DNA of 64,000 nucleotides. Source: Botryllus schlosseri (Eukaryota). Both the position numbers and the translations under genes were made by a program. Location of the stretch: assembly GCA_051294905.1 (NCBI GenBank), contig CM119371.1, positions 30,320,001 through 30,384,000 of the forward strand, read 5' to 3'. Within the stretch, counting starts at the first letter, position 1; every line of letters begins with the position of its first letter. The notes beneath the pieces are model-generated. The model searched no databases and was not told where the DNA came from. It saw nothing but the letters and a program-made list of their open reading frames with translations. Below are positions 1-64,000 of this stretch, in pieces.

Positions 1-373
1 CGAACACCAGTGGTTCTCTCAGTCAGTCTCAGTGGCTCCCAGAAAATCAAGAAACACACTGAGCTCATGGATAAGATGTGCGATGACAGCCTTGTCTTAT
101 CCATCATGGGTTGCAGTTAATTAGGCCCGATCAATATAGATCAGCCGTTCCCAACCGGCGGGCCGCAGCACACTGGGGTGCCGATTGGACTGCACAGGGG
201 TGCCGCGAGAAAGTAAGATGAATAGGTTTTAAAAAAGCGTCGTCGAGCTACGTCATATCACGGTTCAGTGCCGGATTCCAGTTGCAGTGACTAAAAGTCA
301 TTTCCGGCAAAGAGACTGTGATTGTGACGCTTGGTCGAAAGTGATGACTTTTTTAGTAGGGCAAGTTTTTCAG

Positions 374-910
374 TAGGGCAAGTTTTTGCAACATTTTTTT
401 GCAACTTTTTTTTTACAACTTTCGGCAGCTTCTCAAATATTCAGAAGTTATGTAGTGTGGTGTTTTAAGCTGTCTGGAGGAATATTTTGGTGCAACTATT
501 TTCAACTTTTCTTAATTTTTTCATGCAAACTTTGCAACTTTTTTGATTTTTCAGGCAACTTTTTGCAACTCGTTTCGATTTTTTATGTAATCAACTTTTT
601 ACTGGAAATGTTTGGCACTATGTGTAAATAGGTCGCTTGATTATTTCACTGTCGTTTAAATTTGAGGTCCTTTGTGATTCGACGTACATTCAGGCTAGAC
701 CGCCGAGAATTATATTTTCACTGGTCTATTTTTTCAGGCTATTGATTTTGTTGAAGTCGCCAACATTGAGTTTTGCTACAGTGATTTGGATATGAAACGA
801 TTCGAGTATCTTATACCCGAATGATTGTCCATAAATGCACTATTTACTGCAACTTTTGTGAAAAATAAGTGAAAATTTCCTCGGATTTGACTGCAACAAA
901 AACTTGCCCT
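374..910. mobile_element. Non-autonomous TIR element with 'gcaactttt' subrepeats (copy 14171-14707; family member ~49000-49820)
   Basis: Ends tagggcaagtttttg...caacaaaaacttgccct are inverted. A homologous, SINE-interrupted copy lies at ~49000-49820. Confidence 0.6.
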
Positions 911-2109
911 TCACCACCTTCCCGAATCCTAAATTCGGACTACTCGTATTACCGAGATCGTAACTGCCTTACCCAAACTTCGCAGTTGATGGTGGTAGTC
1001 AACGAATGATGATTATTCTACTAATCAATGAAATTGATATCGTTAAGTCTGATGTAAAAAATGTAGCAGGCGGACGGGGTCAATCTTGACTTCATATGTT
1101 TATTGTATCATAAAAACCAAATCCGTGCGATTTGGTGGTTGGCTACTGCTGTATAACTTGTTAATGGGATAATATCGGTACCAAGTATAGAACCCCGTTT
1201 TACACTCTGCTCAATATCAACGTAGCAATACTCAAGCGCCGAATACATTGTCTACTCTGGCCTAGATCGTTAAGACGTAAGCTAATATTCCTTGCAAGTC
1301 GTCGTCGAAATTGTTGGCAAAGCGACGAAAGATATTGATTTCATGGGATTATTATAGCAATGGATTGCCTCAGTTGATACATTTGGCGACGCTTCAAACG
1401 TCAATGTACTTCAGCATTGTGGCCTTATGTTGCCCGAGTCGTCGCTAGGCATCGTGTACAATCTGTACATGTACATTAATACAGGCTATCACGTCACTGA
1501 AATGTAGGGTTGATAGTAGCAATATGACGTCACGTGACGTTGAGGTTCACGTTGACGTTCACACAGAACCTTTCAAAAAAGGTTCGCGTTCACACGAACC
1601 TGAACCTTTCAGAGGTTCACACCATTCCTAGTGAAAATGATTTCGTAAATCGACATAAAGTTGAATTTATCGGCAGAATTATTCAACTAGTAATTTTCTT
1701 CGCGCTTCGCGCGACTCAGTATCACCTTTCTTTTTTATTTGAATATGGATACCTATCGCTGCCCAACATACCAATACGCATGCTTTACAGAAACTCTCAT
1801 TTGAAACTAAGTAATTGGTATCACGCTGTTTTATTATTATTTTATTATTATTTTATTATTATTTTTATTATTTTACGAACGACACGATGACATTTTCCGA
1901 GGTTATAAGCCTCGCCTTTCTGAACATGGTGTCAACATGGGAACAACATAATGACGCTGATTTGCAATAAATATTCATTACAATGAATTCGTTTTGTATG
2001 AAAATCAATAAAATCATACTTTAATGGTTTTGTGCTTCTAACACTCAGTTGAGGCACAGTTCATTTTATGCACCGGTAACCTAGAGTTATGTATTAGATG
2101 CGTATATAG

Positions 2110-2649
2110 TAGAGGCGGGCAACTTCTCCGGTCGGCGAGCCGGATATGGGAAAATAAAGTACCTGGCGGGCCGGATTACAGAATCTATATATTAATCGCG
2201 TATTTATCCACCTATACGGGGAATAAATCGTATTTGATGTAAACTTTGAGTTAAGCTGTTGAAGTCAATCAGACATCTGTGGTCGGTCAAAGTTGTTAGC
2301 AAGTTATTTGAACTATGGCTGCATGTCGTATGTAGTAAAGACTGCACGTGAACATCAGTTATATTGGAACGCAGCCTTGTCTCGTTAATGCGCTTCATCG
2401 AAAATATATGTAGGCTACAGCCGAAAAGAGCAAAGTTTCATGTCCATCTTTATCAGGTTGGCAAACCTGGATTCATTCTGAGACGCATAAAATTTATCAA
2501 TGCTTTCAGAATAGAGTTTCACTTTCAGAATAGAATTGTCAATACTTTCAGAATAGAATTTCACTTTCAGGGTAGAAACTCTCGGCGGGCCGGTCAAAAT
2601 CCATTCGTTGGCCGGATCCGGCCCGCGGGCCGTATGTTGCCCGTCCCTG
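2110..2649. mobile_element. hAT-like MITE (copy 15907-16446; inverted family member 58860-59402)
   Basis: Imperfect TIRs tagaggcgggcaac / gttgcccgtccctg, flanks gtatatag/gtgtatag, and 'cggcccgcgggccg' subterminal motif. Confidence 0.7.
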
Positions 2650-2866
2650 GTGTATAGTTAGTTGTGTAATGTGATAAAGTTATGTTTTTTGTGGCTCCGC
2701 TAAAAGTTGTGGTTACCCGAACGCTTGCAGATTGGAGTATCTTTGGCCAAGATGAGTAAAGGTTAAAGACCAGTGGTCTGTGATATCTATAAATCCAACT
2801 CTTAATGTCAAAACCTCGATTAGGCACGAGTACCAAAATTCGAGCCACGGGTAGCCTACCCCAGGG

Positions 2867-3573
2867 CCCAGGGTTGTAATGACTTGAGTTGCGATTTTTT
2901 GTTGACTCGACTTGACTCGAGTCATTTTCTTCAAAATGAAAATGACTCGGCTCGAGTCGAGTCCATTTGTGTATTGACTCGAATTGTAGTCGAGTCATTG
3001 CGCCTGACTCGAAACCAAGTCATATGATTCGAGACTGGGTTCCCCATGACAGGTATGTCATTGTAATTTCGAAGAATACTAAAGTGATCACACTATTATT
3101 ATTTCGTCTATCAGTACTGATACTTGAAAATGCTACCAGAAACTGTTAAAAGTGAGGGAAATTAGTACACTATGAATGCGAAGTATTCGATATCACCGAG
3201 CAGAGTTGTAAAAAGTGGTATTCACATGACATTAACACGGAACTGAACAATCAACAGATTGACTTGGACTCGGACTTGACACGGTGGTGAAATGAAAATG
3301 ACTCGACTTGACTCGAGTAAAAACTAAAAAGTGAGGTTGACTTGTGACTCGGAGTCTTGTGACTTGGTTACAACCAATGTTCCCTCTAATTTTTGACGGG
3401 TCTGCGCACACTCACCAGCCCACTGCGCAAACCCTTAGACAACAGTGCGTAGCGACTACAAAAAAAGGTCATCACTTCAGATTTTTTGTGCTCAACTTCT
3501 GTGCGCAGAGGCCGTGTAAGCACTGCGCATTTGTGCACGTGTGCAGATTGGAGGGAACATTGGTTACAACCCT
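2867..3573. mobile_element. hAT-like MITE with gactcga subterminal repeats, carrying nested MITE 3375-3562 (copy 16664-17370)
   Basis: Ends cagggttgtaa / gttacaacccta. The inner element has TIR caatgttccctc / gagggaacattg and an exact 8-bp TSD gttacaac. Confidence 0.75.
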
Positions 3574-4027
3574 AGCCTATCCAGCCCTAGCTATCTGGAA
3601 ATATGTTTTGGCCACATCCACGTACTACCTAAAAATAATGATGCGACTAGATAGAATATGGCGGTCGCGTCGTGAAACTGGGTCAAGCAAGTGCAAGAGG
3701 AGAAATCTTACTAGCAATTTCGCAACCGATTTTATCTTTGCTTTTGGATCATATCATTTTTAGAGCCCAGTGCCCCTTTAACAGTTTTCAGTATGTTAGT
3801 CAAATATTGTAGAATACTTAAAATATAGTCTTACTCGTGCAAACTTCATTCAGAGCAGGCGGAAAAACATGGAATAAAATTTATAACGTTTTATTATTAT
3901 GACAGACGACTGAATCCATGTCTTCCAGCTGAAATCACAATTTAGTGTTTGATAGCGTTCATTATAAGGTACAGATTCAACTTGAAGGTCTTATCCCTCC
4001 AGGATCTAATAATGATTTTTTGCTTAC

Positions 4028-7000
4028 AGTGACACATGTGTCTCGTCTTCAGTTGAGAAATATTCACAGAAGGTTGCGTTGGTCTCGCAGTCACATTCTT
4101 CTGAGAAGTAGAATTGGCACTCCGGTGTACCATTGCATCCGTTGACATCTGATAAAAGCACGTATTCGGGTTAGTCAACGCAAAATGAACTGAAGTAGGC
4201 AACCGGAATGGAAGCACGAATCCAAAAGTCCAAATTAGAATCCATAGGAGATCGTCGACTACATCCTGAATAATTTGAACCGAATGGATTCGTTGTTTGA
4301 TGACATGTTCTATTTTATACTGAAAAACGGACGTCAAGAAGACAATGTGTCATATAGTCAAACTATACAAATCCCAACTTCATTAGCCCATGTCGCCGAT
4401 ATAGTCACGGTCGCTTATTGGCCACCGTATTTGAACAGGTGCATATGTTGACCCTGTCCTGTTTTTATCTTGGCAAAAACCTGCAGTTGCATAAACGTAC
4501 ATTTCTGTTTGGTATGGGGACAGGAGTAATTCTTTCCCTTGCGTTGAGGCGGCGGCAATATGTCAGTCAGATTTGAAAGCAGAAATTGTCCTCCTGAAAT
4601 ATGGAATTGTATTTCACGGAATTACACTAATGGTATTGATGACCACAGTCACGATATCGAATTAACTTATGTTTGAGCTTTGGACAGGAGTTTAACCATT
4701 GAAATCGAAAACTAGATATTATATGGCAGATATCAGCTATCAATACGAATGGTTGGCGTTTTCGTGGATGAAATCGATGATGATATGGAACATAGTGGTT
4801 AAATTGAACTTTACATACGCATAAACAGGACCGTAACTGCCGCATCCCAAACCCCTAATTGGGGGGGGTCGAGATCGAAGGGGATCCAAAATTATTTACT
4901 GAACTTACATAAATTACAGAGAATTTTTTAAATTTATGCAATTTTTACCAAATATTTTTTCGCTACGCGGGATTTAAGATTTTCAAATATCCTGATACCC
5001 TTCCCCAAGAAAAACTATGCATGGTCTATGGAAATGGGCATTTCGGCGTAGGCCATTACCGCGCCACGACGCGCGACCTATGAAGTTTTAGACCACGTAA
5101 CATGCGTCTCAGAGAAGTGTGCCAGAACGATCAGCAGCAAGAAAACCTTGGCTAAAAGAACTGCCCTTATGCTGACCGAAAGCTTCGATATATATGCATT
5201 ATGCACACACGTTTAATTATCCATAGGCGCCTAAATGACTGGCGCCGAGTGTTATTGTCGTAGCAATCTGAACCCAACAAGACAAATGCCATCCAGCAGA
5301 GAAAGATTATTTGCCAGTGAAGAAATATCAATCTGAAATCGTGTGCGTATTTTCGTTTAGTAAGTTTGGGCGATTTCGATTTCTGTTGACATAGAACAGT
5401 GCTCTTCAACCTTTTTCGACGTGGTACACCCTTTCAACGTTTGCTCAAAACTCGTACACCCCTGTTCATTAGGGGTCTTCAAAAATGACTTTTTTTCTCA
5501 AATCGTACTGGCTACTTGATAAAATTGTTAGGTTACCTAATTTAAGCCTACACACCAAATTTGGTTCAATTCCAACCAGTAGCCGCCTTGCTACGGGAGA
5601 AGAAAGTTTCTTTTTATTATATAAAAATGAATAACGAAAAATTTGAAATTTTTCTGTTCACCCCATGAAAGTATTAGGTTGTCTATATAAACGATGTTCT
5701 TCAAATTTTGTTCAATTTCGACCAGTAGAAGTGGAGTTATTGCCGTCAAAAAATTTTGATTTGAATAAAATAGTATTTGGTCACAGAGTCTATTCGAAGC
5801 CAGTTAGGCCCCCCGCCACGCAAATTGGAATTTATTTCGTGTCAGAGCACAAACAGCATGACATTACGAACGATAATCAACCTAAATGTAACAGTATTGG
5901 GGAGAGAGTAGGTAAAACTACTGCTGCAGAAGCGGTAATTCAGATCAGCGATGTTAGCAGGTGCACCAGCCAATGCGTACTGCCTGCCCCACACCACATA
6001 CAGTCGATAGTAGCACATGGGCTGCAAGAGTTGTCAGTAACCTCAGATCGTATGCCGCTATACACAGTCTATTGCAGTGCTCTTCAACCTTTTTCGGAGT
6101 GGTACACCCTTTTAACGTTTGCTCAAAACTCGTACACCCCTGTTCATTAGGGGTCTTCAAAAATGACTTTTTTTCTTAAATCGTACTGGCTACTTGATAA
6201 AATTGTTAGGTTACCTAATTTAAGCCTACACACCAAATTTGGTGCGATTCCAACCAGTAGCCGCATTGCTACGGGGAAAATAAATAAAGAAAAATTTGAA
6301 AATATGGTAAGCCTAGTGTACGTTATGTGAGACCGCTTTTCCCGCCTAGACGCGCGAAGCGCGAATAATTTCAGTAATTCAAGAATGTAATCGGGCAATA
6401 TGATCGGGAATTACATATATATTGCTATCAATTTCGATCCTCTCTCTGCTCACGTAATCAGATTCACCGGTAGAGCTGAGCGAAGTCTGTTTTAAAATTG
6501 TAGGACATCCCAATAATAATTAGACATCTTCGGGCGTATACCCGTTGGCAGGAACGAAACAGCACTTCGTCAGCCCCGCCCCCCCACAAAAACTTGGGTT
6601 TTGGGTTCTCATAGGGTGATAAACCCACCCCTCATCACAGTGTTCGCTTTTGCCGAGAAATTTGCTGCACTGTTTAGTGTGCCAGCTCGAAGCGCGAAAA
6701 TTTTCGATAATTCATTATACAATCGGCCAATAAGATTGCATTGCATATATATTGCTATCAATATCTTGTCCTCTCTGCTCATGTTATCAGATTTACCGGA
6801 AACTGTAGGGCCCATAAATAATAATTAAACATTTTCGGGTGGGCGGACCCGTTGGTATGACTTCGTTACATTATTTTATTTCGTGACCTCCTGTCTGCTA
6901 TATCAAAAATATAGAATTGCTCTAACGTACTAAACTAAAAGACGCACACGATTTCAAATTGGTATTTCTTCACTGGGATATATTTTTTTCTTGCTGGATG

Positions 7001-10000
7001 GTATTGGTCTTCTGAGGTTCAGATTGCCAAGACAGGAACATATGGCGCCAGTCATTTAGGCGCCTATGGACAATCAAACCTATTATTTGGTATATATAAC
7101 GAAGTTTTCGGTCTGCGTAAGGGCAGTCCGTTTCGGCCAAGCTTTTCGCGCTGCCGATCGTTCTGGCACACTTCTTGGAGTCGCATGTAATAAGTACTAA
7201 ATCATTATATATCTTGGTGCGTGGTGGATTGGTGGCGTGTTAATGGCCAACGCCGATATGTCCATTTCTATAAATGTTGCGTGTTTTTTCTTGGTGGAAG
7301 AGTACCAAATAATAAACATAATTGGCAACTTTAAATCGCGCGCAGCGCGAAAAATTTTGGAAAAAATTGCATAAGTTTTCAAAAAATACGCCATAATTTA
7401 TGTTAATTCACGAAATAATTTGGGGCCCCCTTCGAGCTCAGCCCCCCAATTGGGGGGTTTGGGGTGTGGCAGTTACGGTGCTGCATTGCATGCTCATTAA
7501 CCTGTGCGTCAGCCTGTCCTGACCCATAAACCTGCCTTTGTAATAGCTAGCCATCGGCTCATTGTAATTCGGATCTGGTACACCCCTGTACACCCCATCC
7601 GAGTGGTACACCCTTTGCAAATTCTGGTACACCCTAGGGTGTACGACCACCCCGGTTGAAGAGCACTGGTCTATTGTCGCTAATTTACATCACTAATAAA
7701 AAAATACTAAATTGCAAATGTATGGCGAAATATTGGACATACAATCGGCATTTTAAAACAAAAGGGCTTCGATTTCAACATGGAAGCTGTTTCGACCCTG
7801 GCTGGCTACGTCACTTCATTTATGTGCATTGCGGTATTTATTAACGTCGGGTAGGAAGTACAGATTTAAAAAGTCTGAGCTATCGCGGCGGTTTCCTCCA
7901 AAATCACTAAAAGACAAATGACTAGCTGAACCCATGTTTGTTAGCTGCATACTTTCCAACACCAAACGGAACCATTGGTCTATTGCCGACGGCTAAATGA
8001 ATAGAAGAAATATTTGCTTATGACATCACAATCAAGTGGTGTATCATATTGCTCATTAACCTGTGCGTCAATCTGTACTGACCCATAAACCTACCTTTGT
8101 GATAGCTAGCCATCGGCTCATTATAATTCGGATCTGGTACACCCCTGTACACCCCATCCGAGTGGTACACCCTTTGCAAATTCTGGTACACCCTAGGGTG
8201 TACGACAACCCCGGTTGAAGAGCACTGACATAGAAGACAGGTCACGAAACATCATAATGTACCGAAGTGATTATGCCAACGCCCGCCCGAATATGTTTAA
8301 TATTATTATTTACGGAGGCTACATTTTCCAAGACACCTCACTCAGCTCTAACGCTAAATCTGATTACGTGTGCAGAGAGAGAGGATAAAATTAATAGCAA
8401 TGTATATGCAATTCCCGATCATATTGAACGATTCAATCATGAATTAAAGAAAATGTTCGAGCTTCGCGCGGTTATACGGAATAAGTTGTCTCACGATAGA
8501 GCACAAGAAAATTTGATAAGTAGCCAAAAAAAACGGTTGGCATGACGGGGGTCTAGGTGGCGAAGCCTCAGAAGTTTGGTTTATCACTCTATGGGGCTCA
8601 AGATCAACGTTTGGGGAGCTGACGAAGTGCTGTTTTGATCCCGCGCCTATAGTATTTTCATATCCGCCAGCATTGAATTCGTATCGTGTTTCGACGCTGA
8701 CGTTGAATAAAGTACAACTCACGTTTTCGACATCCGGTCTCATCCTCGCCGTCCTTGCAGTCAGCACTACTCAGTACAACAATAGTTTAGTTATAGCCGT
8801 GGTACCCAACTTTTGACACTGACTAGGCTATATTGTCGGGCATAATTGTGGAAATACAGCATATAGAGATAAAGGGTACGCACCAATGTGCCTGCAACAC
8901 TGTTTTGTTTAATCTATAGGGTTACTATTAGGGGCTGGGGCACAATGATTCGAGTACTCGAATCTGAATCGAGTATTAATTTGAATGATTCGAGTCGAGT
9001 AGTAAAAGACGATTTTTTCGAGTAATGAAATTATACGCTTCTCGCACACTGAAAGTTAATTTATCTCAACGAGAATTCTAGTTTCGATAATAATTTTCAC
9101 TGTTGAAGCCTTGAAACCTTGATTGGCGGTATTGTAACTTACAAAACATAGTACAAACCTACGAAGGTTTCTGGACGTAGCGCATTTACGAAGTCATGAT
9201 AATCCCACAACATTTCCACCACGTAGAATGGAAATTCGGTATGGTCGATTAAATACCAAAGTATCTTTTACGAGATGGATAAAACTGCATTATATGCTTT
9301 GTGGGTGGCAAAAACGGTGCATATTTGAACTTTGACGTAATACATTCTGTTATGACGTCATAATTGGTGATACTCGATTACTCGACTCGACTCGAAGCAT
9401 ATTACGTGATTCAGAATCGAATCACTCAGGTACTCGATTTTCGCCCAGACCCTAGTTACTATACGTCCTCTTTTAGGAGGATTTGTCGTCTTTTTTCAAT
9501 AAATTGAAAGTGTCCTCGGAGGACGCATAAATGTCCTCTTTTTTGGGGAATTTGGTACCACCAATATGATAATCCTAGTCTGAACACTATTTGCGACGCA
9601 GACCTTATGCCTAAACAGGCTCAAGTATCCTGCAGATATGTAATTCGAACAATAGTGGTCAGTGATACAAGACAGGTCAGGAACCGCGCGGTTAATGGAG
9701 ATAGTTAGAACACACACCTGCCCGAAGTAAATAAACCAAATGCTACCTACTTGTCATCGCAAACCACTGAAGCAGTAATGGAAATTTCTGTTTCGTTGTA
9801 TGCTGAGAGGCAAGAAGGCCCTGATGCTTGCAACATCCCATCTACCAACATTAATTAATCAATCATTGAATTGTTCTTGACTATAGGATTCGCTAGCGAT
9901 CGTCTCACCAGCAATCAGCTTCTGACAGATGAGCGGCCTCGTACTCTCTGCACAAAGACATTCATCGCTAAAATCCGGGCAGTCTACAAACTCCCGTTAC

Positions 10001-10162
10001 AAACGCTCGTAATAGGTATTACAAAGCCTGGTTCGACAGACATCGGAAACACTTTTCGTCGAGAAATCTAAATGAAGAAATTGCATATCTTCCTGTCGCC
10101 ATATGGATTCGACAAATCAAACTCACATTTCCCGTTCGCTCCGCATAAGCATTCATCAATAT
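4028..10162 (-). CDS. Duplicated copy of gene A LDLa exons (10127-10162, 9909-10067, 9751-9841, 8723-8766, 4501-4593, 4028-4148); continues left of window
   Basis: Same exons and splice sites as gene A. Exon 9909-10067 has four 1-nt indels versus 23695-23853 (tacaaactcccgtt vs tacaactccgtt; gcctggttcg vs gcctgggttcg; gtcgagaaat vs gtcgaagaaat), giving a local frameshift. Confidence 0.75.
5397..8227. mobile_element. hAT-like non-autonomous element, outer copy (duplicate 19194-22024)
   Basis: TIR cagtgctcttcaacc / ggttgaagagcactg with exact 8-bp TSD acatagaa. Confidence 0.9.
6075..7668. mobile_element. Same-family hAT-like element nested inside the outer copy (duplicate 19872-21465)
   Basis: Same TIR with its own exact 8-bp TSD gtctattg (6067-6074 / 7669-7676). 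Confidence 0.9.
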
Positions 10163-10876
10163 CTGAATTAAAAGCGTCTTCGCGTGTTAGGGAGAGAAGA
10201 GAGAAAAGAAAACAGTAGATTCTGTCGCAGGGCGGCCAACCCGTGGCCCGCGAGGTAATTCTCAAAATTAATAATATTATCAAAAAAATTAATTTCCAGG
10301 TAATATATAATGAACTTGCCAGGCCCACCAAAATTTGATTGGCCTGTCCATGATATTTGAGATGTTGATGACTAAGTATTGAAATATTTCTTAGCACTTC
10401 TCACGATTTATTGTCTTCCAATTTGCAGAATTGAGTCCAACTATATATTGGCCAAAGTTTCGCAAAGATTCGCTTTGTGCGGATAGGACAATAATGCACA
10501 CCTGCACCCTGAGCTTTTATGACATAATTGTTATCAATTTCAATGCGTCGTCACATAATTCTTGTTTTGACCGTGACCTAATCCGGATCGCTCCTAACGG
10601 ACGACTGAAAAACGTCATCAACATTCAAGTGGCCCGATCAATGGTTCATAAATCTCATGTGGCGCTTTGGCCGAAAATGTTGACCCACCCCTGATCTACC
10701 GGATAGATGAAGACCTATTTTCGAGAGAGACATAGGCACGATTTCGGAGAAGCGAATATTAAAATAAATAAATCTGTTGTTGGCTACTGGGCCCGAATAG
10801 AAATGTGGTGTCATTGTTACAGTGGATCGCATATCTCATAGCACAAATGTCCCCCAATTGGCTAGCAAAGGTATAT

Positions 10877-11917
10877 ATGATAATATTAAATGATATATTA
10901 TAATAGAATTATTATTATGAATAGAATAGATAATTATATTAATTTTTATTGATATATTAATATTGAAAATTAGAATTATATGGAAATAGAATATTAGGTA
11001 TTATATAGTTATTGAATTATATTATGATAGATTATAAAGATTATGTTAATATAATTATTATATTTGATAAATTATAGATATATTAAGGTTAATTAGTTAA
11101 GTAATTGTATTAAATTAATGATTTATATTTATAGAATTATATATTGATAAAATTATTTAAGATTGTATATGTAGAATTATTGATAGTTAAATTATATATA
11201 TTATGATAAATATAATAATAATATAATAATGTTTAAAATATATAATAATATATTATAATTATATATATAATATATTATAAGTAAATATAAGATATAATAA
11301 TAATGTTTTGTTGATATGAATATATTATTATATATATATATAAATAATTAGAGAAATATATATTATTAATAGGATATGTAATATATATAGTAATTTAGAT
11401 TGATAGAATTATATATTATAATATATATAATGATTTTAATAAAAGATTATAAGAGAGTTAATGATAATTAAAAAAGATAATTTGATAATGATTAGAATAT
11501 AGTATAAATAATATGTAATTGTAATAGTATTAGTTAAGATATAATGAATATGATATTAGTTAATTATTAAAAGTATAGAGTATTATAAGATTATATATAA
11601 ATATATATTAGTAGTATAATAAATGATTGTATAATATATGATTTAGGAATATTAAATGAAGTTATATAAAAATAATTAAGTGGTGAATATATGTTATGAT
11701 GAAAATAATGAGTTATTATAAAATTAAAATATATGTATTAAGTTAAAATGATCATTTATAATTATTATATTAGAATTGTTTAGTTATAGTGTAGATGAAT
11801 TTATAATTGGTATGATAGGATATAATGTATGTTATTTATTTTTAAATGAATAATAATGAAAATATTAAGAATAATTAAATATAGAAATGGAATAAAATAA
11901 TAATATATATATAAAAA
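10877..11917. other. C-depleted AT-rich low-complexity stretch at contig end (probable low-quality consensus)
   Basis: About 1 kb of almost only A/T/G on the + strand (one C seen near 11753). No periodicity, it abuts the N gap, and it is absent from the other copy. Confidence 0.75.
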
Positions 11918-12017
11918 NNNNNNNNNNNNNNNNNNNNNNNNNNNNNNNNNNNNNNNNNNNNNNNNNNNNNNNNNNNNNNNNNNNNNNNNNNNNNNNNNNN
12001 NNNNNNNNNNNNNNNNN
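11918..12017. other. Assembly gap (100 N)
   Basis: Run of 100 n characters. Confidence 1.
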
Positions 12018-12217
12018 CAAATTTACTTTAGACCCCCTAAAACGTAAATCATTCGTCACAGACCCCATAACTCACGAAGGTTGAATTTTTTGCATGTGAG
12101 GAAAGATTCTGTCAGCATGTAATTGTAGACAAATTCCCGGAGTGTAATCAAGGAATTATCATGGAGAATTTTTCAAGTATTTTCGGTCCCTGTGATCCAT
12201 CGGTACCACATCTCCCC
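12018..12217. mobile_element. Right end of the GGGGAGATG-TIR element family (see 40292-42143), truncated by the gap
   Basis: Ends in tgatccatcggtaccacatctcccc|ta and is homologous to 41944-42143. Confidence 0.85.
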
Positions 12218-12939
12218 TATGTGCTGTGCAGTGTACACTGTACAGTTTGTACACTGAACGTTGAACATTGGACAAGTGCACAAAATTAGAATCAGCGCCG
12301 CGAGTAGAGTGAAACACGAACACGTTTATTGGATATAAGGCCTGCCGGTTTCAAAATCATCCGCCTGGTTCTCAAACTTCGGTGCGCGTACCACTTGTGG
12401 AACTTGAGACCTTTTCAAGTGGTACGCGAAGCGCGCGGCGATTTTTATCGTATTTAGTCTATAATTTGCTGTCCTTTGCAATAGATAAAACTATGTTGAT
12501 GAAATCACGTTGATATAATCACGTTGATCGTATTGCGCAATGCAAACACAAACAAGCAACTGATGACATTGACTAACTAGGCTACTAGGGCTAATCGGAG
12601 TATGATTCCTCAGTATAGCAAGGAAGATAAGTTATAAGCATGTCGAAACGAGATAATAGTCTGTAATCGAGATCATGCCATGACATATGCAAAGGCCTTC
12701 CTGTCCATTAAGTTCGAGATCCGGAATCGTCATATTGAGTCTGGACATGATGTCTGATTTACTACGAATATTGTTATAGCCTACCCCGGATCAGGGGTCG
12801 CCAACCTTTTTGGCCAGAGAGCCACATGAGATTTACGACTAATTGCGTAGGCCACTTGAATGCTGATGGCCTTTTTCTAGTCGTCCGATAGGAGCGAACC
12901 AGATTAGGTAACGGCGAAAACAAGACTTTACGCAGCAAT

Positions 12940-13220
12940 GGCGATATAGCGTGATGGTGGTGGTATTATCCCCAGCTGCGACACCAATGGGCTGCGGGTT
13001 CGAGTCTGATCGAGGTCGACTCCCGAATTTCTACCTCAGTGTTGGAGGTGCATTTAGTCTCCTCCTCGCCAGCTTATCCGTGTAAGCCAAGTCTTATAAA
13101 AGCCTAGAAGCGGGCCGTGCTACAAGTCGGCATTTACGGAATAAAAATGAAGAAAGTTGGCCTGATTTAAATGACCATAGTAGTCGACAAACACCATGAA
13201 TACCACATTCAACAACTAAA
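12940..13220 (+). mobile_element. tRNA-derived SINE, family 1
   Basis: Box A/B-like head (ggcgatatagcg...ggttcgagtc), shared body ending aaatgaccatagtagtcgacaaacaccatgaata, and a caa-rich tail. At least four more copies are in the window. Confidence 0.75.
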
Positions 13221-13583
13221 CATCAAATTCGATAACAATTATGCCATGAAAACTCTGTGTGCATTCTAGTCCTAGCCACGCAGAGCGCGACAATTTTTCA
13301 AAAGTAGCTAGTTTGAAAAGGACAGGATGATTCGTCGCGTCATTCAGGATCCAGCTATTACGCAGACGCTGGGTAGTAAAACAAATTAGAGGTAGGGCCT
13401 ACACGAAAGGAAATAGTTCGAGTAACACTGCTTTAAAAACTGATCTGCGATATGTGTGACCATCATATCATGTGTTTGGTATTGTTTTGCGATAACGCCA
13501 ATGGTGGATTTCCCGCAGTGTAAAATGTATACGAGTGATGTACAAACTTCCATCGCAGTCATTTTCCAAAGTCTATGACCGAC

Positions 13584-16500
13584 CTAAAGTAGCAGCCTCG
13601 CTCGTCTCCCAGGTTGTCACAGAACGCAACTCCGTCACAAACCGAAGCTTTTGCAACCCTTCTTGTTTGATTATTGCGAAGGCACCTGCAATTGGATTTA
13701 ACGTGGTTGCGAGATTCCTGATGTCAGTTCGTACAAGATCGATATGACGCATTCAGTAAGATCTGTCTCCGACAGTGGCTCTTAACGGGTGTTCCGTCGA
13801 ACACCAGTGGTTCTCTCAGTCAGTCTCAGTGGCTCCCAGAAAATCAAGAAACACACTGAGCTCATGGATAAGATGTGCGATGACAGCCTTGTCTTATCCA
13901 TCATGGGTTGCAGTTAATTAGGCCCGATCAATATAGATCAGCCGTTCCCAACCGGCGGGCCGCAGCACACTGGGGTGCCGATTGGACTGCACAGGGGTGC
14001 CGCGAGAAAGTAAGATGAATAGGTTTTAAAAAAGCGTCGTCGAGCTACGTCATATCACGGTTCAGTGCCGGATTCCAGTTGCAGTGACTAAAAGTCATTT
14101 CCGGCAAAGAGACTGTGATTGTGACGCTTGGTCGAAAGTGATGACTTTTTTAGTAGGGCAAGTTTTTCAGTAGGGCAAGTTTTTGCAACATTTTTTTGCA
14201 ACTTTTTTTTTACAACTTTCGGCAGCTTCTCAAATATTCAGAAGTTATGTAGTGTGGTGTTTTAAGCTGTCTGGAGGAATATTTTGGTGCAACTATTTTC
14301 AACTTTTCTTAATTTTTTCATGCAAACTTTGCAACTTTTTTGATTTTTCAGGCAACTTTTTGCAACTCGTTTCGATTTTTTATGTAATCAACTTTTTACT
14401 GGAAATGTTTGGCACTATGTGTAAATAGGTCGCTTGATTATTTCACTGTCGTTTAAATTTGAGGTCCTTTGTGATTCGACGTACATTCAGGCTAGACCGC
14501 CGAGAATTATATTTTCACTGGTCTATTTTTTCAGGCTATTGATTTTGTTGAAGTCGCCAACATTGAGTTTTGCTACAGTGATTTGGATATGAAACGATTC
14601 GAGTATCTTATACCCGAATGATTGTCCATAAATGCACTATTTACTGCAACTTTTGTGAAAAATAAGTGAAAATTTCCTCGGATTTGACTGCAACAAAAAC
14701 TTGCCCTTCACCACCTTCCCGAATCCTAAATTCGGACTACTCGTATTACCGAGATCGTAACTGCCTTACCCAAACTTCGCAGTTGATGGTGGTAGTCAAC
14801 GAATGATGATTATTCTACTAATCAATGAAATTGATATCGTTAAGTCTGATGTAAAAAATGTAGCAGGCGGACGGGGTCAATCTTGACTTCATATGTTTAT
14901 TGTATCATAAAAACCAAATCCGTGCGATTTGGTGGTTGGCTACTGCTGTATAACTTGTTAATGGGATAATATCGGTACCAAGTATAGAACCCCGTTTTAC
15001 ACTCTGCTCAATATCAACGTAGCAATACTCAAGCGCCGAATACATTGTCTACTCTGGCCTAGATCGTTAAGACGTAAGCTAATATTCCTTGCAAGTCGTC
15101 GTCGAAATTGTTGGCAAAGCGACGAAAGATATTGATTTCATGGGATTATTATAGCAATGGATTGCCTCAGTTGATACATTTGGCGACGCTTCAAACGTCA
15201 ATGTACTTCAGCATTGTGGCCTTATGTTGCCCGAGTCGTCGCTAGGCATCGTGTACAATCTGTACATGTACATTAATACAGGCTATCACGTCACTGAAAT
15301 GTAGGGTTGATAGTAGCAATATGACGTCACGTGACGTTGAGGTTCACGTTGACGTTCACACAGAACCTTTCAAAAAAGGTTCGCGTTCACACGAACCTGA
15401 ACCTTTCAGAGGTTCACACCATTCCTAGTGAAAATGATTTCGTAAATCGACATAAAGTTGAATTTATCGGCAGAATTATTCAACTAGTAATTTTCTTCGC
15501 GCTTCGCGCGACTCAGTATCACCTTTCTTTTTTATTTGAATATGGATACCTATCGCTGCCCAACATACCAATACGCATGCTTTACAGAAACTCTCATTTG
15601 AAACTAAGTAATTGGTATCACGCTGTTTTATTATTATTTTATTATTATTTTATTATTATTTTTATTATTTTACGAACGACACGATGACATTTTCCGAGGT
15701 TATAAGCCTCGCCTTTCTGAACATGGTGTCAACATGGGAACAACATAATGACGCTGATTTGCAATAAATATTCATTACAATGAATTCGTTTTGTATGAAA
15801 ATCAATAAAATCATACTTTAATGGTTTTGTGCTTCTAACACTCAGTTGAGGCACAGTTCATTTTATGCACCGGTAACCTAGAGTTATGTATTAGATGCGT
15901 ATATAGTAGAGGCGGGCAACTTCTCCGGTCGGCGAGCCGGATATGGGAAAATAAAGTACCTGGCGGGCCGGATTACAGAATCTATATATTAATCGCGTAT
16001 TTATCCACCTATACGGGGAATAAATCGTATTTGATGTAAACTTTGAGTTAAGCTGTTGAAGTCAATCAGACATCTGTGGTCGGTCAAAGTTGTTAGCAAG
16101 TTATTTGAACTATGGCTGCATGTCGTATGTAGTAAAGACTGCACGTGAACATCAGTTATATTGGAACGCAGCCTTGTCTCGTTAATGCGCTTCATCGAAA
16201 ATATATGTAGGCTACAGCCGAAAAGAGCAAAGTTTCATGTCCATCTTTATCAGGTTGGCAAACCTGGATTCATTCTGAGACGCATAAAATTTATCAATGC
16301 TTTCAGAATAGAGTTTCACTTTCAGAATAGAATTGTCAATACTTTCAGAATAGAATTTCACTTTCAGGGTAGAAACTCTCGGCGGGCCGGTCAAAATCCA
16401 TTCGTTGGCCGGATCCGGCCCGCGGGCCGTATGTTGCCCGTCCCTGGTGTATAGTTAGTTGTGTAATGTGATAAAGTTATGTTTTTTGTGGCTCCGCTAA

Positions 16501-19500
16501 AAGTTGTGGTTACCCGAACGCTTGCAGATTGGAGTATCTTTGGCCAAGATGAGTAAAGGTTAAAGACCAGTGGTCTGTGATATCTATAAATCCAACTCTT
16601 AATGTCAAAACCTCGATTAGGCACGAGTACCAAAATTCGAGCCACGGGTAGCCTACCCCAGGGCCCAGGGTTGTAATGACTTGAGTTGCGATTTTTTGTT
16701 GACTCGACTTGACTCGAGTCATTTTCTTCAAAATGAAAATGACTCGGCTCGAGTCGAGTCCATTTGTGTATTGACTCGAATTGTAGTCGAGTCATTGCGC
16801 CTGACTCGAAACCAAGTCATATGATTCGAGACTGGGTTCCCCATGACAGGTATGTCATTGTAATTTCGAAGAATACTAAAGTGATCACACTATTATTATT
16901 TCGTCTATCAGTACTGATACTTGAAAATGCTACCAGAAACTGTTAAAAGTGAGGGAAATTAGTACACTATGAATGCGAAGTATTCGATATCACCGAGCAG
17001 AGTTGTAAAAAGTGGTATTCACATGACATTAACACGGAACTGAACAATCAACAGATTGACTTGGACTCGGACTTGACACGGTGGTGAAATGAAAATGACT
17101 CGACTTGACTCGAGTAAAAACTAAAAAGTGAGGTTGACTTGTGACTCGGAGTCTTGTGACTTGGTTACAACCAATGTTCCCTCTAATTTTTGACGGGTCT
17201 GCGCACACTCACCAGCCCACTGCGCAAACCCTTAGACAACAGTGCGTAGCGACTACAAAAAAAGGTCATCACTTCAGATTTTTTGTGCTCAACTTCTGTG
17301 CGCAGAGGCCGTGTAAGCACTGCGCATTTGTGCACGTGTGCAGATTGGAGGGAACATTGGTTACAACCCTAGCCTATCCAGCCCTAGCTATCTGGAAATA
17401 TGTTTTGGCCACATCCACGTACTACCTAAAAATAATGATGCGACTAGATAGAATATGGCGGTCGCGTCGTGAAACTGGGTCAAGCAAGTGCAAGAGGAGA
17501 AATCTTACTAGCAATTTCGCAACCGATTTTATCTTTGCTTTTGGATCATATCATTTTTAGAGCCCAGTGCCCCTTTAACAGTTTTCAGTATGTTAGTCAA
17601 ATATTGTAGAATACTTAAAATATAGTCTTACTCGTGCAAACTTCATTCAGAGCAGGCGGAAAAACATGGAATAAAATTTATAACGTTTTATTATTATGAC
17701 AGACGACTGAATCCATGTCTTCCAGCTGAAATCACAATTTAGTGTTTGATAGCGTTCATTATAAGGTACAGATTCAACTTGAAGGTCTTATCCCTCCAGG
17801 ATCTAATAATGATTTTTTGCTTACAGTGACACATGTGTCTCGTCTTCAGTTGAGAAATATTCACAGAAGGTTGCGTTGGTCTCGCAGTCACATTCTTCTG
17901 AGAAGTAGAATTGGCACTCCGGTGTACCATTGCATCCGTTGACATCTGATAAAAGCACGTATTCGGGTTAGTCAACGCAAAATGAACTGAAGTAGGCAAC
18001 CGGAATGGAAGCACGAATCCAAAAGTCCAAATTAGAATCCATAGGAGATCGTCGACTACATCCTGAATAATTTGAACCGAATGGATTCGTTGTTTGATGA
18101 CATGTTCTATTTTATACTGAAAAACGGACGTCAAGAAGACAATGTGTCATATAGTCAAACTATACAAATCCCAACTTCATTAGCCCATGTCGCCGATATA
18201 GTCACGGTCGCTTATTGGCCACCGTATTTGAACAGGTGCATATGTTGACCCTGTCCTGTTTTTATCTTGGCAAAAACCTGCAGTTGCATAAACGTACATT
18301 TCTGTTTGGTATGGGGACAGGAGTAATTCTTTCCCTTGCGTTGAGGCGGCGGCAATATGTCAGTCAGATTTGAAAGCAGAAATTGTCCTCCTGAAATATG
18401 GAATTGTATTTCACGGAATTACACTAATGGTATTGATGACCACAGTCACGATATCGAATTAACTTATGTTTGAGCTTTGGACAGGAGTTTAACCATTGAA
18501 ATCGAAAACTAGATATTATATGGCAGATATCAGCTATCAATACGAATGGTTGGCGTTTTCGTGGATGAAATCGATGATGATATGGAACATAGTGGTTAAA
18601 TTGAACTTTACATACGCATAAACAGGACCGTAACTGCCGCATCCCAAACCCCTAATTGGGGGGGGTCGAGATCGAAGGGGATCCAAAATTATTTACTGAA
18701 CTTACATAAATTACAGAGAATTTTTTAAATTTATGCAATTTTTACCAAATATTTTTTCGCTACGCGGGATTTAAGATTTTCAAATATCCTGATACCCTTC
18801 CCCAAGAAAAACTATGCATGGTCTATGGAAATGGGCATTTCGGCGTAGGCCATTACCGCGCCACGACGCGCGACCTATGAAGTTTTAGACCACGTAACAT
18901 GCGTCTCAGAGAAGTGTGCCAGAACGATCAGCAGCAAGAAAACCTTGGCTAAAAGAACTGCCCTTATGCTGACCGAAAGCTTCGATATATATGCATTATG
19001 CACACACGTTTAATTATCCATAGGCGCCTAAATGACTGGCGCCGAGTGTTATTGTCGTAGCAATCTGAACCCAACAAGACAAATGCCATCCAGCAGAGAA
19101 AGATTATTTGCCAGTGAAGAAATATCAATCTGAAATCGTGTGCGTATTTTCGTTTAGTAAGTTTGGGCGATTTCGATTTCTGTTGACATAGAACAGTGCT
19201 CTTCAACCTTTTTCGACGTGGTACACCCTTTCAACGTTTGCTCAAAACTCGTACACCCCTGTTCATTAGGGGTCTTCAAAAATGACTTTTTTTCTCAAAT
19301 CGTACTGGCTACTTGATAAAATTGTTAGGTTACCTAATTTAAGCCTACACACCAAATTTGGTTCAATTCCAACCAGTAGCCGCCTTGCTACGGGAGAAGA
19401 AAGTTTCTTTTTATTATATAAAAATGAATAACGAAAAATTTGAAATTTTTCTGTTCACCCCATGAAAGTATTAGGTTGTCTATATAAACGATGTTCTTCA

Positions 19501-22500
19501 AATTTTGTTCAATTTCGACCAGTAGAAGTGGAGTTATTGCCGTCAAAAAATTTTGATTTGAATAAAATAGTATTTGGTCACAGAGTCTATTCGAAGCCAG
19601 TTAGGCCCCCCGCCACGCAAATTGGAATTTATTTCGTGTCAGAGCACAAACAGCATGACATTACGAACGATAATCAACCTAAATGTAACAGTATTGGGGA
19701 GAGAGTAGGTAAAACTACTGCTGCAGAAGCGGTAATTCAGATCAGCGATGTTAGCAGGTGCACCAGCCAATGCGTACTGCCTGCCCCACACCACATACAG
19801 TCGATAGTAGCACATGGGCTGCAAGAGTTGTCAGTAACCTCAGATCGTATGCCGCTATACACAGTCTATTGCAGTGCTCTTCAACCTTTTTCGGAGTGGT
19901 ACACCCTTTTAACGTTTGCTCAAAACTCGTACACCCCTGTTCATTAGGGGTCTTCAAAAATGACTTTTTTTCTTAAATCGTACTGGCTACTTGATAAAAT
20001 TGTTAGGTTACCTAATTTAAGCCTACACACCAAATTTGGTGCGATTCCAACCAGTAGCCGCATTGCTACGGGGAAAATAAATAAAGAAAAATTTGAAAAT
20101 ATGGTAAGCCTAGTGTACGTTATGTGAGACCGCTTTTCCCGCCTAGACGCGCGAAGCGCGAATAATTTCAGTAATTCAAGAATGTAATCGGGCAATATGA
20201 TCGGGAATTACATATATATTGCTATCAATTTCGATCCTCTCTCTGCTCACGTAATCAGATTCACCGGTAGAGCTGAGCGAAGTCTGTTTTAAAATTGTAG
20301 GACATCCCAATAATAATTAGACATCTTCGGGCGTATACCCGTTGGCAGGAACGAAACAGCACTTCGTCAGCCCCGCCCCCCCACAAAAACTTGGGTTTTG
20401 GGTTCTCATAGGGTGATAAACCCACCCCTCATCACAGTGTTCGCTTTTGCCGAGAAATTTGCTGCACTGTTTAGTGTGCCAGCTCGAAGCGCGAAAATTT
20501 TCGATAATTCATTATACAATCGGCCAATAAGATTGCATTGCATATATATTGCTATCAATATCTTGTCCTCTCTGCTCATGTTATCAGATTTACCGGAAAC
20601 TGTAGGGCCCATAAATAATAATTAAACATTTTCGGGTGGGCGGACCCGTTGGTATGACTTCGTTACATTATTTTATTTCGTGACCTCCTGTCTGCTATAT
20701 CAAAAATATAGAATTGCTCTAACGTACTAAACTAAAAGACGCACACGATTTCAAATTGGTATTTCTTCACTGGGATATATTTTTTTCTTGCTGGATGGTA
20801 TTGGTCTTCTGAGGTTCAGATTGCCAAGACAGGAACATATGGCGCCAGTCATTTAGGCGCCTATGGACAATCAAACCTATTATTTGGTATATATAACGAA
20901 GTTTTCGGTCTGCGTAAGGGCAGTCCGTTTCGGCCAAGCTTTTCGCGCTGCCGATCGTTCTGGCACACTTCTTGGAGTCGCATGTAATAAGTACTAAATC
21001 ATTATATATCTTGGTGCGTGGTGGATTGGTGGCGTGTTAATGGCCAACGCCGATATGTCCATTTCTATAAATGTTGCGTGTTTTTTCTTGGTGGAAGAGT
21101 ACCAAATAATAAACATAATTGGCAACTTTAAATCGCGCGCAGCGCGAAAAATTTTGGAAAAAATTGCATAAGTTTTCAAAAAATACGCCATAATTTATGT
21201 TAATTCACGAAATAATTTGGGGCCCCCTTCGAGCTCAGCCCCCCAATTGGGGGGTTTGGGGTGTGGCAGTTACGGTGCTGCATTGCATGCTCATTAACCT
21301 GTGCGTCAGCCTGTCCTGACCCATAAACCTGCCTTTGTAATAGCTAGCCATCGGCTCATTGTAATTCGGATCTGGTACACCCCTGTACACCCCATCCGAG
21401 TGGTACACCCTTTGCAAATTCTGGTACACCCTAGGGTGTACGACCACCCCGGTTGAAGAGCACTGGTCTATTGTCGCTAATTTACATCACTAATAAAAAA
21501 ATACTAAATTGCAAATGTATGGCGAAATATTGGACATACAATCGGCATTTTAAAACAAAAGGGCTTCGATTTCAACATGGAAGCTGTTTCGACCCTGGCT
21601 GGCTACGTCACTTCATTTATGTGCATTGCGGTATTTATTAACGTCGGGTAGGAAGTACAGATTTAAAAAGTCTGAGCTATCGCGGCGGTTTCCTCCAAAA
21701 TCACTAAAAGACAAATGACTAGCTGAACCCATGTTTGTTAGCTGCATACTTTCCAACACCAAACGGAACCATTGGTCTATTGCCGACGGCTAAATGAATA
21801 GAAGAAATATTTGCTTATGACATCACAATCAAGTGGTGTATCATATTGCTCATTAACCTGTGCGTCAATCTGTACTGACCCATAAACCTACCTTTGTGAT
21901 AGCTAGCCATCGGCTCATTATAATTCGGATCTGGTACACCCCTGTACACCCCATCCGAGTGGTACACCCTTTGCAAATTCTGGTACACCCTAGGGTGTAC
22001 GACAACCCCGGTTGAAGAGCACTGACATAGAAGACAGGTCACGAAACATCATAATGTACCGAAGTGATTATGCCAACGCCCGCCCGAATATGTTTAATAT
22101 TATTATTTACGGAGGCTACATTTTCCAAGACACCTCACTCAGCTCTAACGCTAAATCTGATTACGTGTGCAGAGAGAGAGGATAAAATTAATAGCAATGT
22201 ATATGCAATTCCCGATCATATTGAACGATTCAATCATGAATTAAAGAAAATGTTCGAGCTTCGCGCGGTTATACGGAATAAGTTGTCTCACGATAGAGCA
22301 CAAGAAAATTTGATAAGTAGCCAAAAAAAACGGTTGGCATGACGGGGGTCTAGGTGGCGAAGCCTCAGAAGTTTGGTTTATCACTCTATGGGGCTCAAGA
22401 TCAACGTTTGGGGAGCTGACGAAGTGCTGTTTTGATCCCGCGCCTATAGTATTTTCATATCCGCCAGCATTGAATTCGTATCGTGTTTCGACGCTGACGT

Positions 22501-25500
22501 TGAATAAAGTACAACTCACGTTTTCGACATCCGGTCTCATCCTCGCCGTCCTTGCAGTCAGCACTACTCAGTACAACAATAGTTTAGTTATAGCCGTGGT
22601 ACCCAACTTTTGACACTGACTAGGCTATATTGTCGGGCATAATTGTGGAAATACAGCATATAGAGATAAAGGGTACGCACCAATGTGCCTGCAACACTGT
22701 TTTGTTTAATCTATAGGGTTACTATTAGGGCTGGGCACAATGATTCGAGTACTCGAATCTGAATCGAGTATTAATTTGAATGATTCGAGTCGAGTAGTAA
22801 AAGACGATTTTTTCGAGTAATGAAATTATACGCTTCTCGCCACTGAAAGTTAATTTATCAACGAGAATTCTAGTTTCGATAATAATTTTCACTGTTGAAG
22901 CCTTGAAACCTTGATTGGCGGTATTGTAACTTACAAAACATAGTACAAACCTACGAAGGTTTCTGGACGTAGCGCATTTACGAAGTCATGATAATCCCAC
23001 AACATTTCCACCACGTAGAATGAAATCGGTATGGTCGATTAAATACCAAAGTATCTTTTACGAGATGGATAAACTGCATTATATGCTTTGTGGTGGCAAA
23101 AACGGTGCATATTTGAACTTTGACGTAATACATTCTGTTATGACGTCATAATTGGTGATACTCGATTACTCGACTCGACTCGAAGCATATTACGTGATTC
23201 AGAATCGAATCACTCAGGTACTCGATTTTGCCCAGCCCTAGTTACTATACGTCCTCTTTTAGGAGGATTTGTCGTCTTTTTTCAATAAATTGAAAGTGTC
23301 CTCGGAGGACGCATAAATGTCCTCTTTTTTGGGGAATTTGGTACCACCAATATGATAATCCTAGTCTGAACACTATTTGCGACGCAGACCTTATGCCTAA
23401 ACAGGCTCAAGTATCCTGCAGATATGTAATTCGAACAATAGTGGTCAGTGATACAAGACAGGTCAGGAACCGCGCGGTTAATGGAGATAGTTAGAACACA
23501 CACCTGCCCGAAGTAAATAAACCAAATGCTACCTACTTGTCATCGCAAACCACTGAAGCAGTAATGGAAATTTCTGTTTCGTTGTATGCTGAGAGGCAAG
23601 AAGGCCCTGATGCTTGCAACATCCCATCTACCAACATTAATTAATCAATCATTGAATTGTTCTTGACTATAGGATTCGCTAGCGATCGTCTCACCAGCAA
23701 TCAGCTTCTGACAGATGAGCGGCCTCGTACTCTCTGCACAAAGACATTCATCGCTAAAATCCGGGCAGTCTACAACTCCGTTACAAACGCTCGTAATAGG
23801 TATTACAAAGCCTGGGTTCGACAGACATCGGAAACACTTTTCGTCGAAGAAATCTAAATGAAGAAATTGCATATCTTCCTGTCGCCATATGGATTCGACA
23901 AATCAAACTCACATTTCCCGTTCGCTCCGCATAAGCATTCATCAATATCTGAATTAAAAGCGTCTTCGCGTGTTAGGGAGAGAAGAGAGAAAAGAAAACA
24001 GTAGATTCTGTCGCAGGGCGGCCAACCCGTGGCCCGCGAGGTAATTCTCAAAATTAATAATATTATCAAAAAATTAATTTCCAGGTAATATATAATGAAC
24101 TTGCCAGGCCCACCAAAATTTGATTGGCCTGTCCATGATATTTGAGATGTTGATGACTAAGTATTGAAATATTTCTTAGCACTTCTCACGATTTATTGTC
24201 TTCCAATTTGCAGAATTGAGTCCAACTATATATTGGCAAAGTTTCGCAAAGATTCGCTTTGTGCGGATAGGACAATAATGCACCTGCACCCTGAGCTTTT
24301 ATGACATAATTGTTATCAATTTCAATGCGTCGTCACATAATTCTTGTTTTGACCGTGACCTAATCCGGATCGCTCCTATCGGACGACTGAAAAACGTCAT
24401 CAACATTCAAGTGGCCCGATCAATGGTTCATAAATCTCATGTGGCGCTTTGGCCGAAAATGTTGACCACCCCTGATCTACCGGATAGATGAAGACCTATT
24501 TTCGAGAGAGACATAGGCACGATTTCGGAGAAGCGAATATTAAAATAAATAAATCTGTTGTTGGCTACTGGGCCCGAATAGAAATGTGGTGTCATTGTTA
24601 CAGTGGATCGCATATCTCATAGCACAAATGTCCCCAATTGGCTAGCAAAGGTATATGTTCGATCGCGCAAATGTAGCGAGTTGGTTAAAAATGAGCTGCG
24701 GTAAAGAGCTTGCTATATCATAGCATGCTGAGTAAGATGCCGGTGGTGAAGGTGGTTCACTTACCATTAAGGCAGAAACCTATTCCATCACATACATTTT
24801 CCGCAGGTAGCAGACACGTCTCGATCATATGTGATGACTTTGATCTACAGACTCTGCCTTCGTAAATCGGCTTAACTCCTGCTAGTACTTCTATTTCGTC
24901 GCTGCCATCGCTATGAAGACGAAAAGAACTGAAGAAGCTCATCCGTTAGAATAGCGAATAGCGCATGGCATCGATAGCTTTGCTATAAAGCTACTACTCT
25001 CTCCCGGGTCTGTGCGTATGATATATATCAGTGACGTGCGGTCAGGGGCGGCAAGAGAGACAATGCCTCACCTGTCGTCAGGATGAGTAAAGACTTCCAT
25101 GATTATTGTTTCTCTGCGCTGTCATTCTACGTAATGCTTTTAACGAAGTCGGATTCTACATTACTTTGCTATTTTGAGCGCGCTCTAGTGCTCTGAAATC
25201 ATTTATATTTGTATTTCGGGAATCAGTGCGACAGTAGCAAGATTATTATCAGTTATGATAAATTCTGCACGTCACTGCAACAGCTACTTATATTGTAATG
25301 AAATAAACCGGTTACTTTTAAAAAACGAATCACTAACCTTGATGCCTATGTTATGCCGCAATACGACCATACTACACCAAGAATTTCTGCTTGTTTTAGG
25401 CGAAAAGAGTTCCTAACACTGACGAAGCAGGCTGGTCAAAGCAGACTTATCTAACAAAGTCATGAATATTAACTCCCCTCCCCCCCAAAAAAGTTGTTGG

Positions 25501-28500
25501 GTCACACATGTACATATTCCGTGCAGATCAATCAGCCTAAATGCTATATATTTTTAAAATGGCGAAGAGTAAGGATGTCGTCATAATTTATGTTCGTCGG
25601 GGATTACAATATCATCACCGGTCAGACTCACCCACAATCGTCTTCCTCATCACAAAAATACTGAGCGTCGATACATCTGGATCCGTCCAAACAGGCGTAA
25701 TCGCCTGTCCAGCAAGTTGAATCTGGAAAGATAAAAACTTGAATACTGCATCGTGACTGTACCCGAACGTCTTATTTGTAGGGCGATTTTTTGACCTAAA
25801 AACGAAAGATTTTGATCTCACGTATGTAAATTAGGCGTTTTCCCACAAAATCATCTTAGAATTGTACTACTTATCTTCATTTCTGGTTGGAACTGTCTGT
25901 CATTGAGAAGTATTTAGGCCTGAGCAAAACATTTTTAATTTAAAAACTGACAAATTTTTACATGACAAAACTTTATTTTAACTAAATCTGGACTTAGGAA
26001 GAATTCAAGGAGTTCCATTACGCATTATGGAAAACTAATTAAAATTTGTTGTAGTACAACAAAATATACTTTCCTACTTTTCTTACTCTACTAGTTGCTG
26101 ACGATTACCCCTGACGAGTGTCAGCCGAAAATATTCGGGTTCATTTCAATATGAATATACTATTCAATTGTATATTGAAGTTCTGTACCTCCAAGAAGCT
26201 TTTCTTACTAAGCTTGCCAAGAATGAAAGAAGAACCTTCAACAGTAGCAGTTGTTGGCTGGCAACACTGAAGTTGCGTGTACAGTACACGGGTGGTGACA
26301 CACCGTGTTGCTTCATTCTGACAATTTTGCCTACATCACAATTATCATCAAGCGCTTGTTGATATAAAAAAACAATGCCCATTGCCCACGCAGACTTCCT
26401 TCAGTTAGAATATTGCGGTACATTGAGCATAACACCATGCCAACATATTTGTTTCATTTGGCCGTTTATGATTCACAATGAGCAGACAATGGGCCTTCTA
26501 CAACGGTAGGCCGATAAATTGGGCTACAAGCTGTAAAATATCAATGATAAGTTCACCCACAGTGCAAACATCTACGATACAAAAGAAATGCAGGTTACAA
26601 AAAAAATTGACTTTGTAAACAATTTTGACATTTTTTGACCTTACGCTACAATTTTGACAATATTTTGATTCGGCTTTTCAAATCTCTGAAGAGGTTGCCA
26701 GACATCGGTGATCACTGATCAGCGGTCTGATTTGCCTTAGGTTTTTACGTCAGATGTCTTTTCTGCCTCAACTTATTCTCCCACCTTCCTGGGGTTTAGG
26801 CAGTACCGTTATTAGCAGATACCGATATGGATCGTTGCCGATGATGCCGATCTCATAATATGACATTGATATATCCATTAGAGCTTCTAATTGGGGGCAG
26901 TAATTTGACATGTCGAGTATCATCAGATATTTACAATCAAACGACAGCTAAGAAACTAGCATTTTCACGAAGAATTGAACTCCAACGGTTCACATCAATC
27001 AATCTAGCAGTAGTGAAGATAGAAGACATAGTAGAGTGATGTCGTCATTGGACAGGCCGATACATATCGGCCATAGTGGACGACCGACATTTCTACGGAA
27101 GTTTAAATTGCTCAAGCGGGTGAATTGAAAAAATATTGCAAGACTTATCTTTGCAACTAACGCAAATTGACTACCGACACGCCTATTGCGTGCTTTCGAA
27201 TTATTTTCTTTTGACGTGATGCGAATTTAATGGCGATTCATCAGAAGAAGTGATGCAATCCCAAAGAAACAGTATACTTCCCACTCGATAAAATAAAAAA
27301 TGTAACAATTAGGTGGTTCGACTTCAAAAACTGTTTAAGTAGAAGCTGAAGTAATCAAAAAGTAGTGAAAGTTTACAAAATATAGTACTCCTAAAATTTG
27401 ATATACTGTTACTGACAACATCTTTACATACGTCTGATAACGGGATGACGCCAGGCATCGCACATAAGATGTATTCTCACCAGACTGACACAATTTATCT
27501 TTCTGCGGAACGAGCTCATCTGGCAACACGCAAATGTAACCCATTCCTGATTTTCCCGCGCAAAATGTCACGTTGGGTCCGTACGCCATTGTGTTTTCTC
27601 TGTACGGTGGTAAATCAGATCCATCTCTAAAACAAGGAATACGTGCAATCAGTTACAGTCATGCTATCGCATATTGGCCTCGTCGACATGCCTCGCTACT
27701 CTAAGTATAGTTCTATAGGTAGGGTGCATTTAAAACTAAAATCAATTTAAAACAAACACGTCTGTCTGTCTGTTTAAAACATGTTTTTTATTGATACTTT
27801 TTAGCCGTGACGTCACGAATCCTTGATTGTGACGTCACACTTGATTGACATTGACAATTGAAAATGTACGGTAAACATGGCTCAGTCGACGAAAAAGGCT
27901 TCCGGACACTGTCTTAAACAGACCAAAAATATCTTTAAACCAGGACTACATCGTTATGCAGCACTGTTACCATCGGCGGTCATCATCATCATCAGAAAAC
28001 CCATTCCGTGCTAATGATCTATTATGAACACGTGATAGCTGTTGAACCTACCGCGATTTAGAGAGTTCGATCCAGCCACATCACATCGTATATGTCGACT
28101 TTATTTGCTGCAAATTGTCCGTATAGGCTCATACTACATGTTTTTCCAAAGTATTTACACAATTATGACATAATTATACGTTTGAAAAAAAATTAAAAGG
28201 CATTTTTCAAAACACTGTTTGAAACATTTTTTAAACAAAGTATTTAAATACACCGTAAGTTTTAAATGCACCCTAACTGTAGGAAATAGAAGGTGTGAAC
28301 GTACTCAAGCAATTATAGTTAAAAACTATATTTACATGGTAGGCCACAGACTTTTATCAGACAATCCTTATAGTGACAGCATTTTAAATTCCAACGTAGA
28401 TATCTGCGGTAAATTCAGAATGACTACTATGCTGCTTAATATATACCCGCTATTCAGGTGCGAAATCGCGCGGTTTTAGGGCGATGTCGGTAATAAATTC

Positions 28501-29928
28501 ATCCCCAAACTACTTACCATTGCAAAAATATAAAGAGTTAAAATCAAGGTATTAATCTGTGAACACTGTATAAGTATAATAGAAGTGGCGATGGTACGAA
28601 AAAATGCGTGGCCACTTGAGTTGTGCAAGTAGATAAACTTATTTGAGTTGCTAACGTATACCATCCTGGAGGTTCAAATTTATGGCCGACTCGCTTACTT
28701 ACGGGCAGTCACGATACCCGTTGCAAAAACGCCAGGCTAAAATACATTCTGATCCATCGGAACACGCGAATTCGTCGTCTTTACATGTCAAATCTGAAAC
28801 AGGTGCCAGGAATATGACAGCGAAGTCAGAGCATAGGTCGTAATTTCGTCACTGGGCAATGTGGGCATCTAGACCCATAGTCACTGTATAGTGGAAGTAT
28901 TGTATTAAAATACAGAATTGAACCTGAAATTCGGGCCGGGATTTCAGGGTTTGGGCATGGCCCGGTTGGAAATGGAATTGGACTTTAATACGAAAGGATT
29001 AAACGTGAACGTTTACTGCTAGCTATAAATCAAGCCTATATATCAACTAGGGAGGCATCGAAGTAGATGGTTGTTGGCCGTTATCATGTGCGAATAAAAA
29101 TGAAGAAAACTGGCCTGGTGTAAATGACCATAGTAGTCTACAAAAACCACGAATAACACAAATAACAACAACAATGTGCGATATTGCAAGCCTCCCGGCA
29201 TGTCGCTGAAGCTTTAAACTTTCAGAGGAAGTCCGGCTATGTCACGTCTTTTATTGCTCATCGAGACATGACAACATCGATCAACAAACTTTGTCATGAT
29301 CAGAGCTTAACGTCGCACCGATCACTAGGGATTGCTACTTCTCCATTGATAATTATGATTAAGATCGTATTGTACTGTGCAGTCTCAAATTGTAAAAGAT
29401 CTCCATATCTATCAGATATCGTACACATTTCAAGGTTCGGGTTTGACATGAATATCTTGGTACGTTGTGGATTAATTTAACCAAAAGTATTACGGTACAG
29501 GTTCATCTCCACAGACCTTTAAAAAAATGATATTCTTACAAATATGACTATATTGGCCACCTATTGTCAATAGCATTTACATTAACATTTTGTAGGCTAT
29601 TCAACAGTTCAACAACAATCAGTAGCCTACTAAAAAATTCTATCATTTGAAAATATTGCAATGTTGTGCAACATGGAAACGGCATGGCGAAGTCAATCAC
29701 TAAAACGCCTTACCAATAATTGCAGTCATGTGTGGTAAATGGAAATGCTGATACCATTCCCTCATGTACGCAAGCTATGGGCTGAGAAAAAGTCTAGCCT
29801 ATATCAAAATGTTCCTTTTGTTGACATCCAAGTCTACTTAGAAACAAATGTACTGCTGAATATGGTTCCGACTCACTTTGTCCCCCTACCGCGACAACGA
29901 GTATTGGCAGAACCGCGTAAAGATCCAT
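13584..29928 (-). CDS. Gene A: LDLa-repeat GPCR paralogue, N-terminal ectodomain (signal peptide plus ~7 LDLa-like modules); 3' part not in this contig
   Basis: 12 GT-AG, phase-consistent exons: 29877-29928 (MDLYAVLPILVVAVGGQ signal peptide), 28703-28793 (TCKDDEFACSDGSECILAWRFCNGYRDC), 27481-27626, 25632-25722 (TCWTGDYACLDGSRCIDAQYFCDEEDDC), 24765-24910, 23913-23948, 23695-23853 (CNGVVDCPDFSDECLC), 23537-23627, 22520-22563 (DCKDGEDETGC), 18298-18390, 17825-17945, 13584-13685 (CDGVAFCDNLGDERGC). The last four match gene B exons in size and sequence. Confidence 0.88.
22726..23240. mobile_element. hAT-like MITE (tagggctgggc TIR) inserted in the terminus of a tagggttac-type element (copy ~8929-9454)
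   Basis: TIR tagggctgggc / gcccagcccta with exact 8-bp TSD gttactat. Same family as 45487-48574. Confidence 0.85.
27720..28275. mobile_element. MITE with tagggtgcatttaaaac TIR (inverted family member 57751-58287)
   Basis: Inverted ends tagggtgcatttaaaac / gttttaaatgcacccta. The 57751-58287 copy has exact TSD gtgacagt. Confidence 0.75.
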
Positions 29929-30529
29929 ACTATACAAAATTTCACGAAGGTATATCTAGAACACCAACAAATTATTAGTTTAATGTAAGAGTTCACAGTA
30001 TGACATCCTGTAATCCAGTAATATATGCGATTTCTGTAGACGAAGCTCAAACGCGTAATGCACGAAACAACTTTCGGGGCAATAAAATGTCAGCTAATGA
30101 AATGTACAATTGGTGAATTTATCATTATTCATAAATCTCTATTCAGTACGAGTAGCAATTCCTATCGGGCTACGTAAGATAGCTGGTGACTGACTAACTA
30201 ACTGCATCAACTTTCTCTGGTGTCTCGCGAATGAATGAAATGACCGGAACCACCAACCGAGTGAATGTCATGAATAAATATGTGATGAAAACATGAGCTA
30301 GTAATATTAGCCAACAACGCATGCTTCACTCATTATTACAGCTAGCACGATTTCAATGAGAGTCGTGCCTGACGCCTGACCTTTTTAAATAGTCACCATC
30401 TTCTGAAATAGGCTGTTATCAGATCAGCGTGGAGTTGCCGGTTCATAATCAATCAATAATCGTCAGATGGCGGGACTTGAACCGCACAGCCAGCGTAAGT
30501 GGCGCAGACGTTCACCACTACGCCATCTC

Positions 30530-31687
30530 CAGGGCTGTGGTGTCGGTCCCGAGTCTTTAAACCTACCGACCCTGACTCCGACTCCGACTATTTTCCTCAC
30601 AGAACTCCGGCTCCAACTCCCACTCCGACACCAACAGTACTACTTGGAAAATGATACGCCACAGTGAGGGTTAAATGACTATCATACAACCATTAAACAT
30701 ATGCAAATATCTTATTCACGATGGCATGCGAATTTGTTTCATTGTGGCATAGCTCGAAATATTCACTGTGCAATTAACATGGAAGTATTCATTTCAAAAT
30801 ATCTTTCCTTTTTTCATATGTTATATGTTTTTATAACATAGACAAGCCACGGATAATCTACCATGTATGAATCACTCAAACTTGATATATAGGTTATATC
30901 CCATCCTGTATATTTAAAAACAATAGAAGTGTATCTCTTGTCTTGTGTATGAGTCTGTAACTAATACAGAAATGCACAAATTTTCTCACTACACGCTATA
31001 CCGATGAAAAGCACACACTCTCTCACTATTCGTAAACGCTGGTCAGAAACGAAATTTAAGGAGTAGACAAATAGCATATGTCTACACTTACGTAGTCAAA
31101 TATTCATGGACTAGGACTATACTTAGACACTCTTTCTTAAAAAAACATTTGTTCGACCCAAGCGACTGAGCTACTTACTGGAAATATTTTTGATTTTGTT
31201 AAGGGGAAGCAGCATTTGATTATATTTGCATCAATTTTACAAGTGATGTTGTCACTCACAGAACCAGACCATGTATTTGCTCTTTCACGGTATCATGGTA
31301 TAATTCCAAAAATTGCACGAGCTTGTGACTGCATCAGTAATTTTGTGTTGGTCTCGATTTGGTTGTAATTTTCTTCCTCCATGCAACTGAATTGCTAGTT
31401 GTCAATAATGTCCAATTTCATCAATATCCTCACTAATAACAGTTATTTTTAGTATATACAAATCCTATTTTATTTATTAATAGTCATTTTAAGACACCTT
31501 TCAAAGCACTCGTTTTCATATTAGAGAATGTGGAGGCGGAGTCAGGATCATTTACACAAACTCCGACCCCGACTCCAGCCAGTATTTTTTTCACGAATCC
31601 GACTCCGACTTCAAGGCGTGCTAATATATTTTTGAGACTCCGACTCCATTAAGCGAAAACTGGGCGAAACTCCAACTCCACAGCCTC
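30530..31687. mobile_element. hAT-like non-autonomous element with actccg subterminal repeats
   Basis: Ends cagggctgtgg / ccacagcct, with (gactcc)n arrays at both ends. TSD not clear. Confidence 0.6.
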
Positions 31688-31841
31688 TCCGACTTACTTT
31701 TTCGTTTTTGATTTTGTCAAGTAACCGTAGCAATTTCAGGAAAACAAACTAATTAAATTAGAATTAGAATTACAGCTCGAAAACATTTAACAAATTCCAT
31801 TAGTATCGGATTTCCGCCATTTTTCTCTAATTATTTCAATT

Positions 31842-32724
31842 CAGAGGTGTCAAACATGCGGCCCGCCAGACGGTTTCATCCGGCCCCCGAAGCAATTCCG
31901 AGTCAAATCGAAAGATGCGTGTATTATCCTGCGCATTTCCAACAAAAGTAGAGTTTTTAGTAAGAAATAGAGACAGAAAATGTAGAACCTACACATAGGC
32001 CACATCACACCTACCGAAAGCAGTGTTGCAGTTTCAATCTAGTCTAGTTAGTATTAGGAATGAGTCTTTGACATTGACATCCAATGCCGAGAAGGCAAAA
32101 CTCAGTAAAGAGTATTATGGGATAACTCAAAAGTAGTTGTTCACACCAATTTGAAACCGTTATATGCGGACTACATGGAGGATATGATAGCTATACACGA
32201 AGAATGTAGTTAAAATATCCGTGCACGCACTGCTGTACCACTTCTGACTCAGAAGGTAGCCTACCCAGACTCCGCAAAAACTCGAGGGGTGATTAAATAA
32301 TAATGGATAAAATTCCAATGTCTGCGGCTAGAGTTACATCGCTTGTGTTCCTCACAGAGCATACGCAAGTCTAATGCCGCATTACCACATATAGACATAA
32401 GACATATAAGGAGCATAGAAAGATGGTAACTTGTATCGTAGTTAGAGTCGCTGTTTTGCGGTTTATAACTTCATTCATCATGCCAGTTATCGTGTTTTCC
32501 AATTGCTTTGTTTGCGAATAAAGCTGATGCTATATAGAACCAATATGATCAGTAATGTAATACAATATACGTTTTTGGGTATAGTCTCGATAACAAAGTA
32601 TATTAGTTTGAAACAAGGGTATGGATTAGGAGTTGACATTCTGGAATCATTTGACTGATCCGGCACTCGAGCGATCAGAATGTTTGAATCCGGCCCGCGA
32701 CCCAAGTTGAGTGTGACACCCCTG
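31842..32724. mobile_element. hAT-like non-autonomous element
   Basis: Ends cagaggtgtca / tgacacccctg, cggcccgc subterminal motifs, and an imperfect 8-bp flank duplication. Confidence 0.65.
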
Positions 32725-34176
32725 TTCTAATTAGACAACTAGAATTATCTAAATGTCCAAGTATGGATCTATATACCGTAAATATTTCCGTCGCAAAGTT
32801 TTGTCGGGACGTGCGGACGGGCTGCGCATTGTGCGCCGATGACAGATACACCGACGCCGAGTTCGAGGACGTTTGTATCAGAACGTGCGGGTACATGATG
32901 ACATGATGCACCAACGACGCGCTAAGGATAAATGACATTTCAAAAAGTATTCTACTTGGTGAAGTGTAGTTGTTACTAATTACGTGTATAGGTTATACAC
33001 GATCCCATTAAGAAGAAACTGCATTAGACATGGGTGTCTGGGATGACTGTCATAGAGGGTTGAGCATACAGTGTTTTCCGTCGGAATCTCTGGAATGAAC
33101 CGCGGATATTAAATCATGCGACACAACAGCATGTGGATTAAAGTTAGGGTAAGGTTTGAGTTCGGGTATGGGCGAGTATTGGTTAGGGTTATAAAGTCAC
33201 ATCCTCAAGTTCATGTGCTGAACTATCGGTTTTCACTGTGTCGCATATGCTAAAATATCGGGTAACCCTGTGGAACAAAGGCAAAATACGACAATTGTTA
33301 GCAAGCTCTGGAGATGGCGCACAGGGAACAAGTTTTAAAATTTAACGTGTTCTAGATAGGAATTTCCTGCATTGAAACTGACTTTCCTTCGATTTCCTGT
33401 CTTACTCTGTATTCCGCACGTAGTAGGCCGATTAAACACAACCTTCGGTATATAACATGATTTAATATAGATCAGGTACAAGACTTACAAGATTTTTTTA
33501 AATAGCCTAACAAACAATAAAATGCATAAAATGACACAACGACAATAGCCAAATACCTATAGTAAACACATACTATTGATTAGACTTCCCGCTAAATGAC
33601 AAGATCGCGAATGTAGGTTACTACAGTCCAGAAAAGGTGGAAAATTATATTTGAATCAGAATGAGGTATGGGGAAAAAGGTCGTCGAAAACATGCAGATC
33701 TGTGTACTTAAATTCAACACCACAATATATAACTATGTATTTGCAGCTATTGCAAAATGAGGTAGAGCCACGGGGGCCTACATTCTACATAGAAATTCTA
33801 GAATTTATAATTTGTGTATTTGCAGCTGATGCAAGTTGAGGTAGAGCCACGGGGACCTACATTCTACATAGGAATTAGATTTACTATAGTGGAGAAAGGG
33901 GACATGAGTATTCGGAAGGTTATTTAAATAAGATGACAAACGTTTAATCCCGCGAATCAGGAAAATCATGTTAAACGAAATTTTCGTGGTATTGTTGCGG
34001 ATTCGAGCGTACCGGAATCATAGTGCCCAGACCTAGTAGTTTGTAATTGCTTCAACTTGAACGTTGGAGAAAAGTCATGGCAATGCACGTTGAGTAAAGA
34101 GAGATTAGTGTTATTTTACATTCATATGATGTTAATTAATTTTTGAGTAGGACGAGTTTTTCCTGTAATTACTAAA

Positions 34177-37100
34177 TCACTGAATATTAGTCTCCAACTC
34201 AATCCCGCCTTCTTGGTTTATACGCTCTTCTTCTTTTAGCTCTACTTCGTGATTAGTGACTGATTTCGTCATTTCCGTTCCCGTGAGTTTAGTCTGCTTC
34301 GAAATTTGTTTCGCGCTATCGTCAGGCTCACTCCCTTCTCTGCGCTTTGTCTTGTCGGCTTTGTTTGGTATTTGCGACTTTCTGATCGCCGCGAGCCTTT
34401 CCCACACGATATCGGGCAGGTCGGAATAGAGAAGCGGGTTCAAGGCGCTGTTTATCGGAATGATAAGCAAACCGGCTGGTAGATAGGCGTCCATCGGAAT
34501 GATAACACCTGATGAAAAGAAAATTATACGGAATATTGTATCAATAATGAAAATTGAAAAGAAACGATATCAGTGAGCCTACCGAATCTTTTAGGGCAAA
34601 GAGAGAGAGAGAGAGAGATGATATTCTTTCTCGCCTGCACCATCGAGATGCTTTGGCGACGGAGTTGCGATACGGCCCCGTGAGGTCATCTAGTCTGCGC
34701 CCCCGTTTTTTTTCTCCTCCATGCTATCCGTGATTGCTGAGCGCCTAGCAGGATAGCTGCGGATACCATTTTTCGAGTCTTTGGTATGACCCGGCCGGGG
34801 ATCGAACCCACGACCTACCGCTCGAGAAGCCGGACGCATAACCATTACACTATCTCGCTCGGTTTAGATAAGATAAGGGAATACGAATATCGTATATTCA
34901 GAGTCGTCAACGTTATAAAACTAGTAAGGCACCAACCCGAATTAGACTTTAAGCGAATATTCTAGACACTTACGAATGCGCCATTCTAATGCGTTCGAGA
35001 TTATCCCCGCTAAAATAGGGGCTCTAATGACTATAACTTGGCATATTTCTATATGCTTCCTTTGTTTTAGTCGTGATAATGCGTTGGCTCTGCGTATGCG
35101 GTATAAGAAATACAAGAGATTTAACTGTGAACACGAACATTAGAATCCTGTAAATTAAGCACAATCAGGGTTTGTTTGTTTTGTGGTATACATGGTGTTT
35201 ATTGACTACTATGATCATTTACACCAGTACTATATTTTTTCATTTTTTTCCCGTAACTGGCGACTTATAGCACGGCATACTTCTAGGTTTATTGTAAGAC
35301 ACCGCTTACGCGGATGAGGGGGCGAGGAGGAGCCTAGATAAACCTCCAACACTTGGGTATAGGAATTCCGAAGTCGACCTCGGTCGGACTAGAACATGCA
35401 CCCATCGGTGTTGTAGCCGCGGATTATACCACTGCGCTATCTTGCTACACAATCCGGATTAGTCATAGCATTATCCACGAGCCCGAATTAAGAAGAGTCG
35501 TTACACATACGAACATGTATGAAAGGAATCCGGTGAAATATGCTAATACCTGCAGTGTATTACTTTATCGACCTTTCATGCAGTCCTGGCGAGCCCAAAT
35601 CCCCTCTGAGTAAAATATTCCCAATAGTGGCGTTCGAAAATATCTTTTTTTCGTGATTCGCTTCATATGTGTGCTTCCCAGATTCCCGCCCAACTCAAAG
35701 AGTACCATCAATTAAGCGGCACTTACTGTACTGGTACTGTTTTTTTGCTTTATGTTACTTTTTTTTGCTTTCAAACACATTAGAATGGGTGAACACAGGT
35801 AAAAGACGACAACTCTTATGAATATATATCGCAGGGGTGTAGGCGGGGTTTGTTCACGTGTGCCAACGTTTGTGCTTTCTTGAGGGGGGTGGTACACAAA
35901 AAAACTCACTCCACCCTAAGATATATATAGGTAGGTGTATTTGATTCGTTGCCGCCCAATGGAATGGATCTAAAAGCAAGGTTTTGTACCCTAAATTGTC
36001 TTTTAGTTGAGTTGCGCCATACGCTATTGGATGCATGTCGTCTGTGTAGCCTAATCAGTTATTACTGCGACCTTACCTCCAAGTTTCATGAATCCCATGA
36101 GACATATAGGCATCCAGCATAGAAAGTCAGAGATTAGGATTCTTGTCAATTTGCGTTGCATACGCTTGTTTTGGCTGTTACGCCTCGCCTGCCCTGAGCT
36201 TGATGTTACAGCAACGTTGGTGTTAGTAGCACGTCTGCAAAACGATTGATAGATTGAGAAGCAGCTTTCCTCTACCAGACCTTCTTAATGATGGCGCGAC
36301 TACGTCAAGCCTGTCGGATTCGCGATTTTTCGCAATCACTACATCTCATGAAGAGCTAAACGCATTTTAGGCTATCTGCAACTGTATGCGTCTAGGATTG
36401 GGATCGTGAACACTTCTTCTGCAGTGTTGTCTTCCTTTTTGGCAATTCGTCCTCCTTTACACGTTTCAGAGCTAATACAGTGGACAGATTCTAGTGAGAA
36501 TGGGCATAAATGGGAAATTCGTGGATCGAACGAAAGTGACGACCTTTATATTTCTAGTCTACCAACTCAAAGTGCTAAAGAAAAACTGTATTTCTGTAGT
36601 TGAGCCGGAAGGTTGACCTTTTTTAGTCAACCGACCACGAAGTAGGAAAAATTTACCATTCTTTCTAGGTTTGAAAATTTTGAAAAAGTGTCCCCCTTTC
36701 CCGATTCCAAAATATGGTAACCCTAATGTTGTGTCAAATGTCCAATGTCGAGCAGTATGGAATTAACGTGATCAGTTTTACACTGAAGTCGGCAGCGCAA
36801 AGTCAAGACGTATAAACTTATCGACTATGGCAGTGGTTCCCAACCTTTTTCGTCTCGTGCCCCCCTTGGCCGATATTTGAGCTAAAATTCCCCCCTATGA
36901 AAAAGTTGCCTGTGACTAAAAAAAATGTGCTTTTTAACGCGCAACCATTTGTTGACTGAGCAATTCATGGCCAAACATATTCAGATATGTCCGAACTATG
37001 TCGAATGCGGACCGCACTAAACTTTGGTAAAGAACAGTTAAATTTGAACGGTCATGTAGCCGCTGACGAAAAATAAATCAACAAGTCCGCTTGCTATGGA

Positions 37101-40100
37101 CTTGAATTGAATCGATGAATTTGGTATGTTTTTCACGTTAGCCCAAGTGTTGGCTTAAACAGTTAAACAAATTCACTAGCGGCCTTCTTGCTGAATTCGG
37201 ATTGACGTTTCCTGCTTAGTAGCAATTTGGTGGAGAGGCTGTCGCGGGCCCAACGAAATCGTCTCGTGGGCCTCCATTTATCAGGGGGTGTAATATCTAC
37301 GGAAGGCATTTAAACATACACCTAGCTTGAAATCCCCCCCCCCCCGGTTGGGAACCACTGGACTATGGCGTATGGAACAAGAGAGGTCGAAATACTATAC
37401 TGACAAAGAGACCGTAACCGCGACTTCTGCCGACCAGGTAGGCCCATCTCTCGCAGTGGTTCCTAAACTTTTCTTTCTGCGATAGGGCTACCATTAGGAT
37501 TGCATTTGATAGAAATGGTTGTTTAAAACACTTCGTTTAAAACATGTTCACTGTTCAGCTATGGAAAGTCTCATCGTAATGTTCGGTCGATAGACAACAG
37601 CGTGATACCAATCGCCGAATTGAAAATGAGCTAATAAATAGTTGAGATTGAATTGGCATTTTAGAAGGACATGGTTTCGATTTCCAGACCTACCTCACTG
37701 CACAATACGGACCAGTAACAATTCAACTGCTGATCATGCATTATTGCATGCAGATAATGATGGCCAAGACGGCCGTTGCATCATGAATCATATGTATGAG
37801 TTGAATGTTTGACGCGTGGCCAGGGAGCTCTGGTTAAAATCCACTGAGCTATCTGGATAGATTGGATTAAGAAATCAAACATGATGATGTTGAAATAAAC
37901 AATTATTATTGAAAATAGATAGGAAAATACTTACTATACATACCTATACAAGATGACGTAGGTTGCAAGCATGAATATAAACGAAAAGAAGTTAACGAGT
38001 AGCAAAAATAGCGAATATCCCCAAGCCTGGTCTTCACGCCGATCCGGGAACAAGGTTGGAAGGCATACCGTATGACTCGAATAATAACCGAAATTGTACT
38101 TGACCGTAATGTTCGGATTTATATCTGCGATATCATTCCTGATCTTACTCCAAGTCGCGAATCTAGCAATGAAGACATGGTGCAATTGTCACGTAATATG
38201 TTTCCAACACTCTCTATACCTACCCTGGAACGTTGGTCCCACTCACAATATTCCGCATGGTCAGCAAACCAGTCATGTATTGCAATTCATTGTGAGTTAG
38301 GATTTTAAAGATCGGGTTCTCGGTGAATCTAAAAAATGGGATTAGTGAGAAGTCATAGAAAAAGATCCAGGAGCATTGCACGCATGAAACAGTGGCGAGA
38401 TATCATAGAGGTACGTTTCACAGCTGCAACACAAATACGTTACGGGTTCGAGTCCGACGCTCCGATCGAGGTCGACTCCAGAATTCCTACCAAACTGTTG
38501 GAGGTTTATCGAGGCTCCTTCTCGCCGCGTGACCCGCAGCAGCGCTGTCTTGAAAAGTCGAGAAGAGGGCCACGCTACAAGTCGATCAATGTGGAATCAG
38601 AGTAAGAAATATCAACCCGTTATAAAATGACCAATGTAGTAGTGTGGAGCGGATCGACAAATTCTCTGGTTCTACTTCGATCCTGTCTTTTAAAGCTTTG
38701 GTCCGACTCCTAGGCCGGATTCTAGAAATGACCGGGATCCGGTCCGAAAACCCCGATAGTAATTATATATACTCACAGGATGGTATTGAATATTGATTGA
38801 AACAATGCAAATAAGAAATTAAAAACTCAAAGATCGAACCCAACGCTTTTCTGAGGTAACTATGTCAACTTGAACTTAGCATGTGGTTTATTTCCATTAA
38901 CGTTTCAATTTAACTATTGATTCGTGGGTGGAAGAGGATAAAGCTGTCATATTTTTAGTAAAAAGTTTGATCCGGCTCCGACCGTATCAGAAAAAGTACT
39001 GATCCGGATCCGACAAAAAATGAGAAAATCCGGCCGGATATCCAATCCGGCTCCGGTCCATGCTCCGACCTATAATGTAGTCGGAACACCATGAATATCT
39101 AACAACAACGACAACACGCATCAAACTAGATATTTCCAACTGTCCACCATCGCAGTGATACTATACTAGGGTTACATTCAAAAACAGGAAATGTATATTT
39201 AACCATACTGGAAGTTATCCGAACATTTGAATACCAATGACAAATATCATGTGAAATATTGATATGCGAGACTGCAAACTTTAGAAGGGATCGTCTTACT
39301 CGCAGAGATGAGAACAGCGATAAACGCAATAATTAAAGGCACTGCGGGTATTTTAATATTGACTTACGCAATGCTGCTCACGAAGTAGTCTTCAAGTTGC
39401 GGAAAGAGCGGTATTATTCCGAGCAACACCGATATCACCCATGTTGTCAATATCGCCCCGATCGCGTATCGCATATTTGGTTCAGCAAACGGCCTGGCAA
39501 TTACAAATTTACATACATTACTCCAACCTCCAACTTCTGAGAATGAAGTCTGCTCTGATATTATCTGACCTTGATTTTTGTATTAGTTCTTGTTAATTTA
39601 GAATTTAATTCAATTTTCAAGTTTTTGACGAATTCAGTAATTCTAATTCGAATTTCTAATTTGGAAAAAATAACTATGATTCTAATTTTAATTTAATTTG
39701 AAAAGCTAAAAATTTTATAGTTGCTCAATTCTGCACCTGAGTGGAGGGACTCGATTCTGAGTCGAGTATATTTGAATCACCTGTTATTACGTCATAACTG
39801 CCCTTGGTAATATTTATTGCACACATACTATGGCGATGCATATCGCATATTCAGGTCATTTGCGCCACGAAAATGAATACTATCATATTCATTGGTCTAT
39901 GATTTTTGTGCGCTTTGCTATTGCTATTGGACTCGGATTCAAGAACTCAAATCGCGCTGCCCGGCAATAAAGAACACCACGAATTCAACAATAATTCTAA
40001 CCTCAAAACAGACTGCAAACGGTGAACTGCGATCAGAACCATCGTGAGAACAGATTGCTCCGAGCCTATCACAAGTAAAACTCCCAACGCGGAGCAAGCG

Positions 40101-43100
40101 CCGCTGCTTCGCCACTCGCGGTCCACCAGGCAGTAGTCCTTGTTCAGCATGGTAGCTTTTATGCACACAGCTAACGTGTAAACCTTAATTTGTATGGATG
40201 TCATTCATTTGTGTACTGCTACCGCAGCAGTAAATATGAAGATATAATACGAACTTGAAGGGTATGAAATATCAAACCGCAGCTGATAATAGGGGAGATG
40301 TGGTACCGATGGATCAAAAATTGGAAAATGATCGCTGCCCCAAAAATGTTCAGCCGAAAACAGCAGGTCTTTTGCTGGCTCAGCACTTTGATATAAGCTC
40401 TGCCTATCGCGCACATATACATGAATATCCGTCTTTTCAAAAAATATTTATGGACGTTCAAAATTTGTTGCTCGAACGTGTCATCGGTCCCCACCCGGTG
40501 GGTCCAATGGCAAACGACCCGAGAACCTATGACACATATAGCCTAAATACCTCAGATGTGACAACTTTTCTTGCTCAGTACTATAATCTAAGCTACAGTA
40601 AGCCAAAGAAGAATGTTTGATCACAACCGTCAAGAAATAGAGTACATATTAACTCAAATGTTGTCATAAAATCACGTTTCGATTTAGGGTCGGACTTATA
40701 AATTTGAGGGTACATACATATTGCTCGAAAATCGACAGTGTGTCTTCCAAATACCTCGTTATAGCGATAAAACATCATATGCAATTATTACATACAGATT
40801 TTCTATAACTAGGCATTTTTCATTTGTTTTATGCTTAGTATGCTTGATTATTTTGCTTGATTTGGCTATTGTATCATCGGTCCCCACCCTACGAATTTTA
40901 TACATGAATCGAAAAAAATTCTACTCAAGGAAAGTACTGAAATAATAATAGGTGCCATTACGTAGCCTGATACAAGCCCTACACTTCACAATAAAAATGA
41001 TTGCTGGTTTGTTCGTGTTGAAGGTTACAAAGAAAAATGTATATGTCGATATAAATTTACTTTAGACCCTCCAAAACAAAACACATCTGTGAGAGACCCC
41101 ATAGCTCGCGCACGTCGATTTTTTTTTGTATGTGAGGAAAGATTTTGCCAGCAAGCAATTGTAGAAAAGTTCACGGAGAGTAGGGGAGATGTGGTACCGA
41201 TGGATCAAAAATTGGAAAATGATCGCAGGCCCCAAAATGTTCAGCCGAAATCAACAGATCTTTTGCTGGCTCAGCACTTTGATACAAGCTCTAGCTATCG
41301 CGCACATACACATGAATATCCGAATTGTCAAAAAATATTTAGGGACGTTCAAAATTTGTTGCTCGAACGTGTCATCGGTCCCCACTCGGTGGGTCCAATG
41401 GCACACGACCCGGGGACCTGTGACACATATACCCTAAAAAACTTAGATGTGACTACTTTTCTTGATCAGTATTATAATCTAAGCTACAGCAAGCCAAAGA
41501 AGAATGTTTGATCGCAACCGTCGAAAAATATAATAAATATTAACTCAAATGTTGTCATAAAATCACGTTTCGATTTAGGCTCGGACTTATAAATCTGAGG
41601 GTACATACATTATGCCCGAAAATCGACAGTGTGACTTCCAAATACCTCGTTATAGCGATAAAACACCATATGCAATTATTACATAAATATTTTCTGTACG
41701 TAGGCATGTTTCATTTGTTTCATTATTAGTATGCTTGATTATTTTACTTGATTTGGCTATTGTATCATGGGTCCCCACCCTACGAGTTTAATACATAAAT
41801 CGAAAAAAATTCTACTCAAGGAAAGTACTGAAATAATAATAGGTGCCATTACGTAGCCTGATACAAGCCCTACACTTCACAATAAAAAAGATTGCTGGTT
41901 TGTTCGTGTTGAAGGTTACAAAGAAAAATGTATATGTCGATCTAAATTTAGTTTACACCCCCCAAAACAAAAAACATCTGTGAGAGACCCCATAGTTCGC
42001 GCACGTCCAATTTTTTTGTATGTGAGGAAAGATTTTGCCAGCATGCAATTGTAGAAAAGTCCACGGAGTGTAGTCATGGAATAATCATAGAGAATTTTCG
42101 AAGTATTTTCGGTCCCAGTGATCCATCGGTACCACATCTCCCCTACTTATCATTTCAATACGGATTATATATATTTTAAGCACATTCGTAAAAGCGCTAT
42201 TCGCTCAGTATTGTAATCGCCTTCTTCAGGGGCTGATGCGTTTTCGCGTCATGTCATTTACGATAGACTTACGACAGCGATTTGCGTGAAAACTTGAATT
42301 TCTCTTACATTTGAAACCATATTTTTATTTGTAAGTCGAATGAAGTTTATGCGAAACTTTGGAGAAAAATGGACATTACCAAAAATATACAGGTAATTCT
42401 GCTCACAGCCCTGGAACCCCACAAAATCAGCCTTGAATTTTGGATTGTGATGGAGTTATACATTGTGAAGCAGTAATGTTGTCTGGCTCTTGCGCCTGAG
42501 CTGCACTCTCGTTTATCATACAGCATTGTTCCGTGACTGTACATGTGCATGACTCCATCACAATCCAAAATTCGAGGCTGATTTTGGATGGTTCCATGGC
42601 CGTGAGCAGAATAACATTTATATTTTCGTAATCAGTACAGCAGCAGCTTTCCATTGATACCCGTTTAATCAAATTTTGGGTCAGCAAAAATGGACGTGAC
42701 ATTGCCTTGTGTCAAATGGAAAGTGTGACGTAACCCAAATGCAGTGAGCCGATCAATCTGGCTGTGTCCACACCATTTAGAACACCATGATTGCATTGTA
42801 TGGTACACTTGGTGGTACACCCACAGTTTCGAACACTAAACTGGGTCGTTTTGGAGAAATGGATTTGAAAAATCTGTTTGATTCGGTGATTTTGACACGA
42901 AATGATAGAACAAAAGGCCATAAACAGGTTCAGTACGTGTGCAGATGACAAAGCCTGTTTGAGTTCTCCGAGAAATGAGAACTGCTTCGTCACTGTCCAG
43001 TGTCCACCTCTGATAAGCGAAAAATGACTTTTTTCTCACCCCAACAAGAAAATCTGACAATGACAAGCTCAAAATCAGGCGATTGCTGATTTCAACTCGA

Positions 43101-46100
43101 GTTGTAAGTTTGCTAGAATTTTTCTTGCCGCTCTTGGTGATAATGCTACGTGCTGTCAATCCAAATACAGCAGCACATCCAAACACTGCTGCCAAGCCTG
43201 AAGAAACAGGAATACATTGCTCAAATCTGAGGTATCAAACTCGAAGCCTGCGAAAAAATGTTGTGCGGCCCGCGTCAAATTCTGGATTTCCAGGTATTAT
43301 TTGACAATATATTCAAGTGCACATATCTTTTTTCGGATTTTAAAAGTGAAAATCCCCTTTAAAATTGCTCCAAAATCCTGAGACTTCACTATCGCATCAC
43401 TTTGAAACGCTAAAATACGGTGGGAGATCGCTTGCATGATTCATAATTGGTGACTGAAAACTGTGACCTGAACTTGACCATTCGTAGAAATACTTGTACC
43501 AAGACTGACTCCGTGACAGAATCGTAATGGATTGAGTGGACTCGAGGCAAACGTTAAGATCAGAGAAGGTCTTCTGACTATATAAACACCAAGGCTTGGT
43601 TACAGTCATGGATGCAACAAACTATCCGCGTATATCATCAGGGCCGTAACTGCCGCACCGCCCTCCCAGGGGCGCGCTCGAAGGGACCACAAATTATTTC
43701 GCAAATCAATATCAATTAAATCACCCGTTAGGTCCGCAGAGACAAATGGCAGGACGAGTTCACTGCAGAGGAGGGAGGGCACCACTACCGGATGTTGCGA
43801 CCATCTATATCAACAGTGGCGCCAGATTCCTGCCCAAATCGCCTATATGAAAGAATCCTGTTTCGCCTCCAAACTGGTCACTGTCGCCTTGCGGCACACC
43901 TGCTCAAAATAGGGTGCGCCGACTCCCCCCTTTGTAATGTGTGTTACATCCCCGACATGGTTGACCGCACACTGTTGCATTGCAAAAAATATGACGTTCA
44001 ACGAACATTTCTTGCCGACGCATGTACCACGCTCAATGTACCGCTTACTTTAACCAATTTACTTACTATGCGGCAATTTGTTACCCCGGTCGCCGAGTTT
44101 ATTTCATTTCATGTAACTTGTATATACAATTTGAAGGTTATTATAAACCTATGTCCAAGAGCACGAAAATTGAATCCTTGATAACATATTTTGTCCGTGG
44201 TCAACAAGGCCGGAAACGGCGACACGCGCCACTTAAAACTCCTCATTAATATTAATAATAATATTAACATCAATTAAATAGTATTTTGTAAATTGGAGGA
44301 GATTTATGCAACTTCAGCTTTTTCCTCGCGCTGAGCGCGATTTCATGAACTGAGATATGTCGATGGGTACCTCCACGCGCCAATAAAAATATGTATGATT
44401 CATAAAAAAAAATAGACATTTCGACGCCAGCCATTACCGCTCCACTTAATAAAACCCAGGCTGAAAATTCCCGCTGCATGTTGGACGAATTCATCGATAT
44501 ATATACATGTCCAATTGTCCATTGTCCGTATAGGCGCATAGATGACCAGCGCGCTTGCACTTGCAATATGAGCCTCATACAGTACATATGCGACCCGGGC
44601 ACCCGCAGAAGAAAATGATGCGCACCATGAAGAAATGCCAGTTTGGAATCGCATGCGGCTCACAAAAGAAGTTTTACTTTTATTTTACTCTGGTACCTTT
44701 GGACGATTCCAATATATTTTGCTTATATAGAAGTAACGACATGAAACAAAGTAATCATTAGCAGGCCCGCCCGAAGATATATATTTAGTAATTACGTGCC
44801 CTAAATCTTCGAAGTCACTATGCTTATCTGTCCCCATATTTAAAGGTAAATCAAACGCTTTTTGATAATTTCGTCCCGCCAAGTTAGGCCTACTTCGAAA
44901 TAGTACATAGCATACCCAATGGGTATTACCCATATTGATGCTGCGGACCGCTGCGTCAACAAAACTAGGAAATTGGCCCGCAAGCACATTTGAGTTTGAG
45001 TTTTATATGTTCCTATAATAGCCTTACTTTTTCCATTATTTATGACTTGAATTACACCAGGCCATGGTGACACAACTCATAAACTGCGAGCCAAACACAG
45101 TCCATTTCTAAGTGATGAAAAGATAGGTGTTCAATGTTCATGCGCATATCAATGCACATGTCATTTGAAAATTCTCTCTACATATCAATAGAAAAAACAG
45201 CTTACTAATGATCCAAGCTACAGCAAGAACAGCTTTGTTCGCTATCATAGACTCTTCGTCCGAGAAGGCGCTGTCGATACAACCTTGTTGGCATTCGTCA
45301 GATCCCGCCTCGCAGTCTTGGACTCCATCACATATCTGAAATCAACACTTATCTTTACATACATATTCCAGCAGGTGTTTCATAAATTAAAAGACACTCC
45401 GTGACATACCCGACACACTCAGTACCGCATGAACCAATCATGTCTACGGCTGAGGTATATCAATTGGCCAATGGACATACTGTTAATAAGGCTGGGCAAA
45501 ATCGAGTACCAGAGTGATTCGATTCTGAATCACGTTTTACGCTTCGAGTCGAGTCGAGTCGAGTCGAGTATTCGAGTATCATTCATTATGACGTCACAGC
45601 AGTATGTACTATGTCAAAGTTCTAATATTAACCTTTTATGTCACCACAAAGACATACGGCCTGTTATCTGTGACATTAAACCTACTTCGGTATTTTTTCG
45701 ACCATACCGATTTCATTGCACTTCTTGACAATGTTGTGGTATGGTCATGACTTCGGAAATGTGTCATTTTCAGTAACGTTCGTAGCTTTGTACTATGTCT
45801 CGTATGCTGCGACACGGTCAATCAAGATTTCAAGACTTCTTCAGCGGAAAATAGTCTAATAACCAGTGTTGGGATGACTCGAGTCATGACTTGACTCGAG
45901 TCAGACTCGAGTCAACTTTTTCGTATGACTTGACTTGACTCGAGTCACTTTAGAAAAATGACTTGACTTGACTTGACTCGAGGCTTTAAAAATGCGCATT
46001 GACTCGTGACTCGGAGCAAAATTTACGAGTCAATTTCAAGTCATCAAGTAAACGGTGTCGAATAAATCACTGTATCTTGTGTAGGCCTATGTTCGGATTG

Positions 46101-49100
46101 TTCGAGATACGCCGGTGTCACTTGTGAGAGCAGCCAGTCATTCACTGATCGTACGATACACTGATCCTCGATTGTTAGATCACAAATAAATAGACCGCAA
46201 ACTAAAGTATCACAGCTTGCGTTGTCGTAGTAGTAGTAGTAGTAGAAGAAGATTACTCTAAATAGAAATGTGTCTCTGTTTCTTAGACGGATCAATGCTT
46301 ACGTTGCGAAGTGCTCACCTTTACCAACCTTTATGTATGATTTAAATCAAACAAATATAGTTTGGGCGTTTATTTACTCACGGATGTATAGATGTTGATT
46401 ATGTCCTATATTTTGGCTGATAATAACTGACTGTAGCATGTCACTGTACAGTTACTCACGTATTTTATTAACAGTTCTACGTGTGCGGGAGTGATACAAC
46501 GTCTTTTCGCAGGTATATTTAACTAGATATTCGTTATTTTATTCAAGATAAATGATCAGCATTGATTAATTAATCTGTCTTTCACACAGCTAGCAAAGTG
46601 TAATGACTTTGAATCATCACCAGGCCTGTTTATTTTTGGATATTGGGTTTTATTTTTGGAGATTCTCCAAAATTAAGAATTGAAAACATCCAAAAATAAG
46701 CTTATTTTGGATGATGTTTTTTCAAGTTTTTTAGTAAAATGCACGAGTTAGAGCAGTGTAAATACTGTTGAAACAACCAGGAAACTCACAAACACACACA
46801 AAAACAGCATGTGTGTGCGGCCTCCAAAACGCTACAAGTACTTCCACCCACTGGAAGGATCAGAGGCGACACGACAAGGGTTGAAGAGGCGGCATGGTAT
46901 GAAATCGTGCGAGTGCGGTGCGGGCGGGACCTTTGTAACGCAGGCCGAATACCGCCTCCTCTACGACAATAACTTCGTCCACACGATGATGGGACTGAAT
47001 GGCTACCTCCAACGGCAACAGGACTTGATCCAGGAAAAGAAAAGTATGAGCCCCAAGTTTGTAGACACATGTTGGTTGTCAATTAAGAAGATGACCACTT
47101 GGTTGACTAGACACCGTACCAAACTCCTCGGGGTTATAAACGATAAAGGTCCGGCCTGTGCACCTCCGCTGCAGTAGTGGATCCAACTAATCGTCCTCGA
47201 GCGCATGGCCACAGAGCTGAGCACCACCGTCACAAAGATTCTGGGACTTGGCCATCTGATCGTGGAGCATCAGGATGAGCTCCATCGCCTGGTCGAACGC
47301 CTTCGATCTCGGTTCCCAGCTGAGGACTGGGACAATGACACTCGCGGCAAGGAATTTCCTCTGGTCAGAGGGTGCTGGGCTATCAAGTTCACTGAGTCAC
47401 GCAATTTCGTGGAGGATCAGAGTGTGCACTGTGCAGTCCTCGACCTTCTCGAGAATATCGACGAAGAAGATAAGTAGTCCACGTTCGAGGCAGCCAGGAG
47501 CCTTATAGCAGGGCTCATCGGCGGCATAAAGAAAATTGAAGTTGCCGACAATGAAAGGGTTCTGCCCTGTCTACCACACCAAGTGGTGCAACCTCGTAGA
47601 CTGGACAGAACAAACACTTGCTGCTCTTTTAGATTCTAATAATATAAACAAAAGTGATGTAAGCTACTTTATTTGCAGCTCAGTGAATTGATCGACAAAC
47701 ACCGGGGTGGGCTGTCGAACAAGTGGACACCTGAGTAGACACAGAATATCGAAGACCAATTCCAATCCATGCCTGTCCGATACAAAATGGACGTCACTTT
47801 CAAGCGCATTATTGACGAGTGACAGTTCTTTGGACCCACATGGCTCGATGTTTCCCACAACTGCGACGGTCGAAGCCGATTTCTCGAAAATCAACTGGGA
47901 GAAAGGTCATTACCGGGCGTCACCCACTGATTTTTATTTGGAGGGTATTCTCCAGGACAAAGACTTTGTGGCGAAAGTATTAGAAAGTTAGATCAAGATC
48001 ACTGATGATGTCGATGTGTTGAAGAACATGAATACATGATAATAACATACTTTCGGTGAAGTTTTCTATGTAGTATTAGGGCTAAAAACACCTTGATTTC
48101 TTATTTTTGGAGATTCTCCAAAAATAAAATTTGAAAACATCCAAAACTAAGCTATTTTTGTTATTTTTGGAGAAATCCAAAAATAAACAGGCCTGATCAT
48201 CACTCATACATCGAAAATTCAATTTGACTTGAATTGTGACTTGACTCGTGACTTGACTTGACTTGACTCGACTTGACTCGAGTCACCTCCAAAAAACGAG
48301 TGACTTGACTTGACTCGAGTCACTTTTGAAAATCGATTGACTTGACTTGACTCGAGTCAAAATCTGCAATGACTCGAGATGACTCGTGACTCGAAGGTAG
48401 TGACTTGATCCCAACACTGCTAATAACTTCAATTCTCCTTAGTAAATTAACTCCCAGTTGCGAGGAGCGTATAATTTCAGTACTAAAAAATATAGTATTT
48501 TACTGCTCGACTCGAATCCTTAAAATTAATACTCGATTCAGATTCGAGTACTCGAATTATTGTGCCCAGCCCTAACTGTTAATTGTGCTCTCGGGAGTGA
48601 ACAATATTCCATAATGCAATCAGAGTTCCATTGGAAGTAGAATATAAATTTCCGACCCATTACAAGTCGAAGTAGCGATTTCACAGACTTGTCAAACAAC
48701 TGCAAGTGGAAATGGAATATGAAAGTCGGAAGTCCAGTACACGTAGCTTCAAAAAAGATATTTCTTCGCAGTGTCGAATACTTTCTCGATTGCAATTACG
48801 CATCTGGGCGGCTAGCGCAAAAGGACTATAAGTATAGGCTACCTATACTATAAATAGTCGGGTTTCCATATTTTGAAATACGGAAATAGGAACACTTTTT
48901 AAAGTCCTAAAAGTTAGTTTTCCCAAATCGTTAACAGCTGATTTTGACATATTTATTGGAAATCTTGTTTTGTTGAACAATGAAAAAAAGGTCATCACTA
49001 GGGCCAGTTTTTGCAACTTTTGTAACTGTTTTTAAAAACTTCTGTCAGCTTCCTAAACACTCAGAATTATGTAGTATGGTGTTTTAAGCTGTTTGGAGAA

Positions 49101-52100
49101 ATGTCATATCGCAACTTTTTGCAACCTTTCTTCATTTTTTCATGCAACTTTTTGCAACTCTTTTCGGTTTTTCATGCAACGTTTGAAGCGATTTTTTAGG
49201 TAACTGATTTTTTACTGGATATATTTCGCTAGATCGCTTGGTTTGTTTGTCTGTTTGTTTTTTGGGGTATTCATGGTGTTTGTCGACTACTATGGTCATT
49301 TACGCCAGGCCGATATTCTTCTTATTTTCCGTAACTGCCGACTTATAGCACGGCCCACCTCTAGGCTTTTGTAGGACACCGCTGACGCGGATGAGGTGGC
49401 GAGGAGGAGCCTAGGTAAACCTCCAATACTTAGGTGTCGGAATTCGGAAGTCGACCTTGGTCGGACTCGAACCCACACCCATTGGTGTTGCAGCTGCGGA
49501 TTATACCATTGCGCTATCTCGCCACAGATCGCTTCGTTAGTTCACTGTCATTTACATTTCAGATTCTTTCTGATTTGACGTATATTCAGGCCAGACCGAC
49601 AGAAATTATTTTTACACTGGGTCAATTTTTTCAGGCTTTTGATTTTGTTGAAGTCGTCAACATCAAGTTTTGCTGCAGTGCCTTGGATACGGAACGATTC
49701 GAGTATCTCATATTCTAATGATTTCAAGGAACTGGGCCATGAATGCAACTTTTTACTGCAACTTTTGTGAAAGATAAGTGCAACTTTCCACGGATTTGAC
49801 TGCAACAAAACCTTGCCCTAACATCACTATGATTCGACTCCCGAATGACCCGTTAGAACGTCCGCAATACCCATTTTGTGTCATTTATATCTATTTTCAC
49901 TTGACCCTGTCCATTAGCCTAGCTGTAAAACCTGTAAAGGCGTCATCGGAGGATATTTTCAATTTTCTGAAAAAGGAGGATGACTGTTCCAAAGGAGGAT
50001 GTTGGTAACCCTAGCAAATAGGTGCAATTAGATTTAGTTATCATGACACGGAGGCTATTTCGCCTCGCCCGGCTTTTGTGACAATTTCACTCATAACAAA
50101 GATGAGAACATCTCTAAAAGATTGTCTAAAAAATGGCTAAGCGGAAGTGGAAGTTCAGTCTGAGAATATAACCACTCAAGAGTAAATAGTGCAAGCAGCC
50201 AATCATGTTTGCGTGGGTATTCCAAAAAAGTGTAGGATATACTCACGGCTTCGTCCGAAATATAACTCAAACTGCCAGCATCGTTACAATAAAAATGGGA
50301 GCAGTTGCGCTCGTCTGAGCCATCCGGACAATCCTAAAAATGACAAGCGGACCTCTGTGAACAACATCCATCTACGATGTACTTGCTAGCGTTACGTCTT
50401 GTCTGTCGCATATCTTTTCTGGTGCGATATTCGGCAGTGGTTCGTCTTGTGAGCAGTAGAACCTGCACGGATAAGAACGATTTCATGTTGGCCAAGGTTG
50501 CACGTACAACCTTTTAGACACACAGGTAAAATATATAACAAAGTTTAAGCGCGGTCTTTCTAGGAGTTGCAAGGTCCACCATCCTTTTGAGAATTGGTAA
50601 CGGTTATGACGATGCTAATCAATCAAGTTCGCAATCGAGCTACTCATAACAACATCAATAAGCTGACGGGAAATCGCGATTCGCGTTATAAATTAGGGTT
50701 ATAGAATAAGATTTGTCAACAACATTAAATGTGGCAACGAACTTATATGCATATCATATTGATCTTAGTGTTCACGAACATCCTCTTACCAGAGATGAGC
50801 GGATTTGAAATTTCTATGTCCTAATCCAATCCAAATCCGAACCCTCAAATCCAAATCCTAATCCTAATCCATAACTTTTTCATATTCAAGTCCATGTCCA
50901 ATCCTAATCCGATTCCAACTGAAAATTCAGAAAAAATATTAATTTATGCAATGGAGGGATTCGAAAATTTTCTTTCACAGCCAACGATTCACTTGATTCA
51001 AGATAACTTAGTAACCATAAGTACATTAATAACTGATCTGAATAAAGTTTGTCGCCATTCGGCACACGACATTTCAATCTCCCAGAAAATAATTAAATCC
51101 AATCCAAATCCTAATCCGTTCCGAAAAAAATGTCTAATCCAAATCCAATCCAAATCCGACAAAATTTCACAAATCCTGTTTTTTCAAAACCTAATCCTAA
51201 TCCATGCTCATCTCTGCCTCTTACCCGCTTGAGCTGTGATCAAGCGTATCAAACTATAAACGACACATCCATTTCGCCGGTGGCACACCATTCAAAATCG
51301 ACTCGGCTGTTTGGGACGCAAAACTTACGCCCGCACGTTGCACAGCACTGATGCTAGCTGTTGCCAACATGTCAACCCCAGTATAGGCTATAGATAGGTC
51401 AACATGTAAAGTCTACTTTAAATGTATGTGGCTCATGGTGAGTCCAAAAACACTTCAAGTCGTAACGATTCGACTAGTAAATTTTTACATGCAGTATGCG
51501 CATTGTAAAGTTGCATATTGCACGGCGCACGTTGGACGAGTGCACAATATTTGGATCAGCGCCGCGAGTATGCATAGTGAAACACAGAACATGTTTAATG
51601 GATGTAAAGGCCTGTCGTTCGAATCGTTTGCTCTAGAACAGGGGTTCTGAAATTGTAGTGAGAGTAATATCTTGCCTCGGCATGGGAATGCGAGTCTAGA
51701 AATGATCTCCAATAAACTGTGAGAAATTGTATACCACGGAAAAATGAGCTTGTGCAGAGGAAACAGCTGAATCTCACAAATCAAATTATGCCTTTCTGCT
51801 ATGTTCATTGGTGCTATGGATATTTATGACGTCAATAACAAATGAATATTGTTACAGTTGATTACAAGAGGTCACTCTCACTCGGTATCCAAGTAGTAGC
51901 CTACACAAGGTAGTAAACCGAATTAGCGAAGTATACGATATCGGAAAAAAGTTTGAATAATACTGATGTAGAGACTATAATAAGCTATAGCTGATATGTA
52001 TATATATGTGCAATTGTGATTTAATTTTTAAACATGTCTCTTAATAGCATGCCTCTCGTATATCATGGCAGCAAATCTACTGGTGGATGTTGCGCCGTGT

Positions 52101-55100
52101 AGGTCTACAGCAGGGGTTCTCAACCCGCGGCCCGCAGACGTCTATTTTGCGGTCCGCGACATCTTTCATTATAAACGCAATTGCTACTGACACGATGTTA
52201 CATTAATTTAGCTACTTAGCTCACTTATCGCACCGTCTATGTCTCGTTTAATTACTCATTCTTTAATGTATTCTGGTTTCTTGATATATGCTCGAGTGTA
52301 GATTGTTATTGTTTTGAATCGGTATTCGGCTGGACTCTAGTTCAAGAGAATTCCGTTGTGTAGTACACTCTTAAAGGGTGTTTCACTCAACAAGAACAAG
52401 GAACGGGAAATTAAACGGCGGGAACTGGGTTTGTAACTCCGTTTGGAACAATCAATTTGCTTTCTCAGATATAAATGGAAAACCGATGCTACATATTTGT
52501 CGAATAACAGTTTTCGTAACGAAGCGTAGAAGCTTAAAATTATACCACGACACTCTCTTCTGAAGTTATACGTATCGCCTGATGTTAGAAAAAACATTGC
52601 TAGCTAGGTGTCAAGCCCACCAATCTTTATTTCGGGGCATTGTTAAAATTGTCGACTATATTACAGACGCATGGTTTAAAATTGCTTGGAATATCGTTAA
52701 ACCCATGAAATTTGCCAAAGAATGTGTGATGTCAATATAAAACGAATATTCGCTGCTTCCGATACTTAACAGCAAGGACAACATCACCTGACAAATTTTG
52801 AAGTTACAGTTTTCTGTTTCAACCGTGACCAGAAGAGTAACAGCAATTTCAGTCGATCTTTCATCGCATGTTCTGAAATACGTTGACGCGTGGACTACTT
52901 TAGCCTAGAGCATCGGACGAATCCACTGACTCGACAGACATTACAGGGCGAATTCATTATCTGGGGGCTTTCTATTAGAGTGGAAATGCTGGCAGGGCAA
53001 ACGCGGGTAGGGACCAGCGAAAAACATCAACTTTAAAACGCTGAATTCTATCTGTATTCGTGCAGGGCTCCGCCCATTGAAGGAAAGGAGTAGGGTTGAT
53101 TGGTTTATTCAAAAATGACCCAAACGCCAGACTTCTTCTCATATCACTGAGAGCTCAAAGTGATAATGGCCTCTGTAGCGAAAAAGTTATCGGAATTTTA
53201 TACTTGCTCCCTCACGCATTGAAACAGAGACTTCGGTTCTCTGGTGGAAGGGTTTGAAGGTGCATATACTGACTTGACAACTAATGCAATGCACGCTCAA
53301 TGACGGGACATGCTTGCGCCGCTGAATGATAATATTCGCAGAAAAAAAAACTGGAATCTGGCGAACTCTGTCCGTTAATGCTTTAGAATGCATAAAAATG
53401 TACTAAACGCCCGTATACGACTGGTAAGTAGGCTATACTAGCCTAAATTTAATAATATCCCAGTATATACATGGAAATGATGATCTGCGGCCCGCAGCGT
53501 CTTTCGCTGTTAAAATGCGGCCCGTTATACGAGGGAAGTTGAGAACCCCTGGTCTACAGTGTATAAGCCTATTAGTTAGGTGTGGTGTTATGATATGCTT
53601 GATTGATCATGCGATGGGTTTCCGGATTGTTTTGATGACAGACAAGCATGTGGTCTGGTGGAATACACTTCGAGTCCGACTTGTAAAAGTATCTGTCTAA
53701 GTAGACAGCTAGAAGCTTAGTGATAATACTACATGGTGGCAGCGGTGGGATTCGAACCCACGCCATCGAAATGACTGGTGCCTAAAACCAGGACACCGTC
53801 AAGAAGCCAACGGTTCATCTGAACCTACCGGAGAGAATCCCGCGAGACGACCCTCGAGAATTAGAAATCCGCCACAACGATTTATTGAGCAATATTGATC
53901 ACACACAGGTTTCAAGATCAGGGGCAGAATAATCCCCTAACCTGTTGTACACCTTGGGAGTAGTCTACCTCCCTGGTGACTCTGTCTGTTAAGTGCAAAT
54001 GCCCTGCTCTTGCTAACCTTGCAGGGGTAGTGTCACCTTGTATATATTGTTATCGCTGCTGTATTGTGACTTGTATATAATGTAAGTAGTGTTGATGTCT
54101 CTTCCCCTAAAAAAGGGAGATGTGGTGTTATGATATGCTTGATTGATCATGCGATGGGTTTCCGGATTGTTTTGATGACAGACAAGCATGTGGTCTGGTG
54201 GAATACACTTCGAGTCCGACTTGTAAAAGTATCTGTCTAAGTAGACAGCTAGAAGCTTAGTGATAATACTACATTAGGGTTACCATATTCTAGGATCCGG
54301 CAGGGAGGACACTTTTTACAAATCACAAAAGTTAGATTACCGGACTAGAAAACTGCTGATTATAAAATTTTTACGGGAAATTCTCTTTGTGTTGACTAAA
54401 AAAAGGTCGTTTTCCTATCCTACTCCCGAAATACCCGCGTTATTTAAAACGTTTTTAGTTCAGCCTGTTAATTGGCTGTCAAATCTATAAAGAAGGGCGA
54501 ATTCCCAAAATGGAGGACATTTAATCGTCATTGGAGGACGCTTTCGATTCCTAGAGGATGGTGATCCTACTACCCGTGATACCGAAACTTCAAATATAGT
54601 GTCTCAAGTCGATGACCAACCTAGAAAAGCAGCCTCTCTCGTCTCCCAGGTTGTCACAGAACGCTACTCCGTCACACAGCGAAGCTCCAGAAACCATTCT
54701 TGTTTGATTATTTCGAAGACATCTGAAATTAACGTAAAGGGCGTTGCGAGAATCATATCATCAGTGGATACGTGATCAATATGACGACTTCAGTGACATC
54801 TGTCTACGATATCTTAAATTCAACTCCTCATACCAGAAGTCTAAGCAACCGGTACCCGACCCCTAAATTACGTCACGTTATCGAAATATGGGATCATCCT
54901 GTATATAAATGACTAGATCTTAAATGGACAGTATCGAAGTTTAATTTTTCTCGAGTAATTTTGACTATATACTTCTATTTAATGGGTTGTCATTTAGGCA
55001 AAACTAGACCCAAAGTCCTTACTTTTTCACTTACTTGGAACTATATCTACTTGTACAATGGTAGAAATTATGAACATTACTTCCACTTCTATTGGAGTAC

Positions 55101-58100
55101 CAGCGACTGCTACTTTGACCGCCCCTGATAACTATACCCGCGTAGAAGTCAGAGCAGGTAGCTTGGTATATTAACTATCTTCAAACTATCCCCGATTCCT
55201 ATTCATGTGCATGGTTGCAAGCTCCTAAGTACCGGCGGTGGGCAGCAACAATATAACAATACTCTCACCCTCAAGAAAATATGAGAAATAGTGTCATCAT
55301 AGTGTCCTATATGGTGTCGACACAGGCAAATCTCACGCCTCAGTGAAATTGTATCACGTCACAATTTCCATTTGGCTACAGGCAATTTGACGGTCATATT
55401 TGACCGGCTTGCCGAGCATTAAATTTGGTAAAACGGGTATCAATCGAAAGCTGACTCTGCACTGATTACGAAAATATAAATTTTATTCCGCTCGTGGCCC
55501 TGGAACTCCCACAATCAGCCTCGAATTTTTCTTTGTTATGGAGATTGGTATTGGGACGCAACAATGCTGAACAATGCTGTCTGAAACTTTTTCTCTTGAA
55601 CTACTCTCTCGTTTCGCCAGACAGCATTGTTGCGTCTCAATGCCAATCTCCATAACAATGAAAAATTCGAGGCTGATTGTGGGAGTTCCAGGGCCACGAG
55701 CGGAATAAAATTTATATTTTCGTAATCAGTGCAGAGTCAGCTTTCGATTGATACCCGTTTTACCAAATTTAATGCTCGGCAAGCCGGTCAAAAATGACCG
55801 TCAAATTGCCTGTACCCAAATGGAAATTGTGACGTGATACAATTTCACTGAGGCGTGTGATTTGCCTGTGTCGACACCATATAGGACACTATGGTGTCAT
55901 AGTGGGCAGAAATAGTCTCATGCATAAAAACTTCATTGCCATCAAGTGCAACACATTGGGATAAAGTCTGTAAGAAATTATTAAGATAAGAGACGATTGA
56001 TCTGTTTTCAAAATGAAATGACAAAATATCACAGTTTGGCAGCGTTCATTATTGTAAGTGGATTCAACTTGAAAGTCATATCCTTACAGGATAAAATAAA
56101 GATTCCTACTAACAGTGGTACAAATCGAGCGTTTGAAGTTAGGAAATATTCACAGAAGGTTGCGTTGGTCTCACAGTCACATTCCTCTGAAAAGTAGAAG
56201 TTGCATTCCGGTATACCATTGCATCCATTGGCATCTGAGAAAACCACGTATGCGATTCAATCAACGCACAATGAATAAATGTACTCAAGAGTGGTGGTAC
56301 CACGAATTCACGAGTCCAAATTATATTCTAGCTAGTGGAAAGTTCGACAGCATCCCGAATCCAGAAAAAATGAGCCGAATTATCGCTGGAATGAATGTAG
56401 CAGCCGCGAAGAATTCAGCAGAAAAACTAGTTTGACCTAGCAAATGCTCATTCGTTGTTATCAGACAAGTTCAACTTTACACTCGAAAAGCAGCATCTCC
56501 ATGCAGGGACGTAGCCGCAACAATGAATTGGAGGGGTATTAAATCGGAGCACGGAAGTTACGCGACAAATTCGTCGTAATGTAGCAAAATAAATTCAGTG
56601 ATTATTGCCTACAGCCCGGAATTGAGGGAGAAGCCGCATCTTTTGCCCTCGTCGAGTATGCTCCACTAATTATATGTCCATACACTACAACGGTGTGGCT
56701 CTCAAAAATTTTCAAAAATCAACGCCTTAGTGATTTCTTTGAAGATTCCCGAGCTATCTTAAAATTCATTCGAATAGACATCGCTCCCCAACAACTATGC
56801 AGATTCATTTTGGCCGTTCAAATACTTAGTGTAACGCGGGTAAGATAAAGGGATGATATATAGGCCGATCAAACACACACTAAGTGGGTATTAGAGATGT
56901 ACAAGATCAAGGACTGCATTCTAAGTTTCTAGCGCAAGAAAGTTCAATTTCTGTTGGTATACGTTTGTATACAAACACCATTGCATTGTCGAGGTATAAT
57001 GAGAATAATATTGACGGCAGGTGCAAAATCTGCTAAACCTTATTCATGATATTCTTGGATGCGGATTTCAACAGCAAACACGGAAACAGGATCAGAATTC
57101 TATTTTATCGAGCAGGATCGGATCGGGATCCCGAAAAACCATTATCCGTACATCTCTTGTAGGTATATGGTACAGTTTTTGTAATTAATAATGATTCATA
57201 TCTCAGCTGAGATATTTCAGTTGCGCAACAGCAGTAGTTTAGGAAAATCGTATAAGCCGCGATGTCCACCACACAATTCCATATTTCGCCTAGGTGTAAA
57301 TAATTTGCTTCCTTATTTAAAAGCGTGTCTGATAATATGGGGGTGCAGTCGGCCCCAAACAACAATATTATGATGAAGATCATGGGTGCGTCTATAAGAG
57401 ATAATGTTTCATATTGTCCACCTATCAACTCCTGAACTCTAATATATAGGCAATCCCATGACGCCAATATTAACCGCCACCGAACTTATTACTGTGTTTG
57501 CAGAGGTGCATTATGTAAGCAGTTCTTCCCAACCAGTGGATCGCGAAGCTATTACAGGTTGGTCGCGATGAATTTTCAAATGTTGCAGTTTTCTAATCAA
57601 TTTTACAAATATCCCAGACTCCTTACCGTGTCACGACTATTAAACGAGCAAATACACGTTCTTCGCCTCTAAATAAAATTGTGCTCGAGCCATAAGCGTA
57701 TCCAGTCACGTTCCCGTGCTCGCAGCAATTCGTAACCCAGATGTGACAGTTAAGGTTGCATTTAAAACAAACGGTGTTTTAAAACACCTTGTTTAAAACA
57801 TGTTTTAAACAGTCTTTTAAACAAATGCCTTTTAAAAAAGCGAAATTGTTTTTTTTAAACGTCTAATTATGCTACAATTGTGTAAATACGTCCGAAAAAA
57901 ACCATGTAGTATGAGCCTATATAGACGTTTTACACCAAAAATAGTCGACGTATACGATGTGGGGTGGTTGGAACATGCGCCATCGCCGTCGGTACAACAG
58001 TTATAGCAAGTAGATATAGATCATTGGTACGGACTAGGTGTTCAGATGGTGATGACCGTAAAAATGCTGAATAACGATGTAGTCCTGGTTAAAGATATTT

Positions 58101-61100
58101 TTGGTCTGTTTATGACAATGGTCGGAAGCCCTTTTCGTCAAAGAGCCATATTTACCATATATTTTCAATTGTCAATGCCACCCCGTGACGTCATTGCTAA
58201 AAAAACAATAAAAAGACATGTTTTAAACCGGGGTCTTATTTTAAACACGTTTGTTTTAAATTGATTTTTGTATTAAATGCAACCCTAGTGACAGTCAATG
58301 TTATTGGAGCGCGAAATTAGACAGTGCACAGTGCATGAGAATTGGAATTCCTCCGTTCCTCGCAAGTCTTAACGTAGTCGATCGGAAAATGTCGCAATCC
58401 AACCTGATATGCCGCTATAATCAATAAATTGCCGCGATGGAAGCCACTCAGAACCCATTTGCGTTTGACGTAACACACGAATGTACTGATTGAATATCTG
58501 CTTTCTCGTTTATAATCAGCATTGTGCGTTTTATCATGTTCGTTTTCGTTTGATCATATCGCATTGTGGGCCGCACAATGAAACTTGCATTGCAATGGGT
58601 CGCCAAGTGAAAAAGGTTGGGGAGCACTGATGTATTGGCTGGTCCTTTTTATATCTTATATAAAACCTGCAATTGTGCAAACTTACATTCTTGATATGCA
58701 TAAGGACAGGTGTAGTTGTTTCCCTTGCGTTGTGGCTGCGGTAATATTTCAGTCAAGTTTGAAAGCAAAAATTGACCTCCTGAAATACGAAATTTTAATT
58801 TAATGAATTAATCTACCTCAGTGGTGCTAAAACTTTTTGATACGCCCCGCCCCTTATCGCAGGCACGGGCTATATACGGCCCTCGGGCCGGATCCGCCCC
58901 GCGAAGGGATTTTGAGCGGCCCGCAGAGACTTTATACACGGAAAGTAAAATTCTTATCTGAAAGTATTGACAAATTTTATGCGTCACAGTATGCATCAAG
59001 TTTAACAACCTGAGAAAGATGGACATGAAACTACTTACTCTGTACGGGTCTACATACATTTCCGACCTTGAACGTTAACGAGAAAAGGCTGCGTCCCAAT
59101 AACTGATGTTCACGTGCAGTCTTTACTAACGGTTTATACATACGACATGCAGCCAGAGTTCAAAGAACTCGTTGACAACTTTAACCGACCACAGATGTCT
59201 GATTGACTTCAACAGCTATTGTTGATAAATTCATTAGATACTGATTTTGACCTATATGTTTAAAGTTTACATTAAATAAGATTTGCCCTTTGTATAGGTG
59301 TACAAACACGCGATTCTGTAGCCTATATATTCTGTAATCCGGCCAGTCAAGTACTTCATTTCCCATATCCGGCCTGCCGACCAAAGAAATTCCCCTCCCC
59401 TGCCTTATCGTCAACTCAAAAACGTTATAAAGGTAAACCAGGGTGTATGAAATAAAACCGCATAGTTTCACGACAAAGTTGTTTGGGGACATCAGAAAAT
59501 CTAGTTCGATATCAGACCACACATAGCAATTAGCAACACCAGGAGGTAAATCGCGCGAATTGAGAACATATTTTTCAGGTGATTGGGTATTTAATCAAGA
59601 TTGGCATGCGTGTGCATATTTCAGCGTTTTTTATTTTTTCATTCTTCCTTCCATGCCGTTAGAAACTAATTTCGTGGGCCACATAACATTGAAAACTAGC
59701 ACTTTTCGCGGGCTGCACAATATTTCACTGCAAGTCGTTGATTGCGCGCTTCTGCTATATACATTCCTTGATGAATGCAGAAATTACAATCAAATTATGT
59801 TCTGTAAGAGAAGCCTTTATCTGATTACTTTTGGCATCCTACAAAATGTGTCCTAACTGAGCATACGAGGAATGGTTATATACTTTAAACCAGGGATCGC
59901 CAACTATAAACGGGTCGCCGGCGACTTTTAAAATGTAGTACAGGCAGCGGGTCGCATGAATTCAACATCGCAATAAAATAGGTCACCCCGTTTAACAATT
60001 ACGTTTTTAAAACTTTATGTCAGTACAATGTTGCGCAATCCAACATGGACTACTGACATAGTTACCACGAAAGAAATAATTTATTTTCAAGAAAATACAA
60101 ATACAACAAAAATTATCATGATCACCACTTGCATCATGTTTTGAACTACGAGCTGCGCACCTGATAACACGTTTAAGCGTATAAAGAATCGATGTTGGTG
60201 TTTGCAGTACATGGTATTTGCAGTAAAACGAACTCTTCTTAAAGCTTGGTCTTGTGGGGAACAACCAAGTCGTTTTTTAGGCGTCTTGGTCAGAGGTCTC
60301 AAACTCAAATGTGCTCGCGGGCCAGTTTTCCAGTTTTGACGACGCCGCGGGCCGCATCATTTATAGGGGTATTCTATGTCTTTCCAAGTAGGCATTATTT
60401 AGCGGGAATGAATTGTCCTATTGAAAGTGAGCCGATCCACCAGACTGACAGTAAACATACATCGTCAAAATGTGATTTACTCTTGTATCAATTTAGGCCT
60501 GATACGAAAAGAATCATTACATTTGAATAGAATTGTTGTTGTACTCAACTCAACGATTAAGCATAATATATATTAATTATAAGATATAGACACCATATGG
60601 ACGGACAAACGTATGATGCCATCACAAAAGCTATCGGGTTATAATTTTGCAGCTACTGTGAATATTTTGAATTTAACAGATTGATAATAATGGAGACTGA
60701 TCTGATATCAAACATTTTTAGGTTGATCATTGCAATTTCAATCCAGGATTCGGGTATACTTCTGATAAGTAGGCTATTAATCTCATGGCCAAATATCTTC
60801 AATAATAGGAGCAGTAAAAATATAAATATAATATAAATATATTGATGAATGTGTCCTAGTGATTGAAATGTCGGAGCGCCGAACGGTCCATTGTTGCTAC
60901 ATCGTTGGAGCGTACCACGGTACTATCGGAACCTTAGAGTGACCCTAATAACATGGTTTAGCGACCAAAGATGTAACTAACAGATTGCCAATGGTTGTCA
61001 TAACTACTTGCTTAGTTAGCGAAATACCAAGCTGCGACCTTCTGATCTATTACTATCCCTCCTGTACGCGACTAGTTTGTTGCGTCCATGGTTCTAACAA

Positions 61101-62195
61101 ATTCACGGTATTCCGAGTCCACTCGCGTCATGTTTTGTCATCGAGTTAACCCGAGTGTGAGTAATTCTAAAAAAGGTCGCGTCCAAGTCCAACTCACAAA
61201 TTTCAGTCACGAATCGTCTATGGGTCAGGTTTTGTCATCATGAATTGGAAATGTGGCGAAATAGTGAATCATCTACTGCGACAACGTTTGCAATTGATGT
61301 GATACTGATGTTTGATTAATAGTTTCAGGCTTTCGGGGCAATGTAAGAGGGAATATTCACTTTATAACCTGAAAATATATATGTGACACTTATATATTGT
61401 CAAATTAATAAAAATCTAAAATGTCGTTGCGGGCCGCACAAAATGCTCTGACGGGCCGTATGCGGCCCGCTGGCCGCGTGTTTGAGACCTCTGGTCTTGG
61501 TCTTGGCCGTGTCCGGGCCATAACGCGTGACGGAAATATGTCATTCGTATTCGCTAATTTTTCCTCCATGGAATGTTATTGCCATCGCCTAAGCCGTATC
61601 ACTATCAGCTAGTAAGGAATAGTGATGTTGGGCACAGGAGAATAGCTTATTTTGAACAAAACAAAAAAAATTAAACTGAAATCAATTTCAGCATTTCAAA
61701 ATGCTTTACTAAGCGTTCGTCCGATATCTCGAATCAGTTCGCGGGCCGCGTGTTGGTGACCCCTGCTTTAAATCAATTTCATTCACATATTTGTACCATA
61801 TAGATTGAAAGGGTATACTACACATGCTACATGCCTTTATGTGGAAATGGCTAATTTCGCCTATTGGGCCTATATACGGCGTGAAACCAATTAAATAGAA
61901 AACTAGAAATTGTGCACAATTTACAAGTTCATTTTGTACAATCCTACATTTACATGTAAAATATCCCAGGTTTGAATATGAGGAATGGATAATTGGTTAT
62001 AGTGCTTCCATAGACGAAAAGTATGAGGATATGAGACACAGCTATCAAAGTGATCGAACTTTAGATACGAGTATACTATATCCATGTTCGTCAACTTTCA
62101 AGTAGCATCACGTTCAGACGCTGGCATTGTATTAAGTATGCTATAACTTACGTTTTCGACAGCCTGTTTCATCTTGGCCGTCCTTGCAGTCAGCA
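34177..62195 (-). CDS. Gene B: LDLa-repeat-containing rhodopsin-class GPCR (GRL101/RXFP-like 7TM, no LRR); 5' exons lie beyond 64000
   Basis: 14 GT-AG, phase-consistent exons: 62152-62195, 58687-58779, 56114-56234, 54621-54722, 50396-50462, 50247-50333 (DCPDGSDERNC), 45206-45335 (ICDGVQDCEAGSDEC...VAWII), 43040-43197 (TM1-2, LSLSDFLVG), 40002-40183 (TM3, WRSSGACSALG), 39368-39493 (TM4), 38224-38328, 37944-38162 (GYYSSHTVCLP, TM5), 36077-36234 (TM6, SDFLCWMPI), 34177-34508 (TM7, PINSALNPLLYS, stop TGA). Confidence 0.93.
34600..34863 (-). mobile_element. tRNA-derived SINE, family 2 (Meta-SINE-like core)
   Basis: Minus strand reads tagtgtaatggtt (box A)...ggttcgatccc (box B), then gggtcataccaaagactcgaaaaatggta...cctgctaggcgctcagca and a (TC)n tail. 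Confidence 0.75.
35170..35445 (-). mobile_element. tRNA-derived SINE, family 1
   Basis: Reverse-complement homology to 12940-13220, with an (aaac)n tail. Confidence 0.75.
36831..37360. mobile_element. hAT (Charlie-like) MITE
   Basis: Perfect TIR cagtggttcccaacc / ggttgggaaccactg with exact TSD gactatgg. Confidence 0.9.
38393..39120 (+). mobile_element. Family-1 SINE interrupted by a ccggat-repeat MITE (38640-39072)
   Basis: SINE body runs to aaatgaccaatgtag, then the insert, then resumes taatgtagtcggaacaccatgaata plus a (caa)n tail. Flanks caatgtag/taatgtag are a near-TSD. Confidence 0.75.
40292..42143. mobile_element. Head-to-tail dimer of a ~960-bp non-autonomous TIR element (TA-flanked, Tc1/mariner/pogo-like)
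   Basis: Left TIR ta|ggggagatgtggtaccgatggatca occurs at 40292 and again at 41183. A single right TIR ends at 42143|ta. The two bodies are homologous with ~890-bp period. Confidence 0.85.
42380..42789. mobile_element. Diverged, left-truncated member of the foldback family at 55298-55893
   Basis: Internal palindrome (aaaatcagccttgaattttggattgtgatggag / ctccatcacaatccaaaattcgaggctgatttt) and a right arm homologous to 55650-55893. Confidence 0.75.
43722..44268 (+). mobile_element. 5'-truncated non-LTR retrotransposon (I/Jockey-group-like) 3' fragment
   Basis: ORF remnant RLQTGHCRLAAHLLKIGCADSPLCNVC...LLHCKKY (C-terminal CCHC region), a taa-rich tail, and direct repeat atcaattaaat at 43711-43721 and 44269-44279. 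Confidence 0.8.
46621..48195. mobile_element. hAT-like element carrying a transposase remnant, inner layer
   Basis: TIR caggcctgtttatttttgga / tccaaaaataaacaggcctg with exact TSD atcatcac. Confidence 0.92.
46850..47991 (+). pseudogene. Decayed hAT-like transposase (C-terminal part)
   Basis: GC-richer coding-like tract broken by stops and frameshifts: TGRIRGDTTRVEEAAWYEIVRVRCG, GYLQRQQDLI...PKFVDTCWLS, LPCLPHQVV, and FPTTATVEADFSKINWEKGHYRASPTDFYLEGILQ, which resembles the hAT C-terminal dimerisation motif (S..VER.FS). Confidence 0.8.
49240..49524 (-). mobile_element. tRNA-derived SINE, family 1, inserted in a gcaactttt-family element
   Basis: Reverse-complement homology to 12940-13220, with an (aaac)n tail. 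Flanked by agatcgctt on both sides. Confidence 0.8.
50790..51216. mobile_element. hAT-like MITE with aatcc subrepeats
   Basis: TIR cagagatgagc / gctcatctctg with exact TSD cctcttac. Confidence 0.88.
52111..53551. mobile_element. hAT (Charlie-like) non-autonomous element
   Basis: TIR caggggttctcaac / gttgagaacccctg with exact TSD gtctacag. Confidence 0.9.
53581..54273 (+). mobile_element. Miniature LTR retrotransposon (TRIM-like, Gypsy-derived)
   Basis: Identical 153-bp LTRs (53581-53733, 54121-54273; TG...CA), 5-bp TSD ttagg, tRNA-Leu PBS directly after the 5' LTR, and PPT aaaaaagggaga before the 3' LTR. Confidence 0.95.
53734..53791 (-). other. 58-nt antisense copy of the 3' part of tRNA-Leu(UAG) including CCA (extended PBS; not a tRNA gene)
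   Basis: Minus strand ctggt-tttaggc-accag-tcatttcgatggc-gtggg-ttcgaat-cccac-cgctgcc-a-cca comprises the anticodon arm (TAG), long variable arm, T arm, acceptor 3' strand and CCA. There is no D arm or 5' strand. Confidence 0.9.
55298..55893. mobile_element. Foldback (long-TIR) element, P/Galileo-like
   Basis: Near-perfect inverted arms of ~270 bp beginning catagtgtcctatatggtgtcgac, a short spacer, and a 7-bp direct repeat gtgtcat on both flanks. Confidence 0.88.
57751..58287. mobile_element. MITE nested in a Charlie-like element (~57520-58629)
   Basis: TIR taaggttgcattta / taaatgcaacccta with exact TSD gtgacagt. Confidence 0.8.
58860..59402. mobile_element. hAT-like MITE
   Basis: Exact TSD ccttatcg and inverted homology to 2110-2649. 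Confidence 0.8.
59891..61765. mobile_element. hAT-like element containing nested hAT-like element 60291-61493
   Basis: Outer TIR cagggatcgccaac / gttggtgacccctg with flanks ctttaaac/ctttaaat. Inner TIR cagaggtctcaaac / gtttgagacctctg with exact TSD gtcttggt. Confidence 0.85.
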
Positions 62196-62423
62196 CTACG
62201 CAACACAAGAACAGTTTAGTTACAGCTCTAGTATCCAACCTTTGACAGTACATATAGTCGGATACAATTTGCTTAAAATACAGCGCATAGTAAGTGACGT
62301 GGGTATCCACCACTTTGGATGCATCACTTGTTGGTCTGATCAATATTTTTCGATACATACGTATCGCGAAAAAAGGTTCGTGGATCCAGACTTGGACAAC
62401 TAGAAAATTTTCAGCTTTTCTGA

Positions 62424-62704
62424 ATTAGATTAGAATTAGAATTAGAGCTCCACAGTTTTTTTTAAAACTAGATTAGAATTAGAATTAGAGCTACACAGTT
62501 TTTCCAAATTAGATTAAAATTAGAATTAGAGCTCCACAGTTTTTTTCAAACTAGATTAGAATTAGAATTAGAGCTACACAGTTTTTCCAAATTAGATTAG
62601 AATTAGAATTAGAGCTACACAGCTTTTTTCAAATTAGATTAGAATTAGAATTAGAGCTACTATAAGCTTTTTCAAGATTAGATTAGAATTAGAATTAGAG
62701 CTAC
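62424..62704. repeat. Minisatellite, ~40-bp unit (ttagattagaattagaattagagctacacagttttt), about 7 copies
   Basis: Directly visible tandem array with degenerate units. Confidence 0.9.
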
Positions 62705-64000
62705 TTAGTTCGCAAAAACTTGGAAATTGAATGAGATTGTATATGGGAAATGAATACAGGAAAATGCAGTTCACATCAAATCACAGTACGTGGTGCAAAA
62801 GGCCGTAAGGCGATAAGCGCCACATATTTTTGTTTAACAAACAACAACAACACGTTCGTCAAGAATAGAAAGGGCCTATGTCACATTTCATAGTTCTGAG
62901 AAAATTCAATTTAAAGATTCTTCATATTCATTATGGAAAGATCTCAAAGCCTTTTCTGTTATTAGTTCTTTGATCCTTCTCCTTGTCAATCAACTTACTC
63001 TGGGAACAAATGTCCATTTTCAAATCAATTGGCATGTCGGGTTTTTCCTCCCCGAGTGTACATAGGCCGTGATTAATTCTCATTAACATACTGGGACAAA
63101 GGCCCATTCGACTCAATATTGGGACATAGGCCCATGTGTCAATCCTTTTCAATCCATCTTTTTAGACATTATGATGCCGTATTTTGTGAACAATGACAGT
63201 TAACTACTGAAACAAACGTATTTTCGCATTTTTCAACCACAAGTGTTGTAGACAACAGGTACCGAGTTCATTGGAATGTCGCAGTTTTATAGGTCTTGAA
63301 ATTGAAGCAAGTTCAGCAACCGAAATTGAAGCAAGTTCAGCAACCACCGTTTTTGTTTTATACAAACTTGAAACTGGGAAACGACTAAAATATAGTTGAT
63401 AACATACATCATGATTTCATTTACAATTTATGGTGAAGACATTTTACCTATTCCTAATAAATCTCCTCACTGTTTCGCCTCAAATGAATATCTCTTCAAG
63501 AAGCTGTATCCGTTGTGGCTGCATAAGAGTCTTTGAATGGACTCAAGTTAGCTTGTAATTACTTTTCATGTCATGTTTTATCCTGTTGCCTTCTGCTTTC
63601 TGTTTGCTATGCTTGCTATGAGAGTGGAGTATGATAGATTCCTATTGTACGAGGGTGGAAGTCTTCTTATAGCTTCTTTTGCAATCAAAGAAACTATAGC
63701 GCAACCGGCATTAATGCTGATAGCTGGTGTTTTGAAGGTTCATTTTTCCTGGAATGATTTTAACTGCTCAGATCAATGAATGTAGTGTGTTCCTAACCCT
63801 AGCTAGATTGCTCTTTCTGTAACTGAAAAATTAGATAGCGTTCATTGTTCCACATGAGCTAAAATAAAAATTTCGATTGTCCGTCACAATGCATCAACAA
63901 TAAAATGGGCCTATGTCCAATTCCTTACTTCAAGCAAGGTGATGGAAAAGGCCTATGTCCAAGAATCTTGGACATAGGCACCTTCTATTCTCAAATGTAA

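Follow-up and report, generated by a model that had tools for sequence, protein, structure and literature searches.

A short LTR element of Botryllus schlosseri with an extended primer-tRNA complement, its Ty3/Gypsy parent and its sister copies

The window analysed here, a stretch of 64,000 nucleotides of the Botryllus schlosseri genome (assembly GCA_051294905.1, contig CM119371.1, positions 30,320,001 to 30,384,000 of the forward strand), contains a 693-bp LTR element in which a 58-nt complement of tRNA-Leu(UAG) stands between the 5′ LTR and the tail of a Ty3/Gypsy pol gene. Very probably, this arrangement arose when plus-strand strong-stop DNA ran on into the primer tRNA and was then transferred with the guidance of a microhomology.

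The element and its parent family

The structure of the element was read from the assembled sequence, and all coordinates are positions within the window; the features are as follows.

53576..53580, + strand: left copy of the target-site duplication (TSD), TTAGG; the same five bases are found at 54274-54278
53581..53733, + strand: 5′ LTR, 153 bp, TG...CA ends; equal to the 3′ LTR and 99.3% identical to LTRs of 4.6-kb family members
53734..53745, + strand: core primer-binding site (PBS) TGGTGGCAGCGG, tRNA positions 65-76; the sole part in common with canonical family members
53734..53791, + strand: 58-nt complement of mature tRNA-Leu(UAG), positions 76 to 27 including CCA, 58/58
53785..53791, + strand: microhomology AAACCAG, tRNA positions 27-33 and parent pol tail; the parent matches start at 53785, and a three-line alignment shows the overlap
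53792..53898, + strand: remnant of the parent pol (integrase C-terminal tail), last 35 codons and stop, without a start codon of its own
53899..54108, + strand: parent 3′ untranslated region, colinear with the parent, 99.6%
54109..54120, + strand: polypurine tract (PPT) AAAAAAGGGAGA, adjoining the 3′ LTR
54121..54273, + strand: 3′ LTR, identical to the 5′ LTR
54274..54278, + strand: right copy of the TSD, TTAGG, matching the left copy

The LTRs, identical at 153/153 bases, enclose an internal part of 387 bp, and the 5-bp TSD and the PPT, which the first-pass annotation had reported together with the identical 153-bp LTRs, are all present. The identity of the two LTRs suggests that the insertion may be polymorphic. 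Direct LTRs, a TSD, a PBS (TGG..., starting at 53734 directly after the 5′ LTR) and a PPT make up the structure of an LTR retrotransposon, and the TSD with two complete LTRs is the mark of integration. The sequences flanking the element are high-copy repeats.

The parent copy is 4617 bp long and has a single open frame of 490+321+537 codons (a 1348-codon gag-pol). Pfam searches found the domains RVT_1 (6.7e-26), RT_RNaseH_2 (1.4e-23), Integrase_H2C2 (4.3e-15) and rve (1.2e-10), and their order in pol, with RVT_1 and RT_RNaseH_2 preceding Integrase_H2C2 and rve, is that of Ty3/Gypsy elements (Metaviridae). The 489 bases of the mini element from 53785 to its end correspond to parent positions 4129-4617 at 99.6%, and the short frame at 53791-53898, whose translation is as previously noted, is the in-frame C-terminus of the parent gag-pol with one residue different; the proposed Gypsy pol tail is thus, by comparison with the parent, the true end of a Ty3/Gypsy pol, and a Pfam search with the 35-residue tail of the mini element returned no families. 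The mini element is evidently, from these alignments, a deletion derivative of the 4.6-kb Ty3/Gypsy element.

Canonical copies of the family read LTR / TGGTGGCAGCGG / ATAACTTCGAAC..., with a tRNA match of 12 nt, as against 58 nt in the mini element. The 12-nt match was found at 20 of the 31 LTR-PBS sites of the family, none of these 20 having a longer contiguous match, which answers the question, raised in the first-pass annotation, of whether the parent already carries the long PBS: its match is 12 nt, not 58. The parent leader also contains the motif TTCGAAC, in register with tRNA positions 53-59 and five bases past the 12-nt PBS.

Compared with tRNA-Leu(UAG) loci read from the same genome, which served as the gene reference, the segment 53734-53791 is the exact reverse complement (58/58) of the last 55 nt of the gene plus CCA; both the 58-nt copy starting from CCA and its proposed end at position 27, adjoining G26, were borne out. 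At the first base past the match, the element implies C, and the host gene has G26. AAACCAG, the 7 nt with which the tRNA match closes, also occurs in the parent pol tail, so that the junction corresponds to parent coordinates 4129-4135 and, because of this 7-nt microhomology, the breakpoint can be placed only within tRNA positions 27-33. ARAGORN found no tRNA genes in the window, and an Rfam search gave nothing above threshold and a sub-threshold match to the tRNA clan on the minus strand, both of which fit a partial tRNA. A tRNA gene or tRNA retropseudogene was rejected, since a complete cloverleaf is absent by these same searches.

We infer the following order of events. The mini element would be a defective cDNA from a single round of reverse transcription, inserted by integrase. 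Starting from the polypurine tract, plus-strand strong-stop DNA would have been made first along the LTR and then along the tRNA-Leu(UAG) primer, which was still joined to the minus strand; instead of ending at the PBS, its synthesis would have proceeded across the T, variable and anticodon arms. The 3′ end, ...AAACCAG, would next have annealed to its 7-nt complement within the pol tail as present on the minus strand and been extended, with the loss of the sequence between the PBS and parent coordinate ~4129. Contiguous tRNA sequence past the PBS and an insert at the deletion junction, both present here, are the features of a deferred second-strand-transfer product.

Sister copies and the state of the template

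The searches, made by pattern and BLAST matches, scored the best candidates and were not a whole-genome census, so the copy counts are lower bounds; flanks were viewed as pieces of 133-172 bases, and most family-B copies are known only around the junction. A 16-nt pattern made of the complement of CCA and the acceptor/T stem has at least 38 genomic occurrences, and the reversed control pattern has none. LTR ends followed by an extended complement of tRNA-Leu, CCA included, were found at no fewer than 38 sites, with 37 distinct junctions and at least seven LTR-end types. The extension is present at 10 of the 31 LTR-PBS sites of the mini element's own family, and the corresponding fraction in a further family is 19/21.

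The ten extended copies of the mini element's family differ in the length of the tRNA part (35-59 nt) and in their junctions. Eight mapped parent junctions are all different (4129, 2855, 4016, 3883, 1686, 140, 107 and an inverted 523-340), and a ninth copy, L039, has 528 nt of unmatched sequence before it continues at parent position 4052. Microhomology at five aligned junctions amounts to 7 nt, 6 nt (one mismatch), 3 nt, 7 nt (one mismatch) and 14 nt (two mismatches); at a sixth, in L040, the BLAST overlap is 1 nt. PBS base 7 is the tRNA's base, C, in all ten read-through copies of the family, and in the 20 canonical sites it is C in eight, A in nine, T in two and another base in one. Two copies carry a tRNA-type PBS and, downstream, a genome-type PBS as well. 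One of the sister copies, L022, is a second complete mini element, with the TSD GGAAG. The over-run event, to judge by these copies, recurs independently in the genome and is not a one-off.

The particular element in the window is single-copy by the matches at hand: among the best 40 of 72 candidates, one match spans the junction, and it is the window itself, which is also the only one among the matches listed to cover the full 693 bp. Being small and without coding function, and having short LTRs together with a PBS and a PPT, the element resembles a TRIM in size and structure, and copies amplified in trans with the same internal structure, which define a TRIM family, were not found among these candidates. 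The suggestion of a TRIM family was therefore not upheld; by the first-pass annotation's own standard, a single copy means a one-off deletion. Nor was the suggested antisense Pol III box B supported: box A lies within tRNA positions 1-26, and because the copy lacks these positions, box B has lost its partner.

The template of the tRNA segments carried CCA, and the genes have no encoded CCA and differ in their 3′ flanks. In addition, position 34 is G in 7 of the 12 sister copies that reach this base, and the gene-encoded A is found in none of the 12; the 29 gene-type sites comprise 19 AAG, 10 TAG and no GAG, position 34 being always A or T. Inosine at position 34 gives G in cDNA, as described in the available part of PMC8062790, and since G at this position marks inosine and is absent from the gene-type sites, the template points to a mature tRNA; CCA, together with G34 across the copy set, thus indicates that the sister copies were evidently templated by mature, edited tRNA. 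The window's UAG copy has no editable base 34, so for this copy CCA alone supports a mature template. Some extended family copies come from tRNA-Leu(IAG) and others from UAG. Two family-A-like copies, L050 and L036, have an acceptor variant known only from an AAG gene, yet T at position 34, and no tRNA-Leu gene among those read fits this combination; base 34 is the last matched base in L036, and L050 is an old, diverged copy.

End points of the tRNA segments and other explanations

None of the 37 copies extends past position 26, and the end points are clustered at 26-29 (8/37), 38-39 (7/37) and 40-43 (9/37); the seven at 38-39 fall just before G37. Eight copies have a tRNA part of at least 56 nt, and in none of them is it longer than 59 nt; given the mean stop rate at the earlier positions, the probability of this is ~1e-8. 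Thirteen copies pass the anticodon loop intact, and the read-through of G37 is clean in 12 of the 13 that pass it. The modification state of G26, G37 and A58 in Botryllus is taken here from other eukaryotes (PMC8062790 and PMC8599865, in their available parts). According to PMC8062790, tRNA sequencing shows I34 and m2,2G26 to be complete almost without exception and m1G37 and m1A58 to be partial, the finding on m2,2G26 coming from four eukaryotes other than Botryllus. With 0/37 past position 26, the copy set is consistent with a halt at m2,2G26, and on this analysis the m2,2G26 block may well have caused the end point of the over-run. The exact halt at G26 is drawn from the copy set, because the window copy is blurred and its over-run may end anywhere from position 33 to 27. 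Of the scenario originally proposed for the window, a read-through by reverse transcriptase, a halt at G26 and a jump, the read-through and the jump are the best explanation of the element, and the exact halt at G26 is obscured by the 27-33 blur.

Three other origins of the tRNA segments were weighed against an over-run stopped by modified bases. The over-run could be real, but with tRNA fragments as the primers; its end points would then be the 5′ ends of these fragments, with run-off followed by template switch. The cleavage sites that give rise to tRNA halves lie in the anticodon loop, the clusters at 38-39 (7/37) and 40-43 (9/37) are near them, and a run-off with a microhomology jump would yield identical junctions; this explanation is nevertheless unlikely, as 8 of the 37 copies end at 26-29, where no common fragment class starts to our knowledge, and 13 copies cross the anticodon loop intact. 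The overall pattern is instead that of tRNA sequencing, with unedited A in 0/12, a partial stop before 37 and nothing past 26 (compare the available part of PMC8062790).

It is very improbable that an ancestor of the family already had a PBS consisting of a long tRNA complement and gave rise to the mini element by ordinary internal deletion. The TTCGAAC of the parent leader, in register with tRNA positions 53-59, speaks for it to the extent that some tRNA-derived sequence past the PBS must be old; however, none of the 20 canonical sites has more than 12 contiguous matching bases, the tRNA part of the ten extended copies is anywhere from 35 to 59 nt long and their junctions vary, and a single ancestor cannot account for copies some of which were made from tRNA-Leu(IAG) and some from UAG. 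Recombination at the DNA level with a tRNA-Leu gene, or an artefact of assembly, is still harder to credit: high-copy repeat flanks can confuse assemblers and nothing more specific favours it, whereas CCA is present in the element and absent from the genes, the 5′ part of the tRNA and the gene flanks are missing from the element, G34 occurs in sister copies against 0 GAG among the 29 gene-type sites, and the element is bounded by perfect LTRs and a TSD. The over-run of strong-stop DNA into the primer is the reading we retain as very probable.

Relation to known systems and significance

As far as the available text of PMC12657518 (2025) goes, the over-run mechanism has already been published for HIV-1, and a single element of this kind is an ordinary product of a known reverse-transcription error. 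That paper describes 44 proviruses whose deletion junction carries 7-54 nt of tRNA-Lys3, and, in HIV-1, m1A58 and m5Um54 are plus-strand stops (PMC8599865, available part). Like the copies found here, the deferred second-strand-transfer proviruses have an intact 5′ LTR, a PBS, contiguous tRNA sequence and a deletion junction, the insert varies in length (7-54 nt in HIV-1; here 4-47 nt beyond the 12-nt PBS) and mismatches at position 58 are few (PMC12657518). In contrast to HIV-1, the elements described here are Ty3/Gypsy in an animal germline genome, the primer is tRNA-Leu rather than tRNA-Lys3, and the extended copies are very frequent relative to canonical ones (10/31 and 19/21 LTR-PBS sites). 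The present copies document junction microhomology, an inosine signature and a limit at position 26 that is absolute; the word microhomology does not occur in the available part of PMC12657518.

The TRIMp3 groups Cassandra, Helenus and Ajax have a small-RNA-like sequence inside the LTRs and a Pol III promoter and are multi-copy, according to the accessible portion of PMC10886601. TRIMs, TRIMp3 included, are like the present element in being shorter than 1 kb, with short LTRs, PBS, PPT and a 5-bp TSD, and in having no coding capacity and a tRNA-related sequence (PMC10886601); here, however, the tRNA piece comes after the LTR and ahead of the internal region, is antisense and begins with the CCA complement, and the element is single-copy. 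A TRIMp3 or Helenus-type TRIM was rejected as a classification, the tRNA piece being outside the LTRs, antisense and without positions 1-26. The primer over-extension sequence of lentiviruses and spumaviruses (PMC13191261, in its available part) and the leader of the canonical parent both have tRNA-complementary bases past the PBS, TTCGAAC differing in that five non-matching bases set it off from the PBS. By this analogy, TTCGAAC could let over-extended plus-strand strong-stop DNA still pair.

The literature searched, mostly outside subscription journals, contained no integrated LTR-retrotransposon copies with a primer-tRNA over-run or an inosine signature. A study of defective DNA of an avian retrovirus from 1985 reportedly found primer-tRNA sequence in aberrant cDNA, and studies of Ty1 plus-strand strong-stop DNA in the 1990s are said to have observed synthesis running on into the primer tRNA; these reports are said to have concerned cloned replication intermediates, whereas the copies described here are integrated in the germline.

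A joint reading of these observations, in which the over-run is routine, a main source of deletions and an archive of tRNA state, and TTCGAAC is an adaptation to it, can be offered only tentatively. If it is true, the tRNA-Leu-primed Gypsy elements over-run their primer either because A58 carries no methyl group, or does so in part of the tRNAs only, or because the methylation does not hinder their reverse transcriptase. Over-run would then be a main origin of deletion derivatives, with 10/31 and 19/21 LTR-PBS sites in the two families, and the TTCGAAC motif of the parent leader would have evolved to rescue strong-stop DNA that had been extended too far. The germline would then hold an archive of the state of the tRNA, with inosine 34 always present, G37 partially modified and the G26 block complete, and also of the identity of the isodecoder that served as primer. 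Apart from this tentative reading, the copy set is of more weight than the single element. It predicts that the A58 block of this species' tRNA-Leu is weak or absent. It shows a one-step route from an autonomous Gypsy element to TRIM-like mini elements, with two complete examples, neither of them amplified. Dozens of independent germline insertions record how far a polymerase read into its modified primer, and thereby give evidence, without experiments, of the tRNA positions at which a natural reverse transcriptase halts in vivo, the copies also showing, event by event, which isodecoder primed and that position 34 was edited.

The mini element and its parent

One complete LTR element lies in the window:

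53581-54273, complete LTR element (mini element), 693 bp, with two LTRs, a target duplication and a purine tract

Its LTRs are 153 bp each, identical to one another, with TG...CA ends; the 5-bp duplication TTAGG flanks it on both sides and the purine tract AAAAAAGGGAGA stands immediately 5' of the 3' LTR, which confirms what the first-pass annotation had observed. Directly 3' of the 5' LTR, positions 53734-53791 form an exact reverse complement (58/58) of the host tRNA-Leu(UAG) gene's final 55 nt with CCA added, and so cover the tRNA from position 76 to position 27. At the following base the element implies C and the host gene has G26, in agreement with the end claimed for the match; the frame 53791-53898 also translates as claimed. 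ARAGORN found no tRNA genes in the window, and Rfam gave only a sub-threshold tRNA-clan match on the minus strand. Both flanks match repeats of high copy number (1287 and 1398 first-look candidates), so the insertion is in repeat-rich DNA. The sequences at 53250-53580 and 54274-54600 are two different high-copy repeats with the mini element in between, and most copies of the right-hand repeat begin 1-6 bases from the insertion point, which reads TTAGGG.

In the 495-Mb assembly searched, about thirty loci match bases 205-693 of the mini element only, i.e., from 53785 onward; these loci represent the 3' termini of a ~4.6-kb element. Its copy on contig 3 (4617 bp, read in three separate pieces) contains a single open frame of 490+321+537 codons, in which Pfam places RVT_1, RT_RNaseH_2, Integrase_H2C2 and rve in that order, a Ty3/Gypsy arrangement; the end of the frame is the tail of the mini element, differing by one residue. 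The parent does not carry the 58-nt match that would have refuted the first-pass proposal, since in canonical copies the LTR is followed by TGGTGGCAGCGG and then ATAACTTCGAAC..., with a tRNA match of 12 nt. In these copies (L041-L048 and others, e.g., G000:C7:4132191-4132225, where G000:C denotes contigs of this genome), the leader consists of the 12-nt PBS, five non-matching bases and TTCGAAC, exactly in register with T-loop positions 53-59 of the tRNA. This motif resembles the lentivirus primer over-extension sequence described in PMC13191261, and could rescue over-extended strong-stop DNA. Two family members come closest to the mini element (99.6%); one of them, G000:C7:4132047-4135400, is only ~3.35 kb long and has the canonical 12-nt PBS, so elements of this family also lose internal sequence in the absence of tRNA over-run.

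The parent matches start at 53785, not 53792. In a three-line alignment, AAACCAG occurs both in the tRNA complement (positions 27-33) and in the pol tail of the parent. The change from tRNA to element sequence may therefore fall anywhere within these 7 bases, so position 27 marks an outer limit for the tRNA copy and not its measured end.

A TRIM family, as suggested in the first-pass annotation, was not borne out: among the best 40 of 72 candidates, which were scored, only the window's own copy (1/40) spans the junction. On this count the mini element is single copy and not such a family. Nor does it resemble Helenus, Ajax and Cassandra, in which small-RNA sequence lies inside the LTRs, as described in PMC10886601, whereas the tRNA copy of the mini element stands directly after the 5' LTR. 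The mini element belongs to an already known kind of defective retroelement genome.

Other extended tRNA copies in the genome

A 16-nt complement (CCA, acceptor and T-stem start) occurs at 38 genomic sites, and its reversed control at none. Reading every one of these sites yielded 37 distinct junctions, as two neighbouring sites are duplicates; the tRNA copies stand behind at least seven different LTR ends, all finishing in CA. For family A, to which the mini element belongs, matches to LTR end and PBS number 31 (20 canonical, two of which fall inside extended copies, 10 extended and 1 other). In family B, with 135-bp LTRs, 19 of the 21 LTR-PBS sites are extended. One family-B copy is a Gypsy deletion derivative with a 411-codon frame containing Integrase_H2C2 and rve (L090 1363-3028; G000:C8 about 23293xxx); its LTR of 135 bp reads TGTAG...CTACA, its PPT is GAGAAGGGAGA, and the ATG of the frame lies inside the tRNA copy, in the variable-arm complement.

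In extended family-A copies the tRNA is joined to differing places of the parent.

Continuation of the tRNA copy in extended family-A copies (positions in the 4617-bp parent copy)
Direct junctions: 4129, 2855, 4016, 3883, 1686, 140, 107
Inverted segment, one copy: 523-340
L039: 528 nt unmatched, then 4052
L036, L050: downstream sequence without parent match

Overlap with the parent at five junctions is 7 nt, 6 nt (1 mismatch), 3 nt, 7 nt (1 mismatch) and 14 nt (2 mismatches); at a sixth it is 1 nt (BLAST). A second complete family-A mini element of about 840 bp, L022 (G000:C12 about 25778403-25779236, minus strand), has its own 5-bp TSD, GGAAG, and a 43-nt tRNA copy, followed by AATGACT three times at the junction, which is template slippage, and by the parent's final 600 bases. 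At L102 (G000:C12:10613875-10614046), tRNA-Leu copies of 46 and 42 nt lie head to head, each of them behind the same LTR end, and this pair looks like a snap-back (self-primed) product; at L079, a 912-nt palindrome directly follows the tRNA copy.

Template and end points of the tRNA copies

Host tRNA-Leu gene sites with D-arm context include at least 19 of AAG type and at least 10 of TAG type, with no GAG or CAG among 29; the genes have no CCA directly 3'. Twelve copies reach position 34, and they carry G (7) or T (5), never the gene-encoded A. The gene-encoded base of inosine 34 is A, and cDNA shows G there at about 100%, as reported in PMC8062790. The presence of CCA, and of G34 where GAG genes were not found, thus identifies the tRNA segments as DNA reverse-transcribed from tRNA that had been processed and edited. 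The isodecoder that primed each event is recorded as well, and five of the seven copies with G34 have an acceptor variant found in only one of the genes read, of AAG type. L050 and L036 combine this variant with T at position 34, which fits no gene read; base 34 is the last matched base in L036, L050 is old and diverged, and the acceptor base might be due to a CpG transition. At least 12 tRNA-Leu genes, AAG and TAG mixed and on both strands, lie within about 110 kb (G000:C4:13522375-13631218), and this cluster includes L074, a 5'-truncated tRNA-Leu pseudogene without CCA.

The tRNA copies measure 16 to 59 nt, CCA counted, and only five end before 39 nt; of the 37 end points, seven fall at positions 38-39, nine at 40-43 and three at 32. 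Eight copies extend to 56 nt or more, and every one of them stops by 59 nt; given the mean stop rate at the positions before (29 stops in 1127 position-exposures), the probability of this is about 1e-8. The set includes 56-nt copies of tRNA-Leu(IAG). The first-pass annotation had proposed a halt at G26 in the mini element; none of the 37 copies passes position 26, and this set makes an exact halt there plausible, but the mini element's own end may fall anywhere within the shared AAACCAG. Among the 37 junctions no copy ends at 17-19 nt, where a stop at m1A58 would fall; mismatches occur in 1 of 36 copies passing position 58 and 1 of 13 passing position 37. Experiments reported in PMC8599865 demonstrated that m1A58 and m5Um54 act as plus-strand stops. 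According to tRNA sequencing in four eukaryotes described in PMC8062790, modification is nearly always complete at I34 and m2,2G26 but varies for m1G37 and m1A58; AMV, a retroviral reverse transcriptase, is blocked by m1G. The pattern of end points and of position 34 mirrors these data, and by analogy host tRNA-Leu would carry such marks.

Proposed mechanism and significance

In these copies, the LTR end is followed by the CCA complement and by the tRNA read 3' to 5', as plus-strand DNA running into the attached primer gives. PBS position 7 has the tRNA's base in 10/10 extended family-A copies; canonical sites have 8 C, 9 A, 2 T and 1 other. In L035 and L038 the order is LTR, tRNA copy, repeated LTR end, genome-type PBS and rest of the element, so that the PBS versions of both strands are kept in one molecule. 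Both loci are near-full-length, and the element's own PBS variant has A at base 7; L035 (G000:C9 about 8693338-8693430) has a 47-nt tRNA copy and then the last 14 nt of the LTR repeated, and L038 (G000:C9 about 13377843-13377968) a 35-nt copy and the last 47 nt.

Plus-strand DNA would copy the minus strand and then continue into the attached tRNA primer; the over-extended 3' end would be unable to pair at the PBS, and pairing at microhomology elsewhere on the minus strand would produce a deletion, duplication or inversion. The pairing partner of the mini element lies 489 bases from the element end, so gag and nearly all of pol would have been lost in one step. Primer over-run followed by a jump, as first proposed, is well supported for the mini element. 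Older retroviral and Ty1 work has the same theme of plus-strand over-run into the primer tRNA. The proposed pathway is the same as the deferred second-strand transfer of HIV-1, for which PMC12657518 describes 44 proviral sequences whose junctions hold 7-54 nt of tRNA-Lys3.

The first-pass suggestion of an antisense Pol III box B is not supported: on the minus strand the T-arm complement does provide a box-B-like motif, but the copy lacks tRNA positions 1-26, within which box A lies. Putative targeting of the mini element by 3' tRNA fragments is possible.

A literature search did not find such a set of over-run copies described for integrated LTR retrotransposons. This genome-wide set is more interesting than the mini element itself, since it is frequent, involves several families, has a limit at position 26 and bears an inosine signature.
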